From: Acidimicrobiia bacterium
Lineage (GTDB): Bacteria > Actinomycetota > Acidimicrobiia > Spongiisociales > ZC4RG35
NCBI GenBank assembly: GCA_041747855.1
Contig: JBGTEJ010000055.1
Span: 3,909 to 67,908, forward strand
DNA: 64,000 nucleotides
Direction of reading: 5' to 3'
Shown here: positions 1 through 64,000 of the stretch, one piece after another
Position numbering within the stretch: position 1 is the first letter of the stretch
Layout of the letters: each line of letters begins with the position of its first letter
Notes under the pieces: model-generated
Database searches by the model: none
What the model saw: the letters and a program-made list of their open reading frames with translations, nothing else
Told to the model about the DNA's origin: nothing
Translations under genes and position numbers: made by a program

Positions 1-150
1 GTGCGCCGACCAGACCGATCTCAGGACGCGGTTGTGGAGGTCGAGAACGTCGGTATACCGGGCCCCCAGATTGTGGAAGAGCCGGGTGGAACCTTCGATG
101 TCGCTGAAGAGAAAGCTGACTATTCCGCTGGGGAACGTTACTTCAGCCAT
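1..150 (-). CDS. adenylate/guanylate cyclase-domain protein, first 50 codons only (gene runs off left edge)
   Basis: Reverse complement of 1-150 starts with ATG (148-150) and reads MAEVTFPSGIVSFLFSDIEGSTRLFHNLGARYTDVLDLHNRVLRSVWSAH. The FLFSDIEGST motif is typical of the start of class III cyclase domains. It is absent from the ORF track because the window truncates it. Confidence 0.5.
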   Translation of the reverse strand, partial: MAEVTFPSGIVSFLFSDIEGSTRLFHNLGARYTDVLDLHNRVLRSVWSAH

Positions 151-327
151 TGTCGATTGTTCCACAGCTCCATCCCGCCCGGATCTCTGTCACATTCACA
201 ACTAGAGGAGCCGTGGTTGTGGGCGCCGGCTCGCTTGCGTTCTGGTGGATTCCTGCGAGCCGAGCCTAATCGGGAGCGACGGTCGTCGGCGGGTGAAATA
301 ATTCCAGCCGTCGGGTGGGTATTTGCG

Positions 328-375
328 GTGGAGCTGAGGGGATTTGAACCCCTGACCCCTTGACTGCCAGTCAAG
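328..375 (-). repeat. displaced copy of the 3' part of tRNA-Ala (distal att site of the island)
   Basis: 328-375 is identical base for base to 13983-14030. 47 of the 48 nt lie in the tRNA, from the discriminator back to the 5' strand of the anticodon stem. No 5' half of a tRNA follows it. Confidence 0.9.
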
Positions 376-479
376 ATCAGGGGGTTTCGACCACCTGGGA
401 GAACTTAGAAAATGGTGCTCTGAACAGGGGTTTCGTCTCTCGTTGGCTCTCGGCGTTTTCCAGCGTTTTTCATTCTCCC

Positions 480-497
480 GCGGACTTTCCGCGGACT
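480..497 (+). promoter_or_regulatory. two phased GCGGACT repeats (putative integrase arm-type sites, left arm)
   Basis: GCGGACT at 480-486 and 491-497 (11-nt spacing), about 105 nt inside the left att copy. The same heptamer recurs near the other two att copies. Confidence 0.45.
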
Positions 498-520
498 CTG
501 CCCCGACCTGTCCCGAGAGC

Positions 521-2224
521 TTAGGGACCTTCACCTGCCATCTTCGTGGCCAACTTGTACGCCTTCCGTGCCGAGGCCCCCAGTGATTTCAGTTTCCCCT
601 CATTCTTGAAGTCTTTCTTGAAGTCATCGGCCTCTCCGAGGTCGTCATGTCGCTCTGACATCGCCGCAGCTCCGATATACGCCCACCGTGACAGGACCTT
701 GCCGAGATCAGGATCCGAGAGTGCTTTCGCCGGGTCGCCGAGGATTGCGGCGCCGTCCCCCGCCGCCTCGCGGGCGATCTGACCGACCAAATAGCACGCG
801 ATTAACTTGGTCAACAACCAACTGGACCTATAGATCGCCGGAAAATGGGCCTTCTGCTGTTGAACAGCGGCGCGAATCTCGTCAGCTAGCACAATGTGGT
901 GCGCCGAGATGCGCTCGGAGAAGATGTGAGGGTGGTTCTCGGATTCGAAGAGCGATAGCTTCTTGACTGCTAGCCAGGGCCACTCATTGAAGATCGCACA
1001 TAGGATCTGTGCAGCGTCGTCGTTTCTAATGACCCTGGCGGTGCTGGGAGCTACCGAATCTGGGCGCGTCTCATAGAAGATCCCGGGGAATTCTGCCTCG
1101 AACTCGCGGAGAAGGCGCAGTTGCGGACCGCTATTCGCCATCAGGTTCCGGGGGTTCACCGCAGTCTGCGTGTTGGAGCGCCGGCTGACTTCTTTTTCGA
1201 GCAGCGGCCTTCCGGCAACTTCAACGACTTTGACCGCGACTCGAAGGGCACTGGTGAGCTGGCCATCCACGAGGCCACGTTGGAATGCGAGTACCGACTG
1301 TGCCCCGTTCACTACCGATGGATTGTGCACGCTCAGAATGTCGCCCTTGACCTCGAAGCGATCACAAATCACGGTAAGCCCGTTGTGATAGGCAAGGAAG
1401 TCCAGATGTTCGGACTCGGTCGCGATCGCTCGATCGAGACCCTTGCTTACTTTGTTCGCCCGGAGTTGGTGACGCACATTGAGGGCGAACAGCCACCGAT
1501 CGTGAATCCCCGGCCACGCGGCGATGGCCTCCGCCGTCACGGGGATGATTGCCACACGGTTGGGGGGATCACCCGAAATGAGCAGTTCAGTCTGATCCAC
1601 AAAGATCTCGATCGTCCCCTGCAGACGCTCCGGCGACCGTACCGACTCCGCCAATGGGCCCAGCTCATTGATCGTCCACACATCGAGGTAGCCGGCACCG
1701 CTTGTATCGCGGACGCTCTCCACCTTGCTAGCGGCGTCAGTGGTAAGTCGACCGCTTGTGATCAGGACCAGCCGGACGCGAATGCTCTCTGGATCGCGCT
1801 GAAGCTTCGCCTCGAGACCGAGGTCTTCAACCAATTTGCGAAGCGACGGTTCCAGCTTTGCCGCTAGCAGCCTACGCAGCGTGATAGCGTCGGTAAAGTG
1901 AGCGGCCGCACCAGCAAGACGGTCCACATCTGTATCGCCAACCCACCCGTCGGGTCCCTCGGTGTATTTCGACTGGTAGATCACAAGCGTCTCTGGTTCG
2001 TCATCGCCGGACGAAGGCTCGACAAATAGCCCGTCGATGCCTTTGTCATCATCACCATCACACACGTAGTCGTAGGCGTCGATATCGCCTATGCCTACAA
2101 CGTTCCGGAGAAACCAGAGCAGAAGTACGGACCTTGGCTTGGCCAAGCCTCCCGACTCGTCAGTAGTGGCCTGGGCGCCCAGAGTCTTGTAATAGGCCTT
2201 CTGCTTGGCGCTCGACACTTGCAT
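521..2224 (-). CDS. AIPR-family abortive-infection-like protein
   Basis: 567-aa ORF with ATG start. N-terminal VCDGDDDKGIDGLF and central NGLTVICD...VVNGAQS motifs resemble the AIPR (abortive infection phage resistance) family as I remember it. Confidence 0.6.
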   Translation of the reverse strand: MQVSSAKQKAYYKTLGAQATTDESGGLAKPRSVLLLWFLRNVVGIGDIDAYDYVCDGDDDKGIDGLFVEPSSGDDEPETLVIYQSKYTEGPDGWVGDTDVDRLAGAAAHFTDAITLRRLLAAKLEPSLRKLVEDLGLEAKLQRDPESIRVRLVLITSGRLTTDAASKVESVRDTSGAGYLDVWTINELGPLAESVRSPERLQGTIEIFVDQTELLISGDPPNRVAIIPVTAEAIAAWPGIHDRWLFALNVRHQLRANKVSKGLDRAIATESEHLDFLAYHNGLTVICDRFEVKGDILSVHNPSVVNGAQSVLAFQRGLVDGQLTSALRVAVKVVEVAGRPLLEKEVSRRSNTQTAVNPRNLMANSGPQLRLLREFEAEFPGIFYETRPDSVAPSTARVIRNDDAAQILCAIFNEWPWLAVKKLSLFESENHPHIFSERISAHHIVLADEIRAAVQQQKAHFPAIYRSSWLLTKLIACYLVGQIAREAAGDGAAILGDPAKALSDPDLGKVLSRWAYIGAAAMSERHDDLGEADDFKKDFKNEGKLKSLGASARKAYKLATKMAGEGP

Positions 2225-2453
2225 ACCTTACATTGACTTCTCAGATCGGGTTCTAAGACCATCGTATTCGGCGCAGACGGCGGGCGGACTTGTCGGATGC
2301 CAATTCCGTTCTGGCAACGGAGATGGATGATCTCAGGAGTCCCGCTATGGCAGGGAATTCCGGTCAGGGAGACCCTGCTGAGATCGAATAGGGTGATCAC
2401 TTCCATTTTTGACGTACGAAGAAGCGGACGTGCTGACACAATCCCATCTCAGA

Positions 2454-3329
2454 TTACGCACGAGGGTCCTCCTGATTAGCAAGGCTTCGCAGTTCCAGGC
2501 AGGCCTTGTACAAGACGCGCTCGAGTTCGAGCTCGGTGGGAATGCCGTCTCGCCGTCGGTATGCAGTCGTGGTGCCAGCGATCGGCTCGTAACAGTAAAG
2601 GCCGACCGCGTCGACGATCTGCTGGGCCGTATGCGCCCAGCGCACGGTCGCGGCGAAATCTGAGTCGCTCAGGACCCGGACGGCCAAGAACACATAGATC
2701 GTCGGAGGGTTTGCCCGCAACCATGTCGTCAGGTCGGACCCACCAGCGCCTCCACCGGCTGGCAGGTTTCCCTCAATCGTCTGTCGCCGGCTGTACTCGC
2801 CCTTAAGATCGATCGACTTGAATGCCAGTTCCTTGACTCGCTTCCCCACGTCCGCCGATCCACGTCGCCCTACTGGCTTCTGTTTTGGACTCAGCGCATG
2901 GCGGGGTGTGCCCATCATCTTCGCTTCAAGCAAGAAGCGGATCGGGCCCTCGGCCGGGTAGACACCATCCAGGTTGTGCTCAGGCACGATCAGCCCGGGA
3001 ACCTTGTTGCGTGTGTACAACCTGCCGATCTCGGAGCAATTCTCCAACAGTAAGGCAAGCAAGTCGTTGAAGAAATCCCCCTTGCCGTTCTGGATATCAG
3101 CGGAGAGCGCGGTCCGTTCGGAGTCCGTCAGAGAGGTGTCGGCTGTGGCCGCAAGATCTGTATCGAAGGCTGACATCGCGGCTAGGAAGCCCGACTCCAC
3201 TTGGTTCCAGCTAGCTGCGTTCGATGCGGCAGCAGCCGAGTAAAGCTCCCGCTGCGGCAGACAGCGCGGACTCGTGGCCACGACGTCGCTGATCTTTCGG
3301 GGCTGGCTTATCGGTTGCGCCACACTCAT
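2454..3329 (-). CDS. putative type II restriction endonuclease (PD-(D/E)xK-like)
   Basis: 291-aa ORF starting 22 nt downstream of the methyltransferase stop, same strand. NLDGVY ... LLEAKMMG fits a D...ExK nuclease core. No family recognised. Confidence 0.45.
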   Translation of the reverse strand: MSVAQPISQPRKISDVVATSPRCLPQRELYSAAAASNAASWNQVESGFLAAMSAFDTDLAATADTSLTDSERTALSADIQNGKGDFFNDLLALLLENCSEIGRLYTRNKVPGLIVPEHNLDGVYPAEGPIRFLLEAKMMGTPRHALSPKQKPVGRRGSADVGKRVKELAFKSIDLKGEYSRRQTIEGNLPAGGGAGGSDLTTWLRANPPTIYVFLAVRVLSDSDFAATVRWAHTAQQIVDAVGLYCYEPIAGTTTAYRRRDGIPTELELERVLYKACLELRSLANQEDPRA

Positions 3330-3351
3330 CCTTCGTTCGGCTCGGCACAGC

Positions 3352-5043
3352 CTAAGTCTCTAGCGACAACGCCACCAGCGACGGATCGAGGTCGAAGACA
3401 GATGAGGCTAGGTCAGTGGCAGCCTTCCGGTCACGGGTTCTAAATGCTTCGATCAACCCATGACGAGTTGGACCATTGATATCCGTGGGATCTGGAACTC
3501 TCATCCTTCGGATGTATTGCGCCTGGAAACGATAGGTTCCACCCCGCATCTTGACGCAATAGGCGCCTATCAAGGCATTCGCCACATCCGAGAGCAGGAG
3601 GCCACCGAGAACCTCGAGATCCCATTCTTCCGACACGATGAAGTACAGGTTGTGATGCGGGTAGCGATCACCTTTGTCGAGCACAGGATTGGAGCGAGCT
3701 TTGATGTCTGGCAGCACCAGCTTCTCACGCATCTGCAAGGTCGGATCGACCTTATCGATCGTGCGGTACCAAGAGTGTGGTCGTCGCCTCGCCACGTGGC
3801 GGCCCCGAAGTCTCTCCTCGTTGGCTTCGAAGTAGGCCCTCAGCCGTGGATAGTCCGCAAGGTCAACCAGGTCGTCATCCTTCCACGGGTTCACCAGGAA
3901 GTGTCCGGCCCAGTCTGCCCTTCCTCCGGCCGTGTCACGTGCAAGCAAGAGTGGTAGCAATCGATCTTCCTCGACAAGAGAGGTGTCCGAAGTGATGTAC
4001 ACCTCGTCGCAGCCAGTTGCCACACCAATTCCCACTCGGGTTGCCGTATTTCTGCTCTCGAGCAGTGGAAATCGACTTTCGAGTTCGGCGACCAGCGCCT
4101 GCCGTGCCGGGTTACCCGATGGCCACGATGCTTTGCCGGAGAACCACCTCTTGAGTCGAACACCATCGGCGGCACTGCGACTTATGGCTGGTGACTCTTC
4201 CTCGATCCAAGTACTCACGGCCTTAGCATCCACGGGACCGAATCCCGCGCGGGCGTCCACGACATTTACGCCTTCCTGGCTTCCTTGGCGGAGTACCACG
4301 ATCGCCGGGTAGGCGGACACCTCGTCCTCAAAGGCATCGACATCGTGCATGCTCACGACAGAGTCGATGGCGTAGCGTGAAGCAATAAGTTCCCGCAGCG
4401 CACCGCCGTACTGGTTATGCATCCACCGGTCGGCACAGATGAAGCCCAGTCTCCCACCGTCACCCAGCATCCGGAGGCCGACCTCGATGAACCCCACGTA
4501 GATGTCGCTGCGGCCCCGCATCGTCGGACAAGCGCGCCGGTATTCATCGGTAAGCGGGCGAGGCACATCCTCAAGTCGGATGTACGGCGGATTGCCCACG
4601 ACGAAGTCGGCACAAGCAATTGGATGAGGGTGGAGGAGAAAGTCGGCTGTCGTCACCCACCTCGAGGCGAGATTCTCCGAGAGGTCAATCGAGTAGCCCA
4701 GATCAGTAAGCTGCTGTATCACAGCCTTTCGAGCGAGCTCGACATTGGACTCCAGTAGGTCGAAGGCTCGAATGGCGCCACCAGTGGTCGCAAGATCCCT
4801 GTTGTTTCGATCACAGGCTTCAACGAGACGACTGACCATCGGATTGAGGAAGGCTCCGGTTCCGCAGGCGGGCTCGACGATGATCCGCCCACCGAGGTCC
4901 TCGTCAGGTCGATACCCGACAAGGTCCAAGATGAACTCGACCACCCAATGGCGGGTGAACACTTCACCGTAGTTGGACTGACCCAGCTCGTCGGCCGGGA
5001 GGACTACCGTCGGCAGGAGACTGAGCTGTGATGTGGCTTTCAT
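3352..5043 (-). CDS. N6-adenine DNA methyltransferase (gamma class, Eco57I/TaqI-like, with C-terminal specificity domain)
   Basis: 563 aa. SAM motif VEPACGTGAFL lies upstream of catalytic VVGNPPYIRLED. The C-terminal half (VGIGVATGCDEVYI) looks like a TaqI-type target recognition domain. Confidence 0.8.
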   Translation of the reverse strand: MKATSQLSLLPTVVLPADELGQSNYGEVFTRHWVVEFILDLVGYRPDEDLGGRIIVEPACGTGAFLNPMVSRLVEACDRNNRDLATTGGAIRAFDLLESNVELARKAVIQQLTDLGYSIDLSENLASRWVTTADFLLHPHPIACADFVVGNPPYIRLEDVPRPLTDEYRRACPTMRGRSDIYVGFIEVGLRMLGDGGRLGFICADRWMHNQYGGALRELIASRYAIDSVVSMHDVDAFEDEVSAYPAIVVLRQGSQEGVNVVDARAGFGPVDAKAVSTWIEEESPAISRSAADGVRLKRWFSGKASWPSGNPARQALVAELESRFPLLESRNTATRVGIGVATGCDEVYITSDTSLVEEDRLLPLLLARDTAGGRADWAGHFLVNPWKDDDLVDLADYPRLRAYFEANEERLRGRHVARRRPHSWYRTIDKVDPTLQMREKLVLPDIKARSNPVLDKGDRYPHHNLYFIVSEEWDLEVLGGLLLSDVANALIGAYCVKMRGGTYRFQAQYIRRMRVPDPTDINGPTRHGLIEAFRTRDRKAATDLASSVFDLDPSLVALSLET

Positions 5044-5187
5044 TGATCTGTTCCAAGTTACACGAGTGTGATCTTGGAGACGACCCTATCGCGGCACACC
5101 GACACATTCCCCGCGTAGGCGTTCGCGTTGGGCGGGATCGCAGCAATTGGGCTGAATCGGTCACAGTCGCCTGGGACAATCCCGGGC

Positions 5188-5949
5188 ATGGAACCGACTC
5201 GTTTCGCAATTGTTGGAGACATCCATGGCGAATTCCGAGCATTAGTCGAAGGTCTGGACGGCGCGCGGGAACTGTTCGGCCCCCTGGATTTCGTCCTGTC
5301 GGTGGGCGACGTGGAGGCAAACCGCACTCCCGAAGATGCCCAAGGCGTGGTCAGTCCAGAGAGGTACCGCAAGGTCGGAGACTTTCCCGAGGTGGTTTCG
5401 GGAAACCTCATACTCGGGTCGCCCTTCTACTTCATCGCCGGCAACCACAATCCGTACCCAGCCCTAGATGAACACGGACCTGGCCACTGGGTCGCAGACT
5501 GTCATTGGCTCGGCCGGTGGGGAGTAACGACCATCCACGGGATCCGGATCTCGTTCCTCTCAGGTATTCGGTCTCCGAAATACTCCGATACCTCCAAGCC
5601 CATCCGGACCGGTCCGAAGGTCAGGACCTACTGGCATCGATCTGAACTGGACGCCCTCATCAGGAAGTCATCGGAGGCTGGACCTATCGACGTGCTGCTG
5701 ACTCACGAATGGCCCGAAGGAATCGGAACGACTCGGCGTGGGCAGGAGGCCGGTCAGTCCGAAATCCGGCGGCTCGTCGAGACTGTGCGTCCGAAGGTCC
5801 ATGCCTGTGGACATATCCATCATCCGCTGCAGGCCACTATCGGGGGAACAACCGTCGTCTGCCTCGCCAAGGTGTCAAACCGCATCGGCGGCATCGCCGT
5901 GTTCGAGACGTGGAATGACGGGCTTCGGCGCCTCGACGACGCCCCTTGA
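5188..5949 (+). CDS. calcineurin-like metallophosphoesterase
   Basis: Motifs IVGDIHGE, VGDVEA, GNHNPY, THEWP and ACGHIHH in canonical order. The ORF track starts at TTG 5128; ATG 5188 (MEPTRFAIVGDIHG) is the more likely start. Confidence 0.75.
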   Translation: MEPTRFAIVGDIHGEFRALVEGLDGARELFGPLDFVLSVGDVEANRTPEDAQGVVSPERYRKVGDFPEVVSGNLILGSPFYFIAGNHNPYPALDEHGPGHWVADCHWLGRWGVTTIHGIRISFLSGIRSPKYSDTSKPIRTGPKVRTYWHRSELDALIRKSSEAGPIDVLLTHEWPEGIGTTRRGQEAGQSEIRRLVETVRPKVHACGHIHHPLQATIGGTTVVCLAKVSNRIGGIAVFETWNDGLRRLDDAP

Positions 5950-5989
5950 AGGAATGCTTCCAGCGGAATAGTCTCAGAATGTCAAGGAG

Positions 5990-6439
5990 TTAGCCCACCG
6001 CTCCGTGGCAGCGCTTGTACTTCGAGCCCGATCCACACGGGCACGGATCGTTCCGGCCGACCTTGACAACCGCAGATGCCGGCCGTGGCATGACTGGGGT
6101 GGGCTGCGTCTGAGTCACCACCCTCAGCCGTTGCTCCATGATCTCGATGTTGCGCTCCCTGGCATCGAGCATCCGTTGTCGCTTGGCGAACTCGACCTCA
6201 AGCTCGGCTAGGAACACCGGGCCATCGCCGAGGTCATCTACGACCGAGCGGAGCTCGTGCTGGATCAGGGCGGCGATCCCTCGACCCATTGAGACGCCGA
6301 GGGAGTCGCAATAGCTCTTCCACGCCGCCCACGTCGCTTCGGCTGCGGGAACTCGCACCATTTGCCAGATCTCGTCGTGGCCAAGACCGGAAAAGATCCT
6401 GCGATCGATCTTGGCGAGCGTACCGCGGTCAAAGTCCAT
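5990..6439 (-). CDS. SEC-C motif protein (C-terminal CPCGSG...C.H zinc knuckle), N-terminal part unknown
   Basis: 149 aa ending [24 protein letters not shown] start preceded by GGGGAGAGG. Confidence 0.6.
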
Positions 6440-6451
6440 CAGCCTCTCCCC

Positions 6452-6467
6452 TGTCTACATGTAGACA
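6452..6467. promoter_or_regulatory. perfect 16-bp palindrome TGTCTACATGTAGACA (putative operator)
   Basis: Self-complementary 16-mer directly upstream of the RBS and ATG of the SEC-C gene. Confidence 0.4.
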
Positions 6468-6860
6468 TGCCGCAACTTGTTGCATGTGCGTGTGTCTTTT
6501 GAGGGGGTCGGTACGCGAGGCGCGTGAGCCTCGCGACAGACCGGTTCCGGATCGGTTCGGCGAGAACAATCAAATCTCGATTCGATGTTTGGATGGTTCG
6601 TTCCACATCCGCTCGCTGGTAGGTTCTCGTAAGCTGAGACGCCTCCATGTCTCCCCAAGGCGAATCGGACTTCTGCTTGCTGCGAAACCCCGCCCAGGAA
6701 CGACCGTCCGAGCCAGCCACCACACCTTCTGGCCGGTCTCATCGAACGCCCGGCCCGATCACAGCCTGCATTCCGGGCATGTGAGCCCAGCCGCAGAGGC
6801 TGATTCGGTAGTTGGAGATCCTGAGACACCGGTCATCAACCATTCCGATAGTCGGTCACC

Positions 6861-6903
6861 CTCCCAAACCACTCCCAGAACCGCTCCCAAACGACTCCCA
6901 ACC
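6861..6903 (+). repeat. four phased CTCCCA direct repeats (iteron-like)
   Basis: CTCCCA at 6861, 6872, 6884 and 6895 (spacing 11, 12, 11 nt) with similar flanks (aac/gaac/aac/acc), inside an ~870-bp stretch without convincing coding potential. Confidence 0.5.
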
Positions 6904-7313
6904 TGGCAGGGGGCCCGATCGAAGACTCATGGGAGCGAGGATGACGAAGAACCTCTGCCAGCGTGCGCAGACCCTTGTGGGAACCCCTTTCAGATCTCCC
7001 TGAGCGGGCCGGAAAGTCAAGGGTGATCGACGACATAGGGTGCGATCGACACGTGAGTTTCGACGCCGTACGTTCCGGCCGATGTTCGGAGATTCGGGTC
7101 GATAAGTCACCGGATCAAGAAGACCAGATCAACCTGTCAACCGAGTGTCAGAAACTCTCCCATGCTTCTCTGACCAGGCCCGATAAGGCATTCTCCAAGT
7201 CGACGGCATCAGACGCGATCACGTCGACCAGCCTGTTGTCTTTCCACAGCCGATCACCTACTGGGAGGGTGAATGAGAGTGAGTTGAGAGGGTGCCGACC
7301 CATCATCACGGGC

Positions 7314-7517
7314 ATGGAACACGACAATCGGCTCCTCACCGTCGAGGAACTCGCCGAGTACCTCGGTGTGCCGGTGACCACGCTCTACCAATGGCGGTAT
7401 CGAAGAGAGGGACCTCCAGGCTTCCGGGTCGGACGGCATCTCCGTTACCGGTGGAGCGACGTGCAGCGCTGGATCGAGAGTCGTCTTGAGGTTGGTCGCT
7501 CGGGTCGAGTGTCGTAG
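7314..7517 (+). CDS. xis: excisionase-family helix-turn-helix DNA-binding protein
   Basis: MEHDNRLLTVEELAEYLGVPVTTLYQWRYRREGPPGFRVGRHLRYRWSDVQRWIE matches the excisionase/MerR-type HTH pattern. It is the first gene of a plus-strand string ending in int. The ORF-track N-terminal extension (6963-) does not look coding. Confidence 0.7.
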   Translation: MEHDNRLLTVEELAEYLGVPVTTLYQWRYRREGPPGFRVGRHLRYRWSDVQRWIESRLEVGRSGRVS

Positions 7518-7574
7518 GCGTGATGTAGGGTGGCTTCCGAGAGCCACAACCCGCATCGTGGTGGAGGTCTATTG

Positions 7575-7814
7575 ATGCCAGGTCGAATATCTAGCTCCCT
7601 GCTTGAACAGCTCGTTGGTGTGAACTGTCCCGCTTGCCAATTCGGGTTCGAAGTCGAGGTGGCCGATGCAGCTTGTCAGGTCTGGCGGTGGTGCCCATGT
7701 TGCAGGTCACGGATTCGTCTTATGGAGCCCGGTGGTGAGGTACATGGAGCCATGGAAGAGGTCGAATCGGCGATGAGGGAGTTCCAGAAGAACCTCGGGA
7801 GGATGTTCAGATGA
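7575..7814 (+). CDS. small zinc-ribbon protein (CxxC ... CxCC)
   Basis: CPACQ...(20 aa)...CPCC. GGAGG lies 8 nt before ATG 7575. The stop overlaps the next start (ATGA at 7811-7814). Confidence 0.5.
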   Translation: MPGRISSSLLEQLVGVNCPACQFGFEVEVADAACQVWRWCPCCRSRIRLMEPGGEVHGAMEEVESAMREFQKNLGRMFR

Positions 7815-8770
7815 GGTTCAGGGAGGCCCTCCAGGTTCAATTACAGGAGAGATACCGGCGCCTCTACAAAAGTGAGTGGACCACATTCGAAGTCAACGTC
7901 AGATTCTTCCTGCAGTGGATTGACCGGGTCGCAGCGCTTCGATCAATCGTTGACTCACTTCGAAAGAGCCATCCCGATCTCGACCCCACGGAGTGGTGGG
8001 GTGAGGTACAAAAGCGCAGGGCCTACGAAACACCTGAGACAGAGGAAGCAAGGGCCAAGCTCGTTCTGCATGCGCTCCATGACATCGCATTCACCGAGGG
8101 AGTCGATTTCACCAAACTGGTCTGGCCTCTAACCAGAGAGAGCAATTACAACGACTCCATTCGACAATTCTGTTCGCAGTGGGTCGAACCAGTTGTCGAA
8201 TATCTACAAGAGCGGCTCGGTGCCGAGAGTGACATGCTCTACCTGCTCGAGAGGTATCGGCGCCGCCTTGCGTGGTTCGAACGGGATCGGCTCTATGAGT
8301 TGTACCAGGCGGACACCTCGAAGGGCGAGGCCGTGTACGACCGAGATCTACGCATGTTCCTCTTCGAACAAGGCGTTGACTACCCATTCTCCCAACCCGA
8401 AGGACCGTCGGGGAAGGCTGACGTTATTGCCTTGGTCGATTCGGACGACCCGCTCACCTGCGAAGTGAAGCTGTTTGACGGAGATCGATACGGAGTCTCG
8501 TACCTGGCAAAAGGGGTCGGTCAGGCCGTCCGCTACGCGGAAGACTATGGCAAAACCGCGGCTCACCTCGTCATGTTCAACCTGACCGGGCATGCTCTGC
8601 AGCTCCCGTCTGACGATCTAGACGCTGGTTGGCCCCCTCGCATTGACATTGCTGGCGTGACCGTCTTCCTCGTCGTGGTCCAGGCTGCTCCGCGGCCCTC
8701 CGCGAGCAAATCTGGCAAGGCAAAGGCGGTCGAAGTCATCCGGTCAGATCTCGTGGCCGACATCCCATGA
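7811..8770 (+). CDS. hypothetical protein with C-terminal PD-(D/E)xK-like nuclease motif
   Basis: 319 aa. GKADVIALVDSDDPLTCEVKLFDG gives a D...ExK arrangement followed by a conserved-looking QAVRYAEDYG helix. The N-terminal ~190 aa look helical and have no recognisable family. Confidence 0.45.
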   Translation: MRFREALQVQLQERYRRLYKSEWTTFEVNVRFFLQWIDRVAALRSIVDSLRKSHPDLDPTEWWGEVQKRRAYETPETEEARAKLVLHALHDIAFTEGVDFTKLVWPLTRESNYNDSIRQFCSQWVEPVVEYLQERLGAESDMLYLLERYRRRLAWFERDRLYELYQADTSKGEAVYDRDLRMFLFEQGVDYPFSQPEGPSGKADVIALVDSDDPLTCEVKLFDGDRYGVSYLAKGVGQAVRYAEDYGKTAAHLVMFNLTGHALQLPSDDLDAGWPPRIDIAGVTVFLVVVQAAPRPSASKSGKAKAVEVIRSDLVADIP

Positions 8771-8797
8771 AGACCTAGCTGGCGAAAGGAGTCGACG

Positions 8798-9925
8798 ATG
8801 GCGCATATGAGAAGGAAGGGTTCGGGTCAGTGGCAGGTTCGGTACCGGGACCCATCCGGCATTGAGCGAGCCCGAAACTTCCACCGGAAAGCGGATGCCG
8901 AGAAGTTCCTGGTGACCGTCGAGGCGGACAAAGTACGAGGGATGTGGGCGGATCCTCGCCTGGCAAAGATCACCGTTGCCGAGTGGTTGCCTACGTGGCA
9001 GGAGAGCAGGGTCCACCTTCGACCTTCGACGCGTGCGATGTCGGAGTCACTTCTGCGGAATCACGTGATCCCCTACTTCGGTGACCGGCGTCTCGGCTCG
9101 GTGACTCCAACGGTCGTCCAGGGGTTTGTTGCTCACCTCGAGGAGAAGGGTCTGGCGCCGTCGACGATCCGCCAGTCCTACCTGCTGGTCGGGGGCCTAT
9201 TCTCCTCGGCGCTCGAATCCGACCTCATCGTCCGCTCTCCCTGCCGTGGGATCAAGCTGCCGAAGAGCTCTCAGACCGAGGTGCGTTTTCTCACCACTGA
9301 AGAGGTGACCGATCTCGCAGAGGTGATCGATGACCGCTATCGAGCCCTTGTGCTGACAGCCGCGTACGCCGGCTGTCGGTTCGGAGAGCTTGCCGGTCTA
9401 AAGACACACCGTCTGGATCTGCTCAGGCGAAGTCTCACAGTCGCCGAAGCGCTCTCCGAGGTGCGTGGACAAGTTCGGCTCGCTCCTCCTAAGACCGCGG
9501 CAGCTCGGCGCCAGCTAGCGTTGCCCAAGTTCCTAACTGAAGAACTGAATCACCACTTGGCTACATGGCCACCCAGTGCGGAGGGGTTCGTGTTTACAGC
9601 ACCTCAAAGTGGCCCACTTCTTCGCCGCAACTTCCGGAGGCGCACGTGGCTACCTGCAGTGAGAGCCTCGGTTCGCGAGCCTTTGCGATTCCACGACCTG
9701 CGGCACACTCATGCAGCGATGCTGATCGCCCAAGGCGAGCACCCGAAGGTCATCCAGAATCGACTCGGACACTCTTCGATCAAGGTAACGCTGGACACCT
9801 ATGGCCACCTCTTTGAGGGGCTCGATGAGGCCGCAGCCGAGCGTCTCGATGCGACATTCCTTCGGACGCCTGCGGAAGTTGCGTTGACTGCAAACCGAGG
9901 GGAAGTTCGACAGGTTCGTCAGTAA
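8798..9925 (+). CDS. int: tyrosine recombinase / phage-type integrase
   Basis: 375 aa. AAGGAG RBS before the ATG. C-terminal RFHDLRHTHAAMLIAQG...LGHSSIKVTLDTYGHL carries the R..HxxR..Y catalytic signature, and there is an N-terminal SAM-like arm-binding region. Confidence 0.9.
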   Translation: MAHMRRKGSGQWQVRYRDPSGIERARNFHRKADAEKFLVTVEADKVRGMWADPRLAKITVAEWLPTWQESRVHLRPSTRAMSESLLRNHVIPYFGDRRLGSVTPTVVQGFVAHLEEKGLAPSTIRQSYLLVGGLFSSALESDLIVRSPCRGIKLPKSSQTEVRFLTTEEVTDLAEVIDDRYRALVLTAAYAGCRFGELAGLKTHRLDLLRRSLTVAEALSEVRGQVRLAPPKTAAARRQLALPKFLTEELNHHLATWPPSAEGFVFTAPQSGPLLRRNFRRRTWLPAVRASVREPLRFHDLRHTHAAMLIAQGEHPKVIQNRLGHSSIKVTLDTYGHLFEGLDEAAAERLDATFLRTPAEVALTANRGEVRQVRQ

Positions 9926-9980
9926 GAGCCTGCAGCCCTCCACATCGATTGGATCTTCGTGTTCGTGGCGACCTCGACGG

Positions 9981-10820
9981 CTACGACGGAAAGATCTTGG
10001 CTCGCTGGATACCGAACAGGATGCCGGGACCGCCCACGTGGATGACCGTGGCCTCGCCTTGTCCCTCGATTGATATGGGCCGAAGGGCCTGGGGGTTAGT
10101 CATGAATATCAGTGCTCGATCGGTAATCACGACAGAACCTCCCCAGCCTGACCAGATGCCGGCGACACGAACAACACCGGTCCGAACGACCGCTATGTCA
10201 AAGACGGGAAGACCATCAGCCACGGCCCGAGGAGAGTGCCTCAGCAGCTGGTTGTATGCCCACAAAGGGAGGAGACGCTGCCAACCTGAAAGGTTGACAC
10301 GTAGGCGGCCGGGTCGTTGCTCATGTTCGACCTCGCCAGCGATGTAGGTCGTCGTATTGTGACGGATCTCCAGCAGCTTGTGGCCCCGCAGATCGTGGAT
10401 GTCAGCGTTGACCATCAACAATCGACCGCTCTCGTCGAGGTTAAAAGACAAGCTCTGGAGCGAATCGAAGTCGAATATCGCGAACGGCGCCTCACTGGTA
10501 GTTGAAATCGAACCGACGAGAAGCTTATTGAGTGAGGACGGGGGGACCTGGACACCGCCCCACTGCTGCGGTTCCGCAGTCTTCCACTCATACAGCGCGG
10601 TGTCGGTCAGTCTCAATTGACCACGGGTCACGGCGTCATGGCACGCCGGGCACAGAGCGATCATGTGTGCCTGGTCATGAGTCTGATAGATCGCCCATTC
10701 CCTGATGTGGTGCAGCTCGATGAGCGTATTAGGGCATGCGGGGTTCGAGCATTGGCCCGCGGCCTCATCAAGTAGCGCTGACTTAACCGAAGTCGGTACT
10801 GCTGGGCGATGCTGAGCCAT
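9981..10820 (-). CDS. HNH endonuclease-domain protein with ~190-aa uncharacterised C-terminal domain
   Basis: CSNPACPNTLIELHHIREW...HMIALCPACHDAV (Cys4 plus HH..N/H pattern) in the first 80 aa. The remainder has no recognisable motif. Confidence 0.65.
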   Translation of the reverse strand: MAQHRPAVPTSVKSALLDEAAGQCSNPACPNTLIELHHIREWAIYQTHDQAHMIALCPACHDAVTRGQLRLTDTALYEWKTAEPQQWGGVQVPPSSLNKLLVGSISTTSEAPFAIFDFDSLQSLSFNLDESGRLLMVNADIHDLRGHKLLEIRHNTTTYIAGEVEHEQRPGRLRVNLSGWQRLLPLWAYNQLLRHSPRAVADGLPVFDIAVVRTGVVRVAGIWSGWGGSVVITDRALIFMTNPQALRPISIEGQGEATVIHVGGPGILFGIQRAKIFPS

Positions 10821-10954
10821 ACGAAGGATTCTGCTCCCACCCGAGATTCATCCAGAATCCACCCGGCCTCCGCTGTCACGGACCTTGGGCTCCTACGGCA
10901 CTTCCTGGAGGGTGGCGACGGGCCCTCCGAGGAGCACTTCGACACCGGCTCTCC

Positions 10955-10982
10955 GCGGACTCCCGCGGATTTTCCTCGAACT
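10955..10982 (+). promoter_or_regulatory. three phased GCGGACT-type repeats (putative arm-type sites, module A right arm)
   Basis: GCGGACT 10955, GCGGATT 10965, TCGAACT 10976. The first repeat starts exactly 101 nt before the att core at 11056, the same distance as in module B. Confidence 0.5.
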
Positions 10983-11055
10983 CTGGTCCGAACCATAGGC
11001 TCGAAGTCCAAAAGCGAGACGGCGACACCCCAGGTAGGTGGGGGTTTTATGGGGA

Positions 11056-11100
11056 TGGAGCTGAGGGGATTCGAACACCTAACCCCTAGACTGCAAGTCA
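11056..11100 (-). repeat. diverged tRNA-Ala 3' fragment (internal att copy separating modules A and B)
   Basis: 40 of 45 nt identical to 13984-14028. One mismatch changes the anticodon position from GGC to TGC. No tRNA 5' half is present. Confidence 0.8.
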
Positions 11101-11497
11101 TTGGAGCGGTTTCGCTGCATGTTCCCGACAGCCCTGCAGTACCTGTGCTCGCCGAGTACTCTGCGGTTATAACTGTTCAGATAGACGTTGAGCTCCAGCG
11201 GGACGCCGCTCTGCGCGGAGTTGTCGGTTCTGTGGGCAAGCAAACTGGCGGCCATATCGCTGTCGCGATCCTCGACTCCGACTGGGCAACGAGCGGCCGC
11301 GGTGAATATGTGGACCCATCAGATCCGGTCGTTCGCATGGCAGCTCACCTGGCCATCAACGAGCATGACGGCGAGTATCCGTGGCCACTAGTCCAGGCAA
11401 AGGGACTACAGCACTATCGGATCGATTCATCCTTTTTCGAGATGGCAGAACGGCGGCTTGGCAGGAAGTGACTGAGTTGCACTAACCGGGGAAGTCG

Positions 11498-11746
11498 TCA
11501 GCAAGATGGTGCCACTTCTCGCCTCGTTTGGGCGTGGTAGCGCTGTAGTAGCTCAGCGTGCTTCGGCGAGATCAAAGCGGTCGACCGCATGTTTTGGAAC
11601 AACTCGTATCGTTCAGCCAACGGCAAGAACTTCTCGTATTCCGCGGCGAACTTGTTGTGCCTGAGCACGGCGAGTTCTTCGGACGAGAGCTGCGCCCTAA
11701 CGAGCCCGGTGTAGGTGTCCGGATGGGGAATCGTCGCTTCGTCCAC
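11498..11746 (-). CDS. hypothetical 82-aa ORF (weak)
   Basis: GTG start only and no recognisable motif. It may be a gene fragment. Confidence 0.25.
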   Translation of the reverse strand: MDEATIPHPDTYTGLVRAQLSSEELAVLRHNKFAAEYEKFLPLAERYELFQNMRSTALISPKHAELLQRYHAQTRREVAPSC

Positions 11747-11926
11747 CTACTTGACGATTCAGTAGGGGTTGCGGAAGTAGTGCCTCAGAAGAGGCTCCCA
11801 TTTCGGGTACTGAAGCTAGTAGATGTATGCAATCTCTCTGACCTGCTTGTGGAGCTTCTCGAGTCATCGGCAGCTAACGGGTCTTCGTTGATCGGGAGGC
11901 GCTTACCGACCCGTCCTGCCGACAAT

Positions 11927-12724
11927 TCATTCGAGGATGCGACGATGGTCGAGCTGACCGACTCGCTCTCCTTGTCGAGCCAAGTAGCGGCGTTGAGTCA
12001 CGCCCCACGCGTCTTCAATGAGGTTGCCTATCGCGAACGCCATATCTTGTTGGAATCCATCGTCTGGTACCTGGTCGAGTTCGAAGTGCCAGAGCAGATT
12101 GTCGTCAGCGCAGCCTCCTACGGAGTTGTCCCACGAACCCGGCTCAGCCCAGCCTTCAGCAACGTTGCCAAGAAATGCGCCCTTGGTTGAGACGAGACCG
12201 ATAGTCAACTGCCAAGGAGTCGGAAGGCCAACGCGGCGGTGAAGCTGGACTGTGAACTTCAGCATCGCCCAGGTGTAGGTAACGATGGAGGCAAGGGCGA
12301 AGGTCCGGACGGTTTCGCCCCGATCATCCTGGTACTCACGCGCGCCGCTACTTCCAAGACCGAGCTCGATGGCGCCAGAGCGGTGAACACCAAGGAATCT
12401 CCTCCATGCCCCATCCCTGCCGTGATCATTAACCACGACCGCGGCATGAGCTGTGGGGAATGTCTGGTAGCCAAACCTCACACCTCGACCTTCCACTTTC
12501 ATTTCCTGTTCCGCTTTGAACCAGTCCCAAAAGTCTCCATCGAACCACAAAGCATCTCGTTCTGGGTCAGCGGGGAGCAATACGGCTTGCACGGTGAGTG
12601 ATTCGAGCCGTGTTGCCAATCCAACGCCGCCGAAGTCCGATCGTCGAACGTTATCGAGACCGTGGCGGTCGAGAGTCCTACGCCAACGGGCTCGGATTAG
12701 CTCGGTGTCGGCGAGAGACGTCAT
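11927..12724 (-). CDS. hypothetical protein, 265 aa, no recognisable domain
   Basis: ATG 12722-12724 overlaps the TGA of the upstream gene (ATGA). Composition looks protein-like and Trp-rich (WFDGDFWDWF). Confidence 0.6.
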   Translation of the reverse strand: MTSLADTELIRARWRRTLDRHGLDNVRRSDFGGVGLATRLESLTVQAVLLPADPERDALWFDGDFWDWFKAEQEMKVEGRGVRFGYQTFPTAHAAVVVNDHGRDGAWRRFLGVHRSGAIELGLGSSGAREYQDDRGETVRTFALASIVTYTWAMLKFTVQLHRRVGLPTPWQLTIGLVSTKGAFLGNVAEGWAEPGSWDNSVGGCADDNLLWHFELDQVPDDGFQQDMAFAIGNLIEDAWGVTQRRYLARQGERVGQLDHRRILE

Positions 12725-13848
12725 TGCGTCATCTGGCGGCGAAGCCGTACTGTGAAGTCTTCCGCCAGTTCGTTGGTCTGTTGGAGAAGAGCGGCTCGTC
12801 TGCGGACCGGCGGGGACAGCACGACCACGGCCTGGTCGTTATTCCTAAAGCCCATCGTTGCCATGTTTGGGTTGCGCTCTTGTTCGATGCGCGTCCGCCA
12901 AGGCATGTACCCCGCGCCCCGGAGGGCGATTACAGGAGCAGCGTGGCTCAACCGCTCAGCTGAGTCGACATGGTTGAGGAGTCGAGCACAGAAGCGAAGA
13001 CCACTGGCGATTCGGTTCGAGACGTCCTCCTCGATCACAGATCTGATGCCCGACGCCCAGGTGCTCTGATCCACGGCAGGCTGAACGATCAGGAGGTTGG
13101 CAGTCTCGTCGATCGACACCAGACCCGAGCCTCGCTCCTGAGTCAATTGAATCGCGTCCCCCTTGACCGAAACCTCAGTGCCGACCGCCGACGAAAGCAC
13201 CGAATCACTGCCGGTGAGGGCCTCGGACAGAAGAAACCTTCCCAACACATCCTCATCGAGTTCGGCCGGCCGTAGTACCGAGCGCAGCGGTCCGCTTGCG
13301 ACCGCCAGTATGAGGTCAGGGCCACCAGAATGGAGCTCCGTTGGTAGCAGGCCTCGAGCCCGATCAACAAGCTCGGCATGGTCTAGGGGAGCCGCCTCGT
13401 TTGCGAGCGCAAATTCGTAGATGGCACGCATGACTTTGTCGCGTAGCTCAGATGCGTCACTGAATCCGGCAGTGAAGTGCCCACGTTCCCATCCCCTCAC
13501 TTCGCGTATGAACTCTGCCTGCTGCTCCTCGGGGTCAATGCCATCCTGTATGAACACAAGGACCGGTGTCGCATCACGAGCCTCGCGATACTCCTCGTGA
13601 GTTGCCGAGAGTCCAGATGCTTGAACTGCGCCGTACTCAGCACCAAGAATCAGCAGAAGGACGTCCGCATCGCGAACTTCAGCCAGACAGGCTTGCTGTG
13701 GGGTATTTGAAGTCGCGCTGAAGTCTTCGGCCCGAACTGGCGTGTGGCGAAGGTTGGCAACCGCAGACGCGGCGGCGTCTCGAAGGGCTTCCTGGCCACG
13801 GATGAGAGAACTTATGAACACCTGCATCGGACCCATTATCTCTCGCAC
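12721..13848 (-). CDS. DUF4062-like (TIR / nucleoside 2-deoxyribosyltransferase-like fold) N-terminal domain protein with unknown C-terminal half
   Basis: QVFISSLIRGQEALRDAA...PVRAEDF...DADVLLLILGAEYG...SATHEEYREA...PVLVFIQD follows my recollection of the DUF4062 consensus (VFISS..., acidic residue, GxxYG, S.T..EY, hydrophobic strand). The GTG at 13848 is doubtful; ATGs at 13836 or 13827 are likelier starts. Confidence 0.6.
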   Translation of the reverse strand: MREIMGPMQVFISSLIRGQEALRDAAASAVANLRHTPVRAEDFSATSNTPQQACLAEVRDADVLLLILGAEYGAVQASGLSATHEEYREARDATPVLVFIQDGIDPEEQQAEFIREVRGWERGHFTAGFSDASELRDKVMRAIYEFALANEAAPLDHAELVDRARGLLPTELHSGGPDLILAVASGPLRSVLRPAELDEDVLGRFLLSEALTGSDSVLSSAVGTEVSVKGDAIQLTQERGSGLVSIDETANLLIVQPAVDQSTWASGIRSVIEEDVSNRIASGLRFCARLLNHVDSAERLSHAAPVIALRGAGYMPWRTRIEQERNPNMATMGFRNNDQAVVVLSPPVRRRAALLQQTNELAEDFTVRLRRQMTQ

Positions 13849-13882
13849 CTATGACAGAACCGCGGTCAATTGGGGCCGTTCC

Positions 13883-13910
13883 TCGGACTCCTGCGGACTC
13901 TTCGCGGACT
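13883..13910 (+). promoter_or_regulatory. three phased GCGGACT repeats (putative arm-type sites, module B right arm)
   Basis: TCGGACT 13883, GCGGACT 13893, GCGGACT 13904. The first starts exactly 101 nt before the tRNA 3' end at 13984. Confidence 0.5.
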
Positions 13911-13983
13911 CCTGGCCAAGACAGCGTCCGCGAGATCATCCGTCGGGACAGCAAACCCCCAGGTAGAAGAGGGTTTTTAGGAG

Positions 13984-14057
13984 TGGAGCTGAGGGGATTT
14001 GAACCCCTGACCCCTTGACTGCCAGTCAAGTGCTCTGCCAGGCTGAGCTACAGCCCC
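13984..14057 (-). tRNA. tRNA-Ala (anticodon GGC)
   Basis: Reverse complement is GGGGCTGTAGCTCAGCCTGGCAGAGCACTTGACTGGCAGTCAAGGGGTCAGGGGTTCAAATCCCCTCAGCTCCA. It has a 7-bp acceptor stem with G3:U70, anticodon loop CTGGCAG and a TTCAAAT T-loop. CCA is not encoded. Confidence 0.92.
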
Positions 14058-14108
14058 TTTCGGGATTCGGCATTTTAGCTGGAACCACGGTCTCGGAGAA
14101 TCTGGGCA

Positions 14109-15071
14109 CTATTCGGACTCTGCCGATTTCCCATACCCGGTCACCAGCGCACGCCCGAGATCGGCGAGGACTCCACGCAGGTCACTCGGATCCTCGACTT
14201 CGAACGAGAAAGGCAGGCTAACCAGGTAGCGGGCAAGCCAACCCAGGTCGTCGGCCCCGATCAAGAGCCGAGTGCGCACGGGCCCGGCACCTTCCAACGA
14301 CCCTACCGACGGTGGTATCGATCGACGGACGATCTCGATAGGGGCGTCGAGCATGATCACCGCCCGAATGCTGTATGCGTTCACGGCAACACCCGTGGTC
14401 ACCATTTCGACGGGGTCGGGGGCGGGACGCCTGGTAGAACGAATGCCGGTCGCTCGGGCTCCTGACAGCCGGTCCATCCGAAAGCTTCGCCAGTCGTCCC
14501 GGTCGAGGTCGTAGCCGGCGAGGTACCAACGTCGTCCCAGATGAACCACCTGGAGCGGTTCCACGTGCCGTTCGGTCTGTCGGCCAGCGGAGTCCACGTA
14601 CCCGAACCGCAACCTGATCCGACTCCTGGCGGCACCAGAAACGACGGCCAGTTCGGCCGGGTCGATCATGACATTGCCGAAGGGCACCGTCACCGTCGAT
14701 TCGGCGATGTCGTTGAGACGGTCACGCAACTTCGGTGGCAGCACTTGTTCAAGTTTGGCCATAGCCGAGAGCGAGGAGTCCTCGATGCCAGCCACCGCCG
14801 AGGTAGCCGCAATCCTGAGCCCGACCGCGACAGCGAGCGCCTCATCGTCGTCGAGAAGAAGGGGAGGGAGCTTGCCACCCGCCCCTAACCGGTACCCGCC
14901 CCCTGGACCGGCCAGCGCCTCCACCGGGTATCCCAACGAACGCAACCGGGCGATGTCTCTCCGGATCGTCCTGGGAGTGACTCTGAGCCGATCCGACAAC
15001 TGGTCCGATGTCCAGTCGACCCTGCCCTGCAACAGGGCGAGAAGCTTGAGTAATCGTTCTGCGGTGTCCAC
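14109..15071 (-). CDS. HTH-WYL domain transcriptional regulator (YafY-like)
   Basis: N-terminal LLKLLALLQGRVDWTSDQLSDRLRVTPRTIRRDIARLRSLGYPV and a central HLGRRWYLAGYD WYL motif. Confidence 0.8.
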   Translation of the reverse strand: MDTAERLLKLLALLQGRVDWTSDQLSDRLRVTPRTIRRDIARLRSLGYPVEALAGPGGGYRLGAGGKLPPLLLDDDEALAVAVGLRIAATSAVAGIEDSSLSAMAKLEQVLPPKLRDRLNDIAESTVTVPFGNVMIDPAELAVVSGAARSRIRLRFGYVDSAGRQTERHVEPLQVVHLGRRWYLAGYDLDRDDWRSFRMDRLSGARATGIRSTRRPAPDPVEMVTTGVAVNAYSIRAVIMLDAPIEIVRRSIPPSVGSLEGAGPVRTRLLIGADDLGWLARYLVSLPFSFEVEDPSDLRGVLADLGRALVTGYGKSAESE

Positions 15072-15358
15072 GGGGACATCATCCTAAATATTCAGGACAG
15101 ACGCTGTCCGCTATGCCCCATATATTCGAGGATGTGAACTGCAAAGACGGCAGATAAAGAAGGGACCGAAGTGATCATGTTCATCGGATACGAGGAAGCG
15201 AAGAACCTGCAAAGGGAGCGCGTCGAACGATCCCTCCACCGCTACCAGTTGATCACTGCACTCTCCGTCGGCCACCCGGCCGTACCATCGGCCGAAGCCG
15301 AGGTCGTGGAGCTGCCACATGCCGAAGCGTGTGAGTGCGCCGAGCAGATAGGTGCCTG

Positions 15359-15949
15359 ATGAACGAATGGTCGACAACGGTGCGAATTGAAGGGGGGGTC
15401 CTTGCCTGTCACCCGGCAACACCCAACCGGTTCGCCGACCTAGAGGGGTGCTCGGATCCTCCGCCGTCTCCAAGAAGTGCTTCTGCATGTGGTGGCGCCG
15501 AGAACCAGGGAGCGGATACGGTGAGACCGGGAACAGAGACCGGTTCTCCCGGGTCGTCGAAGCCGGGCCTCCGCCCGGGCTCATCGGTTATCTCGAAGGT
15601 GAGCCCGTCGGATGGGTCCAGGTAGGCCCGAGAGACGACTTTCCCGGACTTGATCGCTCCCGGCTCCTTGCCAGAGTTGACGACAAGCCAGTGTGGACGA
15701 TCAACTGCTTCGTGGTCCGATCAGGTCAGACGCCGAGGCGTCGGCTCGGCGATGGCCCTGGCTGCTGTCGAGTTCGCGGCCCATCAAGGAGCGGAAACCG
15801 TCGAGGCCTACCCATACGAGGACACCAAGTGGGCGGCGGTCAACTTCTACACGGGAACCGTCGGGATGTTCGAAGAGCTGGGTTTCGAAGAAGTCGCCAG
15901 ACGTAAACCGACACGGCCGATAGTCCGCCTCGAGGTAGAAACCGGCTAG
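15359..15949 (+). pseudogene. GNAT-family N-acetyltransferase disrupted by two opposite-sign frameshifts
   Basis: Homology-like sequence runs frame 2 (MNEWSTTVRIE..PATPNRFADLEG), then frame 1 from ~15448 (VLGSSAVSKKCFCMWWR...GYLEGEPVGWVQVGP...TINCFVVRS), then frame 2 from ~15720 (QVRRRGVGSAMALAAVEFA...EAYP...FEELGFEEV). Frame 2 has a TAG at 15623. Confidence 0.6.
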
Positions 15950-16296
15950 CTCTCGGTAACCAACGGCTCGGCCCAATCGACACGTTTGGAATCGCCCCAC
16001 AGCCGTTCCAGCGAATAGAAATCACGGGGTTCGGCCTGGAACAGGTGAACGATGATGTCGCCGTAGTCCATGAGCAGCCACTCCCCCTCGGTCTTGCCCT
16101 CCAGCCTGAGGGGCTTGAGTTGGAAGGCTTCTCCGAGCTTCTCCTCGACATGTTCGGCGAGGGCCTGGACATGGGGTCGGGAGGTTCCAGTTGCTAGGAC
16201 GAAAACGTCAGACAGGAAGAACACCTTCTCCACATCGAGCAGGACAATGTCGAGCCCTTTCTTGCTGAAGATGGCATCCGCTGCCACCCGGGCCAC
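15946..16296 (-). CDS. rsfS: ribosome silencing factor RsfS
   Basis: 116 aa with KKGLDIVLLDV...FVLATGTS..H..A......WLLMDYGDIIVHLF..E.R.FY.LE.LW. Confidence 0.9.
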   Translation of the reverse strand: MARVAADAIFSKKGLDIVLLDVEKVFFLSDVFVLATGTSRPHVQALAEHVEEKLGEAFQLKPLRLEGKTEGEWLLMDYGDIIVHLFQAEPRDFYSLERLWGDSKRVDWAEPLVTES

Positions 16297-16310
16297 TTCG
16301 ACACTGTGCT

Positions 16311-16931
16311 CTACGACGATTCCTCCATCTCAGGTTGGCTCTGAAGAGTATCGCCTTTTAGCCCCTTCGTGTAGAGACCATGATCCACGATGTATCTGTG
16401 GACCTCGTCGGTGACCAGATACCGGAAAGGTCCACCGGCTGCGACAAGTCGGCGGATGCCGGTCGCACTCATATCCAGAAGTCCCATGTCAAGAAAGCGC
16501 GCCTGAGGTACGACGGCTTCAACTGATGAGACGTTGGTCCCCGGTCGGGGTATCACCAGGACGGTCACCCGATCTAGGACATCCTCCACCCGGTGCCAGG
16601 TGGGAAGTGACAATGCGGCATCGGCACCGAGGATAAGGAACAGGTCCTCGTCGTCTGGAAACGTGGCCAGGGTGTCGACGGTGTAGGTGGGACCGTCGCG
16701 GTCGACTTCTCTCGAATCGGCTTCCAGACCAGGAACACCTTGAATCGCGACCCTGACCATCTGGAGCCGGTGGCGACCGGGCGAGATGTTCACCCCCTCC
16801 TTCTGCCAAGGGTCACCCGCCGGAATGAAGAGAACCCTGTCCAACTCTGCCTGAGCGAGGGCGACCTCTCCAGCATGGAGATGGGCAATATGGATCGGGT
16901 CGAAGGTTCCGCCGAGTATCCCGGTGCGCAC
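16311..16931 (-). CDS. nadD: nicotinate-nucleotide adenylyltransferase
   Basis: GILGGTFDPIHIAHL motif. The ORF track extends to 17081, but GTG at 16931 (VRTGILGGTFDPIH) gives the usual N-terminus. Confidence 0.8.
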   Translation of the reverse strand: MRTGILGGTFDPIHIAHLHAGEVALAQAELDRVLFIPAGDPWQKEGVNISPGRHRLQMVRVAIQGVPGLEADSREVDRDGPTYTVDTLATFPDDEDLFLILGADAALSLPTWHRVEDVLDRVTVLVIPRPGTNVSSVEAVVPQARFLDMGLLDMSATGIRRLVAAGGPFRYLVTDEVHRYIVDHGLYTKGLKGDTLQSQPEMEESS

Positions 16932-17385
16932 GGGACCGAGGATAGGGCTCCCGAGGTGGGGGCAGAAGGCGGAGACCACGGCTGATGTCCGTTTCCCTGC
17001 ACCCGATCTGAGGTAGCGGGTCGACATATACCCCGCCGATCCGAAGTGACATGTGCACCCCTGGCTCGCCATGCGGCGCACCCGCGGTGGCTATCCGGTC
17101 TCCACGGGTGACCTGATCGCCAACGAACACCTCGATGTACTCGAGATAGGAGACCGATACCTTGAACCCGGCCACAGGCTCGATGGTGATACTCCTCATC
17201 CCGGCGACGCTGCCGGCGAAGGTGACACGGCCGGTTACCGGAGCCCGCACCGTGTCGCCGACATCGGCTGCGAAGTCCACGCCCCAATGACCGGCGTACT
17301 GGCCGATGGGGAAGAACGGGGCGATCACCGGGCCGGAGACCGGAGGACTCAGGCACACCGCGGCGATGGCAAAGACAGCGAACAT
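16813..17385 (-). CDS. M23-family metallopeptidase (LytM-like), secreted
   Basis: HWGVDFAA...G.V.FAG......I.I.H......Y.H........G..V..G..IA..G layout and an N-terminal hydrophobic leader. The C-terminal ~70 aa are Arg/Pro-rich and overlap nadD in another frame. Confidence 0.65.
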   Translation of the reverse strand: MFAVFAIAAVCLSPPVSGPVIAPFFPIGQYAGHWGVDFAADVGDTVRAPVTGRVTFAGSVAGMRSITIEPVAGFKVSVSYLEYIEVFVGDQVTRGDRIATAGAPHGEPGVHMSLRIGGVYVDPLPQIGCRETDISRGLRLLPPPREPYPRSRAHRDTRRNLRPDPYCPSPCWRGRPRSGRVGQGSLHSGG

Positions 17386-17457
17386 CTCAACCTCCCATTG
17401 CGAACGTAATGACCGCCGATGACAAGTTCCAGGGGGTCGCGACTAAGTTCTCTATGG

Positions 17458-19475
<2,018 letters not shown>

Positions 19476-19478
19476 CCG

Positions 19479-19853
19479 CTACCAGTAGACCTCGACGTCG
19501 TACCCGCTCAGCGACCGATCCTTGGACACGAGTGCCGCCCTCTCCTGCCTTGCCTGTGCGACCAGCATCCGATCGAATGGGTCTCCGTGAAGAGGTGGCA
19601 AAGCGGATAGCGACACAATGTGGGATGGTCGGACGTCGAGAAGCTCGAGGCCCTGGATCCTTGCCACTCGGTCCATGACTTCAGCGGTGTCGACCTCGAA
19701 CCCGATCCGTCCTCGCTTGATCTCAATCTCCCACAGCGACACGACACTGATGACGACATCCGCTTCTCGAATCAATTCATGCGCACCCTTGCTCAGCCGA
19801 CGGTCGTCGGCCAGCCACCACAAGAGAGTGTGGGTGTCGAGAAGAGCTTTCAA
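19479..19853 (-). CDS. vapC: PIN-domain toxin (VapC family)
   Basis: 124 aa. LLDTHTLLWW..., later conserved D in FDRMLVAQA, and a 4-nt overlap with the upstream antitoxin gene. Confidence 0.8.
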   Translation of the reverse strand: MKALLDTHTLLWWLADDRRLSKGAHELIREADVVISVVSLWEIEIKRGRIGFEVDTAEVMDRVARIQGLELLDVRPSHIVSLSALPPLHGDPFDRMLVAQARQERAALVSKDRSLSGYDVEVYW

Positions 19854-20077
19854 ATCGGGCCCGTCCAGAACTCCTCGGGTAGAGGGTCGTCGAAGTCATC
19901 GGGCACAACGATCTTCCCCTTCAGGTGGCCAGGAACCTTGGGCAGCTTCTCTTTCACCGAGACGAGTCGCGCCACCGGTTTGCCAGCCCGGGAAATGACG
20001 ACCTCTTCACCGGCTTCGACCAACTTAAGAAGTCGCGAGAGGTGGGTTTTCGCTTCATGCACACTCACCATGCTCAT
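19850..20077 (-). CDS. Phd/YefM-type antitoxin
   Basis: 75 aa. VSVHEAKTHLSRLLKLVEAGEEVVISRAGKPVARLV. Confidence 0.8.
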   Translation of the reverse strand: MSMVSVHEAKTHLSRLLKLVEAGEEVVISRAGKPVARLVSVKEKLPKVPGHLKGKIVVPDDFDDPLPEEFWTGPI

Positions 20078-20135
20078 CTACAGGAAGTTACCTCCGACTT
20101 CTAGTTAGTCAACCAGTTGACTAACTACCCGCTGG

Positions 20136-21311
20136 CTATCTCGTGTCAGGCGAACGGAGTAGCCCCGCCGAAAGGAGTGCCAGCACTCCCGCGGCGACCA
20201 CCGGGATCGCCCGGGATCCAGTCGACACCGCCAGCCATCCGGCGAGAGGAGGGCCGGCGGCGCCGACCGCCATGAACACCAGGCTGACCATTCCCATCGA
20301 AGTTCCCAGGCTGGCGGCGCCGAAGACGTCCCTGGAGAACATCCCGATCAGCGGAGACACCGCGCCGATCCCGAATCCGGCCACCACCGCATAGAGGGCT
20401 GCTATCCAGGGCTGGCCGGCGAAGGCCAGGATGACGGTGCCAAGACCGATCGCCACATATGCGATACGCATCGAGCGGACCACCCCGAACCTGTTCACCA
20501 GAGGCAACAGCGGGAGCCTGCCGAGGAGCTGGGAGAAGCCCCGGACCCCAGCCCAGAAAGAGGCGGCCGCCAAGGGCAACCCGGCCGCGGTCATTACCGG
20601 AACCTGATAGGCGAGGACCACACCCATGACGATCCCCATCGATGCCTGCGACACCAGGAACCATCTGGCAGCGGGTGCGCGCATGGCGTTCCTGATCTCA
20701 CCAAGCACGTGACGCACCTTGGGCATCTCCCCGCTGCGAGTGTCGATGACCAGCGCGGCCATGGCCAGGGTCAACACGGCGGACGCGGTGATGATGATCA
20801 GCGTGACCCGCCACCCGAACTCCCCGACGAGAAGGGCTGTCGCCGGCATGTAGACGGCGGAAGCGAACGCGCCCCACACCGTCAGCACCGCGATCGCCTT
20901 CGTCGAAGAAGCGGGACTGATCCGGACCGCCACTGTCTGGGTGATGTGATAGAACCCGAGCGCCGCCATCGCACCACCCCCTAATGCGGTAGCTACGGCG
21001 AACAGCGACTGAGACGTCGTGGAGACGGCCAAGCCGAAGCCCAACAGGCCTACGACAGCTGCCAGTCCGAAAACGAATCGGCTCCCGAACCTGTCGAGCA
21101 GCCATCCCCCTCCCATGGATGCCGCGCCGCCGACGAGAATGGAGGCTCCAAACGCCGACGTCAGGAAAGGCTCACTCCAACCGGTGTCTTCGATGATCGG
21201 GTCGAGAAGGACACTGAAGGCGTAGTGCCACGACCCGTAGACGGCGATGGTGACCAGACCGAGGACTCCGACCTTGAGGCGCGGGATGCGTCTGGTGGGG
21301 TCGCTGGTCAC
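20136..21311 (-). CDS. MFS transporter
   Basis: 391 aa with ~12 hydrophobic segments and a GGWLLDRFGSR loop motif. Confidence 0.75.
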   Translation of the reverse strand: MTSDPTRRIPRLKVGVLGLVTIAVYGSWHYAFSVLLDPIIEDTGWSEPFLTSAFGASILVGGAASMGGGWLLDRFGSRFVFGLAAVVGLLGFGLAVSTTSQSLFAVATALGGGAMAALGFYHITQTVAVRISPASSTKAIAVLTVWGAFASAVYMPATALLVGEFGWRVTLIIITASAVLTLAMAALVIDTRSGEMPKVRHVLGEIRNAMRAPAARWFLVSQASMGIVMGVVLAYQVPVMTAAGLPLAAASFWAGVRGFSQLLGRLPLLPLVNRFGVVRSMRIAYVAIGLGTVILAFAGQPWIAALYAVVAGFGIGAVSPLIGMFSRDVFGAASLGTSMGMVSLVFMAVGAAGPPLAGWLAVSTGSRAIPVVAAGVLALLSAGLLRSPDTR

Positions 21312-21361
21312 GGGGGCAGGTTAGGTTCGGAGAGGTGAGAAAAGGGCGAGGCTCCGCCTCG

Positions 21362-21548
21362 CACCCCCCTCGCCCGGCCCTACCGGGCCGTGCGGTCCCC
21401 CCGCTTCGCAGGGTGACACAAGAACACCCCTCGGACAGGACTTGGTCTGTGCCGCCCCCCCACTTCGCAGGGTGACACCAGCTGCGCATCCCCGTCGCTC
21501 GGCCCTAAGGGGCCGTGCGGTCCCCCGCAAGTTGGCGTGACACAAGAA
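21362..21548. repeat. intergenic repeat family: two ~62-nt copies plus one half copy, each full copy with a conserved CGGCCC-N4-GGGCCG hairpin
   Basis: Copy A at 21362-21424, half copy at ~21454-21480 (cttcgcagggtgacac shared with A), copy B at 21487-21548. Shared blocks are cggccctaNNgggccgtgcggtcccc and gtgacacaagaa. Confidence 0.7.
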
Positions 21549-21603
21549 GGGGGGGGTGCCGAACGCGGTCCGGCCCGTCAACCACCGTCGGCTGGTCGCC
21601 GCC

Positions 21604-21969
21604 CTACTCGAGGAGTGAGAGGACAGTGGAGCGGAAGTCGTTGGGCTGGAAAGGTTTGGTGACGAAAGCGTCGGCGCCACCCTCGTTGGCCCTGCGCCGA
21701 GACTCCTCCTCGGCATGGGCGGTCAGCACGACAACGGGGATGTTCTTGGTGGCCTCATCCCGACGGATGCGGTCGAGGACCTCCCACCCGTCCATCCCGG
21801 GAAGACCGATGTCTAGAACGACGAGGTCGGGAGACTCAGAGCTGACGGCATGAAGTCCGCTCTTACCGTCGTCTCGAGTGATGATCTCGAGATCGGCAGC
21901 ACGCAGACAGACCTCGATCAGCCTACGAATGACTGCCGAGTCCTCCACTACCAGAATGCGTGAGCCCAT
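21604..21969 (-). CDS. stand-alone response-regulator receiver protein (CheY-like)
   Basis: 121 aa. ILVVEDS, VVLDIGLPGMDG, VVVLTAH and FVTKPF motifs, with no output domain. Confidence 0.85.
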   Translation of the reverse strand: MGSRILVVEDSAVIRRLIEVCLRAADLEIITRDDGKSGLHAVSSESPDLVVLDIGLPGMDGWEVLDRIRRDEATKNIPVVVLTAHAEEESRRRANEGGADAFVTKPFQPNDFRSTVLSLLE

Positions 21970-22052
21970 TCAGAGTCCCCTAAAAGCAAAGTGGTCAGGG
22001 CTTTCCAGACCATGAAAGTACATCGGCAGATCGGGGGTCAGGGTTTAATCGG

Positions 22053-23459
22053 TTAGCTCGAACGCGTATAGGTCGGAAGGGCTAGTTCTTCGACGAACTG
22101 CTCGAGCTGCCGCAAGGTCCGAACCTCATGTACCGACGTGCAGTGTCGTCCATACTGGAACATCGCAGAATCTCCTGTGTCCCAATAGGCATGTGGTTCC
22201 GGGTTCAGCCAAATAAGGGCACGCGAAGCCCTGGCAACGTCCTTCAAGACCCCGTCCCTCGAAGGGCGATAGTTGTTGCGAGCGTCCCCGGTGATGATGA
22301 CGGTGGTCTTGGATGTCAACTGGCGTCCGTATCGCTCGAAGAACTTCTCCAAGGAATTGCCGTAGTCGGAGTGACCGTCCAACCAGACCACTTCTGCCTC
22401 AGAGGCAATCCTGCTGACCGCGGAACCAAAGTCCACACCCGGACCGAAGAATTCGGTCACCTCGTCGACAGTGTCTACGAAGGCGAAGGAGCGCAGTCGA
22501 GAGAAGTGGGTTGCCATGGCGTGTGTGAACTGGAGGGTGAATCTGGAGAAAGTGGCCATGGAACCTGAGATGTCACACAGAAGCCATACCTCAGGCCGAC
22601 TCGGTCGAGGATGTTTGAACTGGGGTTCCACCGGGACACCACCGGTTGCAAGCGATCTTCTCACGGTCCGACGGAAGTCGAGGCGCCCCACTCGCTTCTT
22701 CCGACGACGGGCGAGACGGGCCGCAAGTTTTCGAGTGAGCGGCCCGATGGCGTCCTCGATCTCGGCCATGTCGCTCGAACTGGCGTGCATCAGGTCGACA
22801 TCCTCTACCAAAGGCCGACGCAGGGTCCGGGCCATTGCCTCGCGTCCTCTGTCGGCGACGAGACGTCTCCGTATCTCCTCCTCGATCTCCTCCTTCAGCA
22901 GTTCGAGACGAGCCTGGACGTCCTCCAAAGCCAGTCGACGCTCGAATTCAGAAAGACCGTCGGCGACAAGTAGGTCTGCGAGTTGTGCCTCCAACGCCGC
23001 CATATCGAGACGTCGCATGGTTCGATACATGTAGTAGGTGCCCCCCACGGGTCTGCCCGGCTCCATCCCTGCGAGACGATCAACAGCTTGTCTCACGGCG
23101 GCGCGGAGGGCGTCGTCGTCCAGTTCGGCGAGTGCCCGAAGAATCAGGTTGGCCAGATCGTCCTGATCGGGTCCACTCCCACCGGCACCCCCGGGACCTC
23201 CAGGTGGTGACTCCAGTTCGGAGTCCCCGTCATCTTTCAGCGAGGGCAGCATCGAGAAGTAGACGTCGAAGGCGGTATCGAAGGCCCGCTCGTGACGCAA
23301 GTTCTTGACCAGTGTTGCTCGAAGTGCCTCACGGAGGGCAGCGCGATCCCCTAGCTCAGTCACCTCCAGGGCTCCCATGGCGTCGATGGTCTCGACCATT
23401 GACACGGGGACACCAGCCTGGCGGAGCTCATCGATGAACCCGGTGACGACCCCGAGCAT
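22053..23459 (-). CDS. VWA-domain protein (CoxE-like)
   Basis: 468 aa. The C-terminal LLCDISGSM...ITGDARNN matches a MIDAS-type VWA domain. It is immediately downstream of the MoxR-type ATPase. Confidence 0.75.
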   Translation of the reverse strand: MLGVVTGFIDELRQAGVPVSMVETIDAMGALEVTELGDRAALREALRATLVKNLRHERAFDTAFDVYFSMLPSLKDDGDSELESPPGGPGGAGGSGPDQDDLANLILRALAELDDDALRAAVRQAVDRLAGMEPGRPVGGTYYMYRTMRRLDMAALEAQLADLLVADGLSEFERRLALEDVQARLELLKEEIEEEIRRRLVADRGREAMARTLRRPLVEDVDLMHASSSDMAEIEDAIGPLTRKLAARLARRRKKRVGRLDFRRTVRRSLATGGVPVEPQFKHPRPSRPEVWLLCDISGSMATFSRFTLQFTHAMATHFSRLRSFAFVDTVDEVTEFFGPGVDFGSAVSRIASEAEVVWLDGHSDYGNSLEKFFERYGRQLTSKTTVIITGDARNNYRPSRDGVLKDVARASRALIWLNPEPHAYWDTGDSAMFQYGRHCTSVHEVRTLRQLEQFVEELALPTYTRSS

Positions 23460-23461
23460 GA

Positions 23462-24361
23462 TCAGATCACTGGGCTGGAGACCAGCTCTTTGGCGGTCTT
23501 CTCGATGTCGCTCTGATACTTGAGCAGGACATGCAAAGTCTCGCCCAACGCATTCTCGTCGATCTCCTCGATGGACAAGGCGATGAGGGTTCGTGCCCAG
23601 TCGATGGTTTCAGACACCGACGGGGCCTTCTTCAGGTCGAGGTTGCGTATCGAGCGGGCAACCCTTGCGACCTGCTCGGCCAGGTGGGCCGACAGACCCG
23701 GGACCCTGGCGGTCAGGATCAGAGCCTCTCTCTGCGGGTCTGGATAGTCGATGTGTAGGAACAGACACCGACGTTTGAGGGCCTCGCTGAGCTCACGTGT
23801 GTTGTTCGACGTGAGGAAGACCAGGGGATGACTACTCGCCTCTATGGTCCCCAACTCCGGGATCGACACCTGGAAGTCGGAGAGGATCTCCAACAGGAGT
23901 GCCTCGGTCTCCACCTCCACCCGATCGACTTCGTCGATCAGGAGAACAACTGGCTCCGGCGATCTGATCGCCTCGAGAAGGGGACGCTCCAACAGGAACT
24001 CCTCGGAGAAGATGTCATGACTGATCGTGTCCCATTCGTGGTCAGTGTCGGCCTGGATACGGAGCAGCTGCTTCTTGTAGTTCCACTCGTAGAGGGCCTT
24101 GGCCTCATCCAGGCCTTCGTAACACTGGAGCCGGATCAGCCTCCGACCCGTGGTGGCCGCCATCGCCTTGGCCAGCTCGGTCTTCCCAACACCCGCGGGA
24201 CCCTCCACCAATACCGGCTTCTCCAGCCGGACTGCGAGATAGACGACCTGAGAGATCCTGTTGTCAGGGAGGTATCCGACGTCGCGTAGGGCGTCGGCGA
24301 CCGAACCTGGGTCGGGGAAATCCATGTCGCACATTCTAGGTATCGATTCAACTTCCCCCAC
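23462..24361 (-). CDS. MoxR/CoxD-like AAA+ ATPase
   Basis: Walker A at VEGPAGVGKTELAK, Walker B at VLLIDEVDR, about 300 aa. Confidence 0.85.
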   Translation of the reverse strand: MGEVESIPRMCDMDFPDPGSVADALRDVGYLPDNRISQVVYLAVRLEKPVLVEGPAGVGKTELAKAMAATTGRRLIRLQCYEGLDEAKALYEWNYKKQLLRIQADTDHEWDTISHDIFSEEFLLERPLLEAIRSPEPVVLLIDEVDRVEVETEALLLEILSDFQVSIPELGTIEASSHPLVFLTSNNTRELSEALKRRCLFLHIDYPDPQREALILTARVPGLSAHLAEQVARVARSIRNLDLKKAPSVSETIDWARTLIALSIEEIDENALGETLHVLLKYQSDIEKTAKELVSSPVI

Positions 24362-24457
24362 TCGACGCCCTCCTGTTCACGAATCTCTGAGGAATGTCAT
24401 CCGCATCCCATCACGGCAACGAACAAGAAGCAACCCCACCAAAAAAGGAGAAGGGTT

Positions 24458-24802
24458 ATGAGCAAAAAGTTCACGACGATGGCGACTGCGATCGCTCTGA
24501 TCATGGCGATGGCTATCCCGGCGATGGCCGCTCCTCCAGCAGGGGCTGGAGGAAAGGGCAAGCCGGCAGGGATCGAGTGTCAGCAGGACGGGATCGCCAC
24601 CCTGCAATCGCTCGGTCTGCTGGCGAGTGTGGCAAGGAACGGAGTCGAGACAAACGTTGGTTCGTTCGATTTCAAGACGGTGCTTTCGCTGCACCGCTCC
24701 AACCCGGAGCTGTTCCAGACCGGCACACCCGTTCGGATCACCCGAGTGGGCAATGTCGACACCAGCGCCGACGGTGGATTGATACCGACCTGGTGCGACT
24801 GA
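24458..24802 (+). CDS. small secreted protein, unknown function
   Basis: AAAGGAGAAGGG RBS, signal peptide MSKKFTTMATAIALIMAMAIPAMA/AP, and two Cys residues. Confidence 0.6.
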   Translation: MSKKFTTMATAIALIMAMAIPAMAAPPAGAGGKGKPAGIECQQDGIATLQSLGLLASVARNGVETNVGSFDFKTVLSLHRSNPELFQTGTPVRITRVGNVDTSADGGLIPTWCD

Positions 24803-24818
24803 CCGTCCGCTGGGCGCA

Positions 24819-24854
24819 GACGATGGCCCCTTTCCTCCGCAGGGGGCCATCGTC
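24819..24854 (+). terminator. 12-bp GC-rich hairpin after the secreted-protein gene
   Basis: gacgatggcccc (24819-24830) pairs with ggggccatcgtc (24843-24854) around a 12-nt loop. There is no T tract, which is common in high-GC actinobacteria. Confidence 0.5.
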
Positions 24855-24947
24855 GCGTCCGGGGACAATTCAGGCCTTCCTCAGGAGGTACGACTCCCTG
24901 ATCGGGTGCCCAACGGCCAAAGCCGGAGGGTCTAACCTCTACCTGTT

Positions 24948-26279
24948 GTGCGCATAATCATCGTCGGTGCCGGTGCGGTCGGCTCCTACCTCGCCGAGCG
25001 TCTCTCCGCGGAGGGCCAGGACGTTGTCGTCATCGATCATGACGAGAAGAGGGTGGCCGAGCTCCAGGACAACATCGACGCCCTGGTTCTGGTCGGCAAC
25101 GGGGCGACGGAACGGGTCCTGGAACATGCCGGGGCTGCCGCTGCCGATCTCTTGATCGCAGTGTCCAACTCCGATGGCGCAAATGTCCTCTCCTGTCATA
25201 CCGCCACCGAGCTGGGCACCAAGACCACCATCGCCCGGATAGAGGATCCAGGAATCAAAGAGGGGGCGGATCGACTCGGAGTCGACTTCGTCATCGACCC
25301 TTCGGCGACCGCCGCTCAGGGACTCGCCGACCTGGTGGGGGCGGGCGGGGCCTCCGAGGTAATCCCATTCGCCCATGGCGAACTGGTTATGGTCGGGGGC
25401 CCGGTTGCGGCCGGGGCGCCCCTCACCAGGGGCCTACTGAAGGACTTGCGGATCAGGAGCGCCGAGTGGGGCTGGGTGGTTGCCGCCCTGGTCCGGGATG
25501 GCAAGACGACTGTCGCCCATGGTGATACAGAAGTCCGCGCCGGGGACCACGCACTTCTGATGACAACCAAGGGCAGAGTGAAGGATGCGGGCAGGCTGAT
25601 CGGTCTGAAGAGGTTCAGCTTCGACCGGGCGGTGATCATGGGTGGCACCCGACTCGCCGAGCTCACCGCGGACGTGATGAGCCGTGCCAACCTCGACGTG
25701 GTCATCGTCGACGACGACCCGGAGCGCAGCAACCGTCTTGCCTCGAGCCACGCCGAAGCCCTTGTCATTTCAGGCGACCCGACCGACCCCGTTGTAATAT
25801 CCGAGCTCGGTCTCGGTCCTTCAGATGTGGTCCTCGCGTTGAGCGGATGGGACGAGGTGAACGTTCTCTCCTGCCTGGTGGCAAAGGCGATGGGTGCGGG
25901 GATGGTGATCGCCCGTTTCAACCGGATTCCCTACGTCAAACTCCTGGGCGGTGTAGGTATCGACGCCGCCATCTCATCCAGGCTCATGGCGGCAAGCACG
26001 ATCCTCAGATTCGTCCGACAGGGTCGGGTCGAGCAGGTCGCCACTTTCTCGGACACAGACGCAGAGGCGATCGAGATCGAAGTGAGCCAGGGCTCAGAGG
26101 CCGTTGGCAAGAGCCTCCTGGACCTGAATCTCCCAATAGGGGTCATCATCGGCGGCATCTCCAGGAATGGGACAACCTTCGTCCCGGATGGCTCTTCGGT
26201 GGTACGGGAGGGAGATCACATCATCTTCTTTGCATTGCCCAGGGACATCGCCACATCCACCGCCCTGTTCGGCGCATGA
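24948..26279 (+). CDS. trkA: Trk potassium-uptake NAD-binding subunit TrkA
   Basis: Two RCK_N/RCK_C repeats. IIVGAGAVGSYLAERL at the N-terminus and IMGGTRLAE in the second half. GTG start. Confidence 0.88.
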   Translation: MRIIIVGAGAVGSYLAERLSAEGQDVVVIDHDEKRVAELQDNIDALVLVGNGATERVLEHAGAAAADLLIAVSNSDGANVLSCHTATELGTKTTIARIEDPGIKEGADRLGVDFVIDPSATAAQGLADLVGAGGASEVIPFAHGELVMVGGPVAAGAPLTRGLLKDLRIRSAEWGWVVAALVRDGKTTVAHGDTEVRAGDHALLMTTKGRVKDAGRLIGLKRFSFDRAVIMGGTRLAELTADVMSRANLDVVIVDDDPERSNRLASSHAEALVISGDPTDPVVISELGLGPSDVVLALSGWDEVNVLSCLVAKAMGAGMVIARFNRIPYVKLLGGVGIDAAISSRLMAASTILRFVRQGRVEQVATFSDTDAEAIEIEVSQGSEAVGKSLLDLNLPIGVIIGGISRNGTTFVPDGSSVVREGDHIIFFALPRDIATSTALFGA

Positions 26280-27766
26280 GTCCTGACAACGCGGCGCGTC
26301 GGATACCGGGGTGGAGGCTGCTGAACACAGTCGCCTACATACTCGGGGCAGTCCTACTGTTCGTAAGTCTGGCCATGCTGGCCACGGCCGTAGTCTCACT
26401 CGGATACGGCGAACTTGCAACGGGGCGTGGAATCGCGATCAGCGCGGCCATCACAGGTCTGTGCGGCATCATCATGCGCCGAGCCACCAAACGTCCCGAA
26501 GGACTGACACTGAAGGAGGGATTCGCCACCGTCGGGCTCTCCTGGGCGGTGTTCGCACTTTTCGGGGCACTCCCCTACCTGTTCACCGGCTCAGTGGCTA
26601 CCCCGATCGACGCCATTTTCGAGTCCACATCCGGCTTCACCACGACCGGGTTCTCGTCGATTCCCGACCTCTCCCTGGTCCCCACCGGGATCCTGGTCTG
26701 GCGAGGGCTCACCCAGTGGATGGGCGGCATGGGGGTGATCGTTCTCGGTGTGATAGTCCTCCCGCTACTCGGGACGGGTGGGGCCAAGCTCGCCCAGGCC
26801 GAGTCATCCGGTCCAACCATCGAACGCCTGGCTCCCAGGTTTCGGCAGACGGCGCTGAGACTCCTACTCGTCTACCTTACGATCACCGCGGTTCAGACCC
26901 TCCTGTTGGCACTGGGAGACATGACCCTCCTGCAAGCGGTCCTGCACAGTTTCGCAACCGTGGCCACCGGCGGCTTCGGAACGGAGAACTCCTCAGTGGC
27001 CGGATTCAGCGCCTACACCCAATGGGTGATCACAGGCTTCATGGTGATAGCAGCAACCTCGTTCGCCCTTCACTTCAGGGCATTCAAACGTCCTGCCTTG
27101 TACGTCAGAAACTCCGAGTTCAGGCTTTACGTAGCCATCCTCCTGGTTGCGAGCGCGATCGTTGTAGGAGGTCTGTGGGCGGAGAGAGGCTCGAGCGAGG
27201 CAATCCGACTCGGGGTGTTCAACACCGTCTCGGTAGCCACCGGGACCGGGTTCACCACGGATGACATCGCAGTCTGGAGACCGACTCTGCAGATCGTCAT
27301 CATTGGTCTGATGTTCCTTGGCGGCATGGTGGGGTCGACGTCCGGGGCGATCAAGACCTTCCGGATAGCGGTTCTTTCCAAGGCAGCCTTTGCTGATGTC
27401 CGGAGAGTGGTGAGACCGCGGGGTGTCTTTGTCACACGGATCGGCGGTGAGACCGTCAAGTCCGAAGTAGTCGAAGCAGTCCAGTCGTTCTTCCTGTTCT
27501 ACATCATGATCTTCATGGGTGCTACGTTCCTCCTCGCCTTCATCGATGCCAATGTGACCGAGGAAATCGACCTGATAACCACGGCCAGCGCGGTAGCTTC
27601 GTCGATGGGAAATGTTGGTGCGGGACTGGGTCAGATCGGTCCGACAGGCGGGTTCTCGCACTTCCCGGGGCTAGCCAAGCTCCTTCTCTCGGGTCTGATG
27701 ATCGTGGGCCGTCTCGAATTGTTCCCAGTGCTGGTCCTGTTCACCAAGGACCTTTGGAAACGGTAA
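26276..27766 (+). CDS. trkH: Trk potassium transporter membrane subunit TrkH
   Basis: ATG 26276 overlaps the trkA stop (ATGA). It is polytopic with TTGF/GTGF selectivity-like motifs. The ORF-track start at 25847 is an out-of-frame run through trkA. Confidence 0.85.
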   Translation: MSPDNAARRIPGWRLLNTVAYILGAVLLFVSLAMLATAVVSLGYGELATGRGIAISAAITGLCGIIMRRATKRPEGLTLKEGFATVGLSWAVFALFGALPYLFTGSVATPIDAIFESTSGFTTTGFSSIPDLSLVPTGILVWRGLTQWMGGMGVIVLGVIVLPLLGTGGAKLAQAESSGPTIERLAPRFRQTALRLLLVYLTITAVQTLLLALGDMTLLQAVLHSFATVATGGFGTENSSVAGFSAYTQWVITGFMVIAATSFALHFRAFKRPALYVRNSEFRLYVAILLVASAIVVGGLWAERGSSEAIRLGVFNTVSVATGTGFTTDDIAVWRPTLQIVIIGLMFLGGMVGSTSGAIKTFRIAVLSKAAFADVRRVVRPRGVFVTRIGGETVKSEVVEAVQSFFLFYIMIFMGATFLLAFIDANVTEEIDLITTASAVASSMGNVGAGLGQIGPTGGFSHFPGLAKLLLSGLMIVGRLELFPVLVLFTKDLWKR

Positions 27767-27799
27767 ACCGCGGGCATATGTCTGCCGCAGTCGCCTGAG

Positions 27800-29047
27800 T
27801 CACTCCTCTTCAGGGACCGAGTACTCGAAAACAAGTTCTCCAATGCGGACTTCGTCACCTTCGTTGGCGCCTGCATCTGCAAGTGCCCTATCCAGTCCGA
27901 TTGACGACAAGCGGCGGGCAGCAATGTCGACGGCCTCGGGGAAGGTGAGATCTGCAAGTCTGACGGCCCGCTCGGCGACCCGTCCCTCGACCCGCCAGCC
28001 GCCTCCCTCCCTGCGAATGAGGAAGTCGGGGCCAAGCGGACGATGGAGCAGAAATCCCTGTCGGTCGGGGGCCGAACGCTCCGCCAGATCCACCGTGTCC
28101 GCGATTGCGTGTAGTGCTGGCTCGAGACCCTCACCTGTCACGGCAGACACCACGAAAGCGTGATCCGGGACCTCCGCACCTATCAACCCGGTGACATCCA
28201 GCGCATCGGATTTGTTGAGCAGAATTACCCGGGGTCGAGCAGCCAGCTCTGGCGAGTATCGGGTGATCTCGTTGTCGAGGATCCGCAACTGTTCGCCAGG
28301 GCCGACCTCTTGGGTCGGATCGAGGACCATGACCAACACCCTGGCCCGCTCAGTGTGTCGGAGAAACTCATGGCCCAGACCCCTCCCTTCGGATGCACCT
28401 TCGATGAGACCCGGGATGTCGGCAATCACGAGTTCCCGATTCCCGATCGTGGCGACCCCCAGATTGGGCTCCAGTGTGGTGAACGGATAGTCGGCGATCT
28501 TTGGCTTGGCCGCGGAGACCCGGGATATCAGGGTGGATTTCCCAGCATTGGGAAACCCGACCAAGGCAGCGTCGGCCAAGAGTTTGAGTTCCAAGGTCAG
28601 CCAAGCGTTCTCCCCAAATTCGCCCTGCTCGGCAACGGAAGGTGCCCGGTTGGCGGGAGTGACGAATCCAGCGTTGCCGAGACCCCCCCTTCCACCCTCG
28701 ACGGCGACGACCTGTTGTCCAGGCTCGACCAAGTCAGCGATCATCACACCGTCGTCGTCGAGTACGACTGTCCCAAGCGGAACCAGGAGTACAAGGTCGT
28801 CGCCGCTTCGCCCATGACGGAGGTCGCCCTGACCATGGGAGCCCGAACCGGCCGCGTGATGGGCATTCCTCTTGTATCTGAGCAGCGACGCTACTGAAGG
28901 GTCGGCGCGAAGGATCACTGACCCGCCGGGACCGCCACTTCCGCCAATAGGCTTACCTTTGGGCCTGCCTTTGGCTCTCACGAACGCGGCAACACCTGCC
29001 CCACCGTTCCCGGCGCGGAGGTTGACACGAACCCTGTCTATGAACAT
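27800..29047 (-). CDS. obgE: GTPase Obg/CgtA
   Basis: MFIDRVRVNLRAGNGGAGVAAF Obg fold, G1 GFPNAGKST, G3 DIPGLIEGA, and a C-terminal TGS-like/OCT domain. Confidence 0.92.
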   Translation of the reverse strand: MFIDRVRVNLRAGNGGAGVAAFVRAKGRPKGKPIGGSGGPGGSVILRADPSVASLLRYKRNAHHAAGSGSHGQGDLRHGRSGDDLVLLVPLGTVVLDDDGVMIADLVEPGQQVVAVEGGRGGLGNAGFVTPANRAPSVAEQGEFGENAWLTLELKLLADAALVGFPNAGKSTLISRVSAAKPKIADYPFTTLEPNLGVATIGNRELVIADIPGLIEGASEGRGLGHEFLRHTERARVLVMVLDPTQEVGPGEQLRILDNEITRYSPELAARPRVILLNKSDALDVTGLIGAEVPDHAFVVSAVTGEGLEPALHAIADTVDLAERSAPDRQGFLLHRPLGPDFLIRREGGGWRVEGRVAERAVRLADLTFPEAVDIAARRLSSIGLDRALADAGANEGDEVRIGELVFEYSVPEEE

Positions 29048-29094
29048 CAGGGGCTCCGATATCCGCCTAGGTCCCGAAGGAGGACCTGCGAGAT

Positions 29095-29346
29095 CTACTC
29101 GGGAAGGATTGAAACCTGGCGACGGCTGCCGCGAACACCGTACTTGACGGTCCCAGCAGCCGTGGCAAAGAGGGTGTCGTCGTTACCCCGGCCCACGTTC
29201 TCACCGGGATGAATCCTGGTCCCGCGCTGACGAACGATGATGGCACCGGCGTCGACGAACTGGCCGTCGAACACCTTGGCACCGAGACGCTGCGCATGTG
29301 AGTCGCGGCCGTTCTTCGAAGAACCGCCTGCCTTGGTCTTTGACAT
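29095..29346 (-). CDS. rpmA: 50S ribosomal protein L27
   Basis: [27 protein letters not shown]...[13 protein letters not shown]. Confidence 0.95.
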
Positions 29347-29349
29347 GGT

Positions 29350-29715
29350 CTACTCCTCCTCGGCCGCAGCCGCAGCCTCAGCCGCAGTCTTCTTGGTGGC
29401 ACCGGCAGGGAGCTTTATCCCAGTGATCTCGATCTGGGTGTACTTCTGACGGTGGCCCTGTCTGCGACGATAACCGGTCTTGTTCTTGTACTTGAAGATA
29501 TCGATTTTGGGCCCCGCTGACTCGCCGAGCACCTTTGCGGTGACGGTCGCCTTGGCCAGTGCGGACCGATCGGAGACAGTGTTTCCCTTGTCGTCGACGA
29601 CCAAAAGTGGAACGAACGACAACTTGCCGTCGTCGCTCTTCAATCGTTCGACTTCGATGACATCGCCCGACTGGACTTTCGTCTGCTTACCGCCGGTGCG
29701 GATGATGGCGTACAT
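29350..29715 (-). CDS. rplU: 50S ribosomal protein L21 (with Ala/Glu-rich C-terminal tail)
   Basis: MYAIIRTGGKQTKVQSGDVIEVERL from ATG 29715. The ORF-track start at 29778 adds 21 unlikely residues. Confidence 0.93.
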   Translation of the reverse strand: MYAIIRTGGKQTKVQSGDVIEVERLKSDDGKLSFVPLLVVDDKGNTVSDRSALAKATVTAKVLGESAGPKIDIFKYKNKTGYRRRQGHRQKYTQIEITGIKLPAGATKKTAAEAAAAAEEE

Positions 29716-29810
29716 GGTGAAACCTCTGTGAAGGGGGAGTCCGAGCATGAATGGTACCGGCGCCCCGCGATTGAGCAAAGTTGTTGTGTAAAGGGACGTC
29801 TATCGGCGTC

Positions 29811-31352
29811 CTAGTCGGCGTCGTAGTCGGCGCCGACCGATTCCACTTCGGCGCTGGGCCTCAACGAGTTATCGATGATCACACCACGACCAGCGCAATG
29901 TTCACACTTGTGAGAGAACTGCTCGAGGAGGCCGGCAGACACGTTCTTCCTCGTCATCTCGACGAGGCCCAGCTCTGATACATCGAAGACCTGCGTCCTC
30001 GTCTTGTCCTTGGCAAGTGTCTCCTTGAGACGTCGGAGCACCTTCTGCTGGTTCTCCAATGACTCCATGTCGATGAAGTCGATGACGATTATCCCGCCGA
30101 TGTCGCGCAGCCGCAGTTGTCGACCGATCTCTTCAGCCGCCTCGAGGTTGTTGTGCAAGACGGTTTCTTCGAGGTTGCTCGAGCCGACGAACTTGCCGGT
30201 GTTGACATCGATGACGGTCAACGCTTCGGTCCTGTCGATGACCAGATGTCCACCTGAAGGCAGGTAGACCTTTCGCTCCAATGCCTTCTTCAATTGGTCG
30301 TCGACGTGATAACGATCGAACACCGGGATCTCGTCTTCGTAAAGAGAGACTTTCGAGACCAGGTCGGGGGCTGTCGACTGGAGATAAGAGATGACGGTGT
30401 CGTGCGCCCGGCGATCGTCGATTAGCAACTTCCGGAAGTCGGCGGTGAAGTGCTCCCTGATCACCTTTATCAGCAGTTCAGGCTCCTCATGAACCAGTCT
30501 CGGAGCACCTCCGTGACCGGCCTCGATCTGGATCTGTTCCCACACTTTGGAGAGCCGGGAGATATCGGTGGCGATTTCCTCGGCTGACGCGTACTGGGCG
30601 GCAGTTCGAACGATCACGCCGAACCCCGGCGGCCGGACACTGTTGATCACCTCGCGGAGACGGGTCCTGTCATCGTCGGGAAGACGCCTACTGATCCCGA
30701 TGCTGTCGGACTCGGGCACCAATACCAGGTAGCGGCCCGGAACCGACGGGATCCCGGTCAAACGGGCGCCCTTGGCGCCCATCGCGTCCTTGGTGACCTG
30801 GACCAGAACCTCGTCGCCCTCCTTCAGGATCTGCTCGATACGCTTCTGACCCTTCGCCGACCCAGCCTGTGCAGCCACGTCCGAGGCATAGAGGACACCG
30901 TTCTTGGACGCTCCGAAGTCGAGGAAGGCGGCCTCCATCCCCGGAAGGACATTGCGGACCAGGGCAAGGTAAATGTTCCCCGCAACCGACCCCGAATCCT
31001 CCCTGGCCACATAGTGTTCGACCAAAACGGGGCCCTCGAGGATGACGATCTGGGTCTGGTTCCTACTGACACTCACCAGCATCTGCTTGCGGGACGACTC
31101 GACGGGAACGATGATCTCGTCGTCGGACGGACGTCTGGCTTGGGTCCTCGAAGTGGAGACACCGTTGCGGGTCCGGGGCTTCTCCTGCTTGTGACGCTTG
31201 GGCTTTTCGGTCCTGGGTTGGGATGGAGTGGCCTGGACCCGGCGCACCTCCACCTTCTGTCCTCTTACGTTGACAGTCTTGGTTTCCTCGACAGTCCCCT
31301 CTGATGAGGACTTGCGGACAATCTCGGGGCCCTTCTTGCGGAACAGAGCCAT
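29811..31352 (-). CDS. ribonuclease E/G family endoribonuclease
   Basis: 513 aa. Basic ~90-aa N-terminal extension, S1 domain (GNIYLALVRNVLPGMEAAFLDFG), and DNase I-like and Zn-link regions (VIDVNTGKF, CEHCAGRG). Confidence 0.88.
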   Translation of the reverse strand: MALFRKKGPEIVRKSSSEGTVEETKTVNVRGQKVEVRRVQATPSQPRTEKPKRHKQEKPRTRNGVSTSRTQARRPSDDEIIVPVESSRKQMLVSVSRNQTQIVILEGPVLVEHYVAREDSGSVAGNIYLALVRNVLPGMEAAFLDFGASKNGVLYASDVAAQAGSAKGQKRIEQILKEGDEVLVQVTKDAMGAKGARLTGIPSVPGRYLVLVPESDSIGISRRLPDDDRTRLREVINSVRPPGFGVIVRTAAQYASAEEIATDISRLSKVWEQIQIEAGHGGAPRLVHEEPELLIKVIREHFTADFRKLLIDDRRAHDTVISYLQSTAPDLVSKVSLYEDEIPVFDRYHVDDQLKKALERKVYLPSGGHLVIDRTEALTVIDVNTGKFVGSSNLEETVLHNNLEAAEEIGRQLRLRDIGGIIVIDFIDMESLENQQKVLRRLKETLAKDKTRTQVFDVSELGLVEMTRKNVSAGLLEQFSHKCEHCAGRGVIIDNSLRPSAEVESVGADYDAD

Positions 31353-31600
31353 GTGGTTTCACTCCTCTGGATTTCACTTGTATGACCGCCCCTGGGCTCA
31401 TTCCTGGTGGGCAAAGGGGCGACGAACTTCGACGTGGACGCACGGGAACCCGCCTGCTCCAGGCAGGTCGGGTCGAACCTCAAAACGGTCGTCTGAAACG
31501 ACCGGAAATCATTGGCGAATAACACCCGATGACACTCCAGGAAAGGGAATGTGCGACGTCCGGTGGACAGGTGAAGGGTACCAGAGGAACCGGATTTGAC

Positions 31601-32191
31601 CTACTCACTGTCCGGAACAAGACGCGGCTGCTCCGGTTCAGTCGGGTCGTAACACATGCGGCATCGGGCCTCATAGGCATCCTGAGCCCCAAGCACGACC
31701 AGTTGGTCCGAACGGACCATGCGCTGCGTGTAGAGGGCCGGGCCACCACACCGGTGGCACACAGCAAGCATCTTGGTCACATACTCGGCTCGGTCGCTGA
31801 GCGTCGGGATCGGTTCGAAGGGTCGTCGCAGATAGTCGGTGTCGAGCCCGGCGACGATGACCTGGATGCCAGTGGCGGCGAGATTGTCGACGATATCAAC
31901 GAGACCAGCGTCGAAGAATTGACCTTCGTCGATCCCAATGACCCGGGTGGAGTCCTTGATCTGTTTGAGCATGTGAGTCGAGCCTTCGACCGGAGTGGCC
32001 TCGATCTTCAATGCGGAGTGGGAGACGACCTCGGATTCTGCGTAGCGATCATCGATCTTGGGTTTGAAGACCTGGACGGGGATCCGGGCAATCTTGGATC
32101 GGGTCACTCGACGTATGAGTTCCTCGCTCTTTCCCGAGAACATCGGGCCGCAGATCACCTCGACCCATCCGTCATGACTTGGTCTTCGCAT
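31601..32191 (-). CDS. tdk: thymidine kinase
   Basis: GPMFSGKSEELIRR P-loop, IGIDEGQFF, and C-terminal CxxC...CxxC zinc site. Confidence 0.92.
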   Translation of the reverse strand: MRRPSHDGWVEVICGPMFSGKSEELIRRVTRSKIARIPVQVFKPKIDDRYAESEVVSHSALKIEATPVEGSTHMLKQIKDSTRVIGIDEGQFFDAGLVDIVDNLAATGIQVIVAGLDTDYLRRPFEPIPTLSDRAEYVTKMLAVCHRCGGPALYTQRMVRSDQLVVLGAQDAYEARCRMCYDPTEPEQPRLVPDSE

Positions 32192-32221
32192 CGGGTGCGA
32201 GCGTAGTAGCGGCTCGCGCAG

Positions 32222-33379
32222 CTAGATCAGCTGGTTCTCTGAAGGGACCGGCGTCCGCATCAGCCAGACCGAGTTTGCTATGCCCAGACCGATCGCCATT
32301 GCCATGTAAAACGATCCACCCTGACTGAGGAACGGCAAGGGCAGACCGGTGATTGGCATGATCCCGATCGTCATCCCGACGTTCACGAATACATGGAACA
32401 CGATCATCGCGGCGACTCCGACCGCGATCAGAGCACCGAAACGGTCTCTCGCATTGGTGGCGATGACCAGCAGGCGCCAGACGATGATGGCAAAGAGCGC
32501 AAGGACAACCAGTCCCCCGACCAATCCGAGCTGTTCTCCGACTGCCGTGAAGATGAAGTCTGTCCCCTGCTCGGGGACATACTCGAAATGGGTCAAGGTC
32601 CCATCGCGAAACATGCCCTTGCCGAAGATCTGCCCAGAACCGATCGCCCTCTTGGATTGGGAGAGCTGATAGCAGAGATCGAGAGGGTCGCTGTCCGGTT
32701 GGACCAAGCAACGGAGACGGTCCATCTGGTAGCTCGAGAGGAGGTTGAGCTCGAGCACCGCGACGATGGAGAGGACTCCCCCTCCGAAGAGGGCAGCCAT
32801 CTGACGCCAGGAGCCCCCGGCAGCGAACAGGAGGGTGATCAGGATGAACCCGAACACCAGGGTGGTGCCGAGGTCAGGTTGGCGGTAGATCAGGATCCCG
32901 GGCACCGCTGTGATCAAGATGGCGATGCCGATCTTTCGCCAGGTCACCTTGCGTTGGAGAGGATCCTCGTCTCGGCTCGATGGAGCCAGAAGACTGGCGA
33001 GGACGATGATCACTGCCACCTTGGCAAACTCGGCTGGTTGGAGATTGAAGAAGCCCAGGGGTATCCAACGGTTCACATCGTTCACCGGGTCGAAGAAAAA
33101 GACGGCGACGAGGAGAAGGAGGATCACACCCGAGAATATCGGGATCATGCTCCGGTACTCGCGGTAGTCGATGTTCGAGAAGATCATGAACATGAGAAAG
33201 CCAGCGGCGACAAAGATCATCTGGCGCTCCATCGAGAAGGTCCCAGTGTTTCGAGTCGCGGAGAGAATCATGACCAACCCGATGGCCGACAGGGCGATCA
33301 TCGTGAGTAGGAGGATCCAGTCGGAACGGTTGCCCCGTCTAACTACAGCGACCTCACGGACACGGCTGAGAACGGTCAT
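32222..33379 (-). CDS. rodA: rod shape-determining SEDS protein RodA
   Basis: FtsW/RodA family with 10 TM segments and the PITGLPLPFLSQGGS motif. It follows mrdA with a 1-nt overlap. Confidence 0.88.
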   Translation of the reverse strand: MTVLSRVREVAVVRRGNRSDWILLLTMIALSAIGLVMILSATRNTGTFSMERQMIFVAAGFLMFMIFSNIDYREYRSMIPIFSGVILLLLVAVFFFDPVNDVNRWIPLGFFNLQPAEFAKVAVIIVLASLLAPSSRDEDPLQRKVTWRKIGIAILITAVPGILIYRQPDLGTTLVFGFILITLLFAAGGSWRQMAALFGGGVLSIVAVLELNLLSSYQMDRLRCLVQPDSDPLDLCYQLSQSKRAIGSGQIFGKGMFRDGTLTHFEYVPEQGTDFIFTAVGEQLGLVGGLVVLALFAIIVWRLLVIATNARDRFGALIAVGVAAMIVFHVFVNVGMTIGIMPITGLPLPFLSQGGSFYMAMAIGLGIANSVWLMRTPVPSENQLI

Positions 33380-35346
33380 CAGTCGGTGTCGTCCCCGGCG
33401 ACGATGGGTGTGATCGGGTTGCCCATCAAGAATTGGAGAACCTGGCGTCCGACTGGGGCGGCAATACGACCTCCGGAACCACCTTCGTCGATCAACACCA
33501 CAACCACGTACCTTGGGTTGTCGATCGGGGCCACTCCAACAAACCAGGCATGATTGTCCCGGGTCGCGGTCGACTCGCCGGTCCCGGTTTTGCCACCCAC
33601 CTGGTTGAGTCCTTCACCAAAGCTGGCAAATGCACCACGCGCGGTTCCTGTGGCGACGACGCGGCCCAGGTCGGTGAGAAGGTTTCGGCGCGTCTCTTCG
33701 CTGATGTCGAGGGTTCGAACCAGGTCACCCACGACACGGGTCCTCTCCCCGTTCGGGCCGACTATCTCCTTAACTACCCGGGGCTCGTAGACCCGACCGC
33801 CGTTGATGAGAGCGGCGTAGGAAACCGCAACCTGAAGGGGGGTGGCGGTGAAGGCGCCCTGGCCAATGGCGAAGTCCATGAGGTCGCCGCCCTGCCAGGG
33901 GCTGGCAAAGGTGAGCCGGCCCGGGTCGAGCCGTGGGGGCCGGTCCGGATTGGCGAGCTGAAACTCTTTCCACTCCTCGAACAGTTCCCTCGTCGGGACA
34001 ATCCCGGCCGCCTCACTCACCAGATCGATGCCGGTGTGCGATCCGTAGCCAAGCTGTTTGGCCCAGTCCTGGATGACTGTCTCGTCCGGATGTCCCGCAG
34101 GGAAGGCCCGGTAGGTTCCCAGGCCGGCGGACCAGAAGTACATGTTGCAAGAGTTCACCAGGGCCTGGTGGATACTGAACCAACCCAGGTTTCTCGGGTA
34201 GTACCAGTCGAATTTGATCTGCGCCGAGCCGTCAGCGAGGGTCGGCAGCTCCAGCGAACCGGAACAATGCACCTGCCTGGTTGTCGGGTCGATCCCTTCG
34301 GTGTCTTCAGGAAACGGGAGGTTCTCCTCCTCGATGACGGTGTACGTGATTGCCTTGAACGTGGACGCCGGTGGATATAGACCGTTGATCGCGAGATTGT
34401 TGAATGCTCGTGCCTCGTTGAGGGCCGAGAACGTCTCCGAGTCGAGTCCGGCGACGAACAGTTGCGGGTTGAAATCGGGGAGGGAAACGGAAGCCAGGAC
34501 CTCGAAGTTCTGGGCGTCGAGGACCACTACAGCGCCACGCTGAGTCACGTTGAAGACTTCCTGCCCGGCGGCCCGGTCCTTGTCCTTCTCCTGGTTGGAC
34601 AGGGCTATTCCGTCGGTCAGCGCTTGTCGGACAAGTTCTTGCAACTCCAGATCGAGAGTGAGGGTCACAGAACTCCCCTGGAGTGCACTGATCGACGGTC
34701 GACTGTCGATGATCTCCCCGCGTCGGGCCCGGTACTCGAAGTAGCCCGGGGTGCCACGTAGATACTGTTCGTAGGCCTTCTCCACTCCGAGCTTCCCGAT
34801 TCGAATGGTCGGGTCGATCGCTTCGTCCTGCTCCATATCGGTTGCATCAGGCAAGCCCAGGTGCCCCATGACATGGGCAAGGGTCGGGCCCGATAGGTAG
34901 ATACGTTCAGGAACTCTCACGACCTCCACACCTGGTAGGAACGCGAGGCTCTCATTGACCCGCTGGGCGATCTCGACAGACACAGTGGTCACCTGGAACC
35001 GACCGTTGATACCCGCTGCTTCGTAGGAGGTCTCGAGTTCGGCCCGGTCCAAGGCCAGGAGCGCCGAGAGCCTGTCCAACATGGGAATCTTCCAGTCTGG
35101 CTGAACGAAAGTCCGGTCGATCCACACGGCTGGCACCACCCTGGTGGTGGCCAAGATGACACCGTTGCGGTCGTAAATATCGCCTCGTGGCGCTTGGACA
35201 GACTTGCGGATCCATGTCTGTTCGACGGCTGCCTGAGCTATGGCGGGGCCCTCGGCAACCTGGACGAACCACAGCCGCAGCCCGATGAGAGAGAACATGG
35301 ATATGAACACCAGCCCGATGACGCTGAGACGGACGGCAAATCTCAT
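33379..35346 (-). CDS. mrdA: penicillin-binding protein 2 (elongasome transpeptidase)
   Basis: MRFAVRLSVIGLVFISMF anchor from ATG 35346, with STFK, SCN and KTGT motifs. The upstream ORF extension overlaps mreD and is not credible. Confidence 0.88.
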   Translation of the reverse strand: MRFAVRLSVIGLVFISMFSLIGLRLWFVQVAEGPAIAQAAVEQTWIRKSVQAPRGDIYDRNGVILATTRVVPAVWIDRTFVQPDWKIPMLDRLSALLALDRAELETSYEAAGINGRFQVTTVSVEIAQRVNESLAFLPGVEVVRVPERIYLSGPTLAHVMGHLGLPDATDMEQDEAIDPTIRIGKLGVEKAYEQYLRGTPGYFEYRARRGEIIDSRPSISALQGSSVTLTLDLELQELVRQALTDGIALSNQEKDKDRAAGQEVFNVTQRGAVVVLDAQNFEVLASVSLPDFNPQLFVAGLDSETFSALNEARAFNNLAINGLYPPASTFKAITYTVIEEENLPFPEDTEGIDPTTRQVHCSGSLELPTLADGSAQIKFDWYYPRNLGWFSIHQALVNSCNMYFWSAGLGTYRAFPAGHPDETVIQDWAKQLGYGSHTGIDLVSEAAGIVPTRELFEEWKEFQLANPDRPPRLDPGRLTFASPWQGGDLMDFAIGQGAFTATPLQVAVSYAALINGGRVYEPRVVKEIVGPNGERTRVVGDLVRTLDISEETRRNLLTDLGRVVATGTARGAFASFGEGLNQVGGKTGTGESTATRDNHAWFVGVAPIDNPRYVVVVLIDEGGSGGRIAAPVGRQVLQFLMGNPITPIVAGDDTD

Positions 35347-35846
35347 GTGTACCCGAAGATCCCTGAGTCTCGGTCGACCACCCTGACCACGAGACCGGAG
35401 AGGAGTGCGGCCAGGATCATGTTGGCCAGCGGGACCACAATCAACCTCTGCCCAATCTCCGGGCCCACCAGGTTTGTCTGACCAAACAACGTTCCGATCA
35501 CCACAAGCAGCACCAGACCGATGAAAGTGAGCAGACCCGCCCAGATCGTGGTGGCAAACCGCCCGATCTCGGCCTGGGAACGGGTTCGCACCGCGATGTA
35601 GGCGACACAAGCGAAGACCAGGGCACGCAGACCGATCAGCGAGGAGCCCAGAAGATCGACGATCAACCCTGATCCGAAGGCAACCACCAAAACCAACTCA
35701 CCCCGGGTGCGAGTCAGGGCCAGCAGGATGACCACCAGCAGGGTTAGATCAGGCACTACCACACGCAAGCGCCCGAATAGCGTGGTCTGGACAACTATGG
35801 CCATGACGACGAGCGTTGCGACCACGAGGCCCCTCGGGACTCTCAT
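35343..35846 (-). CDS. mreD: rod shape-determining protein MreD
   Basis: About 167 aa of hydrophobic helices. ATG 35846 overlaps the mreC stop, and the gene sits between mreC and mrdA. Confidence 0.75.
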   Translation of the reverse strand: MRVPRGLVVATLVVMAIVVQTTLFGRLRVVVPDLTLLVVILLALTRTRGELVLVVAFGSGLIVDLLGSSLIGLRALVFACVAYIAVRTRSQAEIGRFATTIWAGLLTFIGLVLLVVIGTLFGQTNLVGPEIGQRLIVVPLANMILAALLSGLVVRVVDRDSGIFGYT

Positions 35847-36772
35847 CCACCCCCTCCTGTCGTCGAGGTGTCCCCGGGAAGTGTCGTCGAGCCATCCTCG
35901 GGCACCGTGGTGGTAGTCGTCGTTGGCTCGGCTCCGGCAGTGACCGGATCCGGTGGCCAAGCCAGCACCACCACGAGTCTGAGGATCTCCGGATTGACAA
36001 AAGGTCTGACCAGCAACGTGAGCCCGTCGAGTGTCGGCACTCCATCATCCACGACTTCACCCACGGGCCAGCCGGACGGGAAACGGAGAGACCCGGCGGA
36101 GGTCAGAACACGGTCCCCTGCCAGTACCGGCTCCCGGGCACTGAATGAGTCGAACCGCATGAGAATCGAACCGGTCTGGGCGACCAATGAACCTTCTTGC
36201 TCCCCCACGATCACAGTAAGCCCTTGTCGGTTGGCGGTGATCGGCACCACCGTGGCGGTCCACCGGGTAACCGACCTGATGGTCCCGACCACGTTGCCGT
36301 AGGGGTCGACAACAGGTTGGTTCATAGCGATCCCGTGGGCAGTCCCCTTGTCGATGATCAACGCTCCATCGATTGCGTCAGGGCGACCGATGACGTTGGC
36401 CACCGTCCTGCCAAGGTCGCTTCCTGCAGCTCGCAGATCGAAGATCTTCTCGAATAGCTCCACACGGACCGCCAGGTCTCTCATGGCGTTCAACTCAGCA
36501 CGCGCCTCCAGAAGTTCCTGGCGGAGAGCCTCGTTCTCCTGACGCATGTTGGCGACGTTGGCGAGGGAGTTGATCAGGTCGACAACGGGCGTAACGACGA
36601 ACGCTGCCGTTTTCTGAAGTGGCGCTGCCAGGGTCTGAGTCCCTGTCCTCAGGACGGCGACAAGACCGGTCCCCTGGCTACGTACGTCGTAGGTCATCAT
36701 GAGGATACCGACGACCATCAAAGTCACCAGTGTGGCGAGGGTGCGACGGCCGGGGGGCTCTCGGTTCAGCAT
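35843..36772 (-). CDS. mreC: rod shape-determining protein MreC
   Basis: N-terminal TM, coiled coil (ENEALRQELLEARAEL), beta-rich core and a Thr/Gly-rich tail. Located downstream of mreB. Confidence 0.85.
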   Translation of the reverse strand: MLNREPPGRRTLATLVTLMVVGILMMTYDVRSQGTGLVAVLRTGTQTLAAPLQKTAAFVVTPVVDLINSLANVANMRQENEALRQELLEARAELNAMRDLAVRVELFEKIFDLRAAGSDLGRTVANVIGRPDAIDGALIIDKGTAHGIAMNQPVVDPYGNVVGTIRSVTRWTATVVPITANRQGLTVIVGEQEGSLVAQTGSILMRFDSFSAREPVLAGDRVLTSAGSLRFPSGWPVGEVVDDGVPTLDGLTLLVRPFVNPEILRLVVVLAWPPDPVTAGAEPTTTTTTVPEDGSTTLPGDTSTTGGGG

Positions 36773-36794
36773 TGGCCGAGACGGATGACGGGGC

Positions 36795-37826
36795 TCACGG
36801 CCGGGCCGACGACACCAGCACCTGGTGCAAGGTGTCGAATTCCTCCAGGCATTTCCCCGAGCCGAGCACCACCGAGTGCAGCGGGTTGGCTGCGGTCACG
36901 ATGGGCATCCCCGTCTCGTGGGCCAGACGTAAATCCAGCCCGATCAATAGTGCCCCTCCACCGGTCAGCACAATCCCACGCTCGACGATGTCAGCAGCCA
37001 GCTCGGGTGGTGTCTTGTCAAGTGTGTACTTGACGGCATCAACAACCGCCTGGGTGGGCTCCTCCAGTGCTTCTCTTACCTCCGAACTGGAGATCTGGAT
37101 CGTCTTGGGCAGACCACTCACCAGGTCGCGCCCCCTCACTTCAGCAAACGGCTCGTCGGCATATGGCCAGGCCGAACCTATCTTCATCTTGATCTGCTCG
37201 GCGGTACGTTCTCCCACGAGAACGTTGTGCTCCTTCTTGATCCAGGCGATCAATGCGGTGTCGAGTTCATCACCTGCGATCTTGATCGAGCGAGACTCCA
37301 CGATCCCACCAAGAGAGATAACGGCTACTTCGGTCGTGCCACCCCCGATGTCGACGACCATAGACCCTGACGGCTCTGCGATCGGCAAACCACACCCGAT
37401 GGCCGCTGCCATTGGTTCCTCGATGGTGTAGGCACGTCTGGCACCGGCGTGGTAGGCGGCCTCCTCGACCGCACGACGTTCCACCGGGGTGATCCCTGAG
37501 GGCACACAGACCACGATCCTGGGTCTTGCCCACTTCCTCCGGTGAACCTTCTGAATGAAGTATCGGAGCATCTTCTCAGTCACATCGAAGTCGGCGATCA
37601 CGCCGTCGCGAAGGGGGCGGATGGCGGTGATGTACTCAGGGGTCCGCCCGATCATCCGTTTGGCCTCGGTTCCGACGGCAAGCGCCTTACCTGTCCGCTG
37701 ATTGATCGCGACAACCGAAGGCTCATTGAGGACGATGCCACGACCCCGGACATAGACCAGTGTGTTGGCCGTGCCAAGGTCGATGGCCATGTCCTGGCCG
37801 GCGAAAGACAATAGGGTTTCAGCCAT
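36795..37826 (-). CDS. mreB: actin-like rod shape-determining protein MreB
   Basis: [32 protein letters not shown] and [11 protein letters not shown] motifs. Confidence 0.95.
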
Positions 37827-37895
37827 ATGCAGGTGACTCCCTGAGAGACCTGCCGATTCTAGGTGCCGACCGTGAGTTGTGCCATAGGCGCCCCC

Positions 37896-38300
37896 CTAAC
37901 CGAAGAAGATCCCCAGTTCGCGGACTGCGCTCTCTGGCCCATCCGAACCGTGAACCAGGTTCGTGGTCACCACCAGCCCGAAGTCGGCGCGGATTGTCCC
38001 CGGAGCAGCCTGGTTGGGGTCGGTGGCACCCATCAGACTTCTGGCCACGGAGATCGCTGACTCGCCAGACCACTCCATGGCCACCACCGGTCCCGACGTG
38101 ATGAATTCGAGAAGCTCGGGAAAGAAGGGCTTCTCGACGTGCTCGGCGTAGTGATGTCTCGCCAGAGCTTCGTCGAACGTCAGCATCCTGATCCGCTGAA
38201 GCTCCAGACCCTTGCGCTCGAACCTGCCGATGATTTCACCAACCAAACCACGGGCCACACCGTCCGGCTTGATCATCACGAATGTGCTTTCGATTGCCAT
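37896..38300 (-). CDS. ndk: nucleoside diphosphate kinase
   Basis: [29 protein letters not shown] and NLVHGSD containing the catalytic His. Confidence 0.95.
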
Positions 38301-38339
38301 ATCGACTTACGGTATCCAACCTGAGGGCGGAGGCGAAGC

Positions 38340-39626
38340 TCAGTCCTTCAAAAGGCCCCTGGCTTCACCCACGAGATAAAGCGAACCGGCGACGAGGGTT
38401 GAGCCACCAGGCCCCGCCTGTGCCCTAGCCAAATCCAACGCATCTCGAGTCGACCGCGCCGCCACGACGGGCACATCTAGCCGCCCGGAAATCCGCTCTG
38501 CGAGCTCATCGGCCGGAACGGAGCGCTCCGAGCCAACCGAGGTGGTGACGACACCGCTGATCAGTGGGGCCAACCGGTCGATCATGCCGTCGATGTCCTT
38601 ATCGGCCATGACCGCGATGACCAACTGCCACTTGGTGGTGGGGAACTCTTCGGCAAGGGCATCGACGAGGACAGTTACCCCGTCCGCATTGTGTGCCCCG
38701 TCAACGATGAGAAGGGGACGGGTGCCTATCCGTTCCATCCGTCCGGGAAGGGTGACGATCGATACTGCGTGGCGCACCGCCTCCTCGTCGAGCGGCTCTC
38801 CGAGAAGCGCCTCGGCTGCTGCGATGGCGAGGGCTAGGTTGGTCAACTGATGACGCCCATGAATGGGCAGGAAGAGGTCCTCGTAGCTGGCCTCAGCCCC
38901 TCGAATAGTCGTCAGCCATCCGCCGATACCCACTTCGGCTTCCTCGACTCCAAAGTCGGGACCAAAACGCCGATGGTGGATCCCAAGTTCGCGGGCCTTG
39001 GCGGATACCACCTCAAGGGCAGGTACCGGCATCGGTCCGCTGATCAGCACCGACCCGGGGTTGGCGATGGCGACCTTCTCCGCTGCGATCGAAGCCAGAT
39101 CGGGTCCAAGGAACGCGGTGTGGTCGAGGCCTATGGAAGTGACCACACACACCTCAGCGTCGACAACGTTGGTCGCATCGAGGCGCCCTCCAAGGCCCAC
39201 CTCGACCACTGCAGCCTCAACCGCCTGATCGGCAAAGAAGGCAAAGGCGGCGGCCGCGGTGAGTTCGAAATACGTGTTGGGAACCCCTCCCCGGGCCTCC
39301 CGTAGGTCGGCAAAGGCAGCGACATCTGCCACCGCTCGTGCGAATTCGGCTCTCGTCGCATCACGACCGTGTATTGCCAGTCTCTCTTCCACATACTGGA
39401 GGTGGGGCGAAGTATGTGTACCTGTAGTCAGGCCGTGGGCGGTCAGCAGGAACGAGGTGAGCCGTGCTGTTGATGTCTTGCCGTTGGTGCCGGCCACATG
39501 GATGATGGAGTACCCCTGCTCCGGGTGGCCCATGAACTCAATCAACTCCCGCATACGCTCCAGACCGGGTTTTCCGCCGAGGCCGATGTGGGCGTCTAGG
39601 TAGGCAACGGCTTGGGTGTAGTCCAT
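38340..39626 (-). CDS. folC: bifunctional folylpolyglutamate synthase / dihydrofolate synthase
   Basis: HVAGTNGKTST P-loop and Mur-ligase layout, 428 aa. Confidence 0.88.
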   Translation of the reverse strand: MDYTQAVAYLDAHIGLGGKPGLERMRELIEFMGHPEQGYSIIHVAGTNGKTSTARLTSFLLTAHGLTTGTHTSPHLQYVEERLAIHGRDATRAEFARAVADVAAFADLREARGGVPNTYFELTAAAAFAFFADQAVEAAVVEVGLGGRLDATNVVDAEVCVVTSIGLDHTAFLGPDLASIAAEKVAIANPGSVLISGPMPVPALEVVSAKARELGIHHRRFGPDFGVEEAEVGIGGWLTTIRGAEASYEDLFLPIHGRHQLTNLALAIAAAEALLGEPLDEEAVRHAVSIVTLPGRMERIGTRPLLIVDGAHNADGVTVLVDALAEEFPTTKWQLVIAVMADKDIDGMIDRLAPLISGVVTTSVGSERSVPADELAERISGRLDVPVVAARSTRDALDLARAQAGPGGSTLVAGSLYLVGEARGLLKD

Positions 39627-39630
39627 GAGA

Positions 39631-39656
39631 AAGCCCCGGGAGATTACTCCCGGGGC
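39631..39656 (-). terminator. 9-bp GC hairpin followed on the minus strand by TTCTC
   Basis: agccccggg (39631-39639) pairs with cccggggct (39648-39656) around an 8-nt loop, 30 nt downstream of the LPXTG-protein stop. Confidence 0.5.
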
Positions 39657-39686
39657 TCCTCTAGCTCTGTTTTCAGGGCTTGCGGT

Positions 39687-40553
39687 CTACTCGTCTTCGA
39701 ACCTTCTGGTCATGGTCAGGGTGGCCAGACCAAGGCCGAGAAGGACGACAGCCATCCCGAACATGATGTCAGCCCTTGCCCCGGTGAGGGGAAGGTTGGT
39801 GCCGGAGATGGTCGTGGTGGTCACCACCGTACCCAGCACGTCATCACCCGCCTCTGCCCCAGTCGTCGTGGTCGAATCCGCCACAGTCGTCGTGGTCGAA
39901 TCCGCCACAGTCGTCGTGGTCGAATCCGCCACAGTCGTGGTAGTCGAATCCGCCACAGTCGTCGTGGTCGAATCCGCCACAGTCGTCGTGGTCGAATCCG
40001 CCACAGTCGTCGTGGTCGAATCCGCCACAGTCGTCGTGGTCGAATCCGCCACAGTCGTCGTGGTCGAATCCGCCACAGTCGTGGTCGAATCCGGCACAGT
40101 CGTGGTCGAATCCTCCATTGACGTCGTGGTCGAAGGTGTCCCTGTCAAACAGAAGATCACGTGGCTTATCGCCGCGTTGCCCTCCTGTGTTACCGGGCTG
40201 GTGCTACCGCTTGCAGTCACAGTCTGCCCGACGTATATATCCCAACTAATCATCTGAGAGCCACTGAGGCCGACAACGGTGTAGTCGAGTGTCATCCACT
40301 CGCCTTCACCCTCCTCACCATCTTTCTCAGTACCACCAGTGATCGTGAGTACTACCCCACCACCGAAGTCGATAACGATGGGAAAGTCGTCTTCAACGAT
40401 CTCGCCCACCTCATCGAGCTTGATACAGCCCCCGCCCTCATCGCCAATGGTGACATCACCGAATGCGAAGAGGGGCAACATGCCCATGATCAACGCCGTC
40501 AGTATGGCGATGCCACCCAATCGGCTCCTACCGCCAAGTAATGGCGTCTTCAT
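39687..40553 (-). CDS. sortase-anchored (LPxTG) surface protein with Thr-rich 8-aa tandem repeats
   Basis: Signal peptide, nine VADSTTTT repeats, then NLPLTGA, a hydrophobic helix and an RRFEDE tail. Confidence 0.8.
   Translation of the reverse strand: MKTPLLGGRSRLGGIAILTALIMGMLPLFAFGDVTIGDEGGGCIKLDEVGEIVEDDFPIVIDFGGGVVLTITGGTEKDGEEGEGEWMTLDYTVVGLSGSQMISWDIYVGQTVTASGSTSPVTQEGNAAISHVIFCLTGTPSTTTSMEDSTTTVPDSTTTVADSTTTTVADSTTTTVADSTTTTVADSTTTTVADSTTTTVADSTTTTVADSTTTTVADSTTTTVADSTTTTGAEAGDDVLGTVVTTTTISGTNLPLTGARADIMFGMAVVLLGLGLATLTMTRRFEDE
39861..40115 (-). repeat. 24-nt in-frame tandem repeat array (9 full units plus 2 shortened units)
   Basis: Unit agtcgtcgtggtcgaatccgccac at 39861, 39885, 39909, 39933 (variant gtggtagtc), 39957, 39981, 40005, 40029 and 40053. 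Eight are identical. Degenerate 21- and 18-nt units follow. Confidence 0.9.
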
Positions 40554-40727
40554 AAATTCCTATCCCCTTCAATCGTGGGATAGGTAGGTCTCACCACTAG
40601 CTCCACCAGACCGAGGTGACCGATTTACAGGTCTGGTTTCAACGCCTCCCTATTTGCCCTTGTAATTCATACCACCCTGAGTGGCTTGTGACCACACAGT
40701 GTGCCCGCAACGGTTGCCCGTGTCAAC

Positions 40728-40765
40728 CCGGCAATTACCCGTCGGACCGGCAATTACCCGTCGGA
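40728..40765. repeat. perfect tandem duplication of a 19-mer (ccggcaattacccgtcgga x2)
   Basis: 40728-40746 equals 40747-40765. It is intergenic between the clpX stop and the LPXTG-protein start. Confidence 0.85.
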
Positions 40766-40834
40766 GCTGCATGATAAACACCTATTCGATGTCGAGGGGC
40801 CTGGAAGCTAGGCCTTCCGACTCAATCGGCAGCC

Positions 40835-42100
40835 CTATGCGCTACGTTCGGTTGGCTCGGGGACATCCCGGATCGGGACCAGGGTGGGGTTTACCTTCTT
40901 CTCGACCACATCACGGTCGATCAAGACCTGCTCCACATCGTCACGGGATGGGAGGTCATACATGGTGTTGAGGAGGACTTCTTCCATGATCGCCCTCAAA
41001 CCACGGGCCCCCGTCGAGCGACGTAGGGCTTGTTCGGCGATCGCGACAAGTGCATCCGGAGTGAACACGAGGGACACATTGTCCATCTCGAACATCCGTG
41101 CGTACTGCTTGGTGAGAGCGTTCTTCGGTTCGGTCAGGATCTGCACCAGGGCTTCCTGATCGAGGTCCTCCACAGTGGCCATGACGGGTAGGCGGCCAAT
41201 GAACTCGGGGATCAGCCCGTACTTCATCAGGTCCTCGGGCAGCACCTGGGCCAGGATCTCGCCGGGCCTACCTTCTTTGCGCGACCTGACCTCGGCCCCG
41301 AACCCAACACCCCGGTTGCCGACCCGGCTACTGATGATGTCCTCGAGTCCGCCGAAGGCACCACCGCAAATGAACAGGATGTTGGTGGTATCTAGTTGGA
41401 TGAACTCCTGGTGGGGATGCTTACGGCCACCCTGCGGAGGAACCGACGCGACCGTGCCTTCGAGAATCTTGAGCAGGGCTTGCTGCACACCCTCCCCGGA
41501 CACATCCCGGGTGATCGACGGGTTCTCGGCCTTGCGCGAGACCTTGTCGATCTCGTCGATGTAAATGATCCCCTGCTGGGCCCTGTTGACGTCATAGTCG
41601 GCGGCCTGGAGCAGTTTCAGGAGAATGTTCTCTACATCCTCGCCCACGTAGCCAGCCTCGGTCAAACTCGTGGCGTCAGCGATAGCGAAGGGAACGTTGA
41701 GCTGGCGGGCGAGTGTCTGGGCGAGGAGTGTCTTCCCACTTCCTGTGGGCCCGACGACCATGATGTTCGACTTCTGGAGCTCGACGTCCCGCTGCGAGTT
41801 GTCGCTGGAACGGATCCGCTTGTAGTGGTTGTAGACCGCTACCGACAGCTTCTTCTTGGCCTCCTCCTGCCCGACTACATAGTCGTCTAGATAGGCCCTG
41901 ATCTCGGCCGGCTTCGGAAGCTCGGAAAAGACGAAGTCCTCTACGGAGACCGCCTCTTCCTCCATGATCTCATTGCAGAGATCAATACATTCGTCGCAGA
42001 TGTAAACACCTGGGCCGGCGATCAGTCGCTTGACCTGTTTCTGGGACTTCCCGCAGAAACTGCACTTGAGCAGCTCGCCGCCCTCGCCGAGTTTTGCCAT
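40835..42100 (-). CDS. clpX: ATP-dependent Clp protease ATP-binding subunit ClpX
   Basis: N-terminal zinc finger CSFCGKSQ...CDEC, Walker [12 protein letters not shown], and IYIDEIDK. Confidence 0.96.
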
Positions 42101-42115
42101 AAGGGTGTTGACCTC

Positions 42116-42733
42116 CTAGGAGGAGGCTACCGCGGTCAACCCCTGACGGCTGAGCACTCCGTCGATTACACCGTAGGTCTTGGCCTCGTCGGCAAGCATC
42201 CAGTAGTCGCGTTCGGTGTCGTGAGCGATCTTCTCCAGTGGCTGGCCGGTGTGATCGGCCAGGATTTGGTTGAGCTGTTCGCGCATCTGTATGATCAAAC
42301 GCGCCTGGATCTCTATGTCCGATGCCTGGCCCTGCGCACCTCCGTGCGGCTGGTGGAGCATGACTCTGGCGTGGGGCAATGCATACCGTTTGCCTTTGGC
42401 GCCGCCAGCAAGCAGAACAGCGGCCGCCGACGCCGCCATCCCCATGCAAACAGTGTTCACATCGGGCTTGATGTACTGCATGGTGTCGTATATGGCAAAC
42501 AGCGATGTGATCGAACCACCCGGAGAGTTGATGTAGAGGAAGATGTCCTTGTCGGGGTCTTCCGACTCGAGGTGGAGCAACTGCGCCATCACGAGGTTGG
42601 CGATGTTGTCGTCAATGGGCGTGCCCAGGAAGATGATCCTGTCCTTGAGCAAACGACTGTAGATATCGAAGTAGCGCTCTCCCCGGCTGGTCTGTTCGAA
42701 GACCGTTGGGATCACATAGTTCTCGGCTCTCAT
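42116..42733 (-). CDS. clpP: ATP-dependent Clp protease proteolytic subunit
   Basis: [11 protein letters not shown], the [11 protein letters not shown] serine site, and MLHQPHGG. Confidence 0.95.
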
Positions 42734-44130
42734 TCCTCTTCCTCCAGGATTGCTGCCACGACCTCGCCGTAGCTCAAGTCACCGTCGTCTTCATCTAGAA
42801 CCTCAGCCTGGACCTCAGACATGTTCAACTGCAAGTCGACTGGCTCGCCGTTCTCATCAACCGGTGTTGCATTGGTGAGGATCACGTCCAGCGCTCTGTT
42901 CCTGAGAATATCACTGGCCAGGGCCAACTCTTGACCGCTCTGAGCAAAGGCTTTCAGATAAGCAACTGGGTCCTCGGATCGTGCAGCCATTGCTTGGAGG
43001 GTCCGCGACAGGTCTTCCTCAGTCACGTCGATCTCCTCGGTCAACGCCACAGCCTCTAACAGCAGACGGTTCCTCAACGCAGTTTCCGCCTGGCCCCGCA
43101 GGTCCTCGACAAAGACTTCCTGGGTTATCCCGGTGGCTTTGAAGTAGTCCTCCAGGTTGACCTCCGCCTGCTCGAGGCGATGCAAGAAGTTGTGAAGATG
43201 ATTGTCCATCTCGGCCCTGACCAGGGCCTCCGGCAGTTCGACGTCCAGTTGGTCTCGGAGCGTGCTGAGAGCCCGTTCAGCGAACTCGCGGGACACGGCG
43301 CGCAGCTTTGCGTCTTCGAGTCTTTCCCTGAGGGCGTCCATCATCTCCTCGGCCGTGTCGAACTCGGTGTTGTCGTCGACCCAGCCGTCCGTCAGTTCGG
43401 GGAGAATCCGTTCCTTGACCTCGTTGACCTTTACCTCGAATGTGGCGACCGTCCCCCCAAGTTCGCCGAACCCGGGGGGCAACGGAGCGTCGAATGAAAA
43501 ACTGTCACCTGCTTCGAGCATGGTCAGTTCGTCGTCGATGCCCTCGACAAGCAGACCCGACCCCACTTCGTAGAGAAGATCGGCAAAACGCGCATCTTCA
43601 ACCGGCTCCCCGTCGATCGACGCTTCAAGGTCGATCGATACGAAGTCTCCGGCTCGGGCCGCTCGCCCGACTTCTTCTACCGTTGCGAACTGCTCGAGCA
43701 TGCGGGTGAGATTCGCCTGTAGCTCCTCGTCCGACACATGTGGATTGGTGACCTCGACCTTCCGGTCCCTGTAGTTGGGAAGGTCGATCTTGGGCCACAA
43801 CGTGACACGCACGCCGACCTCCACTCCACCCTCGACCTCGTCAAGTCTTTCCAGTTCGGGGGTAACAGCAGGTCGGATGTCTTCCTCCCCGAGAACCTCG
43901 TTGAGCACCGGGGCAACCAGGTCATCGATAGCTTCCCTCCTCACCCTTTCCGGGCCCAGAGTGGCTTCGATCACCGGCAAGGGCGCCTTTCCCGGGCGGA
44001 ATCCATGGATTTTGACCTCGTTGGCCAGCTTGCGGGCGGCCGATTTCTTGGCCTCGTTGATCTGGCTCTCGGTCAGATGGAAAGTGACCAGACGCTCGAA
44101 CGGGCCGGTCTCTGTGATGGTGGTGCTCAT
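42730..44130 (-). CDS. tig: trigger factor
   Basis: [19 protein letters not shown] from ATG 44130, with an FKBP-type middle domain and an acidic C-terminus. The ORF-track extension to 44388 runs through tRNA-His. Confidence 0.9.
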
Positions 44131-44235
44131 GTGTTCCTTGTACGTCGATATGCGAGAGACGAGTTCGCTAGCGCTCACGCCCCCCTCGCCCTCACCGGGT
44201 TCGGGCGGTCCCCCACCAGTGGGGGGACAATGCTG

Positions 44236-44261
44236 GTGGCCGCCCGCAAGCGAGCGGCCAC
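44236..44261 (-). terminator. 8-bp GC hairpin 5 nt downstream of the last tRNA of the minus-strand tRNA cluster
   Basis: gtggccgc (44236-44243) pairs with gcggccac (44254-44261) around a 10-nt loop. Confidence 0.4.
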
Positions 44262-44265
44262 GTGA

Positions 44266-44340
44266 GGGTGACCGACGGGACTTGAACCCGCGACTTCCTG
44301 GACCACAACCAGGTGCTCTACCAGGCTGAGCTACGGCCAC
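44266..44340 (-). tRNA. tRNA-His (anticodon GTG), with encoded G-1
   Basis: Reverse complement is G-GTGGCCGTAGCTCAGCCTGGTAGAGCACCTGGTTGTGGTCCAGGAAGTCGCGGGTTCAAGTCCCGTCGGTCACC. Confidence 0.9.
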
Positions 44341-44360
44341 CATGTGTGAATGGGACACCG

Positions 44361-44434
44361 GCGCCCTCGGGAGGACTCGAACCCCCAACCTACGGATTAG
44401 AAGTCCGCCGCTCTATCCACTTGAGCTACGAGGG
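44361..44434 (-). tRNA. tRNA-Arg (anticodon TCT)
   Basis: Reverse complement is GCCCTCGTAGCTCAAGTGGATAGAGCGGCGGACTTCTAATCCGTAGGTTGGGGGTTCGAGTCCTCCCGAGGGCG. The acceptor stem pairs fully. Confidence 0.9.
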
Positions 44435-44471
44435 CCGTGGTTCCGGTACCGCCCCGAGAGGCGACCCATTC

Positions 44472-44542
44472 GAGCGGGTGAAGGGAGTCGAACCCTCGCC
44501 ACCAGCTTGGAAGGCTGGAGCTCTACCGTTGAGCTACACCCG
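44472..44542 (-). tRNA. tRNA-Gly (anticodon TCC)
   Basis: Reverse complement is GCGGGTGTAGCTCAACGGTAGAGCTCCAGCCTTCCAAGCTGGTGGCGAGGGTTCGACTCCCTTCACCCGCT. Confidence 0.9.
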
Positions 44543-44571
44543 CGATTTGAACGGACATTCTAGATGACCGG

Positions 44572-44645
44572 TCGGGCTGGTCGGACTTGAACCGACGACC
44601 TCCTGCTCCCAAAGCAGGCGCGCTACCAAGCTGCGCCACAGCCCG
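44572..44645 (-). tRNA. tRNA-Pro (anticodon TGG)
   Basis: Reverse complement is CGGGCTGTGGCGCAGCTTGGTAGCGCGCCTGCTTTGGGAGCAGGAGGTCGTCGGTTCAAGTCCGACCAGCCCGA. Confidence 0.9.
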
Positions 44646-44694
44646 GATCAGGGGTAATGGTACCGCCGCCTCTGGCTTCAGCCAGATTCGTTGA

Positions 44695-45039
44695 TCACCC
44701 CAGCGCCATGAGGATGACGAATATCACCGTCGCAACAAGTGGAGGCCCCAGAAGCGCGGCCACTATCTGACCGTTCCTGGTGGCGATCAGACCACGAATG
44801 ACTAGGGCGGAAACACCGATGGCGATGATCGCCACCACCGCAAAGGCTATGTAGATGGCTGCGACCAGATCCTCCCATCCGTCGAGGTCGCGACCGGAGA
44901 AGATGCCCAATCCGGCCAGTCCGAGCACTACAACGGCCCAGACCAGCAGGATTGTCCGAGCAGTTCGATCGAGCGTCTTCTTGGGCGGTTCGGGTGGGGT
45001 TCCTTCTGTCCACGTCATGGCATCGATCCTATCGGACAT
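44695..45039 (-). CDS. small membrane protein (3 predicted TM helices), unknown function
   Basis: 114 aa with hydrophobic runs ILLVWAVVVLGLAGLGIF, AIYIAFAVVAIIAIGVSALVI and VAALLGPPLVATVIFVILMAL. Confidence 0.5.
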   Translation of the reverse strand: MSDRIDAMTWTEGTPPEPPKKTLDRTARTILLVWAVVVLGLAGLGIFSGRDLDGWEDLVAAIYIAFAVVAIIAIGVSALVIRGLIATRNGQIVAALLGPPLVATVIFVILMALG

Positions 45040-45089
45040 TGCTCCTCGGGTGCGGCGAATCTGTCACAGCCCCCACGTATCTTCCAATC

Positions 45090-45794
45090 ATGGAACTCGA
45101 GGCGATCTTCCTCGAGCGGGTGAGGAATTGGGACAATCTGTCGAGATGGGAACGGTCGGAACTCGGCCGGGACCTCAGGCGCAGCGGACTGGCGTACAGC
45201 GAGATCATGGAGATGATCCCGGTCCAGAAGTCGACCCTCGCTACCTGGTGCCGGGACGTCCAACTGACCGAAAGTCAAACTGCGGCTATCAAGGTCCGGA
45301 AACCGTCCACTCAGCGCGGCATACCTCGGGACACTCAGCGCAAAAGGCACCGAATGATCGAACTCATTCAGGCCCAAGCTGCGCTCGAAGCCATCCACCT
45401 GCAGGATGAACCACTTTGGACAATGGGAGTCGCGATGTATTGGGCCGAAGGGACCAAGTCTTCGAGACGACTTGAACTCTCTCACTCAGAACCCGAAGCG
45501 CTCCGGCTCTTCATGGAATGGTCTCGCCGATACCACCGACCTAACGCCACCTTCGCCGGAGCAATCAACCTCCATGCAGACAACGACGAACAGTGGGCAA
45601 AGTCGTTTTGGTCGACGCAACTTGCGATCGACCTCTCAGATTTCACCAAGACGTTCGTCAAGCCAGATGGGACCGGTCATCGTAAGAACCACCTCCCCTA
45701 CGGCGTGGCAAGGGTCACGATGAGGCGCAGCACCGACGCCTTCATCACCACCATGGCCTGGATCGACTTCGTCAAGGAGGGCTTCGCAAAGTAG
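45090..45794 (+). CDS. hypothetical protein with N-terminal HTH-like segment and C-terminal LAGLIDADG-like segment (tentative)
   Basis: From ATG 45090. GLAYSEIMEMIPVQKSTLATWCRDV resembles a resolvase-type HTH. GVAMYWAEGTKSS..LELSHSEPEALRLFMEW resembles a degenerate LAGLIDADG helix-strand unit. Confidence 0.4.
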   Translation: MELEAIFLERVRNWDNLSRWERSELGRDLRRSGLAYSEIMEMIPVQKSTLATWCRDVQLTESQTAAIKVRKPSTQRGIPRDTQRKRHRMIELIQAQAALEAIHLQDEPLWTMGVAMYWAEGTKSSRRLELSHSEPEALRLFMEWSRRYHRPNATFAGAINLHADNDEQWAKSFWSTQLAIDLSDFTKTFVKPDGTGHRKNHLPYGVARVTMRRSTDAFITTMAWIDFVKEGFAK

Positions 45795-45804
45795 AATTCG
45801 AGAG

Positions 45805-45878
45805 GGCCGCTAGCTCAATTGGCAGTAGCAGGAGCCTCTTAAGCTCAAGGTTCCGGGTTCAAGTCCCGGGCGGCCCAC
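45805..45878 (+). tRNA. tRNA-Lys (anticodon CTT)
   Basis: GGGCCGCTAGCTCAATTGGCAGTAGCAGGAGCCTCTTAAGCTCAAGGTTCCGGGTTCAAGTCCCGGGCGGCCCA. Confidence 0.88.
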
Positions 45879-45921
45879 CCCTCATATCGATCTCCCTGAT
45901 GACACAATCTGTCCGGTCAAC

Positions 45922-46005
45922 GCGGGTGTGGCGGAACTGGCAAACGCGCAGGGTTTAGGTCCCTGTGGGGTAACACCCTTGGAGGTTCGAATCCTCTCAC
46001 CCGCA
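45922..46005 (+). tRNA. tRNA-Leu (anticodon TAG), long variable arm
   Basis: GCGGGTGTGGCGGAACTGGCAAACGCGCAGGGTTTAGGTCCCTGTGGGGTAACACCCTTGGAGGTTCGAATCCTCTCACCCGCA. Confidence 0.9.
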
Positions 46006-46294
46006 CTCGCCCTGCTCTAGTGCCGGAGGCGTCATGTCGGGCTTCGGAAGGAGGGGGTCCGCAACTACGCACCCCCTCCCAACAGGCAGGCGCCCAAAGA
46101 CCTGCCCTCTCCGCTTGGCCCGTATCTCAAGTGACCGGAGTCAGTGCCCCGCTTCTACCCCTACCCCGCAGTTCGCAAACCCTCAGGAGTAGCGCTATCA
46201 CAATCTGGAAGAGCGAACCTTCCCTAACGACGTGGCGAGCTTCCAAGGGGCCCGTCGATCGGCCCCGCTGCCTCTAATGGACGGGTCCGCCTGC

Positions 46295-47584
46295 TCAGAG
46301 GCCAAGCCGCACTCGGGTGATCTTTCTCCCCTGAACCTCCTCGACGATGAGCTGACGGCCTTGCACCGTGAAGGTGGCACCGACCTCGGGCACGGTGCCA
46401 TGCTCAGCGAGGACCAACCCAGCAACGGTCACCACCTCCGGATGCTCAAACGAGAGCCCATGGTGGGCTTCGAGTTCGGCGAGGGTGGTTTCACCGTCGA
46501 CCGAGATAGAGCCGTCCTCGTTGCGGATGACTTCGATGGAGCCGCCGGCGACTCCATCATCCATCACCTCGGCGATGATGTCGTCGAGAGTGACCAGACC
46601 AAGGGTGCTGCCGAACTCGTCGACAACCAGGCTTGCATGGGTCCGATCACGCTTGAACTGTTCGAGCAGGTGCTCTGCGTTGGCGGTTGCTGCCACTGCA
46701 GGCAGTGGTCGTACCAGGTCTCTCAAGTCGAGCGACGAGTCCTGTTGTTTCGCCCGGATGAAGTCCTTTATGTGAATCAACCCAACCACATGATCGAGAT
46801 CGCCATCCACCACCGGGTAGCGACTACGAGATGAGCCGCCAATGCGCTCGATCACCTCTTCTGGCGACGCGGTCACATCCAGTGTCACGACCCGACTCCT
46901 CGAAGTCATCAACTCCTCGGCTGTCCGCTCGTCGAGGTCGAAGATGTTGGTGATCAATCCTCGCTGCATGGCACCAAGCTGGCCGCTCTCAGCGGTCTCG
47001 TCGGTGACAATGGCGAGCTCGGCGCTGGTGTAGAGGGCAAAACGGCGATCGGGTTCGGGAATGCGCAGCAGCCTCATCAAGGCGAACGCGGTCGCGTTCA
47101 GCGCAGTCACCATCGGTCGGAACAGCCAAGCGAAGACCCGCATCACCGGGTTGACACGAAGAATCACTGGCTCAGGGGCCTGAAGGGCGAGGGCCTTGGG
47201 AATCATTTCCCCGAGGACGACATGCAGCGCGGTGATACCGCTCAGGGCCACCACGAAGCCGATCGTGTGGGCTGCGGCGTTCGAGAGTCCCCACCCCTCC
47301 AAAGGACCGTACAACCACATGGCCACGGCCGGTTCGCCATACATGCCCAGACCAATGCTCGCAAGGGTGATGCCCAGCTGAGCGACAGCGATGTACGCGT
47401 CCTTGCCCGCTGGCCGGTCGAACACGCCGAGCAGCCACCGGGCGGCTCGACTCCCCCCATCTGCCCATGTCTTGATGCGGCTGCGCCGCGACCCCACTAG
47501 GGCGAACTCGGCAGCCACGAACAACCCGTTGATGGCGACCAGGACGAGAATGACAACGATTGGGAGAACGACCGTCTGTATCAC
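46295..47584 (-). CDS. HlyC/CorC (CNNM) family transporter: DUF21 membrane domain, CBS pair, CorC_HlyC domain
   Basis: 429 aa. LVAINGLFVAAEFALVGSRRSRI is a DUF21 signature, and the C-terminal transporter-associated domain is present. Confidence 0.85.
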   Translation of the reverse strand: MIQTVVLPIVVILVLVAINGLFVAAEFALVGSRRSRIKTWADGGSRAARWLLGVFDRPAGKDAYIAVAQLGITLASIGLGMYGEPAVAMWLYGPLEGWGLSNAAAHTIGFVVALSGITALHVVLGEMIPKALALQAPEPVILRVNPVMRVFAWLFRPMVTALNATAFALMRLLRIPEPDRRFALYTSAELAIVTDETAESGQLGAMQRGLITNIFDLDERTAEELMTSRSRVVTLDVTASPEEVIERIGGSSRSRYPVVDGDLDHVVGLIHIKDFIRAKQQDSSLDLRDLVRPLPAVAATANAEHLLEQFKRDRTHASLVVDEFGSTLGLVTLDDIIAEVMDDGVAGGSIEVIRNEDGSISVDGETTLAELEAHHGLSFEHPEVVTVAGLVLAEHGTVPEVGATFTVQGRQLIVEEVQGRKITRVRLGL

Positions 47585-49029
47585 TCGGACCCCCCGAGAA
47601 GACGAAAGCTCGATCTCTCGACGTAGCGCCCGTTCACTTCGTCGACCCGGATCACGATTCCATCCGGCTCCAGGTGGACCTCATCGCCGACAATTGGGGC
47701 GCGCCCTAGCTTGTGCCAGATGAGTCCGCTGACGGTGTCGACTTCTGCAGCTGGCAGCCCCAGACCAAATCGATCGTTGAGGACATCGAGCAGAACGTCA
47801 CCGCGCACCGAGACCCGTCGCCCCGTCGTGCTGATCGGGTCGTCCTCGACGTCGAACTCGTCGTGGACTTCACCGAAGATCTCCTCAATAGCGTCCTCCA
47901 GGGTGATCAGACCGGCGACGGAGCCGTATTCGTTGATCACCAATGCGCAGTGTTGTGATTCCTCTCGCAGTCTGCGCCAAAGACCGGGGACCGTGAGAAA
48001 CTCCGCCACCGACAGCACGGGGCGCGTGATCTCTGAGACCGTCGACTTCGGGGCTTGCTGGACCTGGTTGAAGAGGTCCCGCAGATGGACGATGCCGACA
48101 ACGTCCTCTCCCTGATCGTCGATCACAGGGAATCTCGAATGGGCACTGCCAGCCACCACGGAGAGGGCCTCCTCCACTGACATCGGGGCGTTCAAGGTGT
48201 CGAGTCGGAGACGGGGAGTCATGATCTCCCGCACCAAGCGCTCTTCGACGTTGAGGACACCGGCCAACATGTCTCTCTCTGACGCATCGATCAGTCCTCC
48301 CTCTGCGCTCGCCTGGTACAGACCAGCCAACTCTTCGGGAGAATGAACGTGGGCGTGGCTGTGGTCGATGCTGAGACGCAGGATTCTCATCAAGGCGAAT
48401 GCCGAGCCGTTGAACACCTTGACCAAGGGAGTGAACACCCACTGGCTGACACGCATCGCTGGAAGTGTGGCGATTGCCAGTCGCTCGGGATAGCGAAGCG
48501 CAGCCGTTTTAGGAAGCAACTCGCCGAGTACGACCTGGACCCCGGTGATGGCGACCAAAACTATGAGTACGGCCACCGCCCGCCCCGCCGCCCCGAAGAA
48601 GGGCTCGAGGAGAGGAGTCAACGCTGCCTGCCCGTACGCACCGGCCACCAAACTGCTCAGGGTGATCCCGATCTGACAAGCGGCGACGTAGTTGTCGAGG
48701 AGTTTCGGATCCTTCAGGATTACCAATAGACGCCTGGCGCCGACGCTCCCGCCCGCAGCCGACTCCTGGACCCGCGATCGCCTCGATCCCACGGTTGCGA
48801 ACTCGGCCGCCACGTACAAGGCATTGACCGACACCATCACCAAGATCACCAGTACGGGGATGAGGACGCTCACAAGGGGAGCGGCCGCAGAGATATCCGC
48901 CTGCTGGAACCGCACCTGATCACCCTCTGGAGGGTACACGGTGCCTTGCTCAAGTGGTTGAGGTGGTCTTGATGCGACAGGGTGTCCCCCACCAGTGGTT
49001 GAATGTGTCCAACTCATGACTCCCGCCAA
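47581..49029 (-). CDS. HlyC/CorC (CNNM) family transporter, paralogue of the downstream gene
   Basis: MVSVNALYVAAEFATVGSRRSRV and the same three-domain layout. The true start is probably downstream of 49029. There is a 4-nt overlap with the next gene. Confidence 0.8.
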   Translation of the reverse strand: MAGVMSWTHSTTGGGHPVASRPPQPLEQGTVYPPEGDQVRFQQADISAAAPLVSVLIPVLVILVMVSVNALYVAAEFATVGSRRSRVQESAAGGSVGARRLLVILKDPKLLDNYVAACQIGITLSSLVAGAYGQAALTPLLEPFFGAAGRAVAVLIVLVAITGVQVVLGELLPKTAALRYPERLAIATLPAMRVSQWVFTPLVKVFNGSAFALMRILRLSIDHSHAHVHSPEELAGLYQASAEGGLIDASERDMLAGVLNVEERLVREIMTPRLRLDTLNAPMSVEEALSVVAGSAHSRFPVIDDQGEDVVGIVHLRDLFNQVQQAPKSTVSEITRPVLSVAEFLTVPGLWRRLREESQHCALVINEYGSVAGLITLEDAIEEIFGEVHDEFDVEDDPISTTGRRVSVRGDVLLDVLNDRFGLGLPAAEVDTVSGLIWHKLGRAPIVGDEVHLEPDGIVIRVDEVNGRYVERSSFRLLGGSE

Positions 49030-50113
49030 CCCTGATACCGAGAGACATTCCCGGGAACAACGACTACGGGTCTGGGGTCAATCGTCTTGGGACTTGTTAC
49101 GGATTCTGGCTTTGGCCGCCGTCGCGGTGTGGTTGCTCTACCAGGTGAAGCTGGTGGTAATCCCTCTGATGCTCGGAGCTTTCGCCGCCAGCCTCGGCAC
49201 ACCACTGGTCGCCCGTCTGGATCGCCGCAGATGGCCACGCCTCCTGTCCACGTGGGTGGTTGGTTTGACGGTCGGGGGAGTCGCCTTCCTAGTCGGATGG
49301 TTCGTCGTCACCGAGATCCAGAGCGCAGCGGACCAGATGGCGGTCGCATTGGGAGAGGCTTGGGAGCAACTGCAGCTATGGCTCACGTCCGGCCCGTTCG
49401 GCGCGCAGATCCTCGAAGCAGTGGATCGGTTCCTGGAAGGTCTCGGTGAGGGTGATGGTGGCCTGGGTAGGTGGCTCACGGCCGGTCTCGGTACAGTCAC
49501 AGAAGCAATCGCCGGACTGGTTCTCACCGTCGTAGTCGCCTTCTTCATCGTAAAGGACGGGGACCGCTTCTGGGGGTGGGTCCTTTCCAAGGTCCGCCCC
49601 GATGACCGTGAACAGTTCGCCGAGGCCGGAGTCGCCGCCTGGGCAACTCTCCGACGCTACCTGTTCGGCACCTCGCTGGTCGGAGTGGTCAACGCCACCG
49701 CGTTGGCTATCACCCTGCTCATCCTCGGGGTCCCATTGATCATCCCACTCGCCATCCTCATGTTCCTCGGCGCCTTCTTCCCACTGCTCGGGGCGCTGGC
49801 CTCGGGATCAGTGATCGCTCTGACCGTTCTCGCCACCAACGGACTCCGCGATGCGGTGATAGTCATCCTCGTGGTCATTGCCGTCCAACAGCTCGAGGGA
49901 GACCTCATATCCCCCATAGTCCTAGGCAAGACCATGGCCCTGCACCCGCTTCTGATTCTGTTCGGGGTGACAATCGGTTTCATAGTCGGGGGCCTGGTCG
50001 GGGCATTCGTCGCCGTGCCCTTCATCGCGATCGCCGCCCAGGTCACTCGCACCGTATACCCAGGGTTCCTGGAGACCGGTCGAGCCTCGACCACACCACG
50101 TCGCCCTGCCTAG
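48995..50113 (+). CDS. AI-2E family transporter (PerM/UPF0118)
   Basis: 372 aa with 8 TM segments and VVAFFIVKDGDRFW, VAVQQLEGDLISPIVLGK motifs. The start could be ATG 49016. Confidence 0.8.
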   Translation: MVECVQLMTPANPDTERHSREQRLRVWGQSSWDLLRILALAAVAVWLLYQVKLVVIPLMLGAFAASLGTPLVARLDRRRWPRLLSTWVVGLTVGGVAFLVGWFVVTEIQSAADQMAVALGEAWEQLQLWLTSGPFGAQILEAVDRFLEGLGEGDGGLGRWLTAGLGTVTEAIAGLVLTVVVAFFIVKDGDRFWGWVLSKVRPDDREQFAEAGVAAWATLRRYLFGTSLVGVVNATALAITLLILGVPLIIPLAILMFLGAFFPLLGALASGSVIALTVLATNGLRDAVIVILVVIAVQQLEGDLISPIVLGKTMALHPLLILFGVTIGFIVGGLVGAFVAVPFIAIAAQVTRTVYPGFLETGRASTTPRRPA

Positions 50114-50148
50114 TCAGATCCCGGCTGTGGCGGTCCTACGATTGAAGG

Positions 50149-51002
50149 ATGTCTCGGGATCACTCAGCAGCGATCGAAGCCAACCGCAAGAACTGGGATC
50201 AGAGAGCCCCTGTCCATGCGGCGTCGCAGACCTATGACCTCGACGGATTCGTGGCCGACCCAACGCGGATTTCCACGGTTGCAAAGGACGATCTGGCGAT
50301 CCTCCTGCCCCACTTACCGGAGGGATCGGTCGATGGTCTCGAGGTATTACATCTTCAATGTCACATCGGAACCGACACGCTGTCGTTGGCGCGACTGGGC
50401 GCCAAAGTCACCGGAGTCGACTTCTCGAGCGAGAGCCTGAAAGTGGCGAGAGATCTCGGCAGCAAAACTGGATTGGAGGCGACTTTCGTCGAGTCCGAAG
50501 TGTCCGGGCCCAAGAGGTGGTCGAGGGCCCCTTCGACCTGGTCTACACCAGCATCGGGACGATCGGGTGGCTCCCATATCCACTGGTGGCATGGGCCAAA
50601 ACCATCGACGCCCTGCTCAAACCGGGCGGGACCTTCTTCATTCGCGACGGTCACCCTATGCTCTTCTCAATTGACGTGGACAACCAGGATGGACTCGTAA
50701 TCGGCTACCCCTATTTCCCCACGGGTGAACCCATCGCATAGGACGAGCCAGGGACCTACACCGACGGCGACCACTCCGGAATCACCGACATTCGGACCTA
50801 CGAGAGTGAGCACCCCATCAGCGAGATCATCACCGCCCTCCTGGAAGTCGGGCTCACATTGGTCCACTTTGGAGAGCGTCAGGACCTGCCATGGGAGGCC
50901 CTACCCCAGATGATCGAAGAGAATGATCGATTCGTCCTTCCCCCCGACGAGCGGGATCTTCTTCCCCTGGCCTTCTCACTGGTGGCGCGAAAGCCTGGCT
51001 GA
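50149..51002 (+). pseudogene. class I SAM-dependent methyltransferase with one frameshift and one in-frame TAG
   Basis: Frame 1 reads to ...LEATFVESEVSG. Homology-like sequence continues in frame 0 from ~50505 (AQEVVEGPFDLVYTSIGTIGWLP...YFPTGEPIA), hits TAG at 50739-50741, then continues in the same frame (DEPGTYTDGDHSG...LAFSLVARKPG) to TGA at 51000-51002. Confidence 0.65.
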
Positions 51003-51009
51003 CACGGCG

Positions 51010-51756
51010 TCAGGAGATACGGGCCCGGTAAACGTGTGTGGTATACGGGAGGTCGATGATCCCTCTATCGGACAAGCCGGGCAATGAGGTGAACAACTCC
51101 GCCAACTCCGACTCGATCCGCAATCGGGTATCCACGTCGGCGGTGATCACGTAGCTGCGCGATCTCGCCATCTCCAGCAGATCGGTTGCGGACATGACAC
51201 GGACCCACTCGAACGTGGCCTCCTCAACAGGTCCAAAGGGGTCTCCGATGACGACCCCATCGTCGGCGATCAGTTTCTCGGCTGCACTGTTCTTCATGAT
51301 CCCCGAAATCCTGCGGACCCAGGGAGTGGTCTCATCCCGAATGTTCCATATGAGACCGATCGTCCCACCCGGTCGCAGCACCCTGGCCGCCTCCGCCGAA
51401 GCGGTCACGGGGTCGACCCAGTGCCACATCTGACCCCCGACAACCGCATCAGCACTGGCGTCCGGCAAGGGCAAGCTCTCGGCTGTCCCCGGATATACCG
51501 CGATGTTGGGATTCTGTTCGCTGAGCTTGGCAAGCATCTCAGGATCAGGGTCGATACCTATGACCTCCCTACCGGTGGCCGCGACCACACGGGTCAGCTT
51601 GCCGGTTCCAGCGCCAATGTCGACTACTGTCCCGCTCTCCGCCACACCCTCGAGCATCCAAACAACAGCTTCGACCGGATAGTCGGGTCGGCCCCGCTCG
51701 TAGCTGCCTGCCTCACGTCCGAAGGATGTCGCCAAACCTTCACGATCAGAATCCAT
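51010..51756 (-). CDS. class I SAM-dependent methyltransferase
   Basis: VVDIGAGTGKLTR motif I and GGTIGLIW post-II region. Start taken at ATG 51756 (MDSDREG); the ORF-track start overlaps ndh. Confidence 0.75.
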   Translation of the reverse strand: MDSDREGLATSFGREAGSYERGRPDYPVEAVVWMLEGVAESGTVVDIGAGTGKLTRVVAATGREVIGIDPDPEMLAKLSEQNPNIAVYPGTAESLPLPDASADAVVGGQMWHWVDPVTASAEAARVLRPGGTIGLIWNIRDETTPWVRRISGIMKNSAAEKLIADDGVVIGDPFGPVEEATFEWVRVMSATDLLEMARSRSYVITADVDTRLRIESELAELFTSLPGLSDRGIIDLPYTTHVYRARIS

Positions 51757-51776
51757 CCCAACAGAATATTGGTGTC

Positions 51777-53009
51777 TCAGGGGGCTGGAGGCACTCCCGT
51801 GATGATCCGCGCCCCCCGGCGAAACGTCAGATAACTCCATGCCCAGGAGAGCAGGACCAGCAGACGGTTGCGAAATCCGATCAGGTAGAAGATGTGGACC
51901 ACCAACCAGGCGGCCCAGGCAAGGAACCCACCGAATCGCAACCAACCAAAATCCGCAACCCCTTTAGCCCTTCCTATGGTGGCCAGGGACCCCTTGTTCC
52001 GGTATCGAAACGGTGTCCTCTCTTCCCCGGTCAGGTCGGAGCTGATCATCTTCGCGGTGTGTCTTCCCATCTGGATCGCGGCCGGAGCTACTCCAGGCAC
52101 CCCAGGAACCATGGCGAGGTCTCCGATCACGAAGATGTTCCGGGATTCGGGGAGGGATAGGTCGGATCCGACTACTACCCGACCGTTCCTGTCGGTCTCG
52201 GCACCCAAACCGGCTCCCAACGGTGAGGCCTGAACACCCGCCGCCCACAGCACAGTGGCGGCATCGATCCGGGTACCGCTATTCAGCGTCACACCGTCCT
52301 CGTCAACAACCGATACGACGTCTCCCGTAATCACCTCAACACCCATTCCCTCCAACTGGCTTCGGGCGCTGAGCGACAACGCCTCCGGATATACGGGGAG
52401 CACATGGGAAGCACCCTCGATGAGGATCACCCGTGCCTTGGTGGGGTCCACGGCCCGGAACTCCCGACCCATCGCATGAACCGCTATTTCGACCAGGGCA
52501 CCGGCCAGCTCGACCCCGGTCGGGCCTGCTCCCACCACCACGAACGTGAGCAGTTGACCGGCCCGTTCCGGGTATCTCTCAGCCTGCTCGAAAGCGCTGA
52601 GAATCCGTTGCCGCATCAGGATCGCGTCCTCGAGTGTCTTCAAGCCAGGGGCAAGCTCCTCCCATTGTTCCTGTCCGAAGTACGAGTGGGTAGCACCGGC
52701 CGCCACCACCAGGTAGTCGAACCCGACCTCTTCACCACCGTCGAGATGGACCAAGCGTCGTTCCGGATTGACGCCGGTGACATCGGCAAGGAGGACCCGG
52801 GACACGTTCATCTGTCTCCGAAACACCGAACGGATCGGATAGGCGATGTCGCTCGGATTGATGGCCGCAGTCGCCACCTGATAGAGCAGCGGCTGGAACA
52901 GATGGAAGTTGCGTCGATCGATGATCGTTATCTCGACCGGTACCCGGCGGAGACTCTTGGCCGCGTTCAGCCCGGCGAACCCGGCCCCAACGATGACAAC
53001 ACGGGTCAT
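51777..53009 (-). CDS. ndh: type II NADH dehydrogenase (NDH-2)
   Basis: Two dinucleotide folds (VVIVGAGFAGLNAA and FVVVGAGPTGVELAG) and a C-terminal membrane-anchoring helix. Confidence 0.88.
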   Translation of the reverse strand: MTRVVIVGAGFAGLNAAKSLRRVPVEITIIDRRNFHLFQPLLYQVATAAINPSDIAYPIRSVFRRQMNVSRVLLADVTGVNPERRLVHLDGGEEVGFDYLVVAAGATHSYFGQEQWEELAPGLKTLEDAILMRQRILSAFEQAERYPERAGQLLTFVVVGAGPTGVELAGALVEIAVHAMGREFRAVDPTKARVILIEGASHVLPVYPEALSLSARSQLEGMGVEVITGDVVSVVDEDGVTLNSGTRIDAATVLWAAGVQASPLGAGLGAETDRNGRVVVGSDLSLPESRNIFVIGDLAMVPGVPGVAPAAIQMGRHTAKMISSDLTGEERTPFRYRNKGSLATIGRAKGVADFGWLRFGGFLAWAAWLVVHIFYLIGFRNRLLVLLSWAWSYLTFRRGARIITGVPPAP

Positions 53010-53611
53010 GGTACGAGCCGCTCCAGGGGTACTGGGTCCGCACCCAAGCCCCTTGCCAATGCCCTGAGGGCGAGCGAACGATGCGAAAGCGAGTTCTTCT
53101 CGGCGGCGCTCATCTCGGCCAGGGTCCTCCCGTTGACGTCGAACACCGGGTCATATCCGAAGCCGCCATCACCCCGAGATTCCAGTGCGATCGATCCTTC
53201 AACCGAGCCTTCAGCGGTGAACTCGAGCCCATCCGGAAAGACGAGGGCAACCACGGTCCTGAAGCGGGCCCGTCTGTCCTGGACTCCATCGAGCCGCTCC
53301 AGCAGGAGGTTCACATTGTCTTGGTAAGTGGCATCCTCCCCGGCGAAACGTGCCGAATGAACACCTGGGGCACCGTCCAATGCCGCCACTTCGAGACCGG
53401 TATCGTCAGCGATCGCGGGTAGCCCGGTTGCATCCACAACCGCCCGTGCCTTGAGGAGCGAGTTGGCCTCGAGGGTTGCACCCACTTCTTCCACATCCTG
53501 CCAGTCGAGACCCTTGACCACCTCGGCAACGAGACCGGTCCCGGAAAGAACAGCCTCGATCTCAAGGATCTTGTCCTGGTTCTTGGTGGCCAGGACGAGA
53601 CGGGGAATCAC
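53006..53611 (-). CDS. rdgB: non-canonical purine NTP pyrophosphatase (RdgB/HAM1)
   Basis: LVLATKNQDKILE, ADDTGLEVAALDGAPGVHSARF and GFGYDPVF. Confidence 0.9.
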   Translation of the reverse strand: MIPRLVLATKNQDKILEIEAVLSGTGLVAEVVKGLDWQDVEEVGATLEANSLLKARAVVDATGLPAIADDTGLEVAALDGAPGVHSARFAGEDATYQDNVNLLLERLDGVQDRRARFRTVVALVFPDGLEFTAEGSVEGSIALESRGDGGFGYDPVFDVNGRTLAEMSAAEKNSLSHRSLALRALARGLGADPVPLERLVP

Positions 53612-54309
53612 GACTCGACCGCCCTCCGTTGCAGATCGTGGAGCTCGGTGATGCCCTGGGCTGCGAGGTCGAGAAGCCCATCGAGCTCCTCTCTGGTGAA
53701 GGGGGCGCCCTCTGCGGTGCCCTGGACTTCGACCAGCAGTCCCCTACCAGTCATCACCACATTCATATCCACCTCGGCGGCGACATCCTTGTCGTAGTCC
53801 AGGTCGAGCCAGGCAACACCGTCGACGATCCCGACAGAAACGGCTGCTATCTCGTCGATGATCGGACTCCTCTCCAGGACCCCACGGCTGACGGCGTCCG
53901 TGAGAGCCTGATGCATCGCCACCCAGGCGCCGGTCACGGCTGCAGTTCGCGTCCCACCATCTGCCTCTATCACGTCGCAGTCGACCCGGACCAATTGCTC
54001 GCCAAGGGCACTCAGATTGACCCCGGCGCGGAGAGCCCGGCCGATCAAGCGTGATATCTCTTTCGCCCTGCCGCCCGTGTAGTCGTCGCGGCGAATCCGC
54101 TCACTCGAAGACCCGGGCAACATGCCGTACTCAGCAGTCACCCATCCCTTGCCGCCACCCAACATCCACCGTGGGACGGTGTCCTCGAGCGTCGCGGTAC
54201 AGAGAACCCGGGTGCGGCCCATGGCGATCAGCACCGATCCTGGTGTGGCCTCGGTGAACCCGAGTTCCATGCTGACAGGTCTGAGTTCATCGGGTGAGCG
54301 ATCGGTCAT
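53608..54309 (-). CDS. rph: ribonuclease PH
   Basis: GSVLIAMGRTRVLCTA, WVTAEYGMLPGSS and CDVIEADGGTRTAAVTGA. Confidence 0.93.
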   Translation of the reverse strand: MTDRSPDELRPVSMELGFTEATPGSVLIAMGRTRVLCTATLEDTVPRWMLGGGKGWVTAEYGMLPGSSSERIRRDDYTGGRAKEISRLIGRALRAGVNLSALGEQLVRVDCDVIEADGGTRTAAVTGAWVAMHQALTDAVSRGVLERSPIIDEIAAVSVGIVDGVAWLDLDYDKDVAAEVDMNVVMTGRGLLVEVQGTAEGAPFTREELDGLLDLAAQGITELHDLQRRAVES

Positions 54310-54327
54310 GATCCCAACGGTACCGGC

Positions 54328-55071
54328 CTAGACCTCGAAGCTGGTACCTGGTGTGGCGAAGGCGACAGGACGCCCGAAGGCGACTTCGGCCTCATGGACC
54401 GAAAGGGCTACGTCCAGGTATGGGGGGATGTGGGTCAGAACGAGTCGTCCCACACCGAGTTGGCGGGCGACGTCGCCGGCCTCTTCGGCGCTCATGTGCA
54501 TCGGATACTCCGGGTTCTTGGTCGACTCCTGGTAGGCGGCCTCAGCGACCAGCACATCCACTCCCCTGGCAAGCTCATGCCATTCCCCTTCAGGCCCAGT
54601 GTCGCCGGTGTAGAACAGGCTCCGGTTGTTCACCTCCCACCGGCTTCCGACGGTCGGGACCGAGTGGTTCATGGTGGTGAACTCGACCGCTACTTCTCCA
54701 ATGGTGATGCGATCTCCTCCATCCACTGGAGTGAAGTCGAAGGTCTCTTCGAGGACCGAGCCTTGGCCCTTGTCCACAAAGCCGCTCACACGATCCCACA
54801 CCGACTGCGGACCGAACACCGCGACGCCGGTACGAGGGTCCGGTCGGTAGGTCCAGGCGTGGAAGGCGGTGAAGAGGTCGGTGCAGTGGTCGGGATGCTG
54901 GTGTGAGATGACGATGGCATCGACCATGTCGGGGTCTACCGGCAACGCCACGTAAGTCCCGGGGCCGGCATCACACCAGACACGAGTCGTCCCCTGCTCG
55001 ATCAGCAAGCCAGCACCGGGTCGGCCAGGCGCGGGAAACGTCCCGGAGGAGCCGATCACATGAACCCTCAC
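54328..55071 (-). CDS. MBL-fold metallo-hydrolase
   Basis: ISHQHPDHCTD (HxHxDH) plus downstream His and Asp ligands. Confidence 0.8.
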   Translation of the reverse strand: MRVHVIGSSGTFPAPGRPGAGLLIEQGTTRVWCDAGPGTYVALPVDPDMVDAIVISHQHPDHCTDLFTAFHAWTYRPDPRTGVAVFGPQSVWDRVSGFVDKGQGSVLEETFDFTPVDGGDRITIGEVAVEFTTMNHSVPTVGSRWEVNNRSLFYTGDTGPEGEWHELARGVDVLVAEAAYQESTKNPEYPMHMSAEEAGDVARQLGVGRLVLTHIPPYLDVALSVHEAEVAFGRPVAFATPGTSFEV

Positions 55072-55136
55072 GGGGTCACCCTACCGGTCGACAAGCCGGA
55101 GTCGAAGTATCAGGGCAAGCGTGCGAGCCAGGTTTC

Positions 55137-55556
55137 ATGGTGGTGATCGGCGGACGATACCCTCAGCAAGTGACGTCGAACACCCCCAGGTCGGTCGCTA
55201 TCGGACGCGCCTTTCGCCGTCGCTGCCCCAACTGTGGAACGAAGGCGTTCCGCACGTGGTTCACCATGTTCGAAGTCTGCCCGGGGTGTCGGCTGAGGTT
55301 CGAAAGGGAGCCGGGTTACTGGGTGGGTGCCGTCACCATCAACACGACGGTCACCTTCGCCTCTTTTGCCGGACTGTTCGTGGCGATGACGATCCTCGCC
55401 TGGCCAGACCCGCCCTGGGGCCTGATCATGGCGGTGGTAGTGGGGGTCAATGTCCTACTGCCCGTGTTCTTCTATCCGATCTCGAAGACTCTGTGGGCGG
55501 CGTTGGAGCACTCATGGCATCCTCTCGAACCGGAAGAGTTCCAGTTGGGTCGATAA
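55137..55556 (+). CDS. DUF983-type small membrane protein with N-terminal zinc ribbon
   Basis: CPNCG...CPGC followed by two TM helices. Confidence 0.65.
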   Translation: MVVIGGRYPQQVTSNTPRSVAIGRAFRRRCPNCGTKAFRTWFTMFEVCPGCRLRFEREPGYWVGAVTINTTVTFASFAGLFVAMTILAWPDPPWGLIMAVVVGVNVLLPVFFYPISKTLWAALEHSWHPLEPEEFQLGR

Positions 55557-55559
55557 CGG

Positions 55560-56702
55560 TCAGAGTCTCTTGGCCACCTCGTCGAGCATGACCTCGGTGG
55601 CCCCACCGCCGATCGAGTTGATCCGCACATCGCGATACATCCGTTCGATGGCGGTCTCGGCGACATAACCCATCCCGCCATGGAACTGGACACAGTCGTA
55701 GAGGACACGGTTGGTGAGCTCACCCACCAGTGCCTTCACCTCCGACACTTCGCGGACGGCGTCCATCCCCTCGTCGAGCATCCACGCCGTCTTGTAAACG
55801 AACTCACGGGCGGCGTCTACTTCGGCCTGCCGCATCGCCATCCTCTGGCGTATCGCCTGCTTCTCCCAGAGCGGCGCCCCGAATGCGTGACGGTTCTTGA
55901 CGTAGTCGAGGGTCAGTTCGAGGGCCTTTTGGCACTCGCCGATTGAGGCCGCCATGATCGCCAGCCTCTCGTTCTGGAAGTTCTCCATGATGTAGTAGAA
56001 ACCGCGGTTGACCTCACCGATCAGATGGTCGTCACCAACCCAGGTGTTGTCGAGGACCAGTTCGGCAGTGTTGGAGGCATGCCAACCCATCTTCTTGAGG
56101 GAGCGGCTGGCAGTGAACCCGTCGGTCCCCTTCTCGACGGCGAACACCGAAAGACCCCGAGACGCTTTGGTATCGGAATCAGTACGCGCCGCGATGAACA
56201 CGATGTCGGCGAAGCCACCGTTGGTGATGAACATCTTGGTCCCGTTGAGACGCCATCCGTCGCCGTCGCGACGCGCACTGGTGCGGAGACCGGCGACGTC
56301 GGAACCTGCGTCGGGTTCTGTCACTCCTATGGCCGTGATCAACTCACCGGAGACACATGCGGGCAGCCACTTCTCCTTCTGATCCTGTGAGCCAAAACGG
56401 TTCAGGTAGGGAATGGCGAGGTCGGTGTGAACCAGGACGGTGATTGCAGTACCGCCCGACGTCGACCGCCCCAACTCCTCGGCGAACACCACGGTGGCGA
56501 TGTGCCCGAGCCCTATGCCCCCATACTCCTCCGGCACCCTGAGACCGAAGAATCCCAACTTGCCCATCTCGTCGAGCAGAGATCGGGGGACCTGTCCTTC
56601 GGCCTCCCACTCCTCGACGTTCGGGACGATCTCACGCTCGACGAACTCCCTGACCGAGTTCCGGATCGCCTCGAGATCACTATCGACGTAAACCGACCTC
56701 AC
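55560..56702 (-). CDS. acyl-CoA dehydrogenase
   Basis: 380 aa with ACAD N, middle and C domains. AIGVTEPDAGSD, and catalytic base region FHGGMGYVAETAIERMYRD. Confidence 0.88.
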   Translation of the reverse strand: MRSVYVDSDLEAIRNSVREFVEREIVPNVEEWEAEGQVPRSLLDEMGKLGFFGLRVPEEYGGIGLGHIATVVFAEELGRSTSGGTAITVLVHTDLAIPYLNRFGSQDQKEKWLPACVSGELITAIGVTEPDAGSDVAGLRTSARRDGDGWRLNGTKMFITNGGFADIVFIAARTDSDTKASRGLSVFAVEKGTDGFTASRSLKKMGWHASNTAELVLDNTWVGDDHLIGEVNRGFYYIMENFQNERLAIMAASIGECQKALELTLDYVKNRHAFGAPLWEKQAIRQRMAMRQAEVDAAREFVYKTAWMLDEGMDAVREVSEVKALVGELTNRVLYDCVQFHGGMGYVAETAIERMYRDVRINSIGGGATEVMLDEVAKRL

Positions 56703-57658
56703 GTTTCCTCCTCCGACGCCAGCATGGCCCTACCTGCCTTGCTGTTGTAGGTCAGATTGTGATCGGTGCAGAACCGTTCGGCCACCCGGGCCACGGCCAG
56801 ACCGTCGACATCATGCTCGATTCCGAGGCCGTCGAGGAGATAGACGATGTCTTCGGTGGCGACGTTGCCGGTGGCCCCGGGGGCGTATGGGCACCCTCCG
56901 AGACCTCCGGCGGAGGAGTCCATTCGCATCACCCCATGGTCGAGGGCGGTCATAGTGTTGGCGATGGCCTGTCCGTAGGTGTCATGGAAATGGACTCCGA
57001 GTTGTTCGACCGGCACAGAGTCGAGCACCTCGCCGAGGAGGCGCTCGACATGATACGGGGTTGCCTTCCCGATGGTCTCCCCCAGATAGACATAGTCGAC
57101 ACCCCACTCCAGCAACGTCTCGCAGAGGTGAGCCACCCAGTCGGGGTCCTGCTCGCCTTCGAAGGGGCAATGGGTGGCGGTGGACACATACCCGCGGAAG
57201 GTGATACCTCCCGGGGCCTCGGTGAGGATCCGTCTGATCCGATGCATCGACTCGTCGACGGTGGCGTTGATGTTCCGTTGGCTGAAGGTCTCCGATGCCG
57301 ACGTGATCACACCGAAGTGGGTGAGTCCTGCGGCGAGGCCTCCCTCGAGACCCTGCATATTGGGCACAAGGCCGCCGAGCGTCACACCTTGAGCCTTCAC
57401 CGCGGCGACCACCTCGGCCCCGTCTGCCATCTGGGGCACCCATTTCGGACTGACAAAGGACACCGCATCGAACTCCCTGAGTCCGGCGTCAGCCAGGTCG
57501 TCGATGAGACGGGCCTTCGCCTCGGTGGGAATGAAGACTCCCAGGGACTGAAGTCCGTCTCGCGAGGAAGATTCGGTTATCGAAACCCTCTCCGGAAGAT
57601 TCACAACGCCAACGGTACCCGGCGCCGGGCACTTGGTACGGGGACTCCGACCTACCAT
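56699..57658 (-). CDS. hydroxymethylglutaryl-CoA lyase
   Basis: GVHFHDTYGQAIANTMTALDHGV...GGLGGCPYAPGATGNVATED. The start is possibly internal (VNLPERVSITE). Confidence 0.85.
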   Translation of the reverse strand: MVGRSPRTKCPAPGTVGVVNLPERVSITESSSRDGLQSLGVFIPTEAKARLIDDLADAGLREFDAVSFVSPKWVPQMADGAEVVAAVKAQGVTLGGLVPNMQGLEGGLAAGLTHFGVITSASETFSQRNINATVDESMHRIRRILTEAPGGITFRGYVSTATHCPFEGEQDPDWVAHLCETLLEWGVDYVYLGETIGKATPYHVERLLGEVLDSVPVEQLGVHFHDTYGQAIANTMTALDHGVMRMDSSAGGLGGCPYAPGATGNVATEDIVYLLDGLGIEHDVDGLAVARVAERFCTDHNLTYNSKAGRAMLASEEET

Positions 57659-57666
57659 CCTCGGCG

Positions 57667-57996
57667 ATGACCGAGCATTGCCTGGTGCTGATCACGTGTG
57701 GTGGGGACGGCGAAGCCCGGTCGATAGCCAGACGACTCGTAGAGGATCGTCTCGCCGCGGGTGTCCAGATCATCCCTATCCAGAGCATCTATGCCTGGGA
57801 CGATCAGATAGTCGAGGACGACGAGGTACTTTTGATCGCCAAGACCCGGGCCGACAAGTTCGAGACCATCCGCGATCTCGTCGTCGAGCTGCACTCGTAT
57901 GAGATTCCCCCAGTCATCCGGATCGACATCGGCGGAGCCCATCTCCCCTATCTCGAGTGGATTGACCAGAACGTGGAGGGGTTTAAGACCGGCTGA
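57667..57996 (+). CDS. cutA: divalent-cation tolerance protein CutA
   Basis: 109 aa. SIYAWDDQIVEDDEVLLIAKT...ELHSYEIPPVI. Confidence 0.85.
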   Translation: MTEHCLVLITCGGDGEARSIARRLVEDRLAAGVQIIPIQSIYAWDDQIVEDDEVLLIAKTRADKFETIRDLVVELHSYEIPPVIRIDIGGAHLPYLEWIDQNVEGFKTG

Positions 57997-59185
57997 ATCG
58001 CGCCGCTTCGTCCGAACCCTTGGTGGCATCCCCCTCCGTGTAGGAGTGGGCACCGGCACCCGCCAGATGGCCCGAGTCGACGATCAGATACTCATCCCGG
58101 ATCGGTCGTCCCTCCAACCAGCATTCGAGGATCTCCCGTGTACCTGCGGCATACCGGGCCTGGGCGGAAAGACTGGTGCCAGAAGTGTGCGGGGTCATGC
58201 CATGGTTGGGCATGGTCCGCCACGGGTGGTCCTGAGGGGCTGGTTGGGGGAACCAGACGTCCCCGGCATAACCAGCCAGTTGACCCGACTCCAATGCCCG
58301 TACCACGGCGTCACGATCGCAGATCTTGCCCCGGGCCGTGTTCACCAGGAACGCGCCCCGCTTCATCTTCGAGATCAGCCCATCGTTGAACAGGTGCTCG
58401 GTCTCGGGGTGGAGTGGAGCATTGATGGTGACCACGTCGCAGACCGCAACCATCGACTCGACGTCAGGGTGGAAGGTGACACCAAGTTCCTCCTCGACTT
58501 CTCCCGGCAAGCGGTGCTTGTCGGTGTAGTGCAGACCAACCTCGAAGGGCTTGAGGCGACGCAGGACCGCCGACCCGATCCGTCCTGCGGCCACGGTTCC
58601 AACCTGCATTCCCTCGAGGTCGTAGGACCGTGACACCGCGTCGGCGATGTTCCAACCACCGTCGACCACGATCTGATACGACGGGATGTAGTTGCGGACC
58701 AACGCCAGGATCATCATGACCACGTGCTCGGAGACACTGATGCTGTTGGAGTAGGTGACCTCTGCGACGGTGACACCGTGTGCCATGGCAGCCTGGAGGT
58801 CGGTGTGGTCGGAGCCGATCCCGGCCGTGATGACAAGTTTCAGGTTCGGGGCCTTGGCGAACCTCTCGGCCGTCATGTACGCCGGCCAGAAGGGCTGTGA
58901 GATGACCACGTCGGCGTCATGGAGGTTGCGTTCGAACTCGGAGTCGGGGCCGTCCTTGTCGGAGGTCACGACCAGGGCGTGACCGCCACCTTCCAGGAAG
59001 TCTCGGAGCCCGAGGGCACCCGACACCGAGCCCAAGAGCTCGCCAGGGGTGAAATCGATCGCCGACGGTGACGGAGTGGTCTGCCCGTCGTGATAGGTCT
59101 CGATTCGGGGAATATCGTCCCGTGCGTAGTCGGGCGGATACCCGTCCATCGGATCGTCGTACAGGACACACAGCACTTTCGCCAT
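57983..59185 (-). CDS. NAD-dependent formate dehydrogenase
   Basis: MAKVLCVLYDDPMDGYP... from ATG 59185. It has a D-2-hydroxyacid dehydrogenase fold with GTVAAGRIG. The ORF-track N-terminal extension is discarded. Confidence 0.88.
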   Translation of the reverse strand: MAKVLCVLYDDPMDGYPPDYARDDIPRIETYHDGQTTPSPSAIDFTPGELLGSVSGALGLRDFLEGGGHALVVTSDKDGPDSEFERNLHDADVVISQPFWPAYMTAERFAKAPNLKLVITAGIGSDHTDLQAAMAHGVTVAEVTYSNSISVSEHVVMMILALVRNYIPSYQIVVDGGWNIADAVSRSYDLEGMQVGTVAAGRIGSAVLRRLKPFEVGLHYTDKHRLPGEVEEELGVTFHPDVESMVAVCDVVTINAPLHPETEHLFNDGLISKMKRGAFLVNTARGKICDRDAVVRALESGQLAGYAGDVWFPQPAPQDHPWRTMPNHGMTPHTSGTSLSAQARYAAGTREILECWLEGRPIRDEYLIVDSGHLAGAGAHSYTEGDATKGSDEAARFSRS

Positions 59186-59257
59186 CTCGAACCTCCTGAG
59201 GGCGAAACATAGCCCCGGGTGGGACCGGGAGAGGGAGAGGGATAGGGTTCGGTTCCA

Positions 59258-60061
59258 ATGACCCGCACGAGGTGGATCAGTTGGGTCGGTGGCCTGGGCA
59301 TCGCCATTGGACTGTGGATCGCATTCGCCTACCTGGCAGGGGACTTCAACATGTCTCACTGGTGGTGGGACAGGTCAGGGCTGCTTTGGTCGTCGCTCGG
59401 CTTCGTTGTGGCAGGAGCCGTGGTCGTTGCTCTGGCGCGGGTCAAGTCTGGTAACTGGATGCTTGCGATGATCCCGGCAGTGTTGCTCGGTGTCGCATAC
59501 ACCTTGGGGCGCCCGCTCGGCCCAGGGGGTCGCCCAATCTGGGATTGGCTCGACAACGGATTCGACCTGGTCACACCGGTTGTAGTCGGAGCGCTGGTCG
59601 CAGTAGCACTCTGGCTCATCTGGAAGGCTGGCGCTGACCACTCGGACTACGCGCCTCGACCCGGAAGAACCCGATCGGCTTTGCTTCTCGTCGGGGGCGC
59701 ACTTCTGGCCCTCGTCTTCCTGGTGACTTTCGACCGCCTACAGCGCGCCTACTTCAGCAACACCAATCTCGAGGAGTTCGCGTACGCCCGCTGGCAGGTG
59801 TCGGGACTCGTCATCCTGGGAGGAGTCTTCGCTGGAGTGTTCCTGGTGACCCGACGAGCCCCGCTCCTCCACCTCGGGGCACTGGTCATGCTGAGCCTCA
59901 TGTTCCTGGCATATCCTCGCGTTTTCGGAGCAACCAGCGAATGGGCTTCGCGTCTGTTCGTCCTCGCAGAGGATGCGGAGGCGTCTCCAGCGATACCACT
60001 CGCAGTAGGAGTGCTGCTTGGGATCCTGGCGTCCCGACCCGGCCGCGATCCATCCTCGTAG
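59258..60061 (+). CDS. polytopic membrane protein, unknown function
   Basis: 267 aa with about 8 hydrophobic segments and no motif recognised. Confidence 0.5.
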   Translation: MTRTRWISWVGGLGIAIGLWIAFAYLAGDFNMSHWWWDRSGLLWSSLGFVVAGAVVVALARVKSGNWMLAMIPAVLLGVAYTLGRPLGPGGRPIWDWLDNGFDLVTPVVVGALVAVALWLIWKAGADHSDYAPRPGRTRSALLLVGGALLALVFLVTFDRLQRAYFSNTNLEEFAYARWQVSGLVILGGVFAGVFLVTRRAPLLHLGALVMLSLMFLAYPRVFGATSEWASRLFVLAEDAEASPAIPLAVGVLLGILASRPGRDPSS

Positions 60062-60158
60062 GGCATCGTCCCTTCGAGCTCCGAGTACCGTCGAGCTCGC
60101 GCGGGGTCCCTCGCGCGTCAGTGGCTTGGACTCTGACAGCTTTCGAAGGGAGTTCGCG

Positions 60159-60830
60159 ATGGGCGAGTCAACGAGCGGATCAGACTTGATCTCCGCGGCC
60201 GGGTTCCACCGGGCGCGGGGTGTCTCCGACTGGCGGGTCACAGGGACAGGCCCGCAGGCCGTCTTCACCGCGACCTCTCTCTCGCACGCGGCAGACCTCA
60301 TCGCCCCTGTCGTCGCCGCTGCTGAGCGATTCGGCATTCTGCCCGACGTTGACATTCGACCCGAGGGAGTCGTCGTGCGTATCCCCTACCGCAGCCCGGA
60401 TGGCATCCCCGCAGCCGCCGGGGAGTTCGCGGCGGCTGTGTCCCGGGCAGCCGCCCAGCTGCAGCTGCCCGCCGATCCCTCACTAGCGCAGTCGATCGGC
60501 ATCTACGTCGCCCAGCACTCCCGGGCCGACGTGCGACCGTTCTTCAACGCCGCACTCGGTTATGAAGCGTTCGGCGACACGGATGCCGTCGATCCGCTGC
60601 GCTGCGGGCCGCAGCTCGCCTTCAACCCGATCACCGGCGACTCTCCGGCGAGAGGCCGGACGCACATCGATGTCTTCGTGCCGGCCGACCAGGCTCGGGC
60701 GCGGGTGGAGGCCGCCCTCGCCGCCGGAGGGAGACTCGTCGATGACTCGCGCGCCCCCGCCTGGTGGTCGCTCGCGTCGACCGACAACCACGGCGTGGAC
60801 ATCGCGTCCTGGACCGACACGTACGACTGA
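60159..60830 (+). CDS. pterin-4a-carbinolamine dehydratase-like domain fused to a glyoxalase/VOC-like domain (tentative)
   Basis: From ATG 60159. W-V....A.F.F.SF..A..L...VA layout at the N-terminus, and HIDVFVP...A.AAGG.L at the C-terminus. Confidence 0.45.
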   Translation: MGESTSGSDLISAAGFHRARGVSDWRVTGTGPQAVFTATSLSHAADLIAPVVAAAERFGILPDVDIRPEGVVVRIPYRSPDGIPAAAGEFAAAVSRAAAQLQLPADPSLAQSIGIYVAQHSRADVRPFFNAALGYEAFGDTDAVDPLRCGPQLAFNPITGDSPARGRTHIDVFVPADQARARVEAALAAGGRLVDDSRAPAWWSLASTDNHGVDIASWTDTYD

Positions 60831-60935
60831 CACGCTTTCCCTGTACGTCGTTGATGTCACCATGATCTGGCCCATCAGCACCCGTGGAGTCGCTGAGCAC
60901 CCTCGAGGCGGATCCGAGCATCGAACACGACAAAA

Positions 60936-60970
60936 CCCGCCCCTCTCACCGTGGTGGTGATCGGGGCGGG
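60936..60970. terminator. bidirectional intrinsic-terminator-like hairpin (AAAA-stem-loop-stem-CTTT)
   Basis: cccgcccc (60936-60943) pairs with ggggcggg (60963-60970), with inner pairing tcacc/ggtga. It is flanked by aaaa upstream and cttt downstream, and lies between convergent 60159-60830 (+) and ssrA (-). Confidence 0.55.
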
Positions 60971-61012
60971 CTTTCCGTCTATTCAAGGGCCCACTATCTC
61001 GTTAGCACCTGG

Positions 61013-61364
61013 TGGTGGAGGTGCGGGGAGTCGAACCCCGGTCCGTTGAGTCGTCAGCGAAGGCATCTCCGAGCGCAGTCGTCAGCGAGCTTCGAGAGCA
61101 GGAACCCTGACGACGAGTTTTCCTACCTCTATTCGGAGTTGGTCTTAGCCGTCAGGTCCCGAAATCCCTGACGGAGCATCCCGCATTGCGGCGCCCTGGC
61201 CCGACCCGGCGGGTACGGGTCGGCAGGACGGGCTGTTTATTTAGGCAGCCAGTGCGAAGTTATCTTCGGCACTTGTTTTGTTTTTCCGGTTTGTTAACGA
61301 GGCCCCGGAGACCTCGGCTCGCTTCCAACGCCTCAACACTCAACGTCGAAACCGTTTCACCCCC
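61013..61364 (-). ncRNA. ssrA: tmRNA (ssrA)
   Basis: 5' GGGGGTGAAACGGTTTCGAC and 3' GGTTCGACTCCCCGCACCTCCACCA form an alanine-type acceptor stem with G3:U. The internal tag reading frame GCC GAA GAT AAC TTC GCA CTG GCT GCC TAA (stop at 61241-61243) follows an A-rich tract. Confidence 0.92.
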
Positions 61365-61412
61365 TGGTGATAGAGTCCATTCTACTCCAAACCGAACGAG
61401 GGGCCAGCCGTC

Positions 61413-61796
61413 TCAGGGGAGGAACTGGACTCCGACCATCGCCCCGACGATGGTGACCAGGAGGACGATCATCCAGTTGGAGACAGTTTTCTGGAGCTCG
61501 CCTATCCGGACATGCACATCACTGATGCGTTCGTGGGTCTCACCGATTCGAGTAGCCATCTCGGCCGAGAGCTCAGCACGCAGCAGCTGGAGATCCCATT
61601 TGGTGGCCACTTCGTCGAGGTTGTGGAGTGGGATGGCAGTCATCAGGGTCTCAGTAGCGTCAGGACCGATGGTACTGGTCAGGGCGTTGTAGAGGTCGGC
61701 CCGGGCTGCCTCAGAGATCGGCATTCCGGTAGAACTACTGGGTGCCCCCCACCACGTCAAGGGGTTCGTCCCGAGTCGTGGGACGAGATCGGTCAA
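61413..61796 (-). CDS. coiled-coil protein with C-terminal TM anchor, unknown function
   Basis: 127 aa. TTG start overlapping the smpB stop. Heptad-like region LQLLRAELSAEMATRIGETHERISDVHVRIGELQ, then WMIVLLVTIVGAMVGVQFL. Confidence 0.4.
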   Translation of the reverse strand: MTDLVPRLGTNPLTWWGAPSSSTGMPISEAARADLYNALTSTIGPDATETLMTAIPLHNLDEVATKWDLQLLRAELSAEMATRIGETHERISDVHVRIGELQKTVSNWMIVLLVTIVGAMVGVQFLP

Positions 61797-62263
61797 CGCT
61801 TTCGACGCTGGACCTTCTCCATTTCGCGTTTGGCGTCGCGCTCCTTGAGGCTCTCCCGTTTGTCATAACTAGTCTTCCCCTTGGCGAGGCCGAGCTCCAC
61901 CTTGGCCTTGCCATCCTTGAAGTAGACCCGCAACGGCACCAAGGTCAGGCCCTTCTGTGCGATCTGCCCGGCGAGACGATCTATCTCCCGTCGATGCATG
62001 AGCAGCTTGCGGGATCGCTCGGGCTCATGACCACCCTCCCGGGCGAAGTCATAAGGAGCGATGTGCGCCCCCACGAGAAAGGCCTCACCCTTCTCGACCA
62101 ATCCGTAAGAGTCTTTGAGTTCCATCCGGCCGGCCCTCATCGACTTCACCTCAGATCCCATGAGGACAAGACCAGCCTCGACAGTGTCGACGATCGCGTA
62201 GTCGTGGCGGGCCCGTCGGTTGCTGGCGATGACTTTGAGCCGGCCGGTCTCACCGGTGGTCAT
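61793..62263 (-). CDS. smpB: SsrA-binding protein SmpB
   Basis: IASNRRARHDYAI, GSEVKS, LLMHRREI and a basic C-terminal tail. Confidence 0.94.
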   Translation of the reverse strand: MTTGETGRLKVIASNRRARHDYAIVDTVEAGLVLMGSEVKSMRAGRMELKDSYGLVEKGEAFLVGAHIAPYDFAREGGHEPERSRKLLMHRREIDRLAGQIAQKGLTLVPLRVYFKDGKAKVELGLAKGKTSYDKRESLKERDAKREMEKVQRRKR

Positions 62264-62266
62264 GGC

Positions 62267-63193
62267 TCAGAACCCGGTCGGGACGTCTGCGCCGGTGCCG
62301 TCGGCGTCCCGCAAGTATCTGCTGAGACCCAGAAGAGAACCAACCACGCCGGCGAGAGCTCCGAATATGAGGAAGAGGACACCCCAACGGAAGAACCAGG
62401 TCGGAGCTATGTCGAGCCGGAACAGTGCGAAGCCGGATCCGGCACGGGCCAGATTGGTGGCCCCAACCCACACTGCGAACACCGCCAGGGCGGCGCCAAC
62501 CAAACCTTCGATCAGGCCCTCCAATAGGAAGGGGACTCTGATGAACCAGTTGGAAGCCCCGACCGCCTTCATGATCCCGACTTCGTCACGTCGGGCATAG
62601 ATGGCAAGACGGATGGTGTTGGCGATCAGGACCACTGCCGCCAGGCCGAGCACCAGGGCCATCCCGAGACCAAGCACGTTGAGAACATTCGACAAGTTCT
62701 GAAGCTGTTCGATCTGTTCAGCTGCCGTTGCAACCAATCGCACCACCTGTTGCTGGGCCTCCAGCCGAAACCTCACGGTGGAGTGGAGCGCGATGTCCTG
62801 GAGCTCGATGCGAAGCGAAGCAGGCAGGACAGTTTGATCGATGTTGAGCATCTCTGGCTGATTGGCGAAGATCTCCTGATACTCGATCCACGCCTCGGCC
62901 TTGCTCACATAAGTAACGGGGGCCTTGACCTCTTCCCAGCTCTCGACTTGGGCGACGAGTGTCTGGTGGGCGTCGGCCGAGACACCATCGCTTCCTGTGT
63001 CGTGTAGAAAGGCGATGACATGCACACCCTCCTGCCAGGCGATGGTGTTGACCCTCAAGACCTCGTTGACCACTAAGGCACCGAAGGCAAGGCTCAGAGA
63101 GATGAAAACGGCGAGAATCGCCCCCACGACGATCAGCAGATTCCTGCGCAGGCTGTTGAACGCTTCCCGGAGCAGATAGAAGACCCGGCTCAC
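62267..63193 (-). CDS. ftsX: cell division permease-like protein FtsX
   Basis: 308 aa, 4 TM segments, large periplasmic loop, GASNWFIRVPFLLEGL motif, downstream of ftsE. Confidence 0.88.
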   Translation of the reverse strand: MSRVFYLLREAFNSLRRNLLIVVGAILAVFISLSLAFGALVVNEVLRVNTIAWQEGVHVIAFLHDTGSDGVSADAHQTLVAQVESWEEVKAPVTYVSKAEAWIEYQEIFANQPEMLNIDQTVLPASLRIELQDIALHSTVRFRLEAQQQVVRLVATAAEQIEQLQNLSNVLNVLGLGMALVLGLAAVVLIANTIRLAIYARRDEVGIMKAVGASNWFIRVPFLLEGLIEGLVGAALAVFAVWVGATNLARAGSGFALFRLDIAPTWFFRWGVLFLIFGALAGVVGSLLGLSRYLRDADGTGADVPTGF

Positions 63194-64000
63194 TCTTCCT
63201 CCACCGCAGGTGACGTGTATGGATCCAAACGGTCGGTTCGCCCCTCCACCGGTTCAGCAAGCTCGGCCAAAGGTGCCACCACCGAGGCGGGTGCAGCATG
63301 TCTCGGGGCCTTCGTGCCATCCTCTGAAGACTCGGGGAAGCTTTCGTATCGTCCCGTCTCTTCGTCGCGTGTCACCCGACCACCTTCGAGGGCGACGACA
63401 CGACGCTTCATGGCGTCGACGATCGCGTGATCATGGGTGGCCATGACGATGGTGGTGCCGGTCCGGTTGATACGGTCGAGCAGCTTCATTATCCCCACCG
63501 ATGTCTTCGGGTCGAGGTTCCCGGTCGGCTCGTCGCAGAGCATGATGGGGGGACGGTTGACGAAGGATCGGGCCACGGACACGCGCTGCTGTTCACCACC
63601 GGAGAGCTGACGCGGGTATCTGTCTCCCTTGTCTTCCAAACCAACGAGTTCGAGGACCTGATCAACCTGCGGTGCGATCACAGAGCGTGGTCGCCCGAGG
63701 ACTTCCAGGGCGAATGCCACATTCTCTGTAACTGTCTTGTTGGGCAGCAGCTTGTAGTCCTGAAAGACGGTCCCGACCGACCGGCGGAGGTAAGGAATCT
63801 TCCATTTGGGGAGGGCGGTTATGTCTTTACCGGCCACCCAGATCGTGCCCCGGGTGACCGGCTCATCACGGAGCAGCAGACGGATCACGGTCGACTTGCC
63901 CGATCCGGACGCGCCAACGAGGAAAACAAATTCACCTTTCTGGATGTTGAGGGACACGTCGTTGACGGCGACCGTGCCGCCTTCATAGACCTTGGTGACG
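63190..64000 (-). CDS. ftsE: cell division ATP-binding protein FtsE (5' end beyond window)
   Basis: The reading frame stays open to the window edge (..VTKVYEGGTVAVNDVSLNIQKGEFVFLVGASGSGKST). LSGGEQQR signature and Walker B IMLCDEPTGNLD. The internal M at 63957 is not the true start. Confidence 0.9.
   Translation of the reverse strand, partial: VTKVYEGGTVAVNDVSLNIQKGEFVFLVGASGSGKSTVIRLLLRDEPVTRGTIWVAGKDITALPKWKIPYLRRSVGTVFQDYKLLPNKTVTENVAFALEVLGRPRSVIAPQVDQVLELVGLEDKGDRYPRQLSGGEQQRVSVARSFVNRPPIMLCDEPTGNLDPKTSVGIMKLLDRINRTGTTIVMATHDHAIVDAMKRRVVALEGGRVTRDEETGRYESFPESSEDGTKAPRHAAPASVVAPLAELAEPVEGRTDRLDPYTSPAVEEE

Follow-up and report, generated by a model that had tools for sequence, protein, structure and literature searches.

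Arm-type sites are familiar from the attP of phage lambda, where they are called P1/P2 and P'1–P'3, and mycobacteriophage L5 has arm sites as well. Among the integrative elements of actinomycetes (AICEs), pSAM2, SLP1 and pMEA300 have attP immediately downstream of int, the gene for the integrase (te Poele et al. 2008, PMC2440964). For elements that have accumulated in tandem, the references given in PMC5704250 include the accretion/CIME scheme of ICESt1 and ICESt3 from Streptococcus thermophilus (Pavlovic 2004; Bellanger 2011) and the accretion scheme of the Streptomyces pathogenicity islands (Zhang & Loria 2017).

Here we compare with these systems a locus in which a tRNA-Ala(GGC) gene is accompanied by short, helically phased repeats. 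It lies in what we call the window, the whole 64-kb stretch of DNA under analysis. With a probability of about 0.7, our interpretation is that a lambda-style (heterobivalent) tyrosine integrase uses the repeats as its arm-type sites, that the two modules beside the tRNA gene (A and B) are the unit that likely excises, and that module B is cargo carried in cis.

Anatomy of the tRNA-Ala locus

The features needed for the argument are listed below by position in the window, and the roles given for att cores and arm sites are predicted ones.

328–375, minus strand: frag1, distal copy of the tRNA-Ala 3' end and outer left att core, 48/48 identical to 13983–14030
480–497, plus strand: distal (P-like) arm sites, two GCGGACT copies 11 nt apart, the first at +105 from the core
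6963–7517, plus strand: excisionase-family HTH gene (HTH_17; TIGR01764 above cut-off)
8798–9925, plus strand: intact tyrosine integrase gene, 375 aa
9862–9889, plus strand: vestigial repeat triple in the 3' end of the intact int, TCGGACG/GCGGAAG/GTTGACT, spacing 10 and 11
10833–10954, plus strand: frameshifted remnant of a second integrase 3' end (HPRFIQN...PRTPADFPRTL)
10955–10982, plus strand: inner arm sites, module A, GCGGACT, GCGGATT and TCGAACT, two of the three degenerate
11028–11043, plus strand: inner terminator-like hairpin and T run, between arm sites and core
11056–11100, minus strand: frag2, decayed inner att core, 5/45 mismatches
11927–13848, minus strand: module B cargo, a 265-aa gene and a DUF4062 gene
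13883–13910, plus strand: outer tRNA-proximal (P'-like) arm sites, TCGGACT, GCGGACT and GCGGACT, CGGACT intact in 3/3
13956–13972, minus strand: outer terminator-like hairpin between arm sites and tRNA, its stem weaker than that of the inner copy
13983–14057, minus strand: tRNA-Ala(GGC) gene, its 3' 48 nt forming the att core

Together with the tRNA gene, frag1 and frag2 delimit two modules, A (376–11055) and B (11101–13982), and GC content (0.59 versus 0.61) sets neither of them apart. Module A carries genes for AbiU/AIPR, a type II restriction enzyme and methyltransferase, a SEC-C protein, the excisionase-family HTH protein, a two-gene cassette, the integrase and an HNH protein. Pfam and PADLOC scans of its main ORFs found defence-type, HTH and int genes only and no replication or FtsK/Tra-type transfer genes, and module A is therefore a defence island and not an AICE. 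The HTH_17 gene is a likely directionality factor; the segment between it and int (7569–8782) is absent from the two closest relatives, L119 and L154, in which the excisionase gene abuts int, and this fits a recent insertion of the cassette at 7575–8770.

The tRNA identity of the core stops exactly at the end of the anticodon stem, and tRNA-Pro(GGG), the other tRNA found beside this integrase subfamily, shares that stem with tRNA-Ala(GGC) (CTTGA/TCAAG). For both reasons the anticodon stem-loop is the likely core-site and crossover region. The mismatches of frag2 fall at positions 17, 22, 26, 33 and 40, i.e. in the T loop, the T stem, the variable region, the anticodon stem and the anticodon loop. 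At the anticodon-loop position (11086–11100) frag2 reads TGC and not GGC, and the stem is broken. An origin from tRNA-Ala(UGC), as the TGC loop would suggest, was rejected because the stems of frag2 are broken too; the reading is probably a product of decay and not a sign of another tRNA. A search across the genus with the chromosomal left flank gave no syntenic match that could represent an empty site.

An earlier description of this DNA, the sequence-only reading, had proposed that the two modules share a collinear arm, and formal alignment bears this out. On rechecking, the repeats lie at 13883/13893/13904 in module B and at 10955/10965/10976 in module A, the first of each triple 101 nt before the core T (cores at 13984 and 11056), and the extra GCGGACT copies at the far-left end are found at 480 and 491 as described. 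Global alignment of the arms gives 64/102 identical positions with one indel and a score of 22, about 9 sd higher than for shuffled sequences (−24.5 ± 5.2, maximum −4) and far from that of random genomic 101-mers (−24.1 ± 6.1). The "ccccaggtag" that had been placed at 13957 and 11028 is present at both positions, and a terminator scan showed the element running from it to "gggTTTTT" to be a hairpin with a terminator-like score in both copies. The same scan calls a 7-bp hairpin at the first two repeats of arm A (10952–10969), which lie within TCCGCGGA palindromes, and CCGCGG flanks most repeats across the CGGACT family.

Commonness of the heptamer throughout the genome, a doubt that the sequence-only reading had raised against itself, holds for single copies and not for the phased array. 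Single GCGGACT copies are ordinary, both in the 64-kb window (17 observed, 13 ± 3.9 expected) and genome-wide (243 copies, with a median heptamer count of 195). Relaxed phased triples occur in the 2.09-Mb assembly at arms A and B only, and exact phased GCGGACT pairs at 480/491 and 13893/13904 only.

The window has three int 3' ends, belonging to the intact gene (9862–9925), the remnant (10833–10990) and the bare arm beside the tRNA gene (13881–13983). On the module A side, the homology between the arms runs on upstream into the frameshifted integrase remnant, which reads HPRFIQN..., then ...LEGGDGPSEEHFDTGSPRTPADFPRTL; on the module B side it ends about 4 nt before the first repeat. Arm B reads PRTPADSSRT in the integrase frame and therefore appears to descend from an int 3' end whose recombinase was lost. 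Of the earlier suggestion that module B had either lost a recombinase or never had one, the first half thus stands and the second does not. Both arms would descend from an int 3' end together with the int-proximal arm, which would explain why they are collinear.

Candidate arm-type sites and their relatives

Int-family matches were found in 58 of the 61 genomes searched (G000 included). The closest copy in this set, L007 (81% identical), lies beside tRNA-Pro(GGG) and has three GCGGACT repeats at 1666/1676/1687, 98 nt from the tRNA 3' end and within the last int codons, where they read LRTPADFSRTL. An array beside tRNA-Ala in other genomes, which the sequence-only reading had suggested looking for, was found at tRNA-Ala(GGC) in G001, G011, G008 and L119; in G001 and G011, both of the same genus as the window, the triples are perfect and stand at −100/−101. 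Taking the tRNA-Pro(GGG) loci (L007, G037:C66) and the tRNA-Ala(GGC) loci (window, G001, G011, G008, L119) together, the triple is at −98 to −102 in all, and two distal repeats from +105 are present in every distal arm seen (window, G008, G037:C66, G061:C14 and L154). L007, L043 (G037:C66), L064, L070 and L093 have the same Int subfamily as the window and CGGACT arms, at tRNA-Pro(GGG) and tRNA-Ala(GGC), and the anticodon stem that these tRNAs share may have opened a way to switch targets.

A search for exact copies of the triple, with one genome per species, returned 103 stretches, mostly from Acidimicrobiia and other Actinomycetota, where our own base-composition estimate puts the chance expectation at about 1–4. 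Among these stretches, the first repeat lies 88–122 nt, mostly 98–102 nt, from a nearby tRNA of matching orientation; many int-less arms in relatives are near contig ends. The CGGACT arm is part of a family of tyrosine-integrase islands that target tRNA genes and are common among Acidimicrobiia and other Actinomycetota.

Two further sets of triples were noted. In L052, L060, L065, L081, L086 and L115 (position 249), perfect GCGGACT triples follow the 3' end of tRNA-Phe(GAA) at a distance of about 107 nt and are oriented opposite to that tRNA, and no int homologue was detected beside them. Triples with a distinct spacer style (..ACGCGGACT..) come largely from Patescibacteria/Saccharibacteria MAGs, with some records labelled only "bacterium" (L054, L057, L058, L061, L063, L069, L071, L072, L075, L078, L079, L083, L088, L089, L092, L100, L105, L106, L108, L114, L118 and L125); these have no tRNA within 600 nt and gave no match in tblastn with the window Int.

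The repeats follow the integrase and not the tRNA. One word is used at both tRNA-Pro and tRNA-Ala, and other words (GCGGACCAAAC, GTGTGGGCCA, GATGTGGACGC, GTGTGGACTC, TGTGGACAGA and ACGGACAAA) accompany integrases of about 46–67% identity. Nine such integrases were found, each with two or three direct repeats in 10–11 nt phase that start 87–98 nt before the 3' end of a tRNA (-Pro, -Val, -Ile, -Ala(CGC) or -Lys), and each array has the order repeats, hairpin, tRNA. Conservation was measured in seven arms that had been found by synteny or Int homology and not via the repeat: mean pairwise identity is 0.92 in the CGGACT columns, 0.49 in the rest of the arm and 0.43 upstream. This conservation holds where the neighbouring WYL gene is only 65–68% identical between genomes.

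In canonical members of the family the three repeats lie in the last int codons, and one explanation of their conservation is that they persist only as codons of the C-terminal tail of Int (LRTPADxSRT), the likeness of the arms being pseudogene homology. It fits the position of the canonical triple within the int frame and the fact that arms A and B still read PRTPAD..RT, but we hold it to be extremely improbable. Perfect pairs stand in the non-coding distal arms, and perfect triples are found without an upstream int frame in G001, G011, L119, L120 and L121. The 10–11 nt spacing places successive copies in different reading frames (RT / AD / RT), and the repeat-encoded tail of the window Int (residues 356–375) is disordered in the AlphaFold model (pLDDT <50). 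The triple also decays in intact int genes that no longer abut the core, as seen in the internal copies at 9862–9889 of the window and in L119, which suggests that the sites are kept only beside it. Because the frames differ, the non-coding distal arms carry the repeats, the encoded tail is disordered and the separated internal copies decay, the constraint is best read as acting on DNA and not on protein.

The catalytic domain of the integrase matches PF00589 (2.2e-18), and R194, K232, H299, R302, H325 and Y335 are invariant among 14 homologues. Full-length lambda Int aligns with it over about 363 columns. In an AF2 model built from 14 sequences the N-terminus forms strands at 2–6, 12–17 and 23–28 and a helix at 31–46 (pLDDT 82–88), while residues 1–72 have no Pfam arm-domain match at E<1. 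The N-terminal motif RYRD..G.E.A..F..K.DA is kept in integrases of 30–42% identity (L104, L096 and L076), and GCGGACT arrays are still present there. The arm-type reading of the 3+2 layout draws on the catalytic residues, the modelled N-terminal domain, the lambda Int alignment and the persistence of the N-terminal motif together with the arrays. The sites themselves stand on both arms, three at −101/−91/−80 and two at +105/+116, and their CGGACT word is unlike the tRNA core and conserved in relatives. Position, phase and co-variation with Int thus lend strong comparative support to the earlier proposal that the repeats are arm-type sites of the module A integrase, and they are very probably docking sites of the island integrase beside tRNA-Ala.

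Excisionase binding is the main rival to arm-type Int sites: the repeats would be bound by the excisionase or directionality factor (HTH_17), or by a host bending protein, and not by the N-terminal domain of Int. Phased direct repeats within a single arm are the typical targets of excisionases and of winged-helix directionality factors, and the locus has phased direct repeats and an excisionase-family gene. Excisionase sites are usually limited to one arm, as in lambda, whereas here one word is found on both arms in the 3+2 arrangement of arm-type Int sites. The retention of the N-terminal Int motif in the distant integrases with GCGGACT arrays also argues for Int, and we regard the excisionase alternative as unlikely.

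With arm-type Int sites as the preferred reading, the att site of the family would measure about 270 nt. Three repeats one helical turn apart would begin about 101 nt before the core and be followed by the terminator hairpin, the core would be the 3' 48 nt of the tRNA, reaching as far as the anticodon stem extends, and two more repeats would follow from 105 nt beyond it. Binding of Int to the repeats is the step that we infer.

Module B and the likely unit of excision

According to the sequence-only reading, module B has kept its cis sites, and a satellite-like mobilisation in trans would be open to it. In full, module B would be an integrase-less element with complete cis sites, excised and integrated by the Int and Xis of module A. 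Two core copies do flank it, the best-preserved repeat triple is its own, and int-truncated elements with both arms intact do exist (G037:C66, 100442–108787). A search of 11 same-genus genomes did not find the cargo of B, which speaks for horizontal acquisition, but a search for the DUF4062 protein, and for a second copy of the module with these arms, returned from 60 relatives one partial match only, in an unrelated context. No distal arm or repeat pair is present at the left end of B: local alignment there scores 9, equal to the shuffle mean of 9.2 (right arms score 28 in the same scheme), and a profile built from four distal arms gave no match once its repeat columns were left out. In frag2, the left core of B, mutations have reached the anticodon stem and loop, where crossover would probably take place. 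The sites on either side of B (arm A–frag2 and arm B–tRNA) are of the same type, both with the arm on the left, and therefore do not make a canonical attL/attR pair. With the distal arm lacking, the left core mutated and the flanking arms on the same side, the satellite proposal is not supported, and we consider it very unlikely.

The possibility that arm B is a fused left and right arm was also tried and rejected. A left-arm nhmmer match at 13803–13922 (E=8.5e-9) is lost when the repeat columns are removed and is therefore driven by the repeats alone.

Module B has two cargo genes only and about 10 recognisable int-frame codons left in its arm. Compared with a CIME, which has functional attL and attR, its right site is intact, while its left core has 5/45 mismatches and no distal arm can be detected; compared with an autonomous satellite, it has no complete attP-equivalent of its own. 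The 8.3-kb element of G037:C66, with the last ~100 int codons only, perfect cores and 2+3 perfect repeats, is by these sequence features the true CIME-like comparator, and module B does not match it.

The outer pair of sites is canonical: frag1 with the distal arm at one end and arm B with the tRNA gene at the other, with 48/48 identical cores and five intact CGGACT words. The inner junction is decayed, with the five mismatches of frag2 and 2/3 of the arm A repeats mutated. Since the inner junction is decaying and the outer pair is intact, the likely unit that could excise is the whole of A+B, 13.7 kb, and module B looks like accreted cargo on the island, CIME-like at most. The locus would then be a tandem accretion of related elements with a decaying inner junction (int remnant, arm A and frag2), and the integrase and excisionase of module A could still excise the 13.7-kb A+B composite, with B as cargo in cis. 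The direction and order of the accretion events are what we infer from this arrangement, as is present-day mobility. A metagenome scan for the core/distal-arm junction found one contig (L154), an integrated relative, and no circular form or attP junction.

The locus might also be an inert graveyard of serial integrations in which arm B is merely the youngest remnant. Tandem decayed elements are the common state at tRNA hot spots (PMC5704250), three int 3' ends have gathered here, the int of G008 is frameshifted, and the better state of arm B could mean later arrival and not current use. Against decay alone stand a full-length int with all catalytic residues, which shares 93% of amino acids and 89% of nucleotides with that of L154 and is thus better conserved as protein than as DNA, and outer 48-nt repeats that are identical. 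The CGGACT columns, too, are far above the surrounding arm between genomes whose coding genes are about 67% identical. We therefore think a graveyard rather unlikely, and prefer the composite A+B with its intact outer sites.

The close relatives share an arrangement into which the window fits. In L119 (Int 83%), 3.1 kb of unrelated cargo separate an int gene with decayed internal repeats (739–1854) from a perfect triple at 4938, after which tRNA-Ala(GGC) stands at 5039, and there is no inner core. G008, a member of the window's genus, shows a frameshifted int and the two arms at the same tRNA-Ala, with 3.6 kb of other cargo between int and arm (DUF6414 and Schlafen AlbA_2) and again no inner core. 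In L154 (Int 93%), at least 0.9 kb of different DNA follows int, and the contig ends before any arm. The subfamily layout is accordingly, in terms of sequence, int, variable cargo slot, arm and tRNA, as seen in L119 and G008, where the slot measures 3–4 kb and the arm is perfect or nearly so, and the window looks like this layout with an accretion scar inside. Its DUF4062 gene starts 35 nt from arm B. In the cargo slot of L036 (G008:C30, 11609–15117), the first gene likewise begins right beside the arm, with its transcription leading away from the tRNA.

In G061, the start of the HNH gene is 94% identical to window 10692–10832; after it come 1.1 kb and then an arm and a 45-nt core, both perfect, and downstream of this core lie an unrelated 11.9-kb island and then the tRNA. 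Homology to the window is lost at 10832, precisely where the int remnant starts. The 11.9-kb island itself (L151; G061:C19, flipped 1402–13261) has a 27%-identical tyrosine integrase and is the tRNA-proximal element at the same tRNA-Ala(GGC), so different integrase families stack at this tRNA gene.

At six loci at least (window B, G001, G011, L119, L120 and L121), homology sets in no more than about 4 nt from the first repeat, and the cargo upstream is unrelated. A speculative reading, which we put forward with considerable doubt, is that accretion followed by loss of the inner att site amounts to regular loading of defence cargo between int and the int-proximal arm, the bare triple arm being kept by selection as a shared right end or landing pad. 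If this were true, the window would be an intermediate in which the inner junction is still visible.

Implications and comparison with described systems

Nothing here is conceptually new: arm-type sites, accretion in tandem and the decay of inner att sites all belong to textbook knowledge; the host group is little studied. What the analysis offers is a full att anatomy (core, 3+2 arm sites and terminator) for a widespread, undescribed island family of the Acidimicrobiia, by which island boundaries should become predictable in their mostly uncultured genomes. It also offers a ready set of int, xis and attP for genetic tools. The DUF4062 defence pair is better seen as cargo within a composite island of 13.7 kb than as an independent satellite, which changes the unit for transfer tests, and one arm specificity at two tRNA targets with a common anticodon stem makes a case for target switching.

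The best database matches of the integrase are the Micromonospora pMLP1 att/int region and integrases of Gordonia, Rothia and Actinomyces phages, at 31–34% over 85–94% of the length. All are actinobacterial tyrosine integrases, and the relationship, drawn from the Int protein alone, is distant.

With the AICEs, the island shares an actinobacterial host, integration at a tRNA 3' end, attP just downstream of int and the order xis then int. It differs in that module A has no replication or FtsK/Tra-type transfer genes and in that its cargo is of defence type (AbiU/AIPR, type II R-M, HNH and the DUF4062 pair). With the CIMEs, as they appear in the accretion scheme cited in PMC5704250, it has in common that elements stand in tandem at the 3' end of a tRNA gene with an inner att site that is chimeric, that one partner is without integrase, and that the outer sites are predicted to excise the composite. 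A CIME is defined by keeping attL and attR, whereas the left site of module B is degenerate and without distal arm; the island in the window, putatively mobile, also has no conjugation module.

The anatomy also matches that of the lambda-type systems. Among the differences, identity of the window Int with the phage integrases of the collection searched stays <35%, all five of its predicted sites have one orientation, and the triple of canonical members lies inside the int coding end. Common to both are a three-domain Int with an extra N-terminal domain (a modelled one in the window), a short core between two long arms, arm sites (predicted ones in the window) that number three in a row on the side of int and two on the opposite arm, an excisionase gene beside int and an att site of about 270 nt.
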